In this document: positions 1-64,000 of the stretch, piece by piece | Position numbering within the stretch: position 1 is the stretch's first letter | How the letters are laid out: each line of letters opens with the position of its first letter | Assembly: GCA_020059915.1 (NCBI GenBank) | Contig: JAGVBB010000007.1 | Coordinates: 2,873-66,872 of the forward strand | Length of the DNA stretch: 64,000 bases | From: Minisyncoccota bacterium | GTDB lineage: Bacteria; Patescibacteriota; Minisyncoccia; UBA6257; GWB1-50-10 | Direction of reading: 5' to 3' | The notes under the pieces: model-generated | Told to the model about the DNA's origin: nothing | The model's database searches: none | What the model saw: the letters and a program-made list of their open reading frames with translations, nothing else | Translations under genes and position numbers: made by a program

Positions 1-962
1 ATATCTATATATCCTCGCACTGCCAGATCAACAATTGTTGCGGTAAGTCCCCTCTGTGAAACATATCCTTTTGTAATTACCTCAGCAATGGCGGGACGAT
101 AATTGTGTGGTGGTTCATATTCAGGAACAATGGTTCCTCGCCCAAACCGCTCCTGTCTCCTTGTAGAAAGCAAACGAATAATTACAAATAAAAGTGTTCC
201 AAAACACAAAAACACAAAAGAAATAACTCCATAGTGAAATTTTAGGAAACTCAATATATACAGATTCCGCTCCACGAATCCCTTGGGCCACGAAACCTGG
301 ATGGTAAACGCCTCATACGGCACAATGTCTGATGTAGAAAAACGAGATCCATCACGTACAACCAAACCATTTACATCAGTTCTGAATGCTTCACCGCTGG
401 TTATTTGTATATTATGAGGGAGAATAACTTCTGCATACGCATGTTTTATTGGTACCGTATATGAATCAAGAACGTTCATATACAGCTCATCAACATCAGA
501 AAAAAATCCTATTGCACCATGGAGTGTGTATGCCAATTTCCATGTTCTTAGTCCACGTGATTCGTTGTAATACCATTCAATGATCGTTTTTCCTCCTTGA
601 TTAAATGTTGTATATTTTCCCCAACTTGATGGATTTGTCTTGTCTAACCGAGAACGAGAATAGGAATATGCTTGATTTTTATTAATATCAACAACCGAAA
701 TGTTCGAAATCCCATCAATTTTATTTTTGGGAATTTCTCTCCATCCTTGATGGAATTCCCCAGAAATAAAATTGAATACCTGCGTTTCCTCAACACTCAC
801 CGTCGTATCAGATTGTATGTTGTATACAGTACGAATACTGTCGTAATTATAAATTTTTTCTGTGGTGGTAGTATCCTGTGCTAAAAGTGTAGAAAATGAA
901 AATAGAAAAATAAAAAACACTCCAAAAAACCGAAGTGTTTTTTTATCGCGTAAAAACGCCAT
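1..962 (-). CDS. DUF2207-like membrane protein (3' partial, runs off window start)
   Basis: Minus-strand reading from ATG at 962 gives MAFLRDKKTLRFFGVFFIFLFSFSTLLA (signal peptide) followed by a long open frame to position 1; immediately downstream of lemA as in typical lemA-DUF2207 pairs; not in ORF track because it is truncated by the window edge. Confidence 0.55.
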   Translation of the reverse strand, partial: MAFLRDKKTLRFFGVFFIFLFSFSTLLAQDTTTTEKIYNYDSIRTVYNIQSDTTVSVEETQVFNFISGEFHQGWREIPKNKIDGISNISVVDINKNQAYSYSRSRLDKTNPSSWGKYTTFNQGGKTIIEWYYNESRGLRTWKLAYTLHGAIGFFSDVDELYMNVLDSYTVPIKHAYAEVILPHNIQITSGEAFRTDVNGLVVRDGSRFSTSDIVPYEAFTIQVSWPKGFVERNLYILSFLKFHYGVISFVFLCFGTLLFVIIRLLSTRRQERFGRGTIVPEYEPPHNYRPAIAEVITKGYVSQRGLTATIVDLAVRGYID

Positions 963-966
963 ATGT

Positions 967-1563
967 CTAGAATGCTACCTTTACGGGTTCTTTTGCTGCA
1001 CTATCTTCAAGCTCAAAAAATTCTCGTTTTTCAAATTTGAACATTGAACCAACAATATTTGATGGGAACACTTCCAATTTAGTGTTCAAATCACGGACAT
1101 TGCCGTTATAAAATCGGCGTGCTGCCTGAATTTTATTTTCAGTATCTGAAAGCTCTTCTTGTAATTTTGTGAAACTCTCCACCGCACGAAGTTCTGGATA
1201 TGCCTCTGCAATTGCAAAAATACTTTTGAGCGCCGAAGTAACACCCATATCCGCTGTTTCTTTTTCTTTTACCGACTGTGCTCCCAACGCCTGTGCACGA
1301 GCTTTTGTGACATTTTCAAATGCCTCATTTTCATGTTTTGCATACCCCTTCACGGTTTCCACAAGATTTGGAATCAGATCATACCTGCGCTTTAATTGCA
1401 CATCAATATCTGCCCACGCTTCCTTTGTTCGGTTTATCAAACGAATAAAACCATTATATGCGCCAATGACCCATACAATAAAAATACCCAACACAACTAA
1501 TACATAATAAAACGGATTCATAGTGCTATTATACCAAGTTTTCATAATAAGAAAACCCCGCAA
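967..1563 (-). CDS. lemA: LemA family protein
   Basis: 198 aa ORF, N-terminal TM helix then LemA-like helical region (WADIDVQLKRRYDLIPNLVETVKGYAKHE). Confidence 0.8.
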   Translation of the reverse strand: MRGFLIMKTWYNSTMNPFYYVLVVLGIFIVWVIGAYNGFIRLINRTKEAWADIDVQLKRRYDLIPNLVETVKGYAKHENEAFENVTKARAQALGAQSVKEKETADMGVTSALKSIFAIAEAYPELRAVESFTKLQEELSDTENKIQAARRFYNGNVRDLNTKLEVFPSNIVGSMFKFEKREFFELEDSAAKEPVKVAF

Positions 1564-1577
1564 ACGCGGGGTTTTTA
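1551..1577. terminator. bidirectional intrinsic terminator (CCCCGCAAACGCGGGG hairpin with A/T flanks)
   Basis: perfect GC hairpin flanked by A-run and T-run between lemA and thyX. Confidence 0.7.
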
Positions 1578-1578
1578 T

Positions 1579-2487
1579 TTATAGCATGAAACCAAGTTTA
1601 TCAAGTTTTTTGATTAAATCATTTGTTTCTTTCTTTATCTTTTTGCTTTTCTCATGTTCAAACGGCGTATGTTCCTCAACATAATCGTCTGATATATGAA
1701 TGATTCCGGAAACAATCTTTCGTATCCAATCTATTTCCTGTTGGGAAAGGGAAATTGAATTAAGGATGTAATCTTCAAACGCCTTATATGAAGCGGGGCA
1801 TAAGTCTTTAACAATCTGAGATATTGCCTCGGCATATACCCGAATTTCATACTGAGCATGAGGATCAAGGCGCAACCTGAGAAAATGGAATAAGTTATGA
1901 AGATCTATCTTCCAAAACCATTCGGTATAATTTGCAACAGAAAGACCAATACGAGCAAGTTCTTTTGCTAAACCAATCTCGGTGAGTTCCTGATAATCGG
2001 TATATACTTTGGAAAAATCTGAAGTCAGAATTTCAATAACGCGTTGTTTCTGTTCATGTGAAAGATCCTCGTCTCTTCCCTGTTTGTTTTCTTCGGATTG
2101 TTTTTTTAGTACATCTGGGGACGGCATATAGAATTCATTGGACATGATAGAAAATCTTCCAGAATATTCATTTACGTTTGCGGTTCTATGACGAATCCAT
2201 TGACGTGCAACGAATATCGGCATCTTACAATGCAATTTGATTTCCACCATTTCAAACGGTGAAGTATGTTTGTTACGAAGTAAATATCGGATGAGCGCAT
2301 TGTCCTCTTGGACTTTCTTTGTTCCTCTTCCATAAGAAACGCGAGCCGCGCGGGCAATTTCTGTATCGTTTCCCATGTAATCAACAAGCTTTACAAATCC
2401 ATGATCAAGACACGAAATGTGTTTTTCTATCCATTGTTCACCACCCGGATTTATTGGGCGTCCAGTTAGATTTTTTTCTTCTTCCAT
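1579..2487 (-). CDS. thyX: FAD-dependent thymidylate synthase ThyX
   Basis: ThyX signature RHRxxxxxS present (ARQWIRHRTANVNEYSGRFS); start placed at MEEEKNLTG internal Met of the 316 aa ORF, SD-like AAGGAG 8 nt upstream. Confidence 0.85.
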   Translation of the reverse strand: MEEEKNLTGRPINPGGEQWIEKHISCLDHGFVKLVDYMGNDTEIARAARVSYGRGTKKVQEDNALIRYLLRNKHTSPFEMVEIKLHCKMPIFVARQWIRHRTANVNEYSGRFSIMSNEFYMPSPDVLKKQSEENKQGRDEDLSHEQKQRVIEILTSDFSKVYTDYQELTEIGLAKELARIGLSVANYTEWFWKIDLHNLFHFLRLRLDPHAQYEIRVYAEAISQIVKDLCPASYKAFEDYILNSISLSQQEIDWIRKIVSGIIHISDDYVEEHTPFEHEKSKKIKKETNDLIKKLDKLGFML

Positions 2488-2539
2488 AAGAAGGTTCTCC
2501 TTATTTTGTTTGTTAAATAATCTACACAAAATGTATCAA

Positions 2540-2577
2540 AAAACACACCCAAATACAAACGGGGTGTGTTTTTTTGA
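2540..2577. terminator. intrinsic terminator downstream of groEL
   Basis: CACACCC...GGGGTGTG hairpin followed by T7. Confidence 0.65.
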
Positions 2578-2589
2578 TTTTTCTATGAA

Positions 2590-4218
2590 TTAGTAGTCCA
2601 TTCCTGCGGGACCATGACTGTGTGAATCCTCCTTCTTAGGAATTTCTACCACCGCTGCTCCAATAGTAAGATAATTTGCAGCAACAGAAATTGCATTCGT
2701 GAATGCTGTCTTGGTTACTTTGAGTGGGTCAATAATTCCCATACTCTTTAAATCTCCAATTGAATTTTCAAATGCATTAAATCCATGCCATTCATTTCTT
2801 TTTTCTTGTTTTAATTCTGAAAGAACTTTTGATGGATTCTCTCCACTATTCAAGACAATTGCAGTAATGGGCGCCTCAACAGCATGCATGAGAATTGCAT
2901 GTGCCGCTTCTGAAACCGCCGAACCACCTTTTTCCGACTTCATTTTCAATGCCGCATTCAACAGTGCAATTCCGCCACCTGGCACAATTCCTTCTTCCAT
3001 AGCTGCGCGCGTTGCTGCAACTGCATCCTCAACACGTTGCTTTAATTCTTTCTGTGCCGATTCTGTTGGCGCTCCAACCTTGATAACAGCAACACCACTA
3101 GCAAGCTTTCCAATGCGTTCTTCAAGTTTTTCCTTTTCATAGTCAGATTCTATTTTTTTGAGTTGTGTCTTAAGTTCTACAATGCGATCACTAATAAGTT
3201 TCTTATCACCTTTTCCGCCAACAATAGTTGTTTTGTCTTTATCACTCACCACTCGACGAGCAGACCCAAGATCGGAAATTTCAACTGAATCAAACTTCTT
3301 TCCAACTTCTTCAGAAACAAACGTTCCTCCTGTTACGATCGCAATATCCTGAAGCATTTCTTTTTTTCTATCTCCAAACCCAGGCGCCTTTATACCAAGC
3401 ACAGTAAACACACCACGAATCTTATTGAGTACCAATGTGGTGAGTGCCTCACCATCTATGTCATCTGCAAAAATAACTAACTCCTTTCTTCCCGTTCCAA
3501 TAACTTTTTCAAGCACCGGAAGTATTTCCTGTACCGATGATATTTTCTTATCGGTAACCAAGATGAATGGATCCTCAAGTGATGCTTCCATCCGTTCCTG
3601 ATTGGTGATCATGTATTGAGAAATATATCCTCGGTCAAACTGCATACCCTCCACAATCTCATGTGAGTTACCAACAGTGTTTGAATCATCAATAGTTACC
3701 ACACCTTCACGCCCAACTGTTTCAATAACTTCTGCAATGAGTTTTCCAATTTCTTTATCTTTTGCTGAAAGCGTCGCTACCTCCTCAATTTTCTTTACAT
3801 CATTGATTTCTTCTTTTTGAGCCTCAAGCGATGCAATAATACCAATGCTCTGTTTTTTTAATTCTTCTGCAAGTTGTATTACATTGAATCCCTTTTCTCG
3901 AATTGCTTTTTCTCCCTCTTCAATTAATGCATGTGCGAGCACCACGGATGTTGTGGTACCATCTCCCACATTGTCATTTGTCTTGTCTGCAGCCTGTTTC
4001 AAAAACTCTGCACCAAGATTTTCATATTTATCCTCAAGCTCAATTTCCTTTGCTACAGTAACTCCATCAAATGTTACTTGTGGGGCACCATATGATTTTT
4101 CTACAACAACAGCACGTCCACGTGGACCAAGTGTCATGGTTACCGCGGTTGCAAGCTTATCAATTCCTTTCTTCATTGCTGCACGCGCTTCTTCGTTAAA
4201 AATAATTTGTTTAGACAT
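2590..4218 (-). CDS. groL: chaperonin GroEL
   Basis: 542 aa, canonical GroEL blocks (AVKAPGFGDRRK-like GIKAPGFGDRKKEML, GGGIALL), C-terminal GM tail. Confidence 0.97.
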   Translation of the reverse strand: MSKQIIFNEEARAAMKKGIDKLATAVTMTLGPRGRAVVVEKSYGAPQVTFDGVTVAKEIELEDKYENLGAEFLKQAADKTNDNVGDGTTTSVVLAHALIEEGEKAIREKGFNVIQLAEELKKQSIGIIASLEAQKEEINDVKKIEEVATLSAKDKEIGKLIAEVIETVGREGVVTIDDSNTVGNSHEIVEGMQFDRGYISQYMITNQERMEASLEDPFILVTDKKISSVQEILPVLEKVIGTGRKELVIFADDIDGEALTTLVLNKIRGVFTVLGIKAPGFGDRKKEMLQDIAIVTGGTFVSEEVGKKFDSVEISDLGSARRVVSDKDKTTIVGGKGDKKLISDRIVELKTQLKKIESDYEKEKLEERIGKLASGVAVIKVGAPTESAQKELKQRVEDAVAATRAAMEEGIVPGGGIALLNAALKMKSEKGGSAVSEAAHAILMHAVEAPITAIVLNSGENPSKVLSELKQEKRNEWHGFNAFENSIGDLKSMGIIDPLKVTKTAFTNAISVAANYLTIGAAVVEIPKKEDSHSHGPAGMDY

Positions 4219-4253
4219 AATAATAGATTATAGATATTAGGAAGATAAAAATG

Positions 4254-4553
4254 CTATTCAGAAATAGTTGCTAACACATCATCTTCTTCGACTAAGAATA
4301 ATTTCTTTCCGTCATATTCAAACTTAATTTCGTTTGGCCATTCTTTTTTTCTAAAAAAAACTTTATTCCCAATCTTCAACGACATTGGAATTATTTCACC
4401 TTTTTCATTAAGCTTTCCTGGACCAACAGAAATTATTACTCCCTTACTCCACTCCTTTGATTCGACTGTATCAGGAATTATAATACCTGATTTTGTTGTT
4501 TTAACTTCATCCTCAGAAATAAGGACACGATTTGATAATGGTTGTATATTCAT
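4254..4553 (-). CDS. groS: co-chaperonin GroES
   Basis: GroES fold MNIQPLSNRVLI...GEIIPMSLKIGNKV; start taken at internal Met giving about 99 aa; directly upstream of groEL. Confidence 0.93.
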   Translation of the reverse strand: MNIQPLSNRVLISEDEVKTTKSGIIIPDTVESKEWSKGVIISVGPGKLNEKGEIIPMSLKIGNKVFFRKKEWPNEIKFEYDGKKLFLVEEDDVLATISE

Positions 4554-4697
4554 AGTTTTTTGTATTAGCAATCTCGACTTTGCACTGCTAATTTTAATCG
4601 GGAACAAAATTTTTGCAAGTCCATATAACCTTCCTCATTTCCAAGCGATATTTTTTTGCCATTTCTAACTTATCACTCCTGCACTATACTAAATATA

Positions 4698-6401
4698 ATG
4701 TCAGTATTATTGACACAATTTGATCCGGAAAGCGTTGTCCGAAAGGCCTATGAATTCGCCGAAATGGCGCATAAAGACGAGCTTCGTGAGAGCGGAGAGC
4801 CGTATTTTATCCATTGTGTGAAAGTTGCCGAAACGGTATATGAGTGGAAACTTGATCAATCATCAATTGCTGCTGCACTCCTCCATGACACTGTTGAAGA
4901 TACATCAATAACCAATAAAGACATTGCGAACTATTTTGGAAATGAAATTGCTTTTCTCGTGGAAGGACTTACCAAATTGGAGACAATTCAATATCCAGAA
5001 AAAAAGGAGACAACAGAAATTGAAAATCTTCGCCGATTTATCATATCGTTTGCAAAAGATCTTCGCGTGGTGCTCATAAAGCTAGCGGATCGGCTTCACA
5101 ATATGCAGACTATCAGTCATCTTTCAAAGGAACGAAGAGATCGACTTGCGTGGGAGACTGCAGAAATTTATGCACCACTTGCCTATCGTCTCGGTATGCA
5201 GAAACTTTCTGGAGAACTTGAAGATCTCGCCTTCCCCCACATTGATCCAGAAGGGCATGCGTGGCTCATGAATGCGGTTACTGAATCATATAAAGATAGA
5301 ATTCGTTATACCGAACGAGTACGCCCAATGATCCTCAAGCATTTGGTAAAAAATGATATCAAACCAATAACAGTTGATGCTCGTGCAAAACGATATTCAA
5401 GCTTATATAAAAAGTTGCTTCGCTATGAAATGGATTTGGAAAAAATCTATGATCTTGTCGCATTCCGCATCATTGTGGACACCATCGAAGAATGTTATGC
5501 GGTACTCGGAGTTGTGCATAAATTATGGGCACCGCTCCCCGGAAGAATAAAAGATTATATAGCGCGCCCAAAACCAAATGGATACAGAAGTATTCATACC
5601 ACCGTGTTTTGTGTTGATAAAAAAATTATTGAAATCCAAATCCGCACACAAGAAATGCATGAGGAGGCAGAAATGGGTATTGCTGCACACTGGGCATATC
5701 AACAAATCCGTAATGAAACAAAGAAAAAAGCGTTGTGGAAAGGAGTAAAGAATAAAGGAGAACTCACGTGGATAGAGCAACTCAGTAATTGGCAAAAACA
5801 TTTTACCGAACCAGAAGCATTCATGCGAGCATTGAAAACCGATTTTTTCAAAGAACGCATCTTTGTTATTACTCCGCACAATGACATTATTGATCTCCCC
5901 GTCGGGGCAACTCCTGTTGATTTTGCATACAGAATCCACACCGACGTCGGACATCAATGTATCGGTGCAAAAATAAATAAAAAAATTGTTCCTATCGATT
6001 ACGAATTGAAATCGGGAGACATTGTTGAAATTATTACCCAAAAAGGAAAAAAACCGTCAGAGGACTGGCTTCGTTTCGTGAAAACAGAATCAGCAAGAGA
6101 CCATATTAAAAGTGCACTCCGCGTGAAATCCCGATTGTTTAGAACAAAGGCAGAGCCGGAGCTCATGGAATTCAAAATTGTAAATCAAGATGGACCGGGA
6201 TTTTTAAAAGAAGTCACCACAGTATTTGGTGACCTGAGAATTAATATATTATATCTACAAAGCCAAACGGATCATCGAAAAGCATTTTCTATTGTTACGA
6301 TACGAACAGAAGTACTCCCCGAGGCAAAAATTGAAAAAGTATTATTGAAACTCAGAAAAATACCTAACACAAAAGAAGTAACATACAAAACAGAACGTTA
6401 A
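4698..6401 (+). CDS. bifunctional (p)ppGpp synthetase/hydrolase RelA/SpoT family
   Basis: HD domain (HDTVEDT), RelA_SpoT synthetase block (GRIKDYIARPKPNGYRSIHT), TGS and ACT-like C-terminus; start at MSVLLTQ. Confidence 0.9.
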   Translation: MSVLLTQFDPESVVRKAYEFAEMAHKDELRESGEPYFIHCVKVAETVYEWKLDQSSIAAALLHDTVEDTSITNKDIANYFGNEIAFLVEGLTKLETIQYPEKKETTEIENLRRFIISFAKDLRVVLIKLADRLHNMQTISHLSKERRDRLAWETAEIYAPLAYRLGMQKLSGELEDLAFPHIDPEGHAWLMNAVTESYKDRIRYTERVRPMILKHLVKNDIKPITVDARAKRYSSLYKKLLRYEMDLEKIYDLVAFRIIVDTIEECYAVLGVVHKLWAPLPGRIKDYIARPKPNGYRSIHTTVFCVDKKIIEIQIRTQEMHEEAEMGIAAHWAYQQIRNETKKKALWKGVKNKGELTWIEQLSNWQKHFTEPEAFMRALKTDFFKERIFVITPHNDIIDLPVGATPVDFAYRIHTDVGHQCIGAKINKKIVPIDYELKSGDIVEIITQKGKKPSEDWLRFVKTESARDHIKSALRVKSRLFRTKAEPELMEFKIVNQDGPGFLKEVTTVFGDLRINILYLQSQTDHRKAFSIVTIRTEVLPEAKIEKVLLKLRKIPNTKEVTYKTER

Positions 6402-6402
6402 A

Positions 6403-7392
6403 TTAATCTTCCTGGATTATACGTCCCAACAATCCTTCCAGTTCTTCCCGAGAATAAAATTTTATAACAATTTCCCCACCCTTCCCTTGTGCGCGAATAT
6501 TTGTTGGTGCAGAAAATTTTTCTTCAATTTTTCTTTCCCAAAATGCATACTCAGGATTTTTTGTATATGCACCTATTTTCTTCCTTCCGATACGTTCATT
6601 CATTTCTCGGATGGTTGTCTTTTTATCAAGCAATGAAAGAAATATTCTCCGCTGTTCTCCCGGATTTGCGATTCCCAACAATGTTCGTCCCTGCGATTCA
6701 GTAAGTCGGCCCGTGAGCAACGCATCCTGTATTTCTGAGGGGAGGTTCAAAAGTCGCATGGTGTTTGCCACTGATTCACGACTCTTTCCAACACGGATAG
6801 CAATTTCTCTTTGTGTAATTCCAAATTCTTCTTGGAGTTGTGCATATGCACGTGCCGATTCTATCGGATTGAGATTGCTCCGTTGAATGTTTTCGATAAG
6901 TGCAATTTCAAGTTTTGCCTTTCCCGCATCTATGTTTTTTATGATCGCCGGTATACGCGGAATTCCAGCAAGTTTTGATGCCTTAAGTCTTCGTTCCCCG
7001 GCAATCAACTGATATTCAACCTCAGTTCCTGATTCTTTTTCTTTTATTACTTTTGCAACAATGATTGGTTGGAGCACACCAAATTCACGGATTGATTGGG
7101 CAAGCTCTTTTAATTCATCTTCATTAAAATCCCTACGTGGTTGATATGGGTTTGGTTGGATTTTTTCAACCTCAATCTGAAATATGTTTGTTACTTGGTT
7201 GTGTGCTGGTTCTTTCCGTTCGCGAACAACTGGAGGGTGATGTATGGGTGACGGAGGAATTGCTCTGTGTAATGGTTGTTGTGTGTGTGGAGGGAATTGT
7301 GGAATCGGACCATTTGTTTTATGAGAAGGGACCATGGGTTGTCCCCCGGGTTTGTTATTTGGAATAAGTGATTCAAGTCCACGTCCTAACAT
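6403..7392 (-). CDS. parB: ParB/Spo0J partition protein with Pro/His-rich N-terminal insertion
   Basis: N-terminal GRGLESLIP motif, ParB box GERRLKASKLAGIPRIPAII, HTH region; about 70 aa low-complexity P/H/Q-rich insert after the N-terminal motif. Confidence 0.85.
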   Translation of the reverse strand: MLGRGLESLIPNNKPGGQPMVPSHKTNGPIPQFPPHTQQPLHRAIPPSPIHHPPVVRERKEPAHNQVTNIFQIEVEKIQPNPYQPRRDFNEDELKELAQSIREFGVLQPIIVAKVIKEKESGTEVEYQLIAGERRLKASKLAGIPRIPAIIKNIDAGKAKLEIALIENIQRSNLNPIESARAYAQLQEEFGITQREIAIRVGKSRESVANTMRLLNLPSEIQDALLTGRLTESQGRTLLGIANPGEQRRIFLSLLDKKTTIREMNERIGRKKIGAYTKNPEYAFWERKIEEKFSAPTNIRAQGKGGEIVIKFYSREELEGLLGRIIQED

Positions 7393-7456
7393 ATGTGTAA
7401 GTATAAACTCAAAGAGTAAAAATCAAAAGTCAAAGATGTTAATAAAAAACGCACCA

Positions 7457-8089
7457 CTATACTGTGGCGCGCGAATATTTTTTTGCGAGGCGTATGATTT
7501 GCCAATTTATGACAAATGCAATCGGATTAAAGATCATCAGAGGAATATTTCCAATAAGGAGAGAGTAAAAAAACCAAAACGTGTTTGATGCCATAAACAT
7601 CTTTTGGACGTTTATCGCAATATTTCCCGCCTTCCCTTCTCTTACCAACTCATATAGTTGGCACGCAGAAAAAAGAAGAATACCAAAGAGAAGTGCTGAA
7701 AATAAAAATTCCCTTCCATCTGAATCTAAAAAAATCATCAGAGGAATCATAAGAAAAAATGAAAACGATAATGTCCATTCATACCACGGAACTCCATGTT
7801 TGTATTTCCATAGTCCAACCATGACATAGAAACAGAACATTCCAAGGAGTGCGTTGAATATGAGTGCAATACTCTGTTGGGCTATACCATAAGGAAAAAT
7901 GGCGAATAGGTATGCCGCAAAATAGGAAAACTGAAGGACAGAAACGGATTCACCGTTTCTTTTATCCCAAATTGTTTTCCCTTGTTCATACATCGACTTC
8001 ATTTGAAGTAATGTGAGCAACACGGTTCCTAAAAACGAAATAGTCAAAAGATTGAGACCAAAACTTTGTATTTCAACAAAGGAATTCAT
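7457..8089 (-). CDS. hypothetical polytopic membrane protein
   Basis: 210 aa, about 6 predicted TM helices, no recognisable motif; lies between parA and parB. Confidence 0.5.
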   Translation of the reverse strand: MNSFVEIQSFGLNLLTISFLGTVLLTLLQMKSMYEQGKTIWDKRNGESVSVLQFSYFAAYLFAIFPYGIAQQSIALIFNALLGMFCFYVMVGLWKYKHGVPWYEWTLSFSFFLMIPLMIFLDSDGREFLFSALLFGILLFSACQLYELVREGKAGNIAINVQKMFMASNTFWFFYSLLIGNIPLMIFNPIAFVINWQIIRLAKKYSRATV

Positions 8090-8463
8090 AACTACCTCTG
8101 CTATTTAATTATTAAATGTAAATATATTATATCACTAAATATTGAAAAAGTCAAAACTAAAACGGGGCTCGATTATGAGACCTTTTTCGTTTTATGTATA
8201 TTAATTATTTGTAGAAGTTTTGAGTGTAAAAATAAAAATAAGAAAGAACAACGTCAAAACCCAAATATATACTAACGAAAAAGCTCTCACATCGAACTCC
8301 CCGTTTCAGAAAGTGCATACACTAGTCCAATTTTCGTGCGCCTCTACACCGCCTCAACCCGCGCCATACCGGCCGGATACGTAACGAGCAATTTGGAAGT
8401 AACCCGCTTTGAAAACCAAACCACTATAACTTTATTATTTTATAAAACAGAGGTCAATAGTTT

Positions 8464-9372
8464 TTATTCGTAAAAAACAAAATATCGCTCATAAAACTCC
8501 TCATCAGTTTTTGGAAAATCATTTATTTCACGTTCTTCAAATTCCATAGGAATTTCTGGAACATCATTATATTGGGGAATTGTCGGTGGCACATATGTCG
8601 GCGCACTTCTATCAGGAAATTGATTCATTACCTCCTTCGCAAGTTGTTCATATGCCAACGCCCCAGCGCTTTGTGGTGCATGGAGTACCACCGGTTTTTG
8701 AAAACTTGGTGCTTCTGCCAAACTGACTGATCGTGGAATTTCAATGTCATATACCTGAGTTGGAAATCTCCTTCGCACTTCTCGTGCAACCTCACGGGAA
8801 AGTTTCTCGCGCTTGTCATACATAGTAAGGAGTGCACCACCAATCTCAATGGGGTGATTCATATTTGTTTGAATTAACTCCATCGTTTGTAACAACTGAC
8901 TCAAACCTTCCAAGCTGTAGTATTCACATTGTACAGGAATGATAACCTCATCCGCGGCAAGAAGACCATTCAATGTTAATAAATTCAAACTCGGCGCAAG
9001 ATCAATCAAAATAAATTGATAATATGGTGCAACGTGCGCAACAAAATTTCTTAAAAAATATTCTCTTTCAGGAAGGTTCACTAATTCAATAAGAGCACCA
9101 GCAAGATCTTGTGATGCCGGAGCAATATCAAGATTTGCTAAGTGCGTGCGTTGCACCACTCTATCGGGAGTAACGCCACCTAATATTGCATGATAGATTG
9201 TCTCTTCTGGATTATGTTTCACTCCAAGTCCAGATGTTGCATTTGCTTGTGGATCAAAATCAATAAGAAGTGTTCGATTTCCTAGAATCGCAAGATACGC
9301 AGCAAGGTTCATTGCTGTTGTTGTTTTCCCGACTCCCCCTTTTTGATTGCATATTGCAATCGAACGTGCCAT
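8464..9372 (-). CDS. parA: ParA/Soj family ATPase with C-terminal extension
   Basis: deviant Walker A KGGVGKTTT, ParA core to about residue 250, then about 50 aa Pro/acidic tail. Confidence 0.88.
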   Translation of the reverse strand: MARSIAICNQKGGVGKTTTAMNLAAYLAILGNRTLLIDFDPQANATSGLGVKHNPEETIYHAILGGVTPDRVVQRTHLANLDIAPASQDLAGALIELVNLPEREYFLRNFVAHVAPYYQFILIDLAPSLNLLTLNGLLAADEVIIPVQCEYYSLEGLSQLLQTMELIQTNMNHPIEIGGALLTMYDKREKLSREVAREVRRRFPTQVYDIEIPRSVSLAEAPSFQKPVVLHAPQSAGALAYEQLAKEVMNQFPDRSAPTYVPPTIPQYNDVPEIPMEFEEREINDFPKTDEEFYERYFVFYE

Positions 9373-9520
9373 TGACTTTACTTTACCTTATCCACGTTGT
9401 ATTCTCAATGTGTACTTTTAAACATGCATGTTTAAAAGTTATTGAAGGATTAAAAATTGAATAATTGAAGATTATTTTATCGAAATTGGAATGCATAATT
9501 TTTAAATTTTCAATATATTT

Positions 9521-9604
9521 GCCTGAGTGTCGGAATTGGTAGACGACCACGACTCAAAATCGTGTGGCCTCACGGCCGTGTGGGTTCGAGTCCCACCTCA
9601 GGCA
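9521..9604 (+). tRNA. tRNA-Leu (anticodon CAA), type II long variable arm
   Basis: acceptor GCCTGAG/CTCAGGC+A, anticodon stem CACGA/TCGTG with loop CTCAAAA, long variable arm, T-arm GTGGG TTCGAGT CCCAC; no encoded CCA. Confidence 0.85.
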
Positions 9605-9606
9605 CA
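9588..9606 (+). repeat. 19-nt direct repeat copy 1 (3' end of tRNA-Leu: GAGTCCCACCTCAGGCACA)
   Basis: exact 19/19 identity with 9799..9817. Confidence 0.9.
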
Positions 9607-9616
9607 TTTCAAAAAT

Positions 9617-9645
9617 AGAAAACGCATTAGCGTTTTTTATTTTTA
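9617..9645 (+). terminator. intrinsic terminator after tRNA-Leu
   Basis: AAAACGC ATTA GCGTTTT hairpin then T-run. Confidence 0.65.
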
Positions 9646-9798
9646 TGTGTCTGAGAGGAACGCCAACTGCTTGGCGTTCCGGTGGTACTCGAAGGGCGGA
9701 CCTGCCTACCGGCAGGCAGGGCGATATTTCGTCAGTAGACGAAATCGCGAGCCCAGGTTTTCAACAATTGTGAGCGACGGCGAACAATTAGTTGAAAA

Positions 9799-9817
9799 GA
9801 GTCCCACCTCAGGCACA
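9799..9817 (+). repeat. 19-nt direct repeat copy 2 (duplicate of tRNA-Leu 3' end), possible attR-like footprint
   Basis: exact 19/19 identity with 9588..9606; preceded at 9649..9655 by GTCTGAG that can pair with the CTCAGGC acceptor strand. Confidence 0.85.
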
Positions 9818-9853
9818 AATACAAAAACACTCTTCGTGAGTGTTTTTGTATTT
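9818..9853. terminator. long perfect palindrome / bidirectional terminator (AAATACAAAAACACTC TTCG GAGTGTTTTTGTATTT)
   Basis: about 16-bp perfect inverted repeat with T-runs on both strands immediately after repeat copy 2. Confidence 0.7.
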
Positions 9854-9858
9854 CTATC

Positions 9859-19245: not shown

Positions 19246-19718
19246 TCATATGCAACAATCCCAAATGCAACAGAAACATTCAAGGACTCTTTTTTCCCCA
19301 TCATGGGAATCTCTACAACACCATTACATTGATTCAAAACCTTTTCAGGAATTCCCAAAACCTCGTTTCCAACAATAATTGCGCATTTATTTTTTTTACA
19401 TTTTTTTCCAAGAATAGTGTAAGAAATTGAACTCTTTGATTGTTCCACAGCATATATTTCAAAACCTTGTTTTTTCAATTTTGAAATGACACGAACAATA
19501 GATGTATTATGTTCCCATACAATATTTTCTTCTGCCCCCAAAGATGTCTTTTTAAATTCTGGAAGGAAATTCCCCATACGATCTAGTGGAGTTGGAGTAA
19601 TGCCACATAAAAACAATTTTGAAAATCCCGCACCATCAGCGGTGCGAAAGATAGAACCAACATTATGTAAACTCCGTATATCAAATAATATTCCCACAAC
19701 CTCCGTTATTTTTTTCAT
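19233..19718 (-). CDS. SpoU/TrmH-family RNA 2'-O-methyltransferase
   Basis: SPOUT knot motifs HNVGSIFRTADGAG, IIVGNEVLGI, NVSVAFGI. Confidence 0.8.
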   Translation of the reverse strand: MKKITEVVGILFDIRSLHNVGSIFRTADGAGFSKLFLCGITPTPLDRMGNFLPEFKKTSLGAEENIVWEHNTSIVRVISKLKKQGFEIYAVEQSKSSISYTILGKKCKKNKCAIIVGNEVLGIPEKVLNQCNGVVEIPMMGKKESLNVSVAFGIVAYECRR

Positions 19719-19995
19719 TGGTAAACAAATTATAATTTTTTAAATAACAAAAAACCACCCCAACGTATGAGGTAGTTTTTTTTCAAGTACTTTCTTGGTC
19801 GTCCCACCGAACATACTAAACCAATTAGACATTTAATATATTCGTAGCCGAGACATATTTGAGGTTTATCGGCTAACACCTCTGGCAGTATGCATCATTC
19901 CCTCTGCGTTGATTTCCTCGATTACTCGAATGATCGCGTGCAGCGAACTGTTATACAAATCCGGTTTTTTAAACTTAAAAGTTTATACGACTTAA

Positions 19996-21490
<1,495 letters not shown>

Positions 21491-21819
21491 AGTAAGTGTA
21501 AAAAAAGGTCTTCGTGCATGACTGCAGATGCATTCTGCCTTCATGCACGTATTGCTTCGTTCTTCTTTTCTCTAATAGGGACAACCAAGAAAATACTCGA
21601 TTGTATTTGATCCAAAAAAATACTTGTTTTTGTTTCCGTTCAATTTATTGATTCGCACTTATTAATAAGTGGATATTCATCTTGTAAGGAACGCTACAAA
21701 AGGCATATAAAAACCGCACCTTTATGCAGCTTTCCCATTATAGGAAAGTTCAAGAATAAGTCAATACCTATATAGCAAACAACTCATGACCCACAACCAA
21801 CAACAAACCTATATAATTC

Positions 21820-21996
21820 CTACATCACTAACAGCCCCATCGCTTTATACATAACCATCGCAGGCCATACAATTGCCTTTAAAACACCAAGCACTCCCAT
21901 CCAAAACGTATCAGATTGTTGGATGTAATAGACTGCCGCTCCCACGACTGCAAGCCCGTAGGCCCCTCCGCACATTCCTCCATTTTTATTACACAT
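21820..21996 (-). CDS. possible 58-aa hydrophobic mini-protein (MCNKNGGMCGGAYGLAVVGAAVYYI...)
   Basis: complete ORF below the 60-aa track cutoff, GC-rich relative to surroundings, ATG 8 nt after TATAAT; located in the 16S upstream region so could equally be non-coding. Confidence 0.25.
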   Translation of the reverse strand: MCNKNGGMCGGAYGLAVVGAAVYYIQQSDTFWMGVLGVLKAIVWPAMVMYKAMGLLVM

Positions 21997-22015
21997 ATAT
22001 ATTCATTATAATAGT

Positions 22016-22044
22016 TTGACACAAAAAAATCCTGGACATACAAT
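22016..22044 (+). promoter_or_regulatory. near-consensus sigma70-type promoter TTGACA-N17-TACAAT reading toward rpmE
   Basis: TTGACA at 22016..22021, 17-nt spacer, TACAAT at 22039..22044. Confidence 0.6.
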
Positions 22045-22138
22045 TCTACTACTGTTCTTTATAGAAGTTTGCAGTCACCATAAGCTAGGATGATATTAAA
22101 GAGTTACGGCCTTTCTCTTCGAAGTATAATAGATAGGA

Positions 22139-22268
22139 AAGGAGGAGAACTGCCTAATGGTTTGCTCCCTATAGTGGTGGCATCATGATGCAAATGAAAT
22201 ATGTAGTGGACCGGCGGGAAGATATCTTTATACAAGTCCCAATCGACGTATTCGATTGGGCTTTTTTG
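22139..22268 (+). promoter_or_regulatory. rpmE leader: AAAGGAGGAG, 5-codon mini-ORF (ATG GTT TGC TCC CTA TAG, 22157..22174) and intrinsic terminator (CCCAATCGA CGTAT TCGATTGGG + T6, 22238..22267)
   Basis: elements read directly from sequence downstream of the promoter and 115 nt upstream of rpmE start; no plus-strand gene upstream to which the terminator could belong. Confidence 0.5.
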
Positions 22269-22383
22269 TTGCAAATTGTTTTTTTTGATCTTTCTATTTT
22301 TTTGTTATCGGTTGTAGGTTATATGTTGTCGGTTGTTCTACATTCTTGCTTTTTTTATGTTTTATTTGTACTATAACCAAGTT

Positions 22384-22674
22384 ATGAAAAAGGATATTCA
22401 TCCAACATATTATAAGGAGGCAAAAGTTCGTTGTGCATGTGGCAATGAATTTGTTGTTGGTTCAACCCGAGAAGAATTGGTAGTTGATATTTGTGCAAAA
22501 TGTCATCCATATTACACTGGAAAACAACAATTAGTAGATACCGCAGGACGCGTTGAACGTTTCCGCTCAAGGACAACCAAAGCAAAAGAGGTAGTAAAGA
22601 AAGAGAAGAAACCACGTGTTAAAAAACCAAAAGCAACTCCAACAAAGGTAACAAAAAAGAAAAAGGCAGAATAA
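22384..22674 (+). CDS. rpmE: 50S ribosomal protein L31 (zinc-ribbon type) with Lys-rich C-terminal tail
   Basis: [23 protein letters not shown]...[13 protein letters not shown]31 signature; about 35 aa KKxK-rich extension; start at internal Met of the 113-aa ORF. Confidence 0.9.
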
Positions 22675-22707
22675 TAAATCAAAATTCGAAATTTATCATT
22701 CGAAATT

Positions 22708-22733
22708 CAAAAACCCCCTTCGGGGGTTTTTAT
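22708..22733. terminator. bidirectional intrinsic terminator (AAACCCCC TTCG GGGGGTTT)
   Basis: hairpin plus T-run between rpmE and convergent sugar transferase gene. Confidence 0.75.
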
Positions 22734-23332
22734 ACTCCTGTTGGATCAGAAAAAAATATAAATATAGTTTTAAAGAATATCTTTATATCAAACCACAATG
22801 ATTGATTTTTAATATAAAAACTATCAAGTTCCAGTTCTTTCATAAAAGAAAGTGAAGATGCACCAGAAACCTGAGAAAGTCCAGTAAGTCCTGCCCGCGC
22901 GTATTGAATATGTTTAAATTCATCTGGATATTTAGCAATTTCTTCTGGCTCGTGCGGGCGCGGTCCAATGAGGGCCAATTCACCTCTTATTACATTGAGT
23001 AATTGTGGAAATTCATCAACGCGCAATTTTCTTAAGAATCTTCCCACATGGGTAAGTCGTGGGTCATCTTTCATTTTAAAAAGTGGTCCATCAATTCGTT
23101 CATTCATGTGAATTAAATCTTGCTTCATTGCATGCGCGCCCTGAATCATAGAACGAAATTTATATACTTTTATTATTTTCCCCTCACTGATGCGATCCAG
23201 TTTTACAAATATAGGACACCCGCTTTCAAATATAATAGCAAGAACTATAAAAGGAAAAAAAGGAATAATAAAAATGATCCCAAGAATGGAACCAATAATA
23301 TCAATAGTGCGTTTGGAGATAGGATATGTCAT
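22730..23332 (-). CDS. bacterial sugar transferase (undecaprenyl-phosphate hexose-1-phosphate transferase family)
   Basis: single N-terminal TM then Bac_transf core: KFRSM ... RVDEFPQLLNVIRGELALIGPRP. Confidence 0.8.
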   Translation of the reverse strand: MTYPISKRTIDIIGSILGIIFIIPFFPFIVLAIIFESGCPIFVKLDRISEGKIIKVYKFRSMIQGAHAMKQDLIHMNERIDGPLFKMKDDPRLTHVGRFLRKLRVDEFPQLLNVIRGELALIGPRPHEPEEIAKYPDEFKHIQYARAGLTGLSQVSGASSLSFMKELELDSFYIKNQSLWFDIKIFFKTIFIFFSDPTGV

Positions 23333-23995
23333 TTATATTTTTACCACAACAAACTCACCTTTTAATTTTTCTCCAACAAAATAAGAAAGTGCCTCTTTTG
23401 GTGTGCCAATGAAAATATCTTCATATATTTTTGTAAGTTCCCTCCCAACAACCAACTTCATTGAAGTCTTGTCTTCTTTTGCAAGCGCCTCAAATGCTTT
23501 TTGTATACGATGTGGAGACTCATAGAAAACAATAGGAATATCTGAAAGTGCAACACGTTTAAAAAATGTTGTTCTACCTTTCTTGTGTGGTGGGAATCCA
23601 AAAAAAGAGAACATCGAAGAATCAATTCCAGAAACAGAAAGAATGGAGGTAAGAGCAGAGACCCCAGGAATAGGAATTATTTTTACACGAGGAAGAAGCT
23701 CTCGAACGCTTTGCACTAATCGTGTCCCAGGATCTGAAATGCCTGGAGTACCCGCATCACTAATAAATGCAACAGATTTCTCCTGTTCTAAAAATGCCAA
23801 CACTTCTTTTATTGCGCGTGAATGAGAGTGTTCATCATAACGATAGGTTGGTTTTGAAATATTGTTACACGCAAGTAATTTCCCCGCCACACGAGTGTCT
23901 TCTGCAAAAATAACATCAACACTTGAAAGTGTTTCAATTGCACGAAGTGTTATGTCTTTTAAATTCCCAATTGGGGTTGCAACGATATAAAGCAT
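23333..23995 (-). CDS. rsmI: 16S rRNA (cytidine1402-2'-O)-methyltransferase
   Basis: tetrapyrrole-methylase fold LYIVATPIGNLKDITLRAIETL, AFISDAGTPGISDPG. Confidence 0.85.
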   Translation of the reverse strand: MLYIVATPIGNLKDITLRAIETLSSVDVIFAEDTRVAGKLLACNNISKPTYRYDEHSHSRAIKEVLAFLEQEKSVAFISDAGTPGISDPGTRLVQSVRELLPRVKIIPIPGVSALTSILSVSGIDSSMFSFFGFPPHKKGRTTFFKRVALSDIPIVFYESPHRIQKAFEALAKEDKTSMKLVVGRELTKIYEDIFIGTPKEALSYFVGEKLKGEFVVVKI

Positions 23996-24159
23996 AATTA
24001 AAATACTAAATCCTCACATCTAAATCCTAAACAAACATAAATGTTCAAATATCAAGACAATTTGAATATTAGGATTTAGAGCTTTGTGCTTAGTGTTTTA
24101 TAAAAAACCTTGTTTTTATAGTATCTCAAAAAAAATCCCCGGTAAACCGGGAATTTTTC

Positions 24160-24480
24160 TTATTTTGTCTTTACGCGTTCGCGGATCTTCTTCGCTGAAA
24201 ATTCACGTACGTGATATAACTTTGATTTCTGTACTTTTTTTGGACTTGAGAGTACGTCTATCTTTGCAATCATTGGAGAGTGAATGGGATATACTTTTTC
24301 TACACCAACTTCAGCAACCACCGCTCTCACAGTAAATGAAGCACCAGCCTCATTTCCATGCTTTCGAGCAATAACCAAACCAGAAAAAGGACTTTGTCGT
24401 TCTTTTCCACCTTCTTTTATTCTTTCCCATACGCGTACCTTCGCGCCTGGTTTAATTTTTTCTAGAATTGCTTGATCCAT
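24160..24480 (-). CDS. rplS: 50S ribosomal protein L19
   Basis: KPGAKVRVWERIKEGGKERQSPFSGLVIARKHGNEAGASFTVR L19 signature; start at MDQAIL. Confidence 0.9.
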   Translation of the reverse strand: MDQAILEKIKPGAKVRVWERIKEGGKERQSPFSGLVIARKHGNEAGASFTVRAVVAEVGVEKVYPIHSPMIAKIDVLSSPKKVQKSKLYHVREFSAKKIRERVKTK

Positions 24481-24522
24481 AATTTCAACAATGAGTATAC
24501 TGTTATTTTCAATAAAATGCAA

Positions 24523-25278
24523 CTATTCCAATTTTTCCAACGCTTGTTTTAAATCATCGGGAAGATCTGCCTCAATGCGAATACGTTTCCCTCCAAGTGT
24601 GGAAAATTCCAATGACTCAGCATGAAGAAAATGTCTGGTAAGTCCCAATGCATTTCCCGAAGGACCATACATGGTGTCGCCTACAATCGGATGTCCCATC
24701 GCCGCAAAATGAACTCGAATCTGGTGAGTGCGTCCTGTTCGTGGAATAACTTCCAAAAGTGTGTAGTATACAGCCCGCCCCATTGATTCAGATACAAACA
24801 TTTTTTTTGCACGATAATCAGTAATTGCCTCTTTTACCATTTTCATATTCCGAGCACGCACGCTTCGTCGTGTTGTTCCTGGCTTTAATCCGATTGGTCT
24901 GTCAATTCTCCCCATTCCCAATAATTTTCCAGAAACAAGAGCAACATAATGCTTTTCAACATTATGTTGCTTAAATTGTTCTTTTAAAAAATCAAAGAAC
25001 TTTTGGTTTCGAGCAACAACAATAACCCCCGAGGTCTCCTTATCAAGTCGATGAATAATCCCTGGTCGTTCTTCTGGTTTGTCTCCGACCGTTCTAATCT
25101 CTGGAAATAACTTCAATGCGATATCTGAAAGTACTTCTTCTCCCTCTCTTGGCTTCATGCCATATGCACGATGAACCAAAACACCCGCGGGTTTGTTAAA
25201 TGCCACGAAATCTTTCGTTTTCATAATTACCTTGAGGGTCATTGATTTCAGTCTGCCACAAAACCCCAAAAAACTCAA
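24523..25278 (-). CDS. RluA-family pseudouridine synthase
   Basis: catalytic HRLDKETSGVIVVA motif, S4-less RluA core. Confidence 0.85.
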   Translation of the reverse strand: MSFLGFCGRLKSMTLKVIMKTKDFVAFNKPAGVLVHRAYGMKPREGEEVLSDIALKLFPEIRTVGDKPEERPGIIHRLDKETSGVIVVARNQKFFDFLKEQFKQHNVEKHYVALVSGKLLGMGRIDRPIGLKPGTTRRSVRARNMKMVKEAITDYRAKKMFVSESMGRAVYYTLLEVIPRTGRTHQIRVHFAAMGHPIVGDTMYGPSGNALGLTRHFLHAESLEFSTLGGKRIRIEADLPDDLKQALEKLE

Positions 25279-25366
25279 TAAAATAGAGGTTTTTTGGCAT
25301 TTTCCTTGATTTTTTTTGGTAAGTATGCTAATCTTTACCTATATAACCCCCACAGGGGTTTTTAAT

Positions 25367-25819
25367 ATGGGTAAAAAGTTAGTAACGGCAGTGATTGGCA
25401 TTCTTATTGTTACGTTCCCGATGCCATCGGAAACACCAACAATGAACGTCATTCATACCACCAAATCGAGTGGAGTTAGTATCGCTCATGCCGCCGAGGT
25501 ACCAGATGATGTCGAGACCAAAGCAATAGTGCAAAGTCGAAAAGTCTGGATCACCGCCTACTCAAGCACCCCCGAAGAGACTGATGATACACCATTCATC
25601 ACTGCTATGGGAACAACGGTGCGCGATGGCATAATCGCTACGAATCTTCTTCCATTTGGAACACAAGTTAAGATACCAGAACTGTTTGGCAATAAAGTGT
25701 TTGTAGTTGAAGACCGCATGCACTCACGAAAGAAAAATAACGTTGATATTTGGATGAGTTCCAAACAAGACGCATTAGAATTTGGTATTGCTTATACGGA
25801 CATTGTTATTCTTAACTAA
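25367..25819 (+). CDS. 3D-domain (MltA-like) protein, membrane anchored
   Basis: N-terminal TM then 3D domain with the three conserved Asp (WITAYSSTPEETDDTP ... VVEDRMHSRKKNNVDIWM). Confidence 0.7.
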   Translation: MGKKLVTAVIGILIVTFPMPSETPTMNVIHTTKSSGVSIAHAAEVPDDVETKAIVQSRKVWITAYSSTPEETDDTPFITAMGTTVRDGIIATNLLPFGTQVKIPELFGNKVFVVEDRMHSRKKNNVDIWMSSKQDALEFGIAYTDIVILN

Positions 25820-25925
25820 ACTTAGTCACACTTACACAAAAAATTCCTAAATGTATTAGGAATTTTTTGTGTAAAAAAAATCCGCCTCATTTGAGACGGA
25901 TGCATATATGCAGACAATACATCTG

Positions 25926-25996
25926 CGGACTGTACAGGATTCGAACCCATATTACCACCTCTAAGGGTAGTGTCCTAACCATTAGACGAACAGTCC
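25926..25996 (-). tRNA. tRNA, Glu-like scaffold, anticodon uncertain (apparent 6-nt anticodon loop CTTAGA)
   Basis: reverse complement GGACTGT TC GTCT AATGGTTA GGAC A CTACC CTTAGA GGTGG TAAT ATGGG TTCGAAT CCTGT ACAGTCC G; clean cloverleaf except the anticodon loop is one nt short by eye. Confidence 0.6.
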
Positions 25997-26004
25997 AAAT
26001 GGTG

Positions 26005-26077
26005 TGGGGTGGGATGGATACGATCCACCAGCCTTCGCCTTGCAAGGGCGACGCTCTCCCAATTGAGCTACCACCCC
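26005..26077 (-). tRNA. tRNA-Ala (anticodon TGC)
   Basis: reverse complement GGGGTGG TA GCTC AATTGGGA GAGC G TCGCC CTTGCAA GGCGA ... CCACCCC A; normal 7-nt loop. Confidence 0.8.
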
Positions 26078-26164
26078 AACAATTTGTGCGGGCAACATAA
26101 TTACATAGAATACGTCCAACCAATACATATTCCACAAACATAATTATGAAGCCCGACTTTTTCG

Positions 26165-26236
26165 AGCAGGAGGAAGGACTCGAACCTCCGACCGACACCT
26201 GGCAAGGTGATCCTCTACCAACTGAGCTACTCCCGC
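26165..26236 (-). tRNA. tRNA-Gly (anticodon GCC), anticodon arm one nt shorter than canonical by eye
   Basis: reverse complement GCGGGAGTAGCTCAGTTGGTAGAGGATCACCTTGCCAGGTGTCGGTCGGAGGTTCGAGTCCTTCCTCCTGCT; closely parallels bacterial tRNA-Gly(GCC) but loop reads TTGCCA(G) rather than TTGCCAA. Confidence 0.65.
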
Positions 26237-26419
26237 AGTATTAAAAGAACTTAACGATTCTAAACAAGTGTAAAAATAATGTCAAATAAAAAGCCCCGCA
26301 GGAATGCGAGAGCTTTTGTGGAACCAGTTTATCCTCCTCACAAGGAAAACATGATTTCCCTTATATTTTAGCAAATTGAAAGTTCTTCGCAATACCCCCC
26401 TGTGGATTTCTTGTGTATG

Positions 26420-27235
26420 CTATTTTTGCGAGATTCTGTATGATACCCCTACTCTTTCCAAGATATTTTCATATTTCATTGTTTCAAGAATTAATTTTAT
26501 AGTTGTTTCATCTTTTTTATATGTTTTAGCAATCATGCGCGCCGTTCCTGTTTCATTATTAATAAGAAATTTGATAATCAATCCGCGAATTTCACGAGTT
26601 GATCCCCTAAATGCGTTTTGTTTTACGTAGTTATTACTTTTTCTGTTTGCATTTGTTTTCTCTTGTTTTGGAAGCATCGATCCATAATCCATGAGCGCAT
26701 AATACCATTCCCGAGGATTTTCTAAATCAATCGTTTTACTTACTAAAGATAAGATCTCTTTATCAGAAATATTATTTTCATTTTTAAAAAAATGGTGAAT
26801 CATTACTCTTCGTATATTCGTCTCTATAAAAATAACTGGCTTGTTATAAATAAAAGCAACGAGCGAACCCGCGGTTCCACTACCAATACCGGGAAGCTTT
26901 TTTAAAACGTTTGAATCATTTGGGACAATACCAGAAAAATCACGAACAAGTATTTTTGCCGTTTCTTTCATAAATCGTGCCCGCCTGTTGTATCCCATTC
27001 CCTGCCACATAAAAAGAATATCCTTTAGTTCCGCCTGAGCAAGCTTTTTAAATGTGGGAAATGCACGTATAAATTCTGGATATTTATTAATAACTCGGGA
27101 AACCTGCGTTTGCTGGAGCATAATTTCAGAAACATATATCTTGTACGGATCATTACTATTTCTCCACGGAAGGTCGCGCTTGTTATGTTTGTAATAGCTC
27201 CAAATAATTCTTTGAAATGTTTTTATCTGCATCAC
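26420..27235 (-). CDS. HhH-GPD DNA glycosylase, MutY/EndoIII-like (no obvious 4Fe-4S cysteine cluster)
   Basis: MutY-like N-terminus DPYKIYVSEIMLQQTQVSRV, HhH motif LKKLPGIGSGTAGSLVAF; C-terminal part divergent. Confidence 0.65.
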   Translation of the reverse strand: MMQIKTFQRIIWSYYKHNKRDLPWRNSNDPYKIYVSEIMLQQTQVSRVINKYPEFIRAFPTFKKLAQAELKDILFMWQGMGYNRRARFMKETAKILVRDFSGIVPNDSNVLKKLPGIGSGTAGSLVAFIYNKPVIFIETNIRRVMIHHFFKNENNISDKEILSLVSKTIDLENPREWYYALMDYGSMLPKQEKTNANRKSNNYVKQNAFRGSTREIRGLIIKFLINNETGTARMIAKTYKKDETTIKLILETMKYENILERVGVSYRISQK

Positions 27236-27296
27236 CTAAATCCAGTATATAACAAAATCGCCCATACATGGACGATTTTGTTATTTTATATATTCG

Positions 27297-27821
27297 TTAT
27301 TGAATCGCTTGATTGTCTGTGGTAGTAAATTTTACTAAGATCACTGCATTTGATGCATTCATAAGTGGTACATCAATGGTGTGATCAAACTTTTTGTCTC
27401 CATCATCATTATGAAGTACGGCAAAATATGTTTTCTCTGGTTCTGTATCACGAAGCAACTCTACCATCCCAGAATTTTCTCCCTTAGGAAACCATGCAGC
27501 TCCAAGAATATTTCCTGGCGTCCCATCAACATCATCATGGATTGCCACCCACCCTGGGTTTTGAAGTTTTACTGATACAATAGAAACGGTTGAACTATTC
27601 TTTTGATCATTGACTTCCAATGTATTGATACCCGTTGATACATCTTTGTTTTCGACTACCTCGTCTATATTATTTTTGTAATCTGGCGCTTCTGCGGGCT
27701 TTGTAAACAACCACGCGGCACCAAATCCTATAAGAAAGAAAACGATTGCAGTAACTATGATTTTTTTACTGCTTATTTCCTTCTCATTTTGTTCTTCCTT
27801 CATATATGCTGAATGTAACAT
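27297..27821 (-). CDS. hypothetical membrane-anchored protein
   Basis: single TM near N-terminus (IIVTAIVFFLIGFGAAWLF) then soluble beta-rich domain. Confidence 0.5.
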   Translation of the reverse strand: MLHSAYMKEEQNEKEISSKKIIVTAIVFFLIGFGAAWLFTKPAEAPDYKNNIDEVVENKDVSTGINTLEVNDQKNSSTVSIVSVKLQNPGWVAIHDDVDGTPGNILGAAWFPKGENSGMVELLRDTEPEKTYFAVLHNDDGDKKFDHTIDVPLMNASNAVILVKFTTTDNQAIQ

Positions 27822-27920
27822 ATTATATTTATATCGTGCAATCTTGACATACAATAAAAAATTTATAGAAATAAACACCCCCATACGGTATACGTATGGG
27901 GGTGTTGTTAAAAGAGATTA

Positions 27921-28040
27921 TTATTTCTTCTTTTTCGCAACTTTTTTTGTTGCTTTTTTTGCAACTTTCTTTACTACCTTCTTTGCTGGTTTCTTTGCAA
28001 CTTTTTTTGTTGCTTTCTTTGCTACTTTTTTTACTGCCAT
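27921..28040 (-). CDS. 39-aa Ala/Lys-repeat basic peptide MAVKKVAKKATKKVAKKPAKKVVKKVAKKATKKVAKKKK (histone H1-like)
   Basis: complete ORF below the track cutoff; underlying DNA is a roughly 24-nt tandem repeat; ATG follows a TATAAA box; the plus-strand 146-aa ORF covering it is low complexity. Confidence 0.5.
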   Translation of the reverse strand: MAVKKVAKKATKKVAKKPAKKVVKKVAKKATKKVAKKKK

Positions 28041-28212
28041 GATAAATATTTTTTATAATTTATGCGCCGACCTTTTTATTTCGAGCGCGTTGCGCGTTGC
28101 GCGAATAATAATTTTGTATTCCGGAAAACAAAATTATCTTCATATACTTTTAGTATACATACTTTACTCAAATAAAAACTGTGGAAAACTTTTATAAAAA
28201 ATATTTTTACTG

Positions 28213-28464
28213 TTATTCAGTTGGCAATTCCTTTTTCTTTCCAAATTTTTTTTCTGAAAAGATAAAATAATATAAAATTTCAAGAACTCCACCAACATTA
28301 ATAACCAACATTGCGATAAACCAATACAAATGTTTTCTTTCTGCCGCTCTCCACAATGCAAGTCCTTTCCACGCAAGAACCCAAACAAGCAAGATGCCAG
28401 CGAGTAACGGATGTGCTTGTAACCAAGCATCAAACTGATTCATTGATTGTGATAATTGATTCAT
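28213..28464 (-). CDS. DUF5652-like small membrane protein
   Basis: two TM helices with WVLAWKGLALWRAA and GGVLEILYYF motifs; start could also be the Met at 28443. Confidence 0.6.
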   Translation of the reverse strand: MNQLSQSMNQFDAWLQAHPLLAGILLVWVLAWKGLALWRAAERKHLYWFIAMLVINVGGVLEILYYFIFSEKKFGKKKELPTE

Positions 28465-28477
28465 ATATATAATCCTA

Positions 28478-29248
28478 CTATTTCGTCTGTTGTTCCTCAA
28501 TATCAGAAATTGCCCTTCTATAGGCACAAAAATCACACTCAGGAGATGCCTGGGGAATCACATCACTCATTAAACACTTTTTTATTTCATGCAATATTGG
28601 TTCAATCCATTCCGTCTTTCCCTCATATGGAATGAGATGTATATCAAATTCTAGTTTTCCATCAAATGCATTTCGATCTGTTTTCCCATTACAATAGACA
28701 AAGTATCCTATCTCTTGAACACTGAAACCATTTTTTCGAAATAACCATTGATATAGTTCCATTTGCCGTTTATATGCAATCTGCCATTCAGCATCAAGAG
28801 ATATCTCTCCATCTTTTGATGTTGATTTATAATCGACAATAATTAATTCCTTTGTTTTATTATCAATCCAAACATCATCAACACCACCCTGAATAACAAG
28901 GTTAACAGGTTCAAAAAAATACTTTATTCCTCCACGCAATGCATCCCTCCATTCATCCATACGTGAATCATTAAATGGAATAGCATCAAGTCTATATGAT
29001 TTCATCAATGGATGTGTTTCCCCATGTATACGATGAATATCAAACTCTTTTTTTAGTAGTGTATCTACAGCGCTATTCAAATTAAATGGAAATGAAGGTG
29101 GTTGTCCAACACCAAGTCGTCTATCAAAATAAAAACATCGGGGACACTTCAAAAATCCATCAATTTTTGATCTACTTAATGAAAATGGTTCTTGTGATTG
29201 AGGATTAAAAATATTTCGCGTTCTCTTTGGTTTGTAGTACTGACTCAT
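28478..29248 (-). CDS. PD-(D/E)XK nuclease family protein (Cas4/RecB-nuclease-like, Cys-flanked)
   Basis: core IVDYKST (D...D/EYK) plus N-terminal CPRCFY and C-terminal CDFCAY cysteine pairs as in Cas4/AddB-type Fe-S nucleases. Confidence 0.65.
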   Translation of the reverse strand: MSQYYKPKRTRNIFNPQSQEPFSLSRSKIDGFLKCPRCFYFDRRLGVGQPPSFPFNLNSAVDTLLKKEFDIHRIHGETHPLMKSYRLDAIPFNDSRMDEWRDALRGGIKYFFEPVNLVIQGGVDDVWIDNKTKELIIVDYKSTSKDGEISLDAEWQIAYKRQMELYQWLFRKNGFSVQEIGYFVYCNGKTDRNAFDGKLEFDIHLIPYEGKTEWIEPILHEIKKCLMSDVIPQASPECDFCAYRRAISDIEEQQTK

Positions 29249-29322
29249 AACATGAATATTGGTTGTTGGAAATTAGCTATTGGACTATATTTCTTATTCT
29301 ACACCAAAAAACATATTCAAAA

Positions 29323-29350
29323 ACCCCGCTCGTCCATGGACTTACGGGGT
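29323..29350 (-). terminator. intrinsic terminator downstream of RRM gene
   Basis: AACCCCG...CGGGGTT hairpin followed on the minus strand by TTTTTGAATATGTTTTTT. Confidence 0.6.
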
Positions 29351-29374
29351 TCTGTATCGCGATTAATTTCTTAC

Positions 29375-29674
29375 TTAGAAATCTCGACGATTAAAATCAC
29401 GGCGCTGAAAATCTCGACGAGGTGGACGCTGTTCACTCATTGGACGAGCTTCATTTACTTGAAGTGTTCTTCCTCCGAATTCCTTTTCGTTCCACATCTC
29501 AATCGCCTTCGGACCGTCTTCATCACCCATCTCGACGAATCCGAACCCACGAGAACGTCCCGTGAATTTATCGCGCATTACCGTTGCGTTGGTTACTGTT
29601 CCTGCCTTCTCGAAAGCTTCGCGAAGTTCAGCATCAGTGGTTGCATACGGCAATCCTCCTACATACAATCGCAT
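29375..29674 (-). CDS. RRM-type RNA-binding protein with RDF/RRD repeat tail
   Basis: RNP-2 LYVGGL and RNP-1 RGFGFVEM motifs; C-terminal RRDFQRRDFNRRDF. Confidence 0.85.
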   Translation of the reverse strand: MRLYVGGLPYATTDAELREAFEKAGTVTNATVMRDKFTGRSRGFGFVEMGDEDGPKAIEMWNEKEFGGRTLQVNEARPMSEQRPPRRDFQRRDFNRRDF

Positions 29675-30027
29675 TGTGTGTTTTTTTTAGATGCATAAAG
29701 CAGGGCGACCTACTCGCTTGAGCCCTTCGTGCGCGCCTACTTATACATGACCGACGCACTCATTGAAACACAATTGAGAAACCTACTTAAAGATAGATCT
29801 CTGGAATGTTTACTTTTCTGGCAAATGAGTCCCGTCCTTACAAGAGCAAGGAATTAACTCTTCACCATATTGTGAACAATCCTCTGTCTCACACACTCCT
29901 TCTTCGTTGCGGATTTCTCCACACTCGCCACTACATATGTAATGCATAAAGGGATGAAGTCAGTTGATCAACCTTTATTCAATTATACAATAAAGCATCA
30001 AAACTAGCAAATGGGATAAAATAATTG

Positions 30028-30231
30028 CTATTCCTCGCCATACTGGGTCTGAATCTCCTTAAGTTTGTTTTCCGTTTCCTTAAGACGCTCCTTGCATTTT
30101 GCAATAAGCACCAACCCACGTTCATATTTTTTTATTGCCTCATCAAGATCAATGGATTCTTTTTGAAACCACTCACCTATTTCTTCAATCTCTTTATATG
30201 CCTCTCCAAAATTAAATTTCTTTTCTGTCAT
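30028..30231 (-). CDS. xseB: exodeoxyribonuclease VII small subunit
   Basis: 67 aa helical hairpin FNFGEAYKEIEEI...LDEAIKKYERGLVLIAKCKERL. Confidence 0.85.
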   Translation of the reverse strand: MTEKKFNFGEAYKEIEEIGEWFQKESIDLDEAIKKYERGLVLIAKCKERLKETENKLKEIQTQYGEE

Positions 30232-31501
30232 GTATAACTCCCTGCTCTATGTTTATTACCGTTGTATCAATCGACCCTTTTGAAAACTGTGTATTAATTG
30301 TATCTCCTTTTTTTATATTTCCAACATCTTTTATTACCTTTCCAAGTCTATCACGGCTAATTGAATATCCTTGTTTTAATTTTAACCCAGGATTTGCCAA
30401 CAACAATGTTTTCCCAAAATTATTTATTTTTACCGTATGTGCATTGACAGTGTCTTTCATGCGCAACACAATAAGTGCTTTTTTATATTCAATCTGTTGT
30501 TTCATTCCTCCCATCTTCGCAGAGGCAATCGATAATGGATGAGAAATTCGATTTAAAAATAATTGAATACGTTCAGAAATTTTATTGGGAATATTCTTCT
30601 GAAAACGAATAAATGTATCTGTTATTTGTCTTATATGGCCATCCATTTGTGCTTGTAAAAATTTTCGCGTGCGAACAACTTGCTCATCTGCTCGCGCCCA
30701 TGGTTCTGATAACATTCGAGCCGCGTGTGTTGGTGTTGATGCTCGAATATCCGCAACATAGTCTACAAGAGTAACATCATCCTCGTGTCCAATTGCAGAA
30801 ATGACAGGAATTTTTGAGGCAGCGACCGCTTTTACCAACTCTTCAGAATTAAACGCTTGTAAACTCTCCCAACTCCCTCCACCGCGCGTTATTACTATCA
30901 CCTGAAGCATTGGGTATTCTTTATTGAGATATTCAATTCCAGAAACCAACTCCTTCACTGCAAACACCCCCTCAACTTTTGAAGGAAAAAAAACAATCTT
31001 AAAACCAAACGAACCTAGGTTTATTTCAAAATCCTTTTTCGCTCCCCTTCCAACCTTTGAGGTGATAAGTCCAATAGCACTTACAAACCGTGGAATCTTC
31101 TTTTTTCTTTCTATATCAAAATAACCCTCTTCAGAAAGTTTCTTTCTTAATAATTCAAACTGCTTCTTAAGTGCCCCCTCTCCAACAGGAATTATACGTG
31201 ACACCTGTATATTTAAACCTCCATTCTTTTTAAACACTGATGCACGTCCTTCCACACGAATTTCCATACCAGGAGCAAGTTCGCCTCCCAACGTACGCAG
31301 TGCGGACACGGTGGCAAAACATTGGATTGATGATTTATCTTTTGTATCAATGAGATTAAAAAAAGAAAAATTTGGATATTTACTTATTTTCTCTCCAACC
31401 TCCCCCTGCACAACACACTCTGTTGGTTTTAAATATTCATTTAAGAACTCTATATATTCAGAAACAGAAAATATCTTATCAATGTTTTTTGCGTACTCCA
31501 T
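30212..31501 (-). CDS. xseA: exodeoxyribonuclease VII large subunit
   Basis: OB-fold N-terminus, catalytic region VIVITRGGGSWESLQAFNSEELV, coiled-coil C-terminus; overlaps xseB by 20 nt. Confidence 0.9.
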   Translation of the reverse strand: MEYAKNIDKIFSVSEYIEFLNEYLKPTECVVQGEVGEKISKYPNFSFFNLIDTKDKSSIQCFATVSALRTLGGELAPGMEIRVEGRASVFKKNGGLNIQVSRIIPVGEGALKKQFELLRKKLSEEGYFDIERKKKIPRFVSAIGLITSKVGRGAKKDFEINLGSFGFKIVFFPSKVEGVFAVKELVSGIEYLNKEYPMLQVIVITRGGGSWESLQAFNSEELVKAVAASKIPVISAIGHEDDVTLVDYVADIRASTPTHAARMLSEPWARADEQVVRTRKFLQAQMDGHIRQITDTFIRFQKNIPNKISERIQLFLNRISHPLSIASAKMGGMKQQIEYKKALIVLRMKDTVNAHTVKINNFGKTLLLANPGLKLKQGYSISRDRLGKVIKDVGNIKKGDTINTQFSKGSIDTTVINIEQGVIHDRKEI

Positions 31502-31513
31502 AAATAAATTAGA

Positions 31514-32692
31514 TTAAATCTTTTTCTCTGCCGCAAAGGAAAACAAAATAGTCAAAAATCCAGCAATTGCAAAGCAAATGGGGAAAAAGAATTCCAAAGG
31601 AATAAATAGAGAAAGAACCATAAGAACAGGTAAGAAAAATATGCGTACAACCTGGTATAAAATCTCCCTACTTAATACAAACATAATAGGACTCTCTGAA
31701 TCGCGCGCACGCGAATAATATTCTGATGCCCACGCAACCATAAGCCCAGAGTTCACAATGTTCCCCACTATATGACTCCCAGAAATAAGATTTACTCCTC
31801 GTAAAAACACCCTACTAAACCATACGAGAGAAAATATACTAGACAAAGAAATAAGTGTCCCCCGTGCTCTTCCTTTATCAAAAAATGATCCAACAATATA
31901 TGTTCCCAATGCCCCCAAAAGCATACCAAGCGAAACAATTCCTCCTAATTCTTCAAAACTTTGCAACGCCAGAAACATAAATATCGGCCAAAGAACTCTT
32001 CCCACCATGAGTTCGGACGCAACCCCCATAGACGCAATATTGAATGCCCGATACTTCTCTTCAAAAAACAAGAATAATCCCCGTATATGTATTTGGTTTC
32101 CAACTTCACGACGAGGAACAAAAAAGAGTGGGATGACAGAAATAAAAAATATTGCAATCGCGACGAAAAAAGAAATATGAAAACCGAAAATAGCAATAAT
32201 AAAACCACCAAACAACGGCGCAAGAAATTGAGATAGTGCACCAGTAAGATATCGCATCCCAACCTCATGTCCTTCTCTTCCCTTTCTTATTGCATAAGTA
32301 AAATCAACTGTATATCCCACATTCAAAAAAAGCATATTGAGAGCGAGAAGAGCTGGGGCAATCCAAAAAAGATAATTGTGCGCATCAATGCTGTTTAATA
32401 ACAAAAAATACACAATAAGAAATGGCACACTGAGCGCTATCATGAATTTATCACTCATCCGCTTTATTACAGGAATTAGTAGACCTGCAAATATAAGGAA
32501 ATATACAGAATTAAGTAGATAAAAACCGAGAATTTTCCAAATAGGAAATCCAAGCTTCCAAAAATAAATAGGAACAAAGATATTTACCAATCCTTCTCCA
32601 AAATAAATAATCGCGAGCATAATTGAAAGCGCGCCAAGCTCGCGCGTATCAAATAATCTCAGATGAAAATGATGATTCCAATCAAGTCGCAT
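31514..32692 (-). CDS. MFS-type polytopic membrane transporter
   Basis: about 12 TM helices, MFS-like loop GREGHEVGMRYLTGALSQF. Confidence 0.55.
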   Translation of the reverse strand: MRLDWNHHFHLRLFDTRELGALSIMLAIIYFGEGLVNIFVPIYFWKLGFPIWKILGFYLLNSVYFLIFAGLLIPVIKRMSDKFMIALSVPFLIVYFLLLNSIDAHNYLFWIAPALLALNMLFLNVGYTVDFTYAIRKGREGHEVGMRYLTGALSQFLAPLFGGFIIAIFGFHISFFVAIAIFFISVIPLFFVPRREVGNQIHIRGLFLFFEEKYRAFNIASMGVASELMVGRVLWPIFMFLALQSFEELGGIVSLGMLLGALGTYIVGSFFDKGRARGTLISLSSIFSLVWFSRVFLRGVNLISGSHIVGNIVNSGLMVAWASEYYSRARDSESPIMFVLSREILYQVVRIFFLPVLMVLSLFIPLEFFFPICFAIAGFLTILFSFAAEKKI

Positions 32693-32756
32693 TACTATGG
32701 TTTAGTATATCTTATAACTATGTATTACGCATTAAAACATACTATATAATGAATAT

Positions 32757-33728
32757 ATGAGGCGAGCGTCACAAACAGTACTGTATACTTCGTTATTTTT
32801 TATTTGTTTTGGCTATTTTACATATGCTGCAACAAACATCAGTGGAACCCCAAATGAATATCTTGCCTGGGATGACTCTTCGGGTTGGTGGGATCTATAT
32901 ATAAATAATACCGTTGAGGTGCAGGGTTCAAAGATGGTTGGATATGCATCGTCAACGATTGGCGAGATATCTTTTGATTGTGGAACATCTCCAAGTGGAA
33001 ACATATGTCACATCTCACAATATGGCATTTGTAATGGAATAGGATCAACAAAAGATGCAAGCGGAGGTTGTAATGATGCAACCGCAACGGGAGATCTTGT
33101 TGGTTATGCGTGGAATGATGTACTTGGATGGATAAGTTTTAGTTGTCACAACACAGAAGGTGTGGGGACATGCACGAACGACTGGGGAGTAAAAATAAAT
33201 AAAACTAATGGAGATTTTGAGGGGTATGCATGGAGTGATATTGGTGGATGGATAAGTTTTAACTGTGCAAACTCTGGATCATCATGCACGCCATACACGT
33301 ACAAAGTTAATACATCATGGAGATCAACATCAACGATAGCACTTCTTGACTCTGCGGTTATTGATACGCAATCCGTTGGTGGGGCAACATTAAACAGTAT
33401 CACATGGAACGGAACGAGTAATGCGAATGGAACAGGGCAACAAACCTATGTTGATTTCCAAATCGCGGTTTCCAATAGTTCTAGTGGGCCGTGGGATTTT
33501 ATTGGTCCATCCGGAACCGGCGCCGACTATTATAGTGCTTCCTGTGAAGCAAGTTTTAAGGGTGGAGTAAACGCGGGAGGGAATGCTCCAAAAGACACAC
33601 CAATCTGTATAGATCCAGCACAAGTAAAAAATATGAGGTATATTCGATATCGTGTACGTCTCCGTAGTAATTTGCTCCAAACCGACACGCCAAGAATAGA
33701 TGATATCATCTTGAATTGGAGTAAATAA
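32757..33728 (+). CDS. secreted protein with three Trp-rich repeats (GYAWxD/NxxGWISFxC) and many Cys
   Basis: signal peptide MRRASQTVLYTSLFFICFGYFTYAA; repeats GYASSTIGEISFDC, GYAWNDVLGWISFSC, GYAWSDIGGWISFNC; GC content visibly higher than flanks. Confidence 0.7.
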   Translation: MRRASQTVLYTSLFFICFGYFTYAATNISGTPNEYLAWDDSSGWWDLYINNTVEVQGSKMVGYASSTIGEISFDCGTSPSGNICHISQYGICNGIGSTKDASGGCNDATATGDLVGYAWNDVLGWISFSCHNTEGVGTCTNDWGVKINKTNGDFEGYAWSDIGGWISFNCANSGSSCTPYTYKVNTSWRSTSTIALLDSAVIDTQSVGGATLNSITWNGTSNANGTGQQTYVDFQIAVSNSSSGPWDFIGPSGTGADYYSASCEASFKGGVNAGGNAPKDTPICIDPAQVKNMRYIRYRVRLRSNLLQTDTPRIDDIILNWSK

Positions 33729-33787
33729 ATAATTCTCCATTGGTTGTAAATTATTGCTCAGTCACTATATAATTCATCTAGGAACTG

Positions 33788-35227
33788 ATGAAATTATTTA
33801 ATACACTATCTGGACAAAAGGAGCTGGTAGAAACAACAAAAGGAAAGCCGTTACAATTTTTTGTTTGTGGACCAACCGTCTTTGATTACTCACATATCGG
33901 ACATGCTCGTACGTATATAGCATTTGATATTTTTGTGCGCTATATGCGATCAAAAAAGCAAAAAATAGTATATTTACAAAACATAACTGATGTAGATGAC
34001 AAAATCATAGATAGAGCAAAACTCTTCAATGAACATCCTCTTCATTATGCACATAAATTTGAAACATTTTATAAAAAGGATATGGAATCCATCGGTTGCA
34101 CTTCGGTCACGCGATATGCACGAGCAACAGACCATATAAAAGAAATAATCAAACAAATTCAAACACTTATTCTTAAGGGGAATGCTTATTTTGTAGAAGA
34201 TGAGGGATATTATTTTGATATAACCTCATTCCCCGACTACGGGAAACTATCTCGGAGAACTGCACTTCAAGCGGAAGACGCCGTCACAAGAATAGATGAG
34301 CAAATTAAAAAAAAGAATAAGGGTGACTTTGCATTGTGGAAATATGTTTCTATTCCAAAACATGAACATAAGAAAAAATTTACAATTATAGACGGGGAGC
34401 CGGCGTGGAATACTCCCCTTGGTTGGGGTCGTCCAGGATGGCACATAGAAGACACAGCAATTACAGAGCGATGGTTTGGACCACAATACGATATCCATGG
34501 TGGAGGTGGAGACTTAAAATTTCCCCATCATGAGGCAGAAATAGCACAGCAAGAATCTGCATCTGGAAAAGTGCCATTTGTAAAAATATGGCTTCACACA
34601 GGATCACTCAGAATTAATGGAGAAAAAATGTCAAAAAGTTTAAAAAACTTTCTTACTATTCGTGACTTCCTTTCACAATACTCAAAAAATGTTTTACGAA
34701 TCATTATCGCAATGTACCATTATAGAACTCCCGTACAGTGGTCAGATACATTAGTAGAACAGGCGGTTCAAACAATTGATTCATTTTTGGGAACTTATGA
34801 TGCACTATCATTTTCAGAATCCGCACATATAAAACAAACTCAAAACATCAAAAAACAATGGGAAGAAATTGAAAAGACATTCAAAGAAAAATTTGAAACG
34901 GCGATGGATGACGATTTAAATACTCCCGAAGCTATTGCTGCGCTTTTCGAATACACCACAATGATTAAAACAATTGTTTGGAAAATCTCAAAATCATCTT
35001 CAAAAAAATCAAAACAGACACTTGCTAAAGCGCTTGAAATATTGGGAATTGATGTCCAAAAATACAAAATACCTCAAATAATAAACAAATTAGTAAAACA
35101 ACGTGAGTTATACAGAGGTAATAAACAGTTTACCCACGCTGACGCCTTGAGAAATCAAATAGATGAGTTAGGATACACCATAGAGGACACACCTATCGGT
35201 CCCTTCGTAAGAAAGAAAGTATCCTAA
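33788..35227 (+). CDS. cysS: cysteine--tRNA ligase
   Basis: HIGH (HIGHARTY) and KMSKS motifs, zinc-binding Cys, anticodon-binding C-terminus. Confidence 0.95.
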   Translation: MKLFNTLSGQKELVETTKGKPLQFFVCGPTVFDYSHIGHARTYIAFDIFVRYMRSKKQKIVYLQNITDVDDKIIDRAKLFNEHPLHYAHKFETFYKKDMESIGCTSVTRYARATDHIKEIIKQIQTLILKGNAYFVEDEGYYFDITSFPDYGKLSRRTALQAEDAVTRIDEQIKKKNKGDFALWKYVSIPKHEHKKKFTIIDGEPAWNTPLGWGRPGWHIEDTAITERWFGPQYDIHGGGGDLKFPHHEAEIAQQESASGKVPFVKIWLHTGSLRINGEKMSKSLKNFLTIRDFLSQYSKNVLRIIIAMYHYRTPVQWSDTLVEQAVQTIDSFLGTYDALSFSESAHIKQTQNIKKQWEEIEKTFKEKFETAMDDDLNTPEAIAALFEYTTMIKTIVWKISKSSSKKSKQTLAKALEILGIDVQKYKIPQIINKLVKQRELYRGNKQFTHADALRNQIDELGYTIEDTPIGPFVRKKVS

Positions 35228-35232
35228 TCTAT

Positions 35233-36594
35233 ATGGCAAAAATACAAAAATCTCCAGTTTCTCGAATACCACCACAAGACCTCGATGCAGAAGTATCAGT
35301 ACTCGGCGCTCTTATGATTGATAAAGATGCCATATTGAAAATTGCTGACCAAATACAATCTTCCGACTTTTATCACCCAGCACATCAAAAAATATATGAA
35401 GTAATTCTTGAATTATTTGAAAATAGTGAACCAATAGATATACTTACTGTTTCTCATAGATTAAAAAATAAGAAAATATTTAAAGATATTGGAGGAACCG
35501 ACTATCTTACTGAGTTGGTATCGCGCGTTCCCTCTTCTGCTCATATAGCAAACTATGCTCAGATAGTAAGAGAAAAACACGTACGCAGACAAATTATAGA
35601 TGCCTCTTCAACTATCAATGAAGACGCATTTGACCATCCTGATTTCGAAGCACTTCTTGATAAAGTTGAACAACGCATTTTTGGAATCTCACAAAAATCT
35701 AGACCACAAAAATTTATTCATATAAAAGATGAGCTTTCGACAGCGTTTGAACGTCTTGAAAAATTACACCGTGGCGGACAAAGTGCAGTACGTGGTGTCC
35801 CCACACATTTTATTGATCTTGATAAAATGCTCTCAGGTTTTCAACCCTCGGATCTCATTATCCTTGGCGCTCGTCCATCAGTTGGAAAAACATCATTTGC
35901 ACTTGATGTAGCAAGACAGGTGGCGCTTGGTGGACGCTCGGTTGGTATTTTTTCTATAGAAATGTCACGAGATCAAATTGTGGATCGCATCATTGCGGGA
36001 CAAGCACAGGTTCCTCTTTGGCGACTCAGAACAGGTAGATTGAATGACGATCTCGAATTTGCATTGGTACAACAAGCACTTGATGAACTTTCTAAAACAA
36101 ACATTCACATTATTGACACTCCATCACCAACAGTACTTGAAATGCGTTCTGCTGCACGCCGACTTCAGATGGAACATGGACTTGATTTAATTGTCATTGA
36201 TTATCTCCAACTTATTCGTTCTCGAACAAATAGCGACAACATGGTCCAACAAGTAACAGAGATTTCTCGTTCCGTTAAGGCATTAGCGCGTGAATTAAAC
36301 GTTCCCGTTCTCGCCCTATCTCAGCTTTCTCGTGAAGTTGATAAACGCGACGTCAAAATACCGCGCCTTTCCGATCTCAGAGAATCTGGAAGCTTGGAAC
36401 AAGATGCTGATGTTGTATTATTTCTTTATAAAAAAGAGCGAGAGCGTAGTGACATTCCCGATGAATCACAGAGTACTGTCGAAGTTATTATTGCAAAACA
36501 CAGAAATGGCCCTGTAGGAAGTGTGACACTTGGATGGGATGCGGAAAAAGTGAGTTTTAAAAATATTGATAAGACACATATATATCACGAATAA
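35233..36594 (+). CDS. dnaB: replicative DNA helicase DnaB (no intein)
   Basis: N-terminal DnaB domain, Walker A GARPSVGKTSFAL, Walker B LIVIDYLQLI, RecA-like core; 453 aa. Confidence 0.95.
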   Translation: MAKIQKSPVSRIPPQDLDAEVSVLGALMIDKDAILKIADQIQSSDFYHPAHQKIYEVILELFENSEPIDILTVSHRLKNKKIFKDIGGTDYLTELVSRVPSSAHIANYAQIVREKHVRRQIIDASSTINEDAFDHPDFEALLDKVEQRIFGISQKSRPQKFIHIKDELSTAFERLEKLHRGGQSAVRGVPTHFIDLDKMLSGFQPSDLIILGARPSVGKTSFALDVARQVALGGRSVGIFSIEMSRDQIVDRIIAGQAQVPLWRLRTGRLNDDLEFALVQQALDELSKTNIHIIDTPSPTVLEMRSAARRLQMEHGLDLIVIDYLQLIRSRTNSDNMVQQVTEISRSVKALARELNVPVLALSQLSREVDKRDVKIPRLSDLRESGSLEQDADVVLFLYKKERERSDIPDESQSTVEVIIAKHRNGPVGSVTLGWDAEKVSFKNIDKTHIYHE

Positions 36595-37190
36595 TGCTTT
36601 CTCCCATACAAAGATTTATTGATGTTTTTTCTCGTCTCCCATCGCTCGGACCACGCCTTGCGACACGGCTTGCTTTTTATATAGTTAACCAAGAAAAATC
36701 AAAACGAGAAGAATTAATTTCGGCACTTTCTCTTTTAAATAATATCACCCGCTGTGAACGATGTTATTTTCTTAAGATGGACACTGCAAAAGTTTGTGAT
36801 ATCTGTGGTGCAAATAATAGAAACCCAAAAAAAATAGCAATTGTTGAAAAAGAAACGGATATACTCTCCATTGAAAAATCTGGATCGTGGGACGGACACT
36901 ATCTAGTATTTGGACAACTTCCTGAACATGGAGTATTAGAAACAGAACATAAACTTCGTCTTTCAAAATTAAAACTAAGGATAACTCATGAACTCCAAGG
37001 ATCAGTTGATGAACTCATGATTGCCCTCAATCCAACTACCTTTGGAGATTTTGTTGCATCAGTTATTAGTGAAGAATTTAAGCATGTTGCAAAAAAAATC
37101 ACGAAAATCGGAAGGGGTATTCCAACGGGGGGAGAAATTGAATTTGCAGACGAAGAAACACTAAAAAGTGCCTTCAATCGACGCATATAA
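36594..37190 (+). CDS. recR: recombination protein RecR
   Basis: HhH N-terminus LPSLGPRLATRLAFYI, C4 zinc finger CERCYFL...CDICG, Toprim domain; start overlaps dnaB stop. Confidence 0.92.
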   Translation: MLSPIQRFIDVFSRLPSLGPRLATRLAFYIVNQEKSKREELISALSLLNNITRCERCYFLKMDTAKVCDICGANNRNPKKIAIVEKETDILSIEKSGSWDGHYLVFGQLPEHGVLETEHKLRLSKLKLRITHELQGSVDELMIALNPTTFGDFVASVISEEFKHVAKKITKIGRGIPTGGEIEFADEETLKSAFNRRI

Positions 37191-37230
37191 ATTGATTTAG
37201 AAACTATTCAAGTTTTTTCAAAAAACTTGT

Positions 37231-38133
37231 TTATTTTTTTTCGATTCGTTTTATGTATTTCGAAAATATTTCTGTTGCAGCACCCCTCTTGTGTACTGAT
37301 TGATATATTGCAATGAATAGTGGAAATTTGGACATAGAAACTCCCAGTAATTTTTTCATTGGTTCAAGTGAAACCAATCCTTCGCTTTTTGGAAACTGTT
37401 TTTTCTGTGAAATAATCAATTTTCCCACCTCAACATTTTTTGAATATTCACTAAATCCAGTTGCTATTAAATCAATAAATCCCGATGGTCCATACATAAC
37501 CTCTTTCTTTATTCCAAGAATTTTTGATATTTCCCCCATCTCAAATAGTGCTTCCCGAGCAAGGAGTGCTCTTCCATTTCCACCCCATCCCATCCCCCCC
37601 GCCATACCAAGGCCAAGTGAATAAATATTTTTCAAAACACTTGCAAATGAACTCGATTCTGGATCCTTTGAATCAAAACAGACAATAGATGTCTTTTTAA
37701 AACAATTCTTAACTAAATTACAGTTTGATGGGTTTTTCCCGGCAATTACCGCAATACCAGGCATTCCTTTTTCAATTTCCTCGGCAAGCATAGCGCCACC
37801 CAAAGCAATAACATCATTATGTGGAAACGCAGTAGAAATAAGCGAATATGGGATTTCTTTTGTTTGTTGTAGTCCCTTGGAAAGAAGTACAAAAACCGTC
37901 TGTTTGTGAACAAACGGACCAATAGACTTAATGACGTCATTCAAATACCACGAAGGGATGCACAAAAAAAGGAGGTCGGCTTTGGGAATAATTTCAAATA
38001 AGGATTTTTGATGTGGAACCTTCTGGGGCACCTTGTCCCACGCCTCAATAGGATATTTCTGCTTTCTAAACAGAGGAAATAACACTGAACCAATCTCACC
38101 CATTCCAAGGATGACAATATTGGGTTTCTTCAT
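37231..38133 (-). CDS. gpsA: NAD(P)H-dependent glycerol-3-phosphate dehydrogenase
   Basis: Rossmann N-terminus IVILGMGEIGSVL, GpsA C-terminal substrate-binding domain. Confidence 0.8.
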   Translation of the reverse strand: MKKPNIVILGMGEIGSVLFPLFRKQKYPIEAWDKVPQKVPHQKSLFEIIPKADLLFLCIPSWYLNDVIKSIGPFVHKQTVFVLLSKGLQQTKEIPYSLISTAFPHNDVIALGGAMLAEEIEKGMPGIAVIAGKNPSNCNLVKNCFKKTSIVCFDSKDPESSSFASVLKNIYSLGLGMAGGMGWGGNGRALLAREALFEMGEISKILGIKKEVMYGPSGFIDLIATGFSEYSKNVEVGKLIISQKKQFPKSEGLVSLEPMKKLLGVSMSKFPLFIAIYQSVHKRGAATEIFSKYIKRIEKK

Positions 38134-38140
38134 TGGTTAA

Positions 38141-38791
38141 TTATAGCCCAATTTTCGAAAGTGGGCACTGTTTGTGATTATGTCTTCTGGCCGGACAATA
38201 TTCACGACCATACGATATCATTCTGTAAGACAGGTTTTTCCACAACCTTTTTGGAATGAGTGAGCAAAGATCTTTTTCAACCCCGTCTGCGGTTTTTGCA
38301 TTTGATAAACCAAATACATGAGCAAGACGAAACACATGCGTATCAACAGGAATTCCTTCAATAATTCCAAATGCAGATTCTAATATGATGTTTGCCGTTT
38401 TTCTTCCAACACCCGGAAGCAATAAAAGCTCCTGCATGCTACGAGGGACTTCTCCATTATGATGTTCATGGATGATCTTTGCTGTTTGTAAAATATGTTT
38501 TGTTTTTGCCTTGAAGAAACCAGTTTGAAATATATCCATTTCAAACTTTCTTATACCACTTTTTGATTCTCCTGCTTTTACATAATCACCAATATTTTTA
38601 TATTTTTTAAAAAGACACGCAGTTACCTCATTAACCTTCTTGTCGGTGCACTGTGCGGAAAGCATAACAGCAACAAGTAATTCAAATTGATTCGAGTGAT
38701 GTAAAAAAACATGCGCGCGTGGGTACATGCGGGTAAGTGAACGAACAATATATATTGCCTTCTTTTCTAACTTCTTTCTTTTAGTACCCAT
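38141..38791 (-). CDS. nth: endonuclease III
   Basis: HhH-GPD LLLPGVGRKTANIIL, catalytic Lys region, 4Fe-4S cluster CPARRHNHKQCPL. Confidence 0.9.
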   Translation of the reverse strand: MGTKRKKLEKKAIYIVRSLTRMYPRAHVFLHHSNQFELLVAVMLSAQCTDKKVNEVTACLFKKYKNIGDYVKAGESKSGIRKFEMDIFQTGFFKAKTKHILQTAKIIHEHHNGEVPRSMQELLLLPGVGRKTANIILESAFGIIEGIPVDTHVFRLAHVFGLSNAKTADGVEKDLCSLIPKRLWKNLSYRMISYGREYCPARRHNHKQCPLSKIGL

Positions 38792-38803
38792 GGAAACAGG
38801 ATA

Positions 38804-40048
38804 CTATTCATACCGCAGTGCATCAATAGGATTTTTCTTTGCTGCTTGGCGCGCTGGATAGAGACCGAAGAGAACACCAGTGAATGTTGAAACAACAACC
38901 GCTGAAATAATTGCCTGAGCTGGTAATGCAAATACCCAATCTGTTTTTATAATATTCACAAGAACAAGATATACCACACCAACAAGAAACGCTCCAAATA
39001 AAATTCCGATAAAACCACCAAAAAAAGTAAGTAAAACAGACTCCCACAAAAATTGTTGTAGTATATCGCTATTTGTTGCCCCCACTGCTTTTCGTAGCCC
39101 AATTTCTCTTGTCCTTTCAATAACTGAAACGAGCATGATATTCATAATTCCAATTCCCCCAACAACTAAAGAAATACAGGCAATTGATGTCAAAAAGATA
39201 GTAAGAATTGAAGTTATACTTCCTAAGAGAGAAAGAATGTCCTCCTGAGTTCGAATAGTAAAATCGTCTTTATTCGGATCGGTAATTCTATGCGATGCTC
39301 GCATAATCGAAAATACACGTGATTTTGTGTATTCAGAAGCATATGAGTCACTTACCTGAACAGATATCGCATTATAATAATCAATTCCCAACATCTGTTT
39401 TTGCGCAATAGAAATAGGCACAAGAATGATATTGTCCTGATCAACGCCAAACGCGCCAACTCCCTTTTGCTCAAGAATTCCAGATACCTTGAAAGAAATG
39501 TCATTAAGACGAAAACTCTTTCCTACTGGATTAAAGTCCCCAAATAATGTCTTTGCAATTTCCGGACCGATAACCGCAACTCTATTAAATGAATTTACAT
39601 CAGAGTCGTTAAAGTTCTGCCCCTTTTCAACAACAAAATTTCTCGTCGCAAAAAAATTTTCCGTTACACCAATATAGGTAATATTGGTATCATTGTTTCC
39701 AAATACTGCCTTTGCCTGACCTCGAACCTCTGGCGCAGCATTAACAATTGCTGGATCTCGTTGTAGGGCGTCTACATCCGAACCTGTTAATGTTTTTATA
39801 ATAATCCCCTGGGAAGAAGCGGGAGCCGAAAAGCGAGAACCCTTGCTTGCTCCAGGAATAACAAAAACAAGATTTGAGCCAACTCCTTGCACCTGTCCAA
39901 TAATTAATTTTTCAGCAGAAGCTCCAATGGACATGAGTAATATAACAGAAGAAATTCCAATAACAATTCCCAACATAGTGAGAAACGTTCTCATTTTTGA
40001 ATGTGTTAAATTATTCGATGAAGTTTTTAGTGAATCATATAATCTCAT
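38804..40048 (-). CDS. ABC transporter permease, MacB/FtsX family
   Basis: N-terminal TM, large extracytoplasmic domain, C-terminal FtsX 3-TM bundle. Confidence 0.85.
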   Translation of the reverse strand: MRLYDSLKTSSNNLTHSKMRTFLTMLGIVIGISSVILLMSIGASAEKLIIGQVQGVGSNLVFVIPGASKGSRFSAPASSQGIIIKTLTGSDVDALQRDPAIVNAAPEVRGQAKAVFGNNDTNITYIGVTENFFATRNFVVEKGQNFNDSDVNSFNRVAVIGPEIAKTLFGDFNPVGKSFRLNDISFKVSGILEQKGVGAFGVDQDNIILVPISIAQKQMLGIDYYNAISVQVSDSYASEYTKSRVFSIMRASHRITDPNKDDFTIRTQEDILSLLGSITSILTIFLTSIACISLVVGGIGIMNIMLVSVIERTREIGLRKAVGATNSDILQQFLWESVLLTFFGGFIGILFGAFLVGVVYLVLVNIIKTDWVFALPAQAIISAVVVSTFTGVLFGLYPARQAAKKNPIDALRYE

Positions 40049-40051
40049 AAT

Positions 40052-40780
40052 TTATTTAAAGAATTCCTCTTTGAGGTGTCTCTGTTTTTTTATTGGGACA
40101 TCAGAATCAACGAGTCCGTCTTTGATATGTATTAATCTATGAGCAAACTCTGCGGTGTATGTTTCATGTGTCACTAGAATAATTGTATTTCCTTCTTTGT
40201 GAAGGCTCTGCAATATATCCATAACTTGGGCACCGGACTTTGAATCAAGATTTCCCGTTGGTTCATCAGCAAAAATAACACTTGGATTGTTAACAAGCGC
40301 TCGCGCAATGGCAACCCGTTGCTTTTGTCCCCCAGAAAGTTTTCCTGCCTCTATATATGTTTTTTCTGATATATCAACAGAAGCAATTGCCTGCTCAACA
40401 CGTTTTTTTCTTTTTTCAATTTTCAAATCATATTCATATATAAGTGGGAGCGCAACATTATCGAAAACAGAAATTCGAGAAAGTAAATTGAATGATTGAA
40501 AAATAAATCCCATTTCTTTGTTTCGTATAAGGGCCAAATCCTGGTCAGAAAGATGATCCATGTCTCTTCCTTTAAACACGTACGAGCCACCAGTTGGACG
40601 ATCTAAAAAACTCAATATATGCAACAATGTTGATTTCCCCGATCCCGAAGGACCCATAATTGCAACAAATTCCCCTGGATGAATATCAAAAGAGACCCCA
40701 CGAAGTGCATGCGTTGATCCACCTTCGTCGTAATATAATTTTTCAAGATTCCTAACAGAAATGAGCGGTTTATTTTCCAT
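40052..40780 (-). CDS. ABC transporter ATP-binding protein (MacB/LolD-type)
   Basis: Walker [10 protein letters not shown], signature [15 protein letters not shown], Walker B VIFADEPT. Confidence 0.92.
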
Positions 40781-42383
40781 TCTTTATACCAACATTCACA
40801 ATCACGTCTCCCTGATTGAGACCAGAAAGCACCTCAACTTTTCCATTACTATCCCTTACTCCAAGAACAACGGGCGTTTCAACCACAACACTATTCTCCC
40901 ACTTTTTTACAAAAGCCCCAGAATCATTTTCTATGACCGCAAATTGTGGAATGATAAGAACGTTCTCTTTTCGTTCGGTTTCGATATTCAAATTTGCCGT
41001 AAGTCCGCTCCTAATTTTTTCATTTGCTTCATCAAAAGCAATAGTAACTTTAAAATTTACCACACCATCCTTTACTGTTTCTGCTGGATCTATATAACTA
41101 ACTTTTCCAACAAATTTTTCGCCAGGAAATGCATCAAGAACAATCTGCACAATATTTGAAACTTGTATACTACCAATATCAACCTCAGGTATATTCGCCT
41201 CAATTTCTAAATTTCTATCTGAAATAATAGAAACAAGAGGCACATTCGGTGCAACAATTTCTCCAGCTTTTGCATCCTGCTTTGTAACAATCCCCCGTAT
41301 TGGAGAAACGAGTGTTGCCTTCGCTATTTGAGCCAATATAGTTGCAACATTTGCTTCTGCTTGTTTTACCTGAGCATCTTGTGCGGCAATCGCCTGTTGT
41401 GTTGAGCCAGCGCGAGCTAATAGTAATTCATTATTAATACGCTCCACAACAACTTTTTGAGTCGAAATGAGCTGTCTATGATTGGTAATTGCAGACGCTG
41501 CACTATTCACATTAATACGAGCAACACCAAGGTTGGTCTTGAATGAATCAATGGTGGTCTGAGAAATGTTTATTGCAGCATTAACTGCATCAAGGGAACG
41601 AAAGAGAAAATCTCGAATAACAGAAAGATATTCTTCGCTTCTCAATAAAATATTTTCAATATTGGCGATATCAGCAGATTCAGAATTTGTTATTGCCTTT
41701 TTCCAAAGGACAAGCTCTCCACCAACAACTTTTCTGAGTGTTGTTGCATCTATATGAACCTGGGCATCACTGGTAAGAAACGTAAGTTCTGGATTCTCCG
41801 AATCATCGTTCACAAAAATTGTATCTGTTTTTGAGCGCACTGCATCATCTGCCTTTATATATGCGTCATTCACAACATCATTAATGCTTCCATACAGATT
41901 ACTCAAATCCTGCTCAGCTTTTTTTAAATCACTCTCTTTGATTTGAAGTTCCTCAGGACGACTACCACTTTTTAATTCCTCAAGTTTTGCCCGCTGTGCG
42001 TCAACATTTGCTTGTGCTTGTAATAATTGTGCTTGTAATTCACTGATATCGAGATATGCAAGTGCCTGACCGGGACTTACTCTATCTCCAATCTTCACGT
42101 TTACATTTTTTATTTTTCCACCTCGCTCAAAAGCAAGTTCAACATCCTCTGCCGCCTTCACTCGGCCAGTGACAACAACATCTTGTGCAATTACTCCACG
42201 ATCTACAACAAACGTTTCTTGTGGTGCTTGTGTTGCTGGCTTAAAAACAAAACCCAAAATGACGCCCCCAACAACGGCAAGGATTGCCATAACGACGTAC
42301 CATGTCTTTTTTTTCTGTTTTTTTGTTTTGTGTGCCTGTTGATGTATCTCGTTTTTATGCATATTTGATTCGTGTTGGTTCAT
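40770..42383 (-). CDS. efflux periplasmic adaptor (HlyD/MacA family)
   Basis: N-terminal TM anchor, biotinyl-lipoyl-like halves flanking long coiled coil, C-terminal beta-barrel. Confidence 0.8.
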   Translation of the reverse strand: MNQHESNMHKNEIHQQAHKTKKQKKKTWYVVMAILAVVGGVILGFVFKPATQAPQETFVVDRGVIAQDVVVTGRVKAAEDVELAFERGGKIKNVNVKIGDRVSPGQALAYLDISELQAQLLQAQANVDAQRAKLEELKSGSRPEELQIKESDLKKAEQDLSNLYGSINDVVNDAYIKADDAVRSKTDTIFVNDDSENPELTFLTSDAQVHIDATTLRKVVGGELVLWKKAITNSESADIANIENILLRSEEYLSVIRDFLFRSLDAVNAAINISQTTIDSFKTNLGVARINVNSAASAITNHRQLISTQKVVVERINNELLLARAGSTQQAIAAQDAQVKQAEANVATILAQIAKATLVSPIRGIVTKQDAKAGEIVAPNVPLVSIISDRNLEIEANIPEVDIGSIQVSNIVQIVLDAFPGEKFVGKVSYIDPAETVKDGVVNFKVTIAFDEANEKIRSGLTANLNIETERKENVLIIPQFAVIENDSGAFVKKWENSVVVETPVVLGVRDSNGKVEVLSGLNQGDVIVNVGIKNGK

Positions 42384-42387
42384 AGAA

Positions 42388-42714
42388 TTATTTTATTTTT
42401 TTATTATTTATTTCTTTTAATTTTGAAATGTCTTCTTTTAATGTATTTTTTAACTGGTCAATTGCTCCTCGTACATCCTCATGGGTCTTTTCAATACGAA
42501 TTGTTTTCTGTGGCAACTTCATAGTAATTTCTGCATAATAGACATCTCCTTGTTTGTGATGACGTGTCGTTCTCGATAATTCAACAAAAGCGACGATCTC
42601 TCCATGAGCTTCAAACTTTTTAAGCATCCGTTCAACGCTTTTAATCTTAATTTCAGTATATTTTTTTAATGCGTCAGTGATATCAAGGCGCGTACTGCTA
42701 ATTTCTACTCTCAT
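42388..42714 (-). CDS. hpf: ribosome hibernation promoting factor (short HPF/RaiA)
   Basis: 108 aa sigma54-modulation fold: ITDALKKYTEIKI...VELSRTTRHHKQGDVYYAEITMKLP. Confidence 0.85.
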   Translation of the reverse strand: MRVEISSTRLDITDALKKYTEIKIKSVERMLKKFEAHGEIVAFVELSRTTRHHKQGDVYYAEITMKLPQKTIRIEKTHEDVRGAIDQLKNTLKEDISKLKEINNKKIK

Positions 42715-42736
42715 GTATATATTATAATCTAAATAA

Positions 42737-42765
42737 GAAAAAATGCCCTCCTGTAGGGCATTTTA
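42737..42765 (-). terminator. intrinsic terminator downstream of SIMPL gene
   Basis: TGCCCTCCTGTAGGGCA hairpin with T-run on minus strand. Confidence 0.65.
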
Positions 42766-42778
42766 GTATGTTCTTATA

Positions 42779-43522
42779 TTATTTCAAAGAAAACGACGCG
42801 CGTACAACGGAAGTAACCTTTTTTTCAATAGAAGAGGTATCAAAATATCCATAATCAGATACATCTACAGAATTTTGTGGGGTCACTTGAAACACTCCCA
42901 TACTTGCCGATTGTAGAAGATCTATGTTTGCACCAGTTGATTCTGCTATTTTTTCCGCACGAGCCTTTGCATTTTTTGTTGCATCGGCAAGCATCTCAAC
43001 TTTTAGATCTGCAAATTTACTGTAAAAATATTCCAATCCATGCGTTGAAAATAAAATCCCCGATTCAGATAATTTAGCAGGAGCGTCTTGCGCGAGTTTT
43101 GTGATCATTGGAACATTGTTGGATTGAATCTCAATTATCTGCTGGAGAGTGTATCCAACCATTTTACTTCCATATTTTTCAGTAGGTTCATAGTTCTGAT
43201 TCATGATTACTGGTTTTATGGTCAATTCTTTTTCTGTAATTCCTTGAGCCTTCAAATATTCAATGGTAGTCGTAATATCCTTATGTATTAATACATAACC
43301 ATATGCGACACCGTCAATATCAACATTACGAGAAAACCCACTCGTCCACTTCACAACATCCGAGGTAATTAATTTTTCTGCACTTCCCGTTACCGAGATA
43401 GTGTTGGAAAACGTTCTGATTTTGACAAGGGAATACGCTCCAACAAAAACGCTTGCAAGTAACGCACACCCAATGATAGCCGACCCAATAATTAATCCTT
43501 TGTTTGTAATTGTAGTATTCAT
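42779..43522 (-). CDS. SIMPL (DUF541) domain protein, membrane anchored
   Basis: N-terminal TM then SIMPL-like pattern (ISVTGSAEKLITSD ... NAKARAEKIAESTGANI). Confidence 0.7.
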   Translation of the reverse strand: MNTTITNKGLIIGSAIIGCALLASVFVGAYSLVKIRTFSNTISVTGSAEKLITSDVVKWTSGFSRNVDIDGVAYGYVLIHKDITTTIEYLKAQGITEKELTIKPVIMNQNYEPTEKYGSKMVGYTLQQIIEIQSNNVPMITKLAQDAPAKLSESGILFSTHGLEYFYSKFADLKVEMLADATKNAKARAEKIAESTGANIDLLQSASMGVFQVTPQNSVDVSDYGYFDTSSIEKKVTSVVRASFSLK

Positions 43523-43536
43523 AATATAATTATTTT

Positions 43537-44181
43537 TTATTCTCCTTCACGACAAAGGAGTACTAACGCATTATTTTCTAATATATAAAAACTTGTGGTA
43601 AGTGTATTTTTTTCTTCTTTGGTTACATAATCGGGAATATTTTCTCTTGGGTTAACAATGAATAGTTTGCTATCCCTTTTCGTAGAAACCCCATATTGAG
43701 AAGCAATTCCAAATACTAATATATCCCCCGTCTTCATATCAATGATTGCATTTTCCTGACATGAAGTACCGCACCCCCAACTTGCAACGGTATAGTGTCC
43801 GGAGAAATTTGGACCACCCGCCACCGCACTTTGAATTGCTGTTTTGAATTTTTTTGAATCTGGATAAGAATCAAAATTGACAGGAACAACATCTTCAAAA
43901 ACCTCAGTGATTCGATACTTATTAAAAACATATGAATCACACAATCCTTTTTTTCCAATATCCCCCTTTTGTATTCCTGCAATATCAACAATAAATTGAT
44001 CTTTAGAGACCTCGCAACGTTTTGGGACTGAATTAATAACTGGTTTTCCAGCAAGAACGCATTCCTCAAAATTGCGTATAAGAACCGGCTTGTTCTGATA
44101 CTCAATACCTAAAAATGCCAAAATACCAATAAATACAAGTACAAACACCCACGATATTAATCTTTTCGTCGCGATTTTCAT
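43537..44181 (-). CDS. hypothetical membrane-anchored/secreted protein with 6 Cys
   Basis: N-terminal TM/signal, soluble Cys-containing domain; no motif recognised. Confidence 0.5.
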   Translation of the reverse strand: MKIATKRLISWVFVLVFIGILAFLGIEYQNKPVLIRNFEECVLAGKPVINSVPKRCEVSKDQFIVDIAGIQKGDIGKKGLCDSYVFNKYRITEVFEDVVPVNFDSYPDSKKFKTAIQSAVAGGPNFSGHYTVASWGCGTSCQENAIIDMKTGDILVFGIASQYGVSTKRDSKLFIVNPRENIPDYVTKEEKNTLTTSFYILENNALVLLCREGE

Positions 44182-44216
44182 GTATCTCTAATATACTACT
44201 TCAGTATATCACGAAT

Positions 44217-44915
44217 TTATGCACCCATCATTCTTCTTCTTCGTGAAAATTCGCGAAATGCATCCGAAAGTTCTTTTTCCGAAAATGCTGGCCAAAACGT
44301 TTTAGTAAAATAAAACTCACTATTTGCAGTAAGCCACATCATAAATCCAGCAGACCAATGAGGATCTCCCCCGGTTCGTATGACAAGATCAACGGGAGGA
44401 AGATTGTTTGTCCATAAGGATTTAGTGATTGTGTCCTCACAAACAGGGCCTTTTTTGTTCTTTACCTTCTTTATTACCTCAACCATCTCCTTCCTTCCAT
44501 CATATCCCAAAAGAACAGTGAGTGTTTTTCCTTTGTTATATTTTGTTTTTTTCTCAAGCTCTCTCGCAATCGTATTGAGCTTCTTATCTTTTAATAATTC
44601 GCGAAATCTTCCACGAACACACACACGTGTATCATATTTTCTTAACTCTTTTGAGTGTAGTAGCTTTGAAAGTGTTTTTATAAATACCTTAGTAAGAGCA
44701 GATATTTCTTCTGGTGATCTTTTTGTTAAATTGTCTTCAGACGCTCCCCAAATAGTGAAATATTGAACACCGGCATCAAACGATGCTCGCAATATTCTCT
44801 CTGTGGTATGAGCTCCCTCAAAATGACCAAAAAATGCTTTTTTATTGCGCGACGTTGCCCATCTTCGATTGCCATCGGGTATAATCGCAATATGATTTGG
44901 GATAAAAGTCTCCAT
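44217..44915 (-). CDS. uppS: isoprenyl transferase (undecaprenyl diphosphate synthase)
   Basis: IPNHIAIIPDGNRRWA catalytic motif and cis-prenyltransferase core. Confidence 0.92.
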   Translation of the reverse strand: METFIPNHIAIIPDGNRRWATSRNKKAFFGHFEGAHTTERILRASFDAGVQYFTIWGASEDNLTKRSPEEISALTKVFIKTLSKLLHSKELRKYDTRVCVRGRFRELLKDKKLNTIARELEKKTKYNKGKTLTVLLGYDGRKEMVEVIKKVKNKKGPVCEDTITKSLWTNNLPPVDLVIRTGGDPHWSAGFMMWLTANSEFYFTKTFWPAFSEKELSDAFREFSRRRRMMGA

Positions 44916-44956
44916 GTGAGATTAATTGTACTAAAGTGTATTATTCCAGGCAAAAA

Positions 44957-46798
44957 CTAGATATTATTGCTAACCGTTTTTTGTTCCCGCTCCATCTTTC
45001 TTCTATCATTTTCTGTGAGGTATATTTTTCTTATTCTCACATTTTTTGGAGTAATTTCAACTAACTCATCATCACCAATATAGTCCAATGCATCTTCAAG
45101 AGACATTTCCTTTGGTACATCAAGCGTTTCCTGAATTCCAAAGTTTTTTGTACGAAAATTGGTAAGTTCTTTTGTCTTTACCACATTCACTATTACATCT
45201 CCAGACTTTGCATTCTGCCCAACAACCATTCCTTCATACACTGCAACTCCAGGGCCAATAAACAGAGACCCTCGCCCTTGGGCAATGATCAATCCATAAC
45301 TATTTGATTCTCCTGTTTCTGAAACAACAATTGACCCATGGGTATCTGGTGGAAGATCACCTTTGTATTCTTCATATCCCAAAAATAAGGAGTTCATAAT
45401 TCCTTGCCCCTTTGTTGCTGTTAAAAATGCGTTCCGTATACCAATAAGGCCACGAGTGGGAATAGTAAAATCAAGATGTGCAACACCACGATCAACGCGC
45501 ATATCTTTCATAACTCCAAGTCTCCTTCCCATCATTTCAATCACCGTACCAGAAAACTGTTCCGGTACTTCAAAAGAAACTAATTCAACTGGTTCTTTCT
45601 TTCTTCCTTCTTCTTCTCTAAAAATTACCTGTGGTTTTGATACTTCAAGTTCGTATCCTTCTCTTCGCATTTTTTCTATAAGAATAGAAAGATGGAGCTC
45701 CCCACGTCCTGCAACAACAAATTTATCAGGTGACTCTGTCTGTGCTACAGAAAGTGCAACATCAGTTTCAAGTTCGCGCATAAGACGCTCTCTAAGATTT
45801 CGAGATGTTGTATATTCTCCTTCGCGTCCCATAAATGGCGAAGTATTAACCCCAAACATCATTTTAATAGTTGGTTCATCAATCTGAATGCGTGGGAGAG
45901 CAAGTGGTTTTTCTATATCAGTGATTGTTTCACCGATAGAAACATTTTCAATTCCAGAAATAGCAACAATTTCACCAACTGTTGCCTCGTCTACATCAAC
46001 TCGTTTCAATCCTTCAAATAACATCACTGAACTCAATGTTGTCTGTTTTTGATTGCCATTTCTATCTATATGTAGGACACGTGCTCCCTTTTTAAGGGTT
46101 CCTGCATACAATCTTCCCACGGCTATCTTTCCTTTATAGTTGTCATATACCAGATTTACTGTGAGCATCTGGAGTGGTGTTTCCTCGTGAATCTGGGGAC
46201 CAGGAATATATTTCACAATTGCATGAAAAAGTGGTTCAACGCCCGTCATTTCAGATAGGTCTGGTGTAAGTCCCGCCTTACCTTGTACTCCAACGGCATA
46301 AATAACAGGAAAATTTGCCTGATCATCCGATGCACCAAGCTCAATGAATAAATCAAATGTCTGATCGAGCGCCCACATTGGACGCGCCCCTTCTTTGTCA
46401 ATTTTATTAACAACTACAATTACTTTATGCCCCGCCTGAATTGCTTTACGAAGAACGAATTTTGTTTGTGGCATCGGACCTTCCTTCGCATCAACAAGAA
46501 GAAGCACCCCATCTACCATGCGCATAATACGCTCAACTTCTCCCCCAAAATCCGCGTGTCCAGGAGTATCAACAATATTTATTTTTATTCCCTTATAGTG
46601 AATTGATGCGTTTTTGGAAAAAATGGTGATTCCTCGTTCTCGTTCAAGTTCATTGGAATCCATAATAAGCTCTTTAACATCGTCTGTTTTGAGCTTGAAA
46701 CTCTCCGATTGTTTTAATAGCGCGTCAACAAGCGTTGTCTTCCCATGATCAACGTGTGCAATAATCGCAATGTTTCTGATATCTTCTCTAATTTGCAT
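44957..46798 (-). CDS. typA: translational GTPase TypA/BipA
   Basis: G1 [10 protein letters not shown]3 DTPGHADF, G4 NKID; EF-G-like domains and BipA C-terminal domain. Confidence 0.95.
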
Positions 46799-46866
46799 AA
46801 AAAATACCTCTCCCGAGGTTTCATTAGAATACTAAAAAATCATAGTAATGTCAAAAATATCGTACA

Positions 46867-47631
46867 TTAAAACAGAAAAAGGAAGAATATAATTGCAACA
46901 ACAATTCTATATATTCCAAATCCAGTAAACGTATTGTTTTGAATAAATTTTATCAGCCATCGTATTGCAAAAATCGCCACAACAAACGAGGTTATAAATC
47001 CAACGATAAGTGGTAGTATGGTGTCCCCAGATATAACACTCCCATTTTTTAATACATCATATCCAACCGCAGCAACCATAGTGGGGACCGCCAAAAGAAA
47101 CGAGAACTCAACAATCTCTGTTCGTTTAACGCCAAGTAGGAGTCCACCAATAATCGTTGCACCAGAACGCGAAACGCCAGGAATTACCGCAAATGCCTGT
47201 GCGACTCCAATAAAGAATGCCTGCTTATAAGATATATTACCCACGCCCCTTTCATCATTTTTTGATTTTACATATTCAACAATAATAAAAAGCAAACCGA
47301 CAACACCAAGCGCCCATAACACTACAGAAACATTTCCAATTAAGTATTGTTTTATAAATTTATATAAAAAAAGTCCTACTATAGAGGTGGGAATAAACGC
47401 AACAATTATTTTTTTGATTGTATCCCAGTCAGTTGTTAACCGTTTGAAGTATAAAACAACAACTGCCATTATAGCTCCTAGTTGTATAAATATTTCAAAC
47501 GTTTTAACAAACTCCGTTTGAGATATTTTTAATATTGAGGATGCGAGAATCAAATGTCCCGTAGACGAAATGGGGAGAAACTCAGTAATTCCTTCGACAA
47601 TACCCAAGAAAAATGAATGAAATAAATCCAT
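46867..47631 (-). CDS. uppP: undecaprenyl-diphosphatase
   Basis: BacA family motifs PISSTGHL and GVSRSGATI. Confidence 0.9.
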   Translation of the reverse strand: MDLFHSFFLGIVEGITEFLPISSTGHLILASSILKISQTEFVKTFEIFIQLGAIMAVVVLYFKRLTTDWDTIKKIIVAFIPTSIVGLFLYKFIKQYLIGNVSVVLWALGVVGLLFIIVEYVKSKNDERGVGNISYKQAFFIGVAQAFAVIPGVSRSGATIIGGLLLGVKRTEIVEFSFLLAVPTMVAAVGYDVLKNGSVISGDTILPLIVGFITSFVVAIFAIRWLIKFIQNNTFTGFGIYRIVVAIIFFLFLF

Positions 47632-47635
47632 AATC

Positions 47636-48181
47636 CTACTCCTTCTTTTTTGTTTTTATTGTTCTTGGTTTTGATATCTTCTTTTCAACCTCTTTTTCTT
47701 TCTTCAATCTCGTAATTTTTGGTTTTGTCTTCTTTATTCTTTCTTTTGTATTCTTTACATCACCATCTTGGTTTTGCGTTGCTTGATTCCCAAAACGCTC
47801 CTCAAGTACAGCATTTTCAATATTCATAAACCAAATAAAGATAATAATACCCAAAAGAGTGGTGATCCAAACCCAAACCATAGGAAACAAAATAGATAAA
47901 CCAACAAATAGACATATATCACCGACATACATGGGATGCTTCATCTTTTTATAGATACCACTAGTTACAACCCCAGATGTTGCATACGAATTTTTATAGG
48001 CCTCTCGATGAACAAAAAACGATAGACACACTACTGAAAACCAATACACAGCACAAACAACAAAAATAATTTTTGATACTATGTGTGGAATGTATAAATA
48101 CTCATGATCAAAAAGAAAAAATGATGATATACCGATAAGTATAATAAGCGACCACATTGTTTTGGGACTAATAATATTCAT
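47636..48181 (-). CDS. isoprenylcysteine carboxyl methyltransferase (ICMT/PEMT) family membrane methyltransferase with Lys-rich tail
   Basis: 4 TM helices, GVVTSGIYKKMKHPMYVG and C-terminal ERFG motif; about 40 aa K-rich C-terminal tail. Confidence 0.7.
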   Translation of the reverse strand: MNIISPKTMWSLIILIGISSFFLFDHEYLYIPHIVSKIIFVVCAVYWFSVVCLSFFVHREAYKNSYATSGVVTSGIYKKMKHPMYVGDICLFVGLSILFPMVWVWITTLLGIIIFIWFMNIENAVLEERFGNQATQNQDGDVKNTKERIKKTKPKITRLKKEKEVEKKISKPRTIKTKKKE

Positions 48182-48189
48182 AGATTATG

Positions 48190-48714
48190 TTATTGTTTTC
48201 TAAATTTTTCTATATCTTTTATTGCCTTTTGAAGAATTGATTCAACGTCTTCTAATGTTACCGATCTCCCCCCCTTCTTTTCTTGAATTTCTTCCACATC
48301 TTCCGATATCTCCTCCACGTCCTCGGAAATTTCTTCCACGTCCTCTTGGATTTCTTCTATGTCCTCTGAAATTTCTTCCACATCTTCGGAAAGCTCTTCC
48401 ACATCCTCTTGGATTTCTTCTATATCTTCCTCCACATCTTCCAAGCTATCCGCGTGTCGATTTACCGTCATTTGGATAAATATCGAAAGATAGATTGCCT
48501 CTAAAGAAACAATGGTTGTCAAAACAAGAAGCACCTTGTCTGCTTCAACGCCAACAAAAATAAGCAAAAATGAAGCAAAAAAAAGAATTGTATGAACAAT
48601 AAGTGACGACGTGGAACCAACCCACGTAGTTATTTTTTCAGAAAAACTCTCCCATAAATCATCCCTCCGTTTTTGTTTTTCTTCCTTCTTTTTTTTTGCT
48701 TCACTGTTCGTCAT
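48190..48714 (-). CDS. DUF1003 domain membrane protein with acidic 9-aa tandem repeats
   Basis: DUF1003-like core (two TM, LSIFIQMTVNRH) followed by about 8 copies of EDVEEIxED. Confidence 0.7.
   Translation of the reverse strand: MTNSEAKKKKEEKQKRRDDLWESFSEKITTWVGSTSSLIVHTILFFASFLLIFVGVEADKVLLVLTTIVSLEAIYLSIFIQMTVNRHADSLEDVEEDIEEIQEDVEELSEDVEEISEDIEEIQEDVEEISEDVEEISEDVEEIQEKKGGRSVTLEDVESILQKAIKDIEKFRKQ
48285..48450. repeat. 27-nt tandem repeat array (coding, acidic repeats of DUF1003 protein)
   Basis: repeating TCTTCCACATCTTCGGAAA-like units visible in sequence. Confidence 0.7.
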
Positions 48715-48718
48715 ATGA

Positions 48719-48958
48719 TTACAATTCTTTTTCTGGTGAATGTGGCAGTTTTGGAACTACAAGCATAGCAATAATATAAGCAACTATACAAGGAAGAAAT
48801 CCACTAATAGCGGTAAGTAACACATACCCCAAACGCAAAATAACAGGATCAATATCAAAATATTCCCCTATTCCACCAATAATTCCTGCGACAACCTTAT
48901 TCTTATTGCTCCTATATAAACGTCTGATCATATATCTATTATATGGTATCACAAACAT
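48719..48958 (-). CDS. PspC domain protein
   Basis: VVAGIIGGIGEYFDIDPVILRLGYVLLT PspC motif plus TM. Confidence 0.8.
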   Translation of the reverse strand: MFVIPYNRYMIRRLYRSNKNKVVAGIIGGIGEYFDIDPVILRLGYVLLTAISGFLPCIVAYIIAMLVVPKLPHSPEKEL

Positions 48959-48975
48959 ATTTCTTGTGCATAAAA

Positions 48976-51900
48976 TTATATAGATCCATTAATTAAGTCA
49001 TCACCAAAAGTAATAATACCTTTTAGATTTTTCTCATAATGAGATATATCGGGAAAATCCAAAGAAGTAACCTTTTTATACACCGCACCAATAAGTAGCG
49101 TCATTCGTTCTATGTCTTCTTTTGTTGGATCATACGGAAGCAAAATGCGCCTTCCCCCATCAATGATTCCCTCAACAAATTCTAGAACAAGTGAATGAAC
49201 GGGGTGTGCATTCTTTTCTGAATTTTCAAGAAGTAATTTATAAAAAATAAGTTGCTGTTTGTATTTATATAATTTTATTTTTTCGTGCTCACTCAGCTTT
49301 CCATCCCACGCATTATATGCTCTCCCCGTCTTAAAATCTGTAACACGGAGACCCCCGTCAATCGCATCAAGTAAATCTATCCTTCCCGTAACTGGCGCAC
49401 CACCAATAACTATCCCACCGATGCTAACCTGTGTCTCTCCATGTTCAGAACATAATTCGCGTTGCGTATAATATTCGGAAAGAACACGTTCTCCGCGTGC
49501 TCTCTGACGCTTTAATTCCACCTCAGGAAGACGCCCCCGAGAAAGCTCTTTATTAAAGACGCCAAGAATATGAACAAGTTCAGGGAATATTCCATTAAAT
49601 TTCCTGAATCGTATCAGTTCGGTTAATGAGCTATCAATTGCGGAACCAAAAACACTGGAAGCACTTTTTGGTTGAGGAAAACGAAGTAAATCCTGTTCAA
49701 TAAAAAATAGTGGTCCCCCATCAACCACATTTATAAAATTATTTAAGTGGGTAATAGAAAGTTTATAATCCCCAACTACACGAGAAAGAACTGTGCGCTC
49801 TTCTTCTTTATACGGACCGGAAATAAGGTTGAGAGTATTTTCATATGCAATGATATCCTGCTCATCAAGATTGTTGGAGTTTATTTCTGATATTTCTTCT
49901 TTTTTTTGATTAAGGTATCTCAATAATGTGTTATGACCAGAAATAAAAAGTATCTGTTTTGCTCGTGTTATAGCAACATAAAATAAACGAATAAAATCAT
50001 CCTCGTCATCTCCTGCTGGAGTAATGAGCGGAACTAATGGGGCAGGGATTGTTGCAATATTCATTTTCCCCCTTTTTGTCCAAACAGTGTCGTCTGATCC
50101 AATAATAAATACCGCATCAAATTCGAGTCCTTTTGCTCCATGAGCAGTCATGAGCTTAACTGAATGCTTCGATTGCACCACGGGAGACTCACATATAAGT
50201 GAAATTCTTTCGGTTTTGTGCAATGAAACAAATTTCTCAACATCACGAGCAAATAATGGTTCACCCTCACGCCATTCTCGTAACGCACCAATAAATGTTT
50301 TGAGTGATGCAAGAAAATTCACATATAATATTGGTTGTTTGCGCATTATCTCTTTACTAAAATAGTGATCACGAAAACCAGATTCATGTATGTATGTATT
50401 AATAAGGTGTTCAAGCGGTAATGTTTCCGCGTGTGCCCCAATATCAACAAGAATCTTGAAAACATCATGGATGCGCGCATCATGTTCATGATTCAAAATG
50501 AATTCCGCCCATGATATATGTAGATCTTTTGATTTAACCGCAATATTAAAAATTGTACTACGAGGAATACCAAAATATGGAAATGAAAGAATAATGGGTA
50601 ATAAATCATCTCTTCGGGATCCAGAGTTTGCTATGGACGCAACATAATTACATATATGTATAAGTTCTTGTATGTGTGGCTCATCAAACACATTTGATCT
50701 CTTTGTATATTCATAATGAATTTTCTCACGATCAAGATATGGCAACATTTCAGATAATACAGCATGTTTGCGCGCAATAACCGCAATTTCATTCGGATCT
50801 TTTCCAGAATCAATAAGTTTCTTTATCTCCCCTGTTACCACGGCGTATTCCTCTGTATCGGAACTGAATTGATTAACGATAACCTCACTATGAGTAATAT
50901 GTTCATTCCCCTGTGAAAGTTTTTTAGTAATGTCTTCGAAATTTCCTTCAAGTCTGTTTTTTCCTTGGATCACAATATCTCTTGCATAATCCAATATTCG
51001 TTGATGTGATCGATAGTTCTTATCCAATACAATAACGCGCACATTCTTATATGTTTTTCTAAAATCATTAATATTGGAAACTTCCGCACCCTGAAACTTA
51101 TAGATTGCCTGATCGTCGTCGCCAACGGTCATAACATTTGGTTGCCCATTATGTATCTCGTGAGAGGTAATTGCGCGAACCAATCTCATTTGTGCCTCAT
51201 TAGTATCTTGAAATTCATCTATGAGTATATATTGGTATTGTTCTTCAAGTTCGTTTCGAATAATACTATCTGTCTCCAGGGTGTGGGTAACTTCAATAAT
51301 AAGATCGTCATAATCATACATGCCTCGCGCATGAAGCGCCTTGGTGTAATTCTGATAAAATTCTGCAACGGCGCGCATAACGTGAACACGTTTTGAGTCT
51401 TTTAAAACAACAACATCATGTTCGTCTTTTTCTGTATATTTTTTTTTCCAATTTCCTACTGCTTCCATTTTTCCCAACTCTCTCGCACTATCAATTGCAA
51501 TTTCTAGCGTTTTCGAGAGATATGCACCATACGTATTTCCTAATCGCAAAAGATCCTGCTGAATCCTTACAACATCCTCAATCTGTTTTATGGCGAGTCG
51601 TTCTGGCCAATTACATAAAACGGTGTGTATAACGTTGTGCTCAGCAATGAGCGCCTCAACAAGTTTTATATATTCATCGGGAGCGAATCCTCCATTCTTT
51701 ATGTGTTTTATGCGCTCAAGAATAGAGCCCCTATATACATACCCAAGTTCTGGATGTTGGGACGCAAGTGGATGCCCATGTGGTAGGGCATTAAATAATT
51801 CATCAATAATCTCAACCCGATCAAGATCTCCTGCAAGAGAATATGATGTAGAGTTATAAAAATATTCTGGATATCTACTTATTATGGAATTGCAGAATGC

Positions 51901-52179
51901 ATGAAATGTGTAGATGCCTACACGATATGCATCTTGTCCAATAAACTGTTGCAAACGCTCACGCATGTTGTGTGCCCCCGCCTCAGTAAATGTTAAACAC
52001 AAAATATTACTTGGAGCAGCGCCAGTTTTTTTTAAAATATTAGCAACGCGTAATGCCAAAATTTGCGTTTTCCCCGTACCCGGACCAGCGACAACCATGA
52101 CTGGCCCGTCAATGGTATCTACCGCAATTTTCTGTTCATTATTTAATTCTTTATATTTTTTTGAGAAAATATCGTCCAT
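48976..52179 (-). CDS. UvrD/PcrA-family helicase with C-terminal PD-(D/E)XK nuclease (AddA/RecB-like)
   Basis: Walker A AGPGTGKT, UvrD motifs (ILIDEFQDTN, VGDDDQAIY, NYRS), C-terminal RecB-type nuclease region (GRIDLLD ... TDFKTG). Confidence 0.85.
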   Translation of the reverse strand: MDDIFSKKYKELNNEQKIAVDTIDGPVMVVAGPGTGKTQILALRVANILKKTGAAPSNILCLTFTEAGAHNMRERLQQFIGQDAYRVGIYTFHAFCNSIISRYPEYFYNSTSYSLAGDLDRVEIIDELFNALPHGHPLASQHPELGYVYRGSILERIKHIKNGGFAPDEYIKLVEALIAEHNVIHTVLCNWPERLAIKQIEDVVRIQQDLLRLGNTYGAYLSKTLEIAIDSARELGKMEAVGNWKKKYTEKDEHDVVVLKDSKRVHVMRAVAEFYQNYTKALHARGMYDYDDLIIEVTHTLETDSIIRNELEEQYQYILIDEFQDTNEAQMRLVRAITSHEIHNGQPNVMTVGDDDQAIYKFQGAEVSNINDFRKTYKNVRVIVLDKNYRSHQRILDYARDIVIQGKNRLEGNFEDITKKLSQGNEHITHSEVIVNQFSSDTEEYAVVTGEIKKLIDSGKDPNEIAVIARKHAVLSEMLPYLDREKIHYEYTKRSNVFDEPHIQELIHICNYVASIANSGSRRDDLLPIILSFPYFGIPRSTIFNIAVKSKDLHISWAEFILNHEHDARIHDVFKILVDIGAHAETLPLEHLINTYIHESGFRDHYFSKEIMRKQPILYVNFLASLKTFIGALREWREGEPLFARDVEKFVSLHKTERISLICESPVVQSKHSVKLMTAHGAKGLEFDAVFIIGSDDTVWTKRGKMNIATIPAPLVPLITPAGDDEDDFIRLFYVAITRAKQILFISGHNTLLRYLNQKKEEISEINSNNLDEQDIIAYENTLNLISGPYKEEERTVLSRVVGDYKLSITHLNNFINVVDGGPLFFIEQDLLRFPQPKSASSVFGSAIDSSLTELIRFRKFNGIFPELVHILGVFNKELSRGRLPEVELKRQRARGERVLSEYYTQRELCSEHGETQVSIGGIVIGGAPVTGRIDLLDAIDGGLRVTDFKTGRAYNAWDGKLSEHEKIKLYKYKQQLIFYKLLLENSEKNAHPVHSLVLEFVEGIIDGGRRILLPYDPTKEDIERMTLLIGAVYKKVTSLDFPDISHYEKNLKGIITFGDDLINGSI

Positions 52180-52256
52180 AAAACCTATATGTATAGTTGC
52201 ACATTTTTTATGAGAAAGATATATTTAATAAATCTTTCACAATAGTGGGGTATGTC

Positions 52257-52508
52257 ATGAAAAACGCGGGAAAACAAAAGAAAAAAGTAGTAGCCCCACA
52301 CACGTATTATCGGTCGTTTATGTGTGGTACATGTAAACATATATCAAAAAAAGCAAATGTTTTATGGGAACAGTTTGCAAGTGAAAACTGTATTCTTGTA
52401 AGAGTTGAATGTCCAAAATGTGGTCACCAGGAGGTACCATTCTTGGATAAAAAACGTTATATGGAAAACATAATAAACGGAGAATATTTTAAAAACACCC
52501 TACGATGA
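52257..52508 (+). CDS. small zinc-ribbon protein (CxxC...CxxC)
   Basis: MCGTCKH ... CPKCGH cysteine pairs; start uncertain (ORF opens at 52197). Confidence 0.45.
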   Translation: MKNAGKQKKKVVAPHTYYRSFMCGTCKHISKKANVLWEQFASENCILVRVECPKCGHQEVPFLDKKRYMENIINGEYFKNTLR

Positions 52509-53423
52509 GGGTGTTTTAATATTTCCAATCTCTTTCATTGTTTGTAATGCTCGCTTGAACTTTTCCAAATTTTCTTTTGTTGGTCTGGGCATTTCCATAT
52601 CTTTAATCCTGCTATATTCCTCCTCAAGGAGAGAAATATATTTATTAAATGTTTCTTTTTCCAATTGATTGGGCACTCCATGAACATCTCTTGAGAACCC
52701 CCGCATACCACGATTCAATTCCTCCGTGGTTAATGAAAGAAAAAAAACTGGAATGTTACGAATTTCCTTTTGGATAAGTTTATCTCCCTGAGGAACAATG
52801 CCATATTTGATTTTTTTGCCTCCTTTTCCAATAGATTCAACACGCTCCCATTTTTTCTCTTTCCGATCTCCATGAGCATGATCGTGCACCTCATCAAAAG
52901 CACAAACAATATCTCCTGTTTCTTTATCAACAAGATAGTTATCAACTCCAGAAAAATAATCGTCATGCGTTGAAGAACGCACCACGAGAAATCGATCCTT
53001 TAATATTTTGTAGAAAATTGCATTGGTGAGCATCTCCATCTGAGAAGATTTTTCGCGCTCTTTGTCTTTCATGCGGACTTTTGCAATTGCCTCCTTACCT
53101 TCAATTCCTCTCTCTTCTTTATAAAATTTTTGAACGTGTGGATCATGTGCGCCACTCCATTCTATCTCCTTCATAAGGATGTGTTCCTTATCGTTTTTTA
53201 TCTCTTCTGGCGTATATATTCCTCCTTGGGCACGAGAGAAAAAATCCATCTGCAAAATACCACGATCATCCACCAAATCGGTATTTGTTTTATACCTCTC
53301 TTTTACATCTTTATTAATCTCTTTTGATATGTTTTTAGTAAGTAAAAAAAGCGCATCCACAGGATTTTCACGTTGCTCATGATTTTTATCAAATATGGTC
53401 TTTTTCTGCGAATTCTCGTACAT
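52500..53423 (-). CDS. hypothetical charged cytoplasmic protein (307 aa)
   Basis: no recognisable motif by eye; His/Asp cluster FDEVHDHAHGDRKEKKWE; co-directional with and 50 nt downstream of 53474..53998. Confidence 0.5.
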   Translation of the reverse strand: MYENSQKKTIFDKNHEQRENPVDALFLLTKNISKEINKDVKERYKTNTDLVDDRGILQMDFFSRAQGGIYTPEEIKNDKEHILMKEIEWSGAHDPHVQKFYKEERGIEGKEAIAKVRMKDKEREKSSQMEMLTNAIFYKILKDRFLVVRSSTHDDYFSGVDNYLVDKETGDIVCAFDEVHDHAHGDRKEKKWERVESIGKGGKKIKYGIVPQGDKLIQKEIRNIPVFFLSLTTEELNRGMRGFSRDVHGVPNQLEKETFNKYISLLEEEYSRIKDMEMPRPTKENLEKFKRALQTMKEIGNIKTPSS

Positions 53424-53473
53424 GTTCTCTATTTATAATAACAGAATATGCGTTTATATATCACAAAACATCA

Positions 53474-53998
53474 TTATAGTTTTCTTGAGTCATATGCCCA
53501 ATGAAGTAATGCTTGTCTCTGTTTCTTTCTGCAAGCAAGATCTCCCCGCCCGCAATTCTTTTTTATTTGGGCAACATGTCGATTTATGGACTTCCAACGT
53601 TTTATCTGTTGGTCATCATCAGGTCCCCGACGACCCATATAATATCTGCAATACCACTGAAACCACCCACGTGGGTCATCCGGAAATATCCATCCCTTCT
53701 CTATCCACACCGAGAGAGGTTGCGAAGCATCAACTCCAAAATAATTTAACTCTTTGGTGTGCCCAGGCATTCCCTTTGGATGGAACTTTGCATGTATAAA
53801 CCAGTCAGCAGGAAATTCTTTTGTACAGTCCCTCATATATCTACCCCCAAACACACCAAGTTCAAGCATTTCTTTTGGGGTCAGATCTGGGCGGAAATCC
53901 TGATGAAAATTTTTTCCTGCCAGCTCAACACATCTGTACCTATAATTCTTCTGCATTGTATCGTGCACAACAATCCATTCATTCTTTACCATATCCAT
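53474..53998 (-). CDS. hypothetical Trp/Tyr/Cys-rich protein (174 aa), GC-elevated
   Basis: distinctive GWFQWYCRYYMGRRGPDDDQQIKRW block; not assignable to a family by eye. Confidence 0.5.
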   Translation of the reverse strand: MDMVKNEWIVVHDTMQKNYRYRCVELAGKNFHQDFRPDLTPKEMLELGVFGGRYMRDCTKEFPADWFIHAKFHPKGMPGHTKELNYFGVDASQPLSVWIEKGWIFPDDPRGWFQWYCRYYMGRRGPDDDQQIKRWKSINRHVAQIKKNCGRGDLACRKKQRQALLHWAYDSRKL

Positions 53999-54040
53999 AA
54001 TTATAGATTAAAAAGCCACCACATATTGAAGATCTTATGA

Positions 54041-54075
54041 AAATAAAAAGACCGCCCTTTCGGGCGATTTTTAAA
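54041..54075. terminator. intrinsic terminator (GACCGCCC TTTC GGGCGAT + A/T runs)
   Basis: hairpin with T-run on minus strand after 54071..54853 gene. Confidence 0.65.
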
Positions 54076-54853
54076 ATGCAAATGTTATTTTTGCGGTCGC
54101 AACCTCTGTCTGTCCGTCCCAAAATAATTTTAAAAAACTATTTTTTTGATAGACAACAGTCACGCCGGAAATATAGTATGGAGACGAAAGACTTGAAACA
54201 TCATATTCAAGCCATGCATGTAAGAAATTTGTAACTTCTACCTTAAGTTGTGAAAATGCAATATTTCTTCCTTTTTCCTTGGTGGCTCCAACAATAAATG
54301 TGTATACATCTTTTGAAAATCTAGTTGTTACCCCATATCCAATGTCAGAAATAAGAAAAAGTGATACATATGGTGTTTCAATATTTCCAGAAACTTCCTT
54401 TTTATTATTTCTTTCAAATACCGCAATTCGGGTTCCATATCCGCTAACTGTCTTAATTCCCACTTCCAATCCTTCAACTTTCGGAACAAGGGTTTCTGTC
54501 ACAATCGGAAACCGTGATAGTTCGAGTCCTTTTGGTCCATCAAATGGCCAGAGTGCCGGATTTAAAAATCTTCCTGCAGAAACAAACATAGTTGTGTTTT
54601 CCAACAAGGTTTTATTAGTATATCGAATATAAGCGTCCTGAATTTTGTTGTAATACACATCATGTTCAACAGCAATGGAAAATTCCTTACTATCCGATAC
54701 CGGCGCCTCTATTCTTACTCTCATCCAATCATAGACAAACTTTTTGTCTTTTTCGATCGGGATCGACATCGAGCCATAGCCCGAAACTTGTAATTGCTGG
54801 GCAACCACAAAAGAAGAAAAACCAAGAAATAGTACTATCAGCACTTTTTTCAT
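54071..54853 (-). CDS. secreted beta-rich protein ending in aromatic-X-Phe (porin/OMP-like signature)
   Basis: signal peptide MKKVLIVLFLGFSSFVVAQQ, alternating hydrophobic beta-strand pattern, C-terminal TFAF. Confidence 0.5.
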   Translation of the reverse strand: MKKVLIVLFLGFSSFVVAQQLQVSGYGSMSIPIEKDKKFVYDWMRVRIEAPVSDSKEFSIAVEHDVYYNKIQDAYIRYTNKTLLENTTMFVSAGRFLNPALWPFDGPKGLELSRFPIVTETLVPKVEGLEVGIKTVSGYGTRIAVFERNNKKEVSGNIETPYVSLFLISDIGYGVTTRFSKDVYTFIVGATKEKGRNIAFSQLKVEVTNFLHAWLEYDVSSLSSPYYISGVTVVYQKNSFLKLFWDGQTEVATAKITFAF

Positions 54854-54963
54854 TTGTAACTCCAAATTAAATTATTAATGATGATACAATTATAGCATAC
54901 AATATCAAAAAAGTCAATGTTTAACGATATATATCTAATAAATAAAAGGGCGCCCATTGGCGC

Positions 54964-55941
54964 CTATATTTTTATGACTTTTCCATCAATATCACGAAAT
55001 GTGTGAGGAATATGTTTGAACCAAGAAAGTGAAGGAACGCGAATCTTCCCTCTTCCCCCTGGCGCATCAATCACATATTGTGGAAGTGCCAGACCGGGTA
55101 ATAATCCTTCAAGTTTGTGCATAATTTTCACCTCTTTAAAGAACGGAACAACAAAATGCTCCAATCCATTCACATAGTCACATCTATAAATGTAATACGG
55201 AATTATCCCAAGACAATGAAGTTTTGTAAACAATATATCTAGTATTTTGACACTCGTTTCAATATCAGAATCATTATTAGGAAAATAATTTACCCCACTA
55301 AGAAATACTGTTTGACTAAGAAGTGTGATACCTTTCTGCCGGAGCATCCAAATCACACGTTCAACGCTAGGAGTAATCTCATCTGGGTGATTAAAGTGTA
55401 TAAGGATATACACCGGATTTGTAAATTTATTTAATTTTTCAACTCGCTCAAGCACTTCTTGGATGCGAACATTATTAAAACTTTCTGGAGCATGAACAGG
55501 TAAACGTGTTCCAACACGAATTACTTTTACCGACTTTATTGGTTCAAGAAGTTCAAGAAATGTAAATGTAACATTGGGAGTGAAAAATGGATCCCCTCCA
55601 GAAAGAATGACCTCATAAATCTCCGTATGTTCTTTGATGTAGTTGATAATATTTATAATATCTTCTTTTGTGAGATCGCCATCCGCAGATCCAATCTCGC
55701 GACAACGGGTACAAAACTGACAATGCCCGCCACATCTATTTGAAACCTTTATAAGTGCTACACGCGTGTACTTGTGTACCAACCCCTTCACCGGACTATA
55801 TTTTTCTTCTTCTCCCAATGGATCAAGGGTTGGGAACTTCTTTTTTGTGATTGTTTGTTTCATTTTCACAAACTGATTTTTTATTGCCTCGCTCCCCGCA
55901 TTAATAAGCGCGCGAAGATGTGGCGTGATTCTCTCTTTCAT
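54964..55941 (-). CDS. KamA-family radical SAM protein (lysine 2,3-aminomutase-like, EpmB-like)
   Basis: CxxxCxxC cluster CGGHCQFC, KamA-type blocks ILSGGDPF and C-terminal region. Confidence 0.75.
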   Translation of the reverse strand: MKERITPHLRALINAGSEAIKNQFVKMKQTITKKKFPTLDPLGEEEKYSPVKGLVHKYTRVALIKVSNRCGGHCQFCTRCREIGSADGDLTKEDIINIINYIKEHTEIYEVILSGGDPFFTPNVTFTFLELLEPIKSVKVIRVGTRLPVHAPESFNNVRIQEVLERVEKLNKFTNPVYILIHFNHPDEITPSVERVIWMLRQKGITLLSQTVFLSGVNYFPNNDSDIETSVKILDILFTKLHCLGIIPYYIYRCDYVNGLEHFVVPFFKEVKIMHKLEGLLPGLALPQYVIDAPGGRGKIRVPSLSWFKHIPHTFRDIDGKVIKI

Positions 55942-56053
55942 AACAACCTCGTAAATGTTAATAATCTGAAATGATTCTACTCCAAAATAGATTAATGAAC
56001 AATTTTTTACGCCTCTTTATAAAAATGGGAATTCTCTATACAATCGGAAGGTA

Positions 56054-56800
56054 ATGAGTGTTATTCCGCTATATAAAAACCCGGGAGAAACGCCTCTTGA
56101 AACCATCAAGCGGTTTAAGTCAAAAAACCAAAAATACAAAGATGAACCCATGTCTTACGCTGGACGTCTTGATCCAATGGCGGAGGGAGTTCTTTTGGTT
56201 TTATTGGGTGACGAATTAACACGCAAAGACGCATATCAAAAACTAAATAAAACATATGTCGCCGAAATTTTGTTTGATGTTGAAAGCGACACATATGATG
56301 TATTGGGGGTCATTCATAATACGAAAAACGTAACAATATCAGATTCTGACCTGAATACGAAACTTACTGAAATGACGGGAGCATTATGCATAACACTTCC
56401 CCCATTCTCATCGTACAGAATAGGTGGAAAACCACTATTCTGGTGGGCAAAAGAAAAAAGAATTCATGAAATAGAGATACCAAAACGTACCGTCACTATA
56501 TTTTCTGCCTCGCTTGAATCTTTCCAAAAAAAATGCGGAAGGGAAATACGAGATGAAGCGGTGAAAAAAATAAACTTGGTAAGTGGTGATTTTAGACAAA
56601 AAGAAATTATTGATTCTTGGAATACATTTGATATACACAAAACATATACCGTTGCGAGGATATCATATACCTGCTCGAGTGGAACATATATTAGATCTCT
56701 TGCAACGATACTTGGTGAGAAACTCAACACCACGGCGATATTGTTTAATTTGAAAAGAACCGCTGTTGGTAATTACTCCTTATCAGATTGCCTACCATAA
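56054..56800 (+). CDS. truB: tRNA pseudouridine(55) synthase (short form, no PUA domain)
   Basis: catalytic Asp motif YAGRLDPMAEGVLLVLLG. Confidence 0.85.
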   Translation: MSVIPLYKNPGETPLETIKRFKSKNQKYKDEPMSYAGRLDPMAEGVLLVLLGDELTRKDAYQKLNKTYVAEILFDVESDTYDVLGVIHNTKNVTISDSDLNTKLTEMTGALCITLPPFSSYRIGGKPLFWWAKEKRIHEIEIPKRTVTIFSASLESFQKKCGREIRDEAVKKINLVSGDFRQKEIIDSWNTFDIHKTYTVARISYTCSSGTYIRSLATILGEKLNTTAILFNLKRTAVGNYSLSDCLP

Positions 56801-56801
56801 T

Positions 56802-56828
56802 AAAAAACACCCTCTTGGGTGCTTTTTA
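56802..56828. terminator. bidirectional intrinsic terminator (AACACCC TCTT GGGTGCTT)
   Basis: hairpin with A/T flanks between convergent truB and cspA. Confidence 0.7.
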
Positions 56829-56842
56829 TATATCGTTCTGAT

Positions 56843-57043
56843 TTAGGCACGTGTTACATTTACTGCGTTTGGTCCTTTTGGAGTTTCCCCCTTTTCAAAA
56901 GATACTCTATCTCCTCTCTTGAGCTCATCAAGGCTCACGCCTTGCAATTCACTCTTGTGAAAAAATAAATCTCTCTCTTCGCCGTCAACGCTAATAAATC
57001 CAAAATCCTTACCTTCAACAATATTCTTTATTGTTCCTTCCAT
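56843..57043 (-). CDS. cspA: cold-shock protein
   Basis: RNP1 KDFGFI and RNP2 LFFH motifs; 66 aa; long AT-rich 5' UTR upstream. Confidence 0.92.
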   Translation of the reverse strand: MEGTIKNIVEGKDFGFISVDGEERDLFFHKSELQGVSLDELKRGDRVSFEKGETPKGPNAVNVTRA

Positions 57044-57174
57044 GATTATAAATTAATTTAATTTTTTAAAGTGTGTTCCTTGAATAAATCGACTAAGTTT
57101 GTATCAAAAACTATCTTACCAAGGGTGATAATAGCACTAAACAGTCGTTTAGTCGAGTGTGCAGAATAAAACCA

Positions 57175-58425
57175 CTATGAGGCACTATTTCCTGCAATAA
57201 ACCCAGTAGTCCAACACAGTTGAAGGCTATACCCCCCTGATGGACGATTAATATCAAGTATGTCTCCCACAAGATACAAGTTTGGTACAAAACGCGACTC
57301 CATTGTCTTAAAATTTATATCCTTGGGAGAAATACCACCGGAAGAAATAATTGCCTTACTTGCCCCAAGCAACCCCCCAACATCCATGACCATCTCTTTT
57401 ACACACGCAACAAGTTTTATCCTTTCCTCGTGTCGTACGCTATGGTTTGGAGTATCTCCATCTATGTGTGTAAGTCCTAATATGATTGGAACAAATGCTG
57501 TTGGAATAAAATCGCTTAATGTATTTTTTAACTTCCTATTACTTTCTTTTATAAGGGCACTTTGAATATTTGCCTTTAACATTCCATGATCAAGCGCTGG
57601 AAACATGTCTAAAACAATAGTTACCTTGCCATAACGTAACAACTCTCCAATATCCCTACTCATATTCAATACCGTTGGACCGCTAATGCCAAAATGAGTA
57701 AACAATAATTTCCCCTTTTTTGAATCCTGTCTTTTTCCATCCTGAAACACGGTTAATTTAACATCAGATATTGTTACTCCAGCAAGTCGTTTGACCCAAT
57801 CATTTTTAATAGTAATGGGGACAAGTGCAAAATCATTTTTTACAATGGTATGCCCATGGCGTTCAAGCCACACAAAACCATCTCCCGTGGATCCGGTCTC
57901 TGGATGTGATGTTCCACCAGTAGCAAGAATACAAGAATGGGTAATTAATTTTTTATCGTCCTCTGTCTTGATAACAAAATTTTTATTCTTTTTATCAAAA
58001 GAAAACTCTGTGACTCCTGTATTCTTTTTGATGCTAACATTTCCAGAATTCATATAATCTACCAAAACATCAAGAACCGATTGTGACATATTAGACTCTG
58101 GAAATACCCTCCCTTCTGCCTCAATGTTTGTTTTCATTCCACGAGAATTAAAAAAATCTAATGTCTCCCGAACGCCAAATTGTGAAAATGGGGACATAAG
58201 AAATTGATCACTCCCCGTATATTGAAGAGCCATGGTTCGAATGGACTGTTTGTTGTTGGTAAGATTGCAACGACCACCACCACTTATGAGTAGTTTTTTC
58301 CCAAGAACCTTGTTCTTTTCTAACAACAAGACAGAACGACCCCGTTCTCCAGCTCTCCCCGCTGCCATCATGCCCGCTGGTCCCCCACCAATAACAATCA
58401 CATCCCACTGTTTTTTGTCCTGCAT
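57175..58425 (-). CDS. HI0933-family FAD-dependent oxidoreductase (BaiN/aminoacetone oxidase-like)
   Basis: DVIVIGGGPAGMMAA dinucleotide motif and HI0933-like C-terminal half. Confidence 0.8.
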   Translation of the reverse strand: MQDKKQWDVIVIGGGPAGMMAAGRAGERGRSVLLLEKNKVLGKKLLISGGGRCNLTNNKQSIRTMALQYTGSDQFLMSPFSQFGVRETLDFFNSRGMKTNIEAEGRVFPESNMSQSVLDVLVDYMNSGNVSIKKNTGVTEFSFDKKNKNFVIKTEDDKKLITHSCILATGGTSHPETGSTGDGFVWLERHGHTIVKNDFALVPITIKNDWVKRLAGVTISDVKLTVFQDGKRQDSKKGKLLFTHFGISGPTVLNMSRDIGELLRYGKVTIVLDMFPALDHGMLKANIQSALIKESNRKLKNTLSDFIPTAFVPIILGLTHIDGDTPNHSVRHEERIKLVACVKEMVMDVGGLLGASKAIISSGGISPKDINFKTMESRFVPNLYLVGDILDINRPSGGYSLQLCWTTGFIAGNSAS

Positions 58426-58431
58426 ATATAG

Positions 58432-58998
58432 TTATAAAATTTCCTGAAGCAACTCATTAATTCCTGTTTTCTCTTTTGTTGATAGTGGAATAATTCTATG
58501 ACTTCCAACTGCCTGCTGTATTTTATTTATCTGACTGTTATAATCTTTTCTTTTTAATTTATCTATCTTATTTGCGATGACAATAATGTCTTTTCTAAAA
58601 TCTACCAATTTCTGTAACATTTCTAAATCGTCCTTCGTTGGACCGACAACCGCATCAATGATTAATACAACCTTTTTTTGATTGTGACCGGGAGTAAAGA
58701 AATACCAATCTATAATAGATGCGAGATTATCTCTTGTCTCGTGAGAAACCCTTGCATACCCATATCCAGGAAGATCAATGAAATATAATGCTTTGTTTAT
58801 TAAAAAAACATTTATCATTTGGGTGCGCCCAGGAAAGGAGCTTGTTCTTGCTAGATTACCCTGGTTCGTTAATGAGTTTATAATACTTGATTTTCCGACA
58901 TTCGATCTCCCAATAAAAGCGACCTGAGGTATGCCATCTTCAAATATATGATCATGATCAACTATGCTTTTTATAAATTGAGAAGATACTACTTTCAT
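58432..58998 (-). CDS. engB: ribosome biogenesis GTP-binding protein YihA/YsxC
   Basis: G1 GRSNVGKSS, G3 DLPGYG, G4 NKID. Confidence 0.88.
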   Translation of the reverse strand: MKVVSSQFIKSIVDHDHIFEDGIPQVAFIGRSNVGKSSIINSLTNQGNLARTSSFPGRTQMINVFLINKALYFIDLPGYGYARVSHETRDNLASIIDWYFFTPGHNQKKVVLIIDAVVGPTKDDLEMLQKLVDFRKDIIVIANKIDKLKRKDYNSQINKIQQAVGSHRIIPLSTKEKTGINELLQEIL

Positions 58999-59041
58999 AT
59001 ATGATAATATGAAAACCGATTTCTATGATCGGTTTTCAATT

Positions 59042-59662
59042 TTATTTCTTCGTTTTTGCTTTTGTTGTCTTTTTTGCCTTCGCTGTCGTTTTTTCTTTTT
59101 TCTGTTTCTTTTCTGTGGAAACAATTTTCTCTTCTTTCTCCACTTTCTCTTTTGTGTCCCGAGAAAGAACAAGAGAGTTCATGATACGTAGTATGGTATC
59201 AAGCTTCTCACTTATCATTTTCAAATCCTCGTTGGACCGATTGTTGTTCCCTCCTCTTGTCACATCAGAACCCTTACCAAAACATTGATTACAATAAATT
59301 GGTTTCCCTTTTGTTGGACTAAATGGAACCTCACAGCGCTCCTTACACTCATCACATATTGCACTAAACATTTGTTTGTCTTGATATGATCTCCCTTTCC
59401 TGTCTCCAAAACCAGCTTTTTTAAATTTATTACCACCACCAAATCTCTCCTGAGAACCCTCGTCATGATTTCTGAAACAATCGCTACAATATACTGGTCT
59501 ATTTCCCGTTGGTTTGAATGGGATTTCACACTCCTTTTTACAATCGCTACATATTGCCTTGTTCATGCCCATTCCTCTACCACCACCAAAACTACGCCCA
59601 CCGGAATCTCTTCCCGCAAAGCCTCTTCCACCCGATTTACCCCCTCGTTTAAAAGTTTTCAT
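59042..59662 (-). CDS. Gly/Arg-rich protein with two CxxC-X10-12-PxYCxxCF zinc ribbons and Lys-rich tail
   Basis: RGG-like N-terminus (GGRGFAGRDSGGRSFGGGRG), duplicated CSDCKKECEIPFKPTGNRPVYCSDCF / CDECKERCEVPFSPTKGKPIYCNQCF modules, C-terminal KKxK tail. Confidence 0.7.
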   Translation of the reverse strand: MKTFKRGGKSGGRGFAGRDSGGRSFGGGRGMGMNKAICSDCKKECEIPFKPTGNRPVYCSDCFRNHDEGSQERFGGGNKFKKAGFGDRKGRSYQDKQMFSAICDECKERCEVPFSPTKGKPIYCNQCFGKGSDVTRGGNNNRSNEDLKMISEKLDTILRIMNSLVLSRDTKEKVEKEEKIVSTEKKQKKEKTTAKAKKTTKAKTKK

Positions 59663-59722
59663 TTATTTGGTTATTACTTGAACTCTATTCCTTTTTTCCA
59701 TAAACAGCAAACAAGCCCCAAA

Positions 59723-60823
59723 TTAGGATATCTCCCTACCCATATCTTGAACCACATCCTTTTGATTCACATAATATTCACTAAATTTATTTTTCTTTAT
59801 AAAAAGATATAAAACAAAAAATATTGGCATGGTTACCCAAATATAGCCCGTATATGGCGCAAGTATCCAGATCGTAAAATCAATGACCATCCAATGGTAT
59901 ATATACAAATGCAGTGTGTTGTCTCCCAATAATCGTATTCCCGCGAGTATTTTTTGGATCCATGGAGTATTTTTTTTCTCAAAATAATGGAATCCATACA
60001 GAAAAAGGGACATAACAAAAATGCTAAAAACAATAAAATAAGGGTCTAGAGGAAATTGATAACTTGAAGGGAATAATGGTTTTCCCTGAAAAGAAAATAC
60101 TAATATATAGATTGTTAGTACTATACTGCTTATAACAAAAATATTTTTTTTCTGCTTTTCAAATCCAATCTGAGCAAAAGAGAAACCGATAAGAAATGGT
60201 ACAAACCATAATGCAATGGGAAATAGCGCATATCCATTGGTATATAAGAAATTAATAATGGGATTATTAATAGTGGGGACGTTTGTCACATAATTAATAA
60301 AAAAGAATAAAACAGCAAGGATGGCTATACTAATTTTTGAATATGTTATTTTTTTGTCTATCAATAATAAAAATGGTGATACTGCAAGAAAACATACATA
60401 TGCGATAAGTATAGTAAGAGGAACAGAAAAGCTATGAAAAGTGAGTATGTGTTGGAATGTGAGTGTACCAATGGTTATAAATTCTTCATAAAATGGTTCT
60501 GTGGAAAAATCAAAGATAAACAATTTTATAAAACTATATGCATAATAAAACAGCAACAATTGTGCACTTCTATATATGAGACGCTCAAATATTTTGCGTA
60601 TTGGTTTGTTTTTATATGCAATAAGAATAACTGCCCCAGAAGTGAGAATAAAAAGCAGAATCCCAACATGAAATAACTCCTTTAATAGAAAAACTCCCAA
60701 TGGAACAGGCGCACCAGACCAATCAATAAGATGAATGAGAACAATAAAAACAAGCGCAATGCCCTTTATGTATGAAATATAGAAATTTACTTTTTTCTTT
60801 TGAACACCAGTTGATGGCTCCAT
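59723..60823 (-). CDS. acyltransferase-3 family-like polytopic membrane protein
   Basis: about 10 TM helices, N-terminal YISYIKGIALVFIVLIHL block resembling Acyl_transf_3. Confidence 0.5.
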   Translation of the reverse strand: MEPSTGVQKKKVNFYISYIKGIALVFIVLIHLIDWSGAPVPLGVFLLKELFHVGILLFILTSGAVILIAYKNKPIRKIFERLIYRSAQLLLFYYAYSFIKLFIFDFSTEPFYEEFITIGTLTFQHILTFHSFSVPLTILIAYVCFLAVSPFLLLIDKKITYSKISIAILAVLFFFINYVTNVPTINNPIINFLYTNGYALFPIALWFVPFLIGFSFAQIGFEKQKKNIFVISSIVLTIYILVFSFQGKPLFPSSYQFPLDPYFIVFSIFVMSLFLYGFHYFEKKNTPWIQKILAGIRLLGDNTLHLYIYHWMVIDFTIWILAPYTGYIWVTMPIFFVLYLFIKKNKFSEYYVNQKDVVQDMGREIS

Positions 60824-60833
60824 AGTACTTCTC

Positions 60834-64000: not shown

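Follow-up and report, generated by a model that had tools for sequence, protein, structure and literature searches.

The locus lies in a 64-kb stretch of DNA, the whole of the sequence analysed and hereafter called the window, in which rpmE, encoding ribosomal protein bL31, occupies positions 22384–22674 of the plus strand. The product matches Pfam PF01197 and carries the zinc-ribbon cysteines (CxC...CxxC). The left neighbours, a 58-aa membrane-like ORF (21820–21996) and then the 16S rRNA gene (19995–21488), are both on the minus strand. Between them and rpmE, the plus strand carries a sigma-70-type promoter (22016–22044), with the -35 element TTGACA at 22016–22021, a 17-nt spacer and the -10 element TACAAT at 22039–22044, which matches the consensus at 11 of 12 positions. 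An intrinsic terminator follows, consisting of a 9-bp hairpin (CCCAATCGA-CGTAT-TCGATTGGG, 22238–22260) and a T6 tract (22262–22267), the end of which is 116 nt from the rpmE ATG. An earlier note had pointed out these elements, together with a GGAGG motif (22141–22145) and a five-codon mini-ORF, ATG GTT TGC TCC CTA TAG (22157–22174, MVCSL), and had proposed a candidate attenuator or cis-regulatory leader of rpmE or, as a fallback, an independent small RNA of about 200 nt. All of these elements are present, and since the upstream neighbours are all on the minus strand, no plus-strand gene owns the terminator, as the note had argued.

Judged from this one sequence, the promoter, mini-ORF and terminator features are statistically unremarkable. 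Four sites with at most one mismatch to TTGACA-N17-TATAAT occur in the window against 0.98 expected, two terminator-like sites were found against 2.0 expected from shuffles, and the folding z-score of the single window sequence was only -1.46. The reality of these features rests on conservation among relatives. One of the other three near-consensus promoter sites in the window is located upstream of a tRNA cluster. Pfam searches with the genes at two other near-consensus promoters and with the small ORF upstream of the locus yielded no families.

rpmE appears to have a promoter of its own (22346–22383), with TTGCTT at 22346–22351, a 17-nt spacer and TACTAT at 22369–22374, followed by 9 nt to the ATG. 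A box of the form TTGCWT-N16/17-TAYTAT is found in every relative, ending 9–11 nt before the ATG. The position of the -10 element implies a leaderless or near-leaderless mRNA, and such a promoter fits the largely leaderless gene starts predicted for this genome: in 20 of 66 long ORFs, a TATAAT box with at least 5 of 6 matches ends 4–12 nt before the first start, compared with 7 and 3 in the control sets. Like those of the relatives L001 and L087, the 16S rRNA encoded in the window ends in ...GUGGAUUAAUUACACUU and lacks the CCUCC anti-Shine-Dalgarno (anti-SD) sequence, and GGAG/GAGG motifs are not enriched before genes (5 cases vs 3 in the control). The organism evidently relies on leaderless, SD-independent initiation, and a “strong SD” is accordingly without meaning here. 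We searched the literature on anti-SD loss or leaderless translation in bacteria of the Candidate Phyla Radiation (CPR) and found nothing relevant. In contrast to the protein genes of this genome, the promoter at 22016–22044 is followed by no ATG after its -10 box, and this absence of a start codon fits a non-coding transcript.

Homologues of the segment between this promoter and the terminator were found at the same place upstream of rpmE in a series of related loci (L081, L085/L090, L086, L087/L088, L089, L091–L094 and L109). Together with the window they comprise eight distinct sequences at nine or more loci, always upstream of and co-oriented with rpmE. While the identity to the window drops to approximately 65%, the distance from the -35 element to the hairpin is constant at 224–226 nt in the six sequences measured. 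TTGACA is kept in the homologues, with TTGATA in the L091–L094 copies, and a -10-like box is found at 17–18 nt in most of them, the spacing being off in L087. Seven of the eight sequences share the same terminator upper stem and loop (CCAAUCGACGUAUUCGAUUGG); the hairpin top has decayed in L091–L094. Conservation of the hairpin or mini-ORF, the check set by the earlier note, thus gives a split outcome: the hairpin hardly varies, whereas the mini-ORF is not conserved.

The loss of the mini-ORF takes several forms. Its AUG is ACG in L087, a 1-nt deletion shifts its frame in L086 and L091, and, apart from the window, L081 alone has the GGAGG. In the predicted fold described below, the mini-ORF spans J5, the 3′ strand of P1d, the 3′ strand of P1c and J7, and the GGAGG is formed by the end of the P2 3′ strand and the P3 5′ strand, so that the two are strands of helices and junctions and not translation signals. 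A leader-peptide attenuator, in which translation of MVCSL from the GGAGG would control formation of the terminator, was suggested by the order of GGAGG, ATG and stop before a terminator in the window alone. The comparative data already refute it and leave it next to no probability: its start and frame are not conserved, the nucleotides of the GGAGG and the ORF form part of covarying helices (P1c, P1d, P2 and P3) and of the junctions that connect these, the CCUCC needed to read an SD motif is missing from the 16S rRNA, the ORF ends 63 nt ahead of the hairpin, and there is no antiterminator. When transcripts truncated before the 3′ arm of the terminator were folded, the partner of the 5′ arm differed in every homologue, indicating that no antiterminator is conserved. 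The switch between alternative terminator and antiterminator folds that an attenuator of this kind would use was therefore not borne out, and the mini-ORF-based version of the earlier proposal is unsupported.

No other coding capacity was found. Nearly every frame of the approximately 200-nt stretches is interrupted by stops, none is open across the homologues, and the indels are not multiples of three. Four ORFs were considered and rejected because no frame is conserved and the indels break them: a 32-aa ORF (22090–22188), a 63-aa ORF (22185–22376), a 56-aa minus-strand ORF and an 80-aa gene call in L086. An apparent “conserved peptide”, PIDVFDWA, is nothing but the translated hairpin.

The segment from promoter through terminator is very probably one conserved, highly structured non-coding RNA of approximately 217 nt. 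Its 5′ end is predicted at approximately A22051, and the fold deduced from the alignments consists of a long stem (P1a–d), a three-way junction with P2 and P3, a pseudoknot and the terminator hairpin. The RNA would begin with an A/U-rich 5′ tail (22051–22067), the sequence of which is not conserved. The long, irregular basal stem of the P1 domain (22068–22194) was recognized by RNAalifold on raw MAFFT alignments and by pair counts. P1a (22068–22073 with 22189–22194) shows compensatory changes in four of six pairs; UUUGCA/UGCAAA in the window is replaced by UCUGUG/CACAGA in L086 and by UUUACA/UGUAAA in L109. The 8-bp P1b (22074–22081 with 22174–22181) has compensatory changes in three of eight pairs and is separated by a small internal loop from P1c (22086–22090 with 22167–22171), which has them in four of five. 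P1d (22097–22100 with 22161–22164) completes the stem. Between P1a and P1b, the 3′ side contains a conserved 7-nt bulge, AUCAUGA (22182–22188).

The P2 hairpin (22110–22142) is built from a pyrimidine-rich 5′ strand (22110–22118) and a purine-rich 3′ strand (22134–22142). Standard pairs occupy 86% of its alignment cells and double changes occur in four pairs; its register is partly ambiguous because the helix pairs a homopurine with a homopyrimidine strand. The P2 loop contains GUAUAA (22124–22129), or GYAUAA across the sequences. P3 (22143–22155) is a mini-hairpin of AGG and CCU around the loop AGAACUG; all three of its pairs covary (G-C to C-G), and since the helix is only 3 bp long, our confidence in it is moderate. 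A linker (22195–22227) with the conserved core CCGGCGGGAAGA at 22211–22222 follows the P1 domain and is closed by P5, a 3-bp helix (22203–22205 with 22223–22225) in which a U-A pair in the window corresponds to C-G in L081. The next segment, UUAUAC (22228–22233), is complementary to the P2 loop and would form the 3′ strand of a pseudoknot. The support for this pairing consists of perfect 6-bp complementarity in all eight sequences and one compensatory event, GCAUAA with UUAUGC, shared by L086 and L091.

The terminator is also the 3′ hairpin of the RNA (22234–22267), with a lower stem AAGU/GCUU, the top CCAAUCGA-CGUAU-UCGAUUGG and the U6 tract at 22262–22267. Its stem begins directly after the pseudoknot strand, indicating that the terminator is part of the fold. 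The lower stem covaries, with A-U replaced by G-C in four sequences. The combination of a covarying lower stem with an invariant top points to a sequence-specific role of this hairpin beyond termination.

The covariation evidence was assessed at two levels. RNAalifold on the unedited MAFFT alignments recovered the basal stems and the terminator, with compensatory pairs at 15 of 58 and 12 of 41. Since MAFFT misaligned the interior, a structure-guided alignment was built, with gaps written as N to preserve the columns. In this alignment of eight sequences, 95.7% of the paired cells were standard pairs, compared with 39–47% in register-shift controls, and compensatory double changes were seen in 24 of 56 pairs, values reached by none of 500 shuffles; the interior (P2, P3 and P5) was curated by hand, which biases the pair counts towards the model, and the clade is shallow. 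L109 provides a partial blind test, as it was found only after the covariance model (R1) had been built: its score was 137.9 bits, and with it P1a, P1b and P1c gained further double changes. The paired positions contain 36 G-U cells and 5 A-C cells, and this excess of G-U indicates that the plus strand is the RNA. A 23.8-bit match to the covariance model at 27872–27968 on the minus strand of the window was a mere terminator-like hairpin that skips 127 model positions.

As judged from the loci compared, the RNA is confined to one narrow lineage, a small group of Parcubacteria in which rpmE is 82–99% identical at the DNA level. The occurrence of diverged homologues at the same locus, down to approximately 65% identity, indicates that the RNA is ancestral to this clade. 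It has also been lost. Two Logan contigs, L081 and L082, have an identical small ORF; L081 retains the block at approximately 94% identity, while in L082 approximately 266 bp (window 22030–22295) are gone and rpmE is still 98–99% identical at the DNA level. In the closest species representative, Parcubacteria LiPW_41 (L001), whose L31 is 95% identical, everything between the small ORF and a brief conserved segment immediately preceding rpmE is absent. L110 is a third locus from which the RNA is gone, and in all three rpmE and its promoter are intact. From their sequences, L082, L001 and L110 are separate deletions of the ancestral RNA. The box upstream of rpmE is the sole candidate promoter left at these loci, from which rpmE is presumably expressed in the absence of the RNA. 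Three deletions with no change in rpmE indicate that the RNA is dispensable for rpmE.

Presence and absence among near-identical strains, such as the indel relative to L001 and L082, could also arise if the block were a functionless mobile or decaying insertion, either a MITE-like element or a gene remnant. The segment absent from L082 has a perfect 10-bp inverted A-run/T-run at its edges, and the L091–L094 copies, with their decayed terminator top and TTGATA -35 element, would suit such an origin. We nevertheless regard it as very improbable. The block occupies the same locus in sub-lineages that have diverged to approximately 65% identity with compensatory changes, it has neither terminal inverted repeats nor a target-site duplication, and a search of the window and of 588 kb of related loci revealed no second copy. 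Furthermore, the -35 element lies outside the deleted block, yet its spacing is kept. This evidence argues that the losses are deletions of an ancestral gene.

Wider searches were consistent with a narrow distribution. Where the small ORF has homologues in other surroundings (L083/L084, L095–L097 and L105–L108), the RNA is not present. Exact 21–23-mers from the RNA body had no match in viral or JGI metagenome contigs. The invariant hairpin 20-mer was found at three metagenome loci and at no viral loci, and a 17-mer was found at seven viral loci, none of which fits the covariance model. No Rfam 15 family matched the window or four homologues at gathering thresholds or at E ≤ 10, so that assignment to a known family failed, and neither ARAGORN, which found nothing, nor Rfam identified the RNA as a tRNA/tmRNA, SRP RNA, RNase P RNA or rRNA fragment. 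Mimicry of rRNA was not apparent either: in the sense direction, nothing beyond 7-mers is shared with 16S rRNA, and the one antisense 11-mer (E = 0.06) is not conserved in L086. By comparison with catalogued sequences and structures, the element represents a structured RNA family that is new, restricted to one lineage and without a catalogued relative.

We propose that 22016–22267 is a stand-alone, dispensable and lineage-specific small RNA gene of approximately 217 nt, a reading to which we assign a probability of about one half. The locus has its own promoter and its own intrinsic terminator, both conserved, and no coding capacity, as expected of a small RNA gene; with the separate rpmE promoter and the losses, the evidence favours the fallback of the earlier note, an independent small RNA of about 200 nt, over its primary proposal. 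Transcription would start at approximately A22051 and stop at the U-tract, freeing a discrete, stable RNA, in which the terminator hairpin could stack on the pseudoknot helix because the two helices abut with no base between them. rpmE would be transcribed separately from its own promoter as a leaderless mRNA. Where the transcript begins and ends, and that the rpmE promoter is used, are predictions from the sequence. The conserved unpaired blocks of the RNA (the UCAUGA bulge, the GCGGGAAGA core and the invariant hairpin top) suggest that it has a specific partner, for which a protein is the most plausible choice; given its fixed position beside rpmE, bL31 or the ribosome would be the candidate to consider first.

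Two observations sit less easily with independence. Every copy is on the same strand as and directly upstream of rpmE, as a cis-regulator would be, and in other phyla rpmE is known to control its own expression by means of leaders that are each specific to a lineage (PMC7247131, PMC7297116). However, all of the copies come from one narrow clade, so that the constant synteny may reflect inheritance and not function, which makes the synteny argument a weak one.

The strongest form of the cis-regulatory alternative is an L31-responsive ribosomal protein leader of a new structural class that acts by transcription attenuation. The RNA would then be the 5′ leader of an rpmE transcript begun at 22051; excess bL31 would bind the fold, possibly at the invariant terminator top, and favour termination at 22267, and when L31 is scarce, read-through would add rpmE mRNA. 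The position of the RNA upstream of rpmE at all nine loci, including L109, where the left flank is rearranged and the left neighbour is a different gene, is consistent with this possibility, as are the placement of the terminator between the fold and rpmE and the sequence-invariant hairpin top and conserved unpaired blocks, which would fit a protein-binding site. There are also precedents, since five unrelated L31 leader motifs are known, each limited to one phylum (PMC7247131), and E. coli rpmE is autoregulated (PMC7297116). Against it, a strong terminator and the conserved rpmE promoter lie between the fold and rpmE, rpmE has no SD in an organism without an anti-SD, and three relatives have lost the RNA with rpmE unchanged. 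With up to 13 bp plus U6, the terminator is a long one that gives the impression of acting constitutively, no antiterminator is conserved, no Rfam L31 leader model matches, and no similarity was found to 16S rRNA, the rRNA compared. The spacer to rpmE ranges from 56 to approximately 215 nt, with unrelated, repeat-rich content across relatives; in the window it includes a variable G/T-rich stretch (22298–22336) with two 18-nt direct repeats, which lies outside the RNA and is missing in L085, L087 and L089. The r-protein attenuator thus survives from the earlier note as a live but weaker rival, which has the position beside rpmE in its favour and the separate promoter, the losses and the missing antiterminator against it, and we hold it only tentatively. 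If it were true, the RNA would be a sixth and much larger structural class of L31 leader.

The leaderless rpmE mRNA would make classical 5′-UTR control unavailable, and regulation could then take another route. In this bacterium without an anti-SD, a separately promoted, pseudoknotted RNA just upstream of rpmE, representing a new regulatory class linked to bL31, may sense bL31 or a ribosome-related signal and set rpmE output by regulated termination, with read-through either adding rpmE transcripts or occluding the leaderless promoter. We consider this conceivable but doubtful.

A small-molecule or metal-ion riboswitch with the terminator as its expression platform could also account for the complex fold with its junction and pseudoknot, for the conservation of unpaired nucleotides and for the position of the terminator directly next to the pseudoknot strand. 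Zinc is one candidate ligand, given that L31 is a zinc-ribbon protein. However, there is no competing antiterminator, and the pseudoknot strand borders on the terminator but shares no bases with it, so that formation of the pseudoknot would not switch the terminator. The very narrow distribution, the single gene context, the repeated loss, the promoter of rpmE and the lack of any Rfam riboswitch match further argue against it, and we regard a riboswitch as improbable.

Comparison with known systems helps to place the small RNA gene that we propose. The five L31 leaders in Rfam, from Actinobacteria, Coriobacteria, Corynebacteriaceae, Firmicutes and Gammaproteobacteria, are single short hairpins in the rpmE 5′ UTR (Eckert and Weinberg 2020, PMC7247131), and an operator through which rpmE is autoregulated has been described in E. 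coli (Aseev et al. 2020, PMC7297116). Like these, the RNA described here is structured, covarying, lineage-restricted, and located upstream of and co-oriented with rpmE. Unlike the L31 leaders, it is approximately 217 nt long, contains a three-way junction and a pseudoknot, ends in a terminator of its own, is set apart from rpmE by a second promoter, and is matched by no leader model.

In the S10 leader of E. coli, L4 promotes attenuation at an intrinsic terminator hairpin with no classical antiterminator. If the RNA upstream of rpmE were an attenuator, its terminator hairpin could likewise be the recognition element itself and a competing antiterminator would not be needed; we know of no other type of mechanism that would fit the attenuator reading here. 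The S10 leader differs in having no internal promoter before the first gene, and the terminator at the rpmE locus looks strong alone.

The lifestyle of the RNA most resembles, by analogy, that of orphan structured RNAs such as the raiA motif, which are found upstream of one gene and yet are separate transcripts. The likeness lies in a complex fold of approximately 200 nt, an own promoter and terminator, and a recurrent translation-related neighbour. It does not extend to sequence or structure, since raiA is in Rfam and gave no hit, and the distribution of our RNA is far narrower. 6S RNA, a rod-like molecule whose 5′ and 3′ ends pair with each other and whose centre is a large two-sided bubble, is similar in size (approximately 200 nt), in its strong promoter and in its dispensability. 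In contrast, the 5′ tail of the RNA studied here is free, its fold includes a three-way junction and a pseudoknot, and it does not match RF00013. Taken together, the element shows the defining features of neither 6S RNA, nor a riboswitch, nor a leader-peptide attenuator, nor any described L31 motif.

To our knowledge, next to nothing has been learned so far about the non-coding RNAs of CPR bacteria or about how their genes are regulated. Our analysis adds a candidate CPR RNA that is multi-helix, pseudoknotted and supported by covariation, and that adjoins a ribosomal protein gene; the host organism has no anti-SD in its 16S rRNA and appears to express most of its genes from leaderless mRNAs. 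It also carries a caution, in that an apparent “SD + mini-ORF + terminator” arrangement may in fact consist of the strands of a structured RNA. Should the RNA bind bL31, it would illustrate how ribosomal protein feedback can operate without a 5′ UTR; otherwise, it would be a new orphan structured RNA. The recent natural deletions offer ready-made pairs of strains with and without the RNA.

The RNA gene and a 58-aa hydrophobic ORF (21820-21996, minus strand), referred to here as the small ORF, are arranged divergently. The small ORF has its own TATAAT box at positions 22010-22005, which ends 8 nt 5' of its ATG, and only 5 bp separate this -10 box from the -35 element of the RNA gene. A homology search identified 669 homologues at E <= 0.001, and those that were named came mostly from Patescibacteria/CPR MAGs; a Pfam search of the small ORF returned no match. 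In some relatives, the small ORF and the 16S promoter region are separated by an extra ORF of approximately 100 aa (MEKLSI...VIQ) and an accompanying terminator: at 2280-2700 in L001 (Parcubacteria LiPW_41), at 867-1169 in the related locus L085, and also in L090. The window does not contain this ORF.

The RNA is absent from the related loci L082 and L110. A perfect 10-bp inverted repeat, ACAAAAAAAT (22021-22030) and ATTTTTTTGT (22296-22305), is located at the two boundaries of the block that L082 lacks and may have favoured its loss. In L110 (positions 1-300), rpmE, whose L31 product is 87% identical, directly adjoins the region upstream of the 16S rRNA gene; this relative has neither the small ORF nor the RNA but retains the rpmE promoter box. 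G/T-rich direct repeats resembling GGTTGTAGGTTAT occupy positions 22298-22336, downstream of the RNA terminator and upstream of the rpmE promoter. Such repeats were also observed in varying copy number in the spacers of L086, L091, and L109, and they are kept in L082, which lacks the RNA; they are missing from L085, L087, and L089. In some relatives, the repeats are accompanied by CTCCCTCTCTTTCTCC blocks.

Besides the RNA promoter, only three near-consensus sites (at most one mismatch to TTGACA-N17-TATAAT) were detected in the window, all on the minus strand (26257-26285, 8126-8154, and 54889-54917). One of them is positioned upstream of a tRNA cluster (25926-26236); the other two precede ORFs, for neither of which the Pfam search found a family. 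The solitary 16S rRNA gene (19995-21488, minus strand) is preceded, approximately 250 nt upstream, by a TTGACT-16-TATAAT promoter (21737-21764, minus strand), and no 23S or 5S rRNA gene was found in the 64-kb window. The 16S rRNA of L087 is 1861 nt long, a length that points to an insertion of approximately 370 nt.

In three clade genomes (the window, L001, and L087), the 3' end of the 16S rRNA (19995-20040, minus strand, in the window) reads ...GUGGAUUAAUUACACUUAAG and lacks the CCUCC anti-Shine-Dalgarno motif. Across the whole window, with start codons crudely assigned, a TATAAT box (at least 5/6 matches) ended 4-12 nt 5' of the first start codon in 20 of 66 long ORFs, compared with 7 and 3 in the controls, and no enrichment of Shine-Dalgarno-like motifs was found before these ORFs (5 versus 3 in the control). 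Leaderless mRNAs appear to be the main mRNA type of this genome.

What the first reader, a model, noticed from the sequence alone, without database searches (positions are those of the whole stretch)
32757..33728. Secreted Cys-rich protein with three GYAWxDxxGWISFxC repeats in a GC-elevated gene
This 323-aa protein has a signal peptide and three spaced copies of a Trp-rich module: GYASSTIGEISFDC, GYAWNDVLGWISFSC and GYAWSDIGGWISFNC. It carries many Cys and Gly/Ser/Thr/Asn-rich linkers, in a gene whose GC content is visibly above the flanks. This suggests a laterally acquired surface or adhesin-like protein, or a carbohydrate or host-binding module. I do not recognise the repeat family with confidence.
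Basis: partly seen in the sequence, partly recalled or inferred. Interest (0 to 1): 0.55.

Follow-up and report, generated by a model that had tools for sequence, protein, structure and literature searches.

The report
Detached type IV pilus head protein
This gene encodes a secreted tryptophan-repeat protein from an unannotated family that, in related ultra-small (Patescibacteria) bacteria, lies inside the type IV pilus operon or is fused to a minor pilin, so it is most likely a pilus-tip binding module inherited vertically and not a horizontally acquired adhesin.

Summary
The 323-aa ORF, its signal peptide, the Cys content and the Trp-rich repeats are real. There are four repeat units, not three. 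The GC excess (0.417 vs 0.373) sits only at codon position 2 (Gly/Ala/Ser/Thr = 39%). GC3 and codon usage are native, so nothing points to lateral transfer. The protein has no Pfam, NCBIfam or PDB match. It belongs to a large Parcubacteria/Paceibacteria family (503 close homologues; 7,395 cluster representatives). Gene order X–cysS–dnaB–recR holds in 52 of 71 loci. In the more distant orthologues the gene lies in a type IV pilus operon: pilin–PilB–PilC–minor pilin A–minor pilin B–X–pilin-like p144–PilM/N. In 36 of 51 long relatives the X module is fused in frame to minor pilin B, and one such fusion fills the minorB+X slot of the operon. AlphaFold2 (pLDDT 91) gives a β-hairpin repeat domain with no structural match, followed by a CBM6/CBM32-like jelly roll. 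Best reading: a Sec-exported, stand-alone version of a pilus-tip "head" module that acts with the minor pilins, probably in glycan or host binding or in tip capping. No pilus genes lie in the 64-kb window, so the link is by orthology only.

The parts
32757..33728 (+). Gene X: 323-aa secreted protein, the stand-alone form of the Patescibacteria pilus 'head' module
   Evidence: ORF. 503 full-length homologues. AF2 pLDDT 91.3.
32757..32828 (+). Predicted Sec signal peptide (aa 1-24, cleavage TYA|ATNIS)
   Evidence: The sequence shows n-, h- and c-regions. The A-x-A|xTNIS pattern is conserved in A1. AF2 models a helix at aa 2-18. Inferred; no signal-peptide predictor was run.
32859..32903 (+).
   Evidence: A37, W38, D40, G43 and W44 are conserved in 44-50 of 50 homologues. 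Strands 35-39 and 43-46.
32940..32984 (+). Repeat unit R1 (aa 62-76, GYASSTIGEISFDCG), followed by the C75-C84 loop
   Evidence: G62, A64, D74 and C75 invariant. Strands 63-66 and 69-72.
33102..33146 (+). Repeat unit R2 (aa 116-130, GYAWNDVLGWISFSC)
   Evidence: G116, W119, D121, G124, W125 and S127 invariant. Strands 113-120 and 124-127.
33222..33266 (+). Repeat unit R3 (aa 156-170, GYAWSDIGGWISFNC)
   Evidence: G156, W159, D161, G164, W165 and F168 invariant. 11 of 15 identical to R2, against at most 8 in 300 shuffles.
33315..33725 (+). C-terminal β-sandwich (aa ~187-323) with the invariant C263-C284 pair and the R294-Y295-x-x-Y298 motif; it ends at the extreme C-terminus in all relatives
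   Evidence: Strands 194-322. Local Foldseek matches to CBM32, CBM6 and other galactose-binding-like domains: prob 0.97-1.0, TM 0.42-0.45, E~1e-2. Small viral jelly rolls at TM 0.54-0.67.

Best explanation
X is the stand-alone, Sec-exported form of a conserved type IV pilus (T4P) accessory 'head' module of Parcubacteria/Paceibacteria.

Shown:
- Orthologues lie between two minor-pilin genes and a pilin-like gene plus pilM/N, directly after pilB-pilC.
- In many lineages the same module is fused in frame to the C-terminus of the preceding minor pilin, giving a bimodular pilin.
- Such a fusion occupies the same operon slot.

Inferred:
- After signal-peptide cleavage the disulfide-stabilised protein joins the minor-pilin complex, most likely minor pilin B, that primes and caps the pilus.
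- It is then displayed at the pilus tip.
- Its Trp-rich β-hairpin domain and CBM-like jelly roll bind a ligand, most plausibly a surface glycan of the host or substrate. Alternatively they serve as the conserved platform onto which variable adhesion domains (LamG, TIG, discoidin, PKD) are grafted in longer relatives.
- In the window's lineage, rearrangements have moved the gene away from the pilus operon and next to cysS-dnaB-recR.
For: - Operon context. In about 24 distant orthologous loci the order is pilin-(membrane)-PilB-PilC-minorA-minorB-X-p144-PilM/N-pth-lepB-hisS. Pfam confirms T2SSE at 3e-117, T2SSF at 2e-48, three N_methyl pilins and PilN.
- Proximity counts. 36 of 84 loci have a pilus gene within three genes of X. 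19 have a minor pilin immediately upstream on the same strand. 12 have p144 divergently adjacent.
- Fusions. 36 of 51 relatives of at least 400 aa carry a full-length minorB pilin (hmm 2-197) directly N-terminal to the X module, with an invariant G-Q-S-L-I-E prepilin motif.
- Fission point. Split minorB proteins end exactly where the fusions have their linker.
- Positional orthology. Fusion P0160 sits in the slot PilB-PilC-minorA-[fusion]-p142-PilM-pth-lepB-hisS.
- Fusion model. AF2 gives a pilin α1 helix (aa 14-70) plus a β-sheet, followed by the X module.
- Relatedness. Fused and split modules interleave, at up to 63% identity to each other and ~48% to the window protein.
- Extracellular setting. 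Other long relatives put LamG, TIG, DUF2341, F5/8C or PKD domains in front of a C-terminal X module.
- Composition. G+A+S+T is 39%, typical of exposed pilus proteins (criterion from PMC11623550).
- Fold. The C-terminal domain is a CBM6/32-like jelly roll.
- Precedents. Modular pilins are modelled at the pilus tip (PMC8179133). PilY1/PilC and TM7x PilX1/PilX2 are Sec-type or non-PilD tip proteins.
Against: - The 64-kb window holds no pilin, PilB, PilC or PilM gene. Its neighbours are housekeeping genes. The link rests on orthology at 40-48% identity and on fusions in other lineages.
- No experiment or multimer model shows that split X binds a pilin.
- The C-terminal strand is modelled as an integral jelly-roll strand, so PilY1-type strand donation is not evident.
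- The fusion model has pTM of only 0.57, so the domain arrangement is unknown.
- CBM similarity is weak (E~1e-2, TM~0.45), and ligand binding is pure inference.
- Strong sequence conservation fits a structural or priming role better than a host-specific adhesin.
Confidence: 0.6

Rival explanations
1. X is a free-standing secreted lectin or adhesin of the cell surface that works independently of pili in this lineage. The pilus-operon location and the fusions in other lineages would be history, not current function.
For: There are no pilus genes within 64 kb. In 52 of 71 loci X sits with cysS-dnaB-recR. The protein has its own Sec signal peptide. It has a CBM-like jelly roll. 14 long relatives have Sec-type N-termini with adhesin-type domains and no pilin.
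Against: All family-invariant residues are kept in the window protein. The rearranged loci often still have p144-PilM/N adjacent. Fused and split modules are close relatives. A soluble secreted protein with no anchor needs a partner to stay on the cell.
Confidence: 0.2
2. The X module is a cell-wall or S-layer anchoring module, functionally like choline-binding or GW repeats. It would tether variable N-terminal domains to the monoderm envelope.
For: It is always C-terminal in multidomain relatives with variable N-terminal domains. Trp/Gly-rich β-hairpin repeats recall cell-wall-binding repeats; this comes from my own knowledge and is only a lead.
Against: There is no match to CW_binding or any other anchoring family even at E<=10. 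Fusion to a pilin, which is extracted from the membrane into a filament, is hard to reconcile with a wall anchor. The gene sits among minor pilins.
Confidence: 0.1
3. X is a laterally acquired gene, which is how the first reader read the GC excess.
For: Whole-gene GC is 0.417 against 0.373.
Against: GC3 z=0.3 and codon-usage distance z=-0.3, with the excess only at codon position 2. Synteny is conserved across Jorgensen-, Brenner-, Lipton-, Wolfe- and Harrisonbacteria genomes.
Confidence: 0.03

Closest known systems
PilC/PilY1 tip-associated proteins of type IVa pili (IPR008707 / Neisseria_PilC β-propeller)
   Same: Both are non-pilin proteins with a Sec-type signal, encoded among minor-pilin genes. 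Both have a conserved C-terminal module and variable N-terminal adhesion domains in relatives. The proposed role is also shared: priming or capping and adhesion at the tip (PMC13533445, PMC8179133).
   Different: There is no sequence or fold relationship: X has a β-hairpin repeat domain plus a jelly roll, not a seven-bladed propeller. X is small (323 aa). Its C-terminal strand is modelled as part of its own fold, so strand donation is not evident. The X module is frequently fused to a pilin, which PilY1 is not.
Modular (bimodular) type IV pilins: S. sanguinis PilB (vWA) and PilC (lectin); Saccharibacteria TM7x PilX1 (jelly roll) and PilX2 (propeller)
   Same: The fused relatives are exactly this architecture: an N-terminal pilin module, a linker and a bulky grafted module, expected at the pilus tip. 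TM7x PilX1 also carries a lectin-like jelly roll and is a candidate adhesin in a Patescibacteria member.
   Different: The window protein lacks the pilin module and has a Sec signal peptide instead, so it is a split form. The grafted module is an unannotated family. Homology to PilX1 was not tested because no sequence was at hand.
CofB/TcpB minor pilins of type IVb pili (pilin + β-repeat domain + β-sandwich domain)
   Same: The fused relatives share the domain order pilin, β-repeat domain, β-sandwich. CofB's architecture is described in PMC8179133. Its role as a tip-located initiator of assembly is from my own knowledge.
   Different: The Foldseek PDB searches returned no CofB or TcpB match among the listed hits. 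The pilus class differs, and X exists as a separate Sec-exported protein.
CBM6/CBM32 and other galactose-binding-like (F5/8 type C) jelly rolls
   Same: The C-terminal domain gives local Foldseek matches at prob 0.97-1.0 (7d2a, 1gmm, 6tr3, 4zxe). The 'RYxRY ... DDIILNW' ending resembles the last two strands of discoidin/CBM32 domains; that comparison is from my own knowledge.
   Different: E-values are ~1e-2 and TM is 0.42-0.45. There is no Pfam hit. No sugar-binding residues were identified.

Membership tests
Type IV pilin / pseudopilin (N_methyl, PF07963) | Class III signal: G|(F/M/Q)xxxE prepilin-peptidase motif followed by a long hydrophobic α1 helix | tested here: not met
   The motif does not occur in X or anywhere else in the window. 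No Pfam hit. The N-terminal helix is only ~17 residues and is followed by an AxA site. The feature is met in the fused relatives: G13, Q14 and E18 are invariant and the helix spans aa 14-70.
Type IV pilus gene set (accessory component) | Conserved co-location with pilB, pilC, pilM and pilin genes | tested here: inconclusive
   Met for orthologues: 36 of 84 loci, and about 24 with the full operon. Not met in the window itself.
Type IV pilus gene set (accessory component) | Physical association with pilins | tested here: inconclusive
   Indirect support only: in-frame fusions to minor pilin B in 36 of 51 long relatives. No interaction test was possible.
PilC/PilY1 | C-terminal PilY1/Neisseria_PilC β-propeller domain | tested here: not met
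   No Pfam match at E<=10. The AF2 fold is hairpin repeats plus a jelly roll. No PilY1 among the Foldseek PDB hits.
PilC/PilY1 | The extreme C-terminal β-strand completes the sheet of a PilK-type minor pilin | not testable with these tools
   This needs a multimer prediction or biochemistry. The monomer model keeps strand 313-322 inside the jelly roll at pLDDT >93.
Modular (bimodular) pilins | N-terminal pilin module plus a grafted functional module in one polypeptide | tested here: not met
   The window protein has no pilin module. 36 relatives do, so X corresponds to the grafted module alone.
CBM6/CBM32 / F5_F8_type_C | Galactose-binding-like jelly-roll fold with family sequence signature | tested here: inconclusive
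   Fold: local Foldseek prob 0.97-1.0 but E~1e-2 and TM 0.42-0.45. Sequence: no Pfam match.
Choline-/cell-wall-binding repeats (CW_binding_1) | Match to the ~20-aa aromatic hairpin repeat profile | tested here: not met
   No Pfam hit at E<=10 for X and none at E<=1 for the 50 homologues.
AC3_0185 rSAM-modified Cys-rich RiPP (TIGR04118) | Score above the curated cut-off (35 bits); short precursor peptide | tested here: not met
   15.3 bits, E=0.015, on a 32-residue stretch of a 323-aa folded protein.

The most novel reading that the evidence does not exclude
The X module is the Patescibacteria counterpart of PilY1/PilC. It would be a tip-docking and capping domain of a previously undescribed fold: four Trp-rich β-hairpins followed by a CBM-like jelly roll. 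It can act in cis, fused to minor pilin B, or in trans, as a Sec-exported protein like the one in this window. Lineage-specific adhesion domains are grafted onto it. Under this reading it would be a core determinant of how Parcubacteria pili assemble and recognise their hosts.
Probability: 0.35. Interest if true: 0.7.

Novelty: new variant of a known kind. Interest (0 to 1): 0.55.

Why it matters
Type IV pili are the best-supported organelle for host attachment in Patescibacteria/CPR, but their tip components outside Saccharibacteria are essentially unknown. This work ties a large unannotated family to the pilus minor-pilin set. The family has 7,395 cluster representatives and no Pfam, NCBIfam or PDB match. 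The tie rests on operon position and on repeated natural fusions. The result is a concrete candidate for the tip or adhesion module of Parcubacteria pili, a new domain family to annotate, and a natural split/fused pair that suits interaction and structural tests. It also shows that a GC excess caused by a Gly/Ala/Ser/Thr-rich exposed protein can mimic a signal of horizontal transfer.

Tried and rejected
- Pfam and NCBIfam on X, on 50 homologues and on long relatives gave no family for the module. The only hit, TIGR04118 RiPP at 15 bits against a 35-bit cut-off, was rejected.
- Sequence and profile searches of the PDB found nothing.
- Foldseek on the X model against PDB and BFVD found no match for the hairpin domain, and only weak jelly-roll matches for the C-terminal domain. 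Whole-chain hits to phage tail-hub and birnavirus VP2 proteins have rmsd 17-33 Å and were dismissed.
- Full-text searches for the motif strings (GWISF and others) found nothing relevant. An early keyword search also found nothing.
- Lateral transfer was rejected on GC3 and codon usage.
- A search of the window for pilus genes or further X-like repeats found none.
- I tried to find fused and split copies on the same contig by matching contig lengths. There were no matches, so the result is inconclusive.
- The promoter and terminator scan around X was not above shuffled expectation for promoters and was uninformative.

Full report
**Observation**

The ORF at 32757..33728 (+) is real and encodes 323 aa. 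The three quoted motifs lie at aa 62, 116 and 156. R2 and R3 share 11 of 15 residues, whereas 300 shuffles of the protein never gave more than 8. In an alignment of 50 full-length homologues the G, W, D, G, W positions of the units are invariant. A fourth, degenerate unit at aa 35-49 (YLAWDDSSGWWDLYI) is equally conserved.

The N-terminus has a basic n-region and a hydrophobic core. Its A-x-A|x-T-N-I-S site is conserved across the family. I read it as a Sec/SPase I signal peptide; this is an inference, since no predictor was available.

Ten Cys lie in the mature protein. Pairs 75-84 and 263-284 are invariant, and pairs 92-105 and 170-177 are present or lost together. This pattern fits local disulfides in an extracytoplasmic protein.

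**GC content and lateral transfer**

- Gene GC is 0.417 against 0.373 for the window (z≈1.7, rank 4 of 59 genes).
- The excess is entirely at codon position 2 (0.519, z=3.8, rank 1).
- GC3 is 0.312 (z=0.3) and the codon-usage distance is average (z=-0.3).
- The cause is composition: G+A+S+T = 39.2%, the highest of 59 genes (mean 24.8%).

Lateral acquisition is therefore not supported.

**Family**

Pfam, NCBIfam and the PDB, searched by sequence and by profile, return nothing meaningful. The protein nevertheless has 503 close homologues, almost all 290-335 aa. They are labelled hypothetical and come from Parcubacteria/Paceibacteria genomes: Jorgensen-, Brenner-, Lipton-, Wolfe- and Harrisonbacteria, among others. 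A profile search of 1.84 billion cluster representatives finds 7,395 proteins at E<=1e-3 and 257 at E<=1e-30. The window itself is from such an organism. Its best matches are 77-98% identical Parcubacteria/Paceibacterota proteins.

**Structure**

AlphaFold2 with the 50-sequence alignment gives a confident model (pLDDT 91.3, pTM 0.78). It contains three parts:
- a signal helix;
- an N-terminal domain built from the four β-hairpin units and their Cys-containing loops (aa ~26-186);
- a C-terminal β-sandwich (aa ~187-323).

Foldseek against the PDB and BFVD finds no counterpart for the hairpin domain. The C-terminal domain gives local matches to CBM32, CBM6 and other galactose-binding-like jelly rolls. 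These have prob 0.97-1.0 but E~1e-2 and TM 0.42-0.45. The resemblance is suggestive, not proof of membership.

**Genomic context**

In the window the neighbours are housekeeping genes: xseA and an MFS transporter lie divergently upstream, and cysS, dnaB, recR, gpsA and nth lie downstream. X followed by cysS-dnaB-recR is found in 52 of 71 related loci that have enough sequence downstream. The gene is therefore an old, vertically inherited resident.

The more distant orthologues (40-46% identity) tell a different story. In about 24 loci X lies in a co-directional operon: pilin-(membrane protein)-PilB-PilC-minor pilin A-minor pilin B-X-p144-PilM/N-pth-lepB-hisS. Pfam confirms T2SSE (3e-117), T2SSF (2e-48), three N_methyl pilins and PilN. 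A fused relative's locus adds a weak PilM_2 hit on the 515-aa protein. The p144 protein has a pilin-like N-terminus without Glu5.

An intermediate arrangement keeps p144-PilM/N-pth-lepB-hisS next to X, but inverted. This points to an inversion with a breakpoint beside X. The window's clade has lost even that adjacency. Overall, 36 of 84 loci have a pilus gene within three genes of X.

**Natural fusions**

Among 51 family representatives of at least 400 aa, 36 consist of a full-length minor pilin B (profile positions 2-197) followed by the X module. The prepilin motif G-Q-S-L-I-E is invariant in them. One further protein is fused to minor pilin A.
- Split minor pilin B proteins end ("QTDWSGG...GSIxI") exactly where the fusions have their linker. 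In split operons the two genes abut or overlap.
- The fusion P0160 occupies the minorB+X slot of the operon.
- Its relative P0142 is modelled with a classic pilin α1 helix and β-sheet followed by the X module (pLDDT 80).
- Modules from fused and split proteins are up to 63% identical and interleave on a crude tree. A UPGMA tree needs at least 17 state changes, which is only a rough figure.

This is a Rosetta-stone argument that X works physically with minor pilin B.

The remaining long relatives place LamG, DUF2341, IPT/TIG, F5/8C or PKD domains in front of an X module. In every case the module ends at the extreme C-terminus.

**Mechanism**

Bulky modules grafted on pilins can be accommodated only at the pilus tip, according to modelling in PMC8179133. 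Tip complexes of minor pilins prime assembly and carry adhesins such as PilC/PilY1 (PMC13533445). In Saccharibacteria, PilX1 (jelly roll) and PilX2 (propeller) are proposed tip adhesins that bind host glycans (PMC11623550).

I therefore propose that X is exported by Sec, is oxidised, joins the minor-pilin complex and is presented at the tip. There its Trp-rich hairpins and CBM-like domain bind a ligand or form the platform for grafted adhesion domains.

Shown:
- operon membership of the orthologues;
- fusion to minor pilin B;
- extracellular partner domains in relatives;
- the predicted fold.

Inferred:
- tip location;
- binding to minor pilin B in trans;
- glycan binding.

Against a strict PilY1-like mechanism, the C-terminal strand is modelled as an integral part of the jelly roll. 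The window's own pilus genes were not seen.

**Comparison with known systems and novelty**

X works like PilY1/PilC and like the grafted modules of modular pilins, but it is a member of neither family. It has no propeller and no pilin module, and both features were tested and not met. The fused relatives share the domain order of CofB (pilin, β-repeat, β-sandwich), yet no structural match to CofB was returned. The module is an unannotated family. Full-text searches found no mention of its motif strings and, in the papers consulted, no description of the family. I rate it a new variant of a known kind, namely a pilus-tip accessory or modular-pilin head in split form.

**Verdict**

The lateral-transfer reading is wrong. 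The "surface binding module" reading is right in spirit but misses the type IV pilus connection. Interest is 0.55. Confidence in the pilus-module explanation is 0.6.

Noticed in passing
window 19995-21488 (-); 25926-26236 (-); 9521-9604 (+): A complete bacterial 16S rRNA gene with no 23S or 5S hit anywhere in the 64 kb, so the rRNA genes are unlinked. It accounts for the GC peak at 20-22 kb. There is also a cluster of three tRNAs and one isolated tRNA.
   Followed up: partly
L003, L004, L005, L009-L016, L031, L034, L044 (genes -1 and -2 relative to X): In many Jorgensenbacteria-like genomes X is flanked divergently by a 172-185-aa bitopic protein (faint Cupredoxin_1) and by 500-1600-aa secreted proteins whose mature N-termini begin A|F(T/I)GP(G/S). 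This looks like a recurrent unannotated surface-protein cluster.
   Followed up: partly
L003/L004 8969-9361; L005 6911-7288; L016 4964-5317; protein P0309: Small four-helix-bundle genes (23S_rRNA_IVP/bAvd-like, PF05635/PF22296) sit beside X or the pilus genes, and one is annotated within a pilin-X fusion. They may be accessory genes of diversity-generating retroelements near surface genes.
   Followed up: no
window 32744-32757: A TATAAT hexamer ends 7 nt before the X start codon and there is no Shine-Dalgarno sequence, so the transcript may be leaderless. A TTGTAA-18-TATAAT promoter-like site lies between X and cysS, and there is no terminator there.
   Followed up: partly
proteins P0121, P0122, P0195, P0150: The family has several architectural variants. 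P0121 and P0122 duplicate the hairpin domain. P0195 has nine or more hairpin units followed by Ig and PKD domains and has no jelly roll. P0150 has LamG/DUF2341 domains inserted between units R1 and R2 of a pilin-fused module.
   Followed up: partly
window 32832-32843 (aa T26-N27-I28-S29): The first residues after the predicted signal-peptide cleavage site (T-N-I-S/N) are nearly invariant in split proteins and are retained as N-I-D/S in pilin-fused forms. The meaning is unknown: a structural strand, a docking strand or an N-x-S sequon.
   Followed up: no
L023, L026, L027, L030, L041, L086, L035 (gene -1 relative to X): A conserved 144-160-aa bitopic protein (motif PSYYAVYLRTGDLYFGELS) lies between X and p144 in the inverted arrangement. 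It has no annotation.
   Followed up: no
window 27297-27884 (-) and 28478-29248 (-): A DUF7282 protein and a PD-(D/E)XK/Cas4-like nuclease lie upstream of xseA. The nuclease gene is also found next to X in several distant loci (L048, L052, L055, L059).
   Followed up: no
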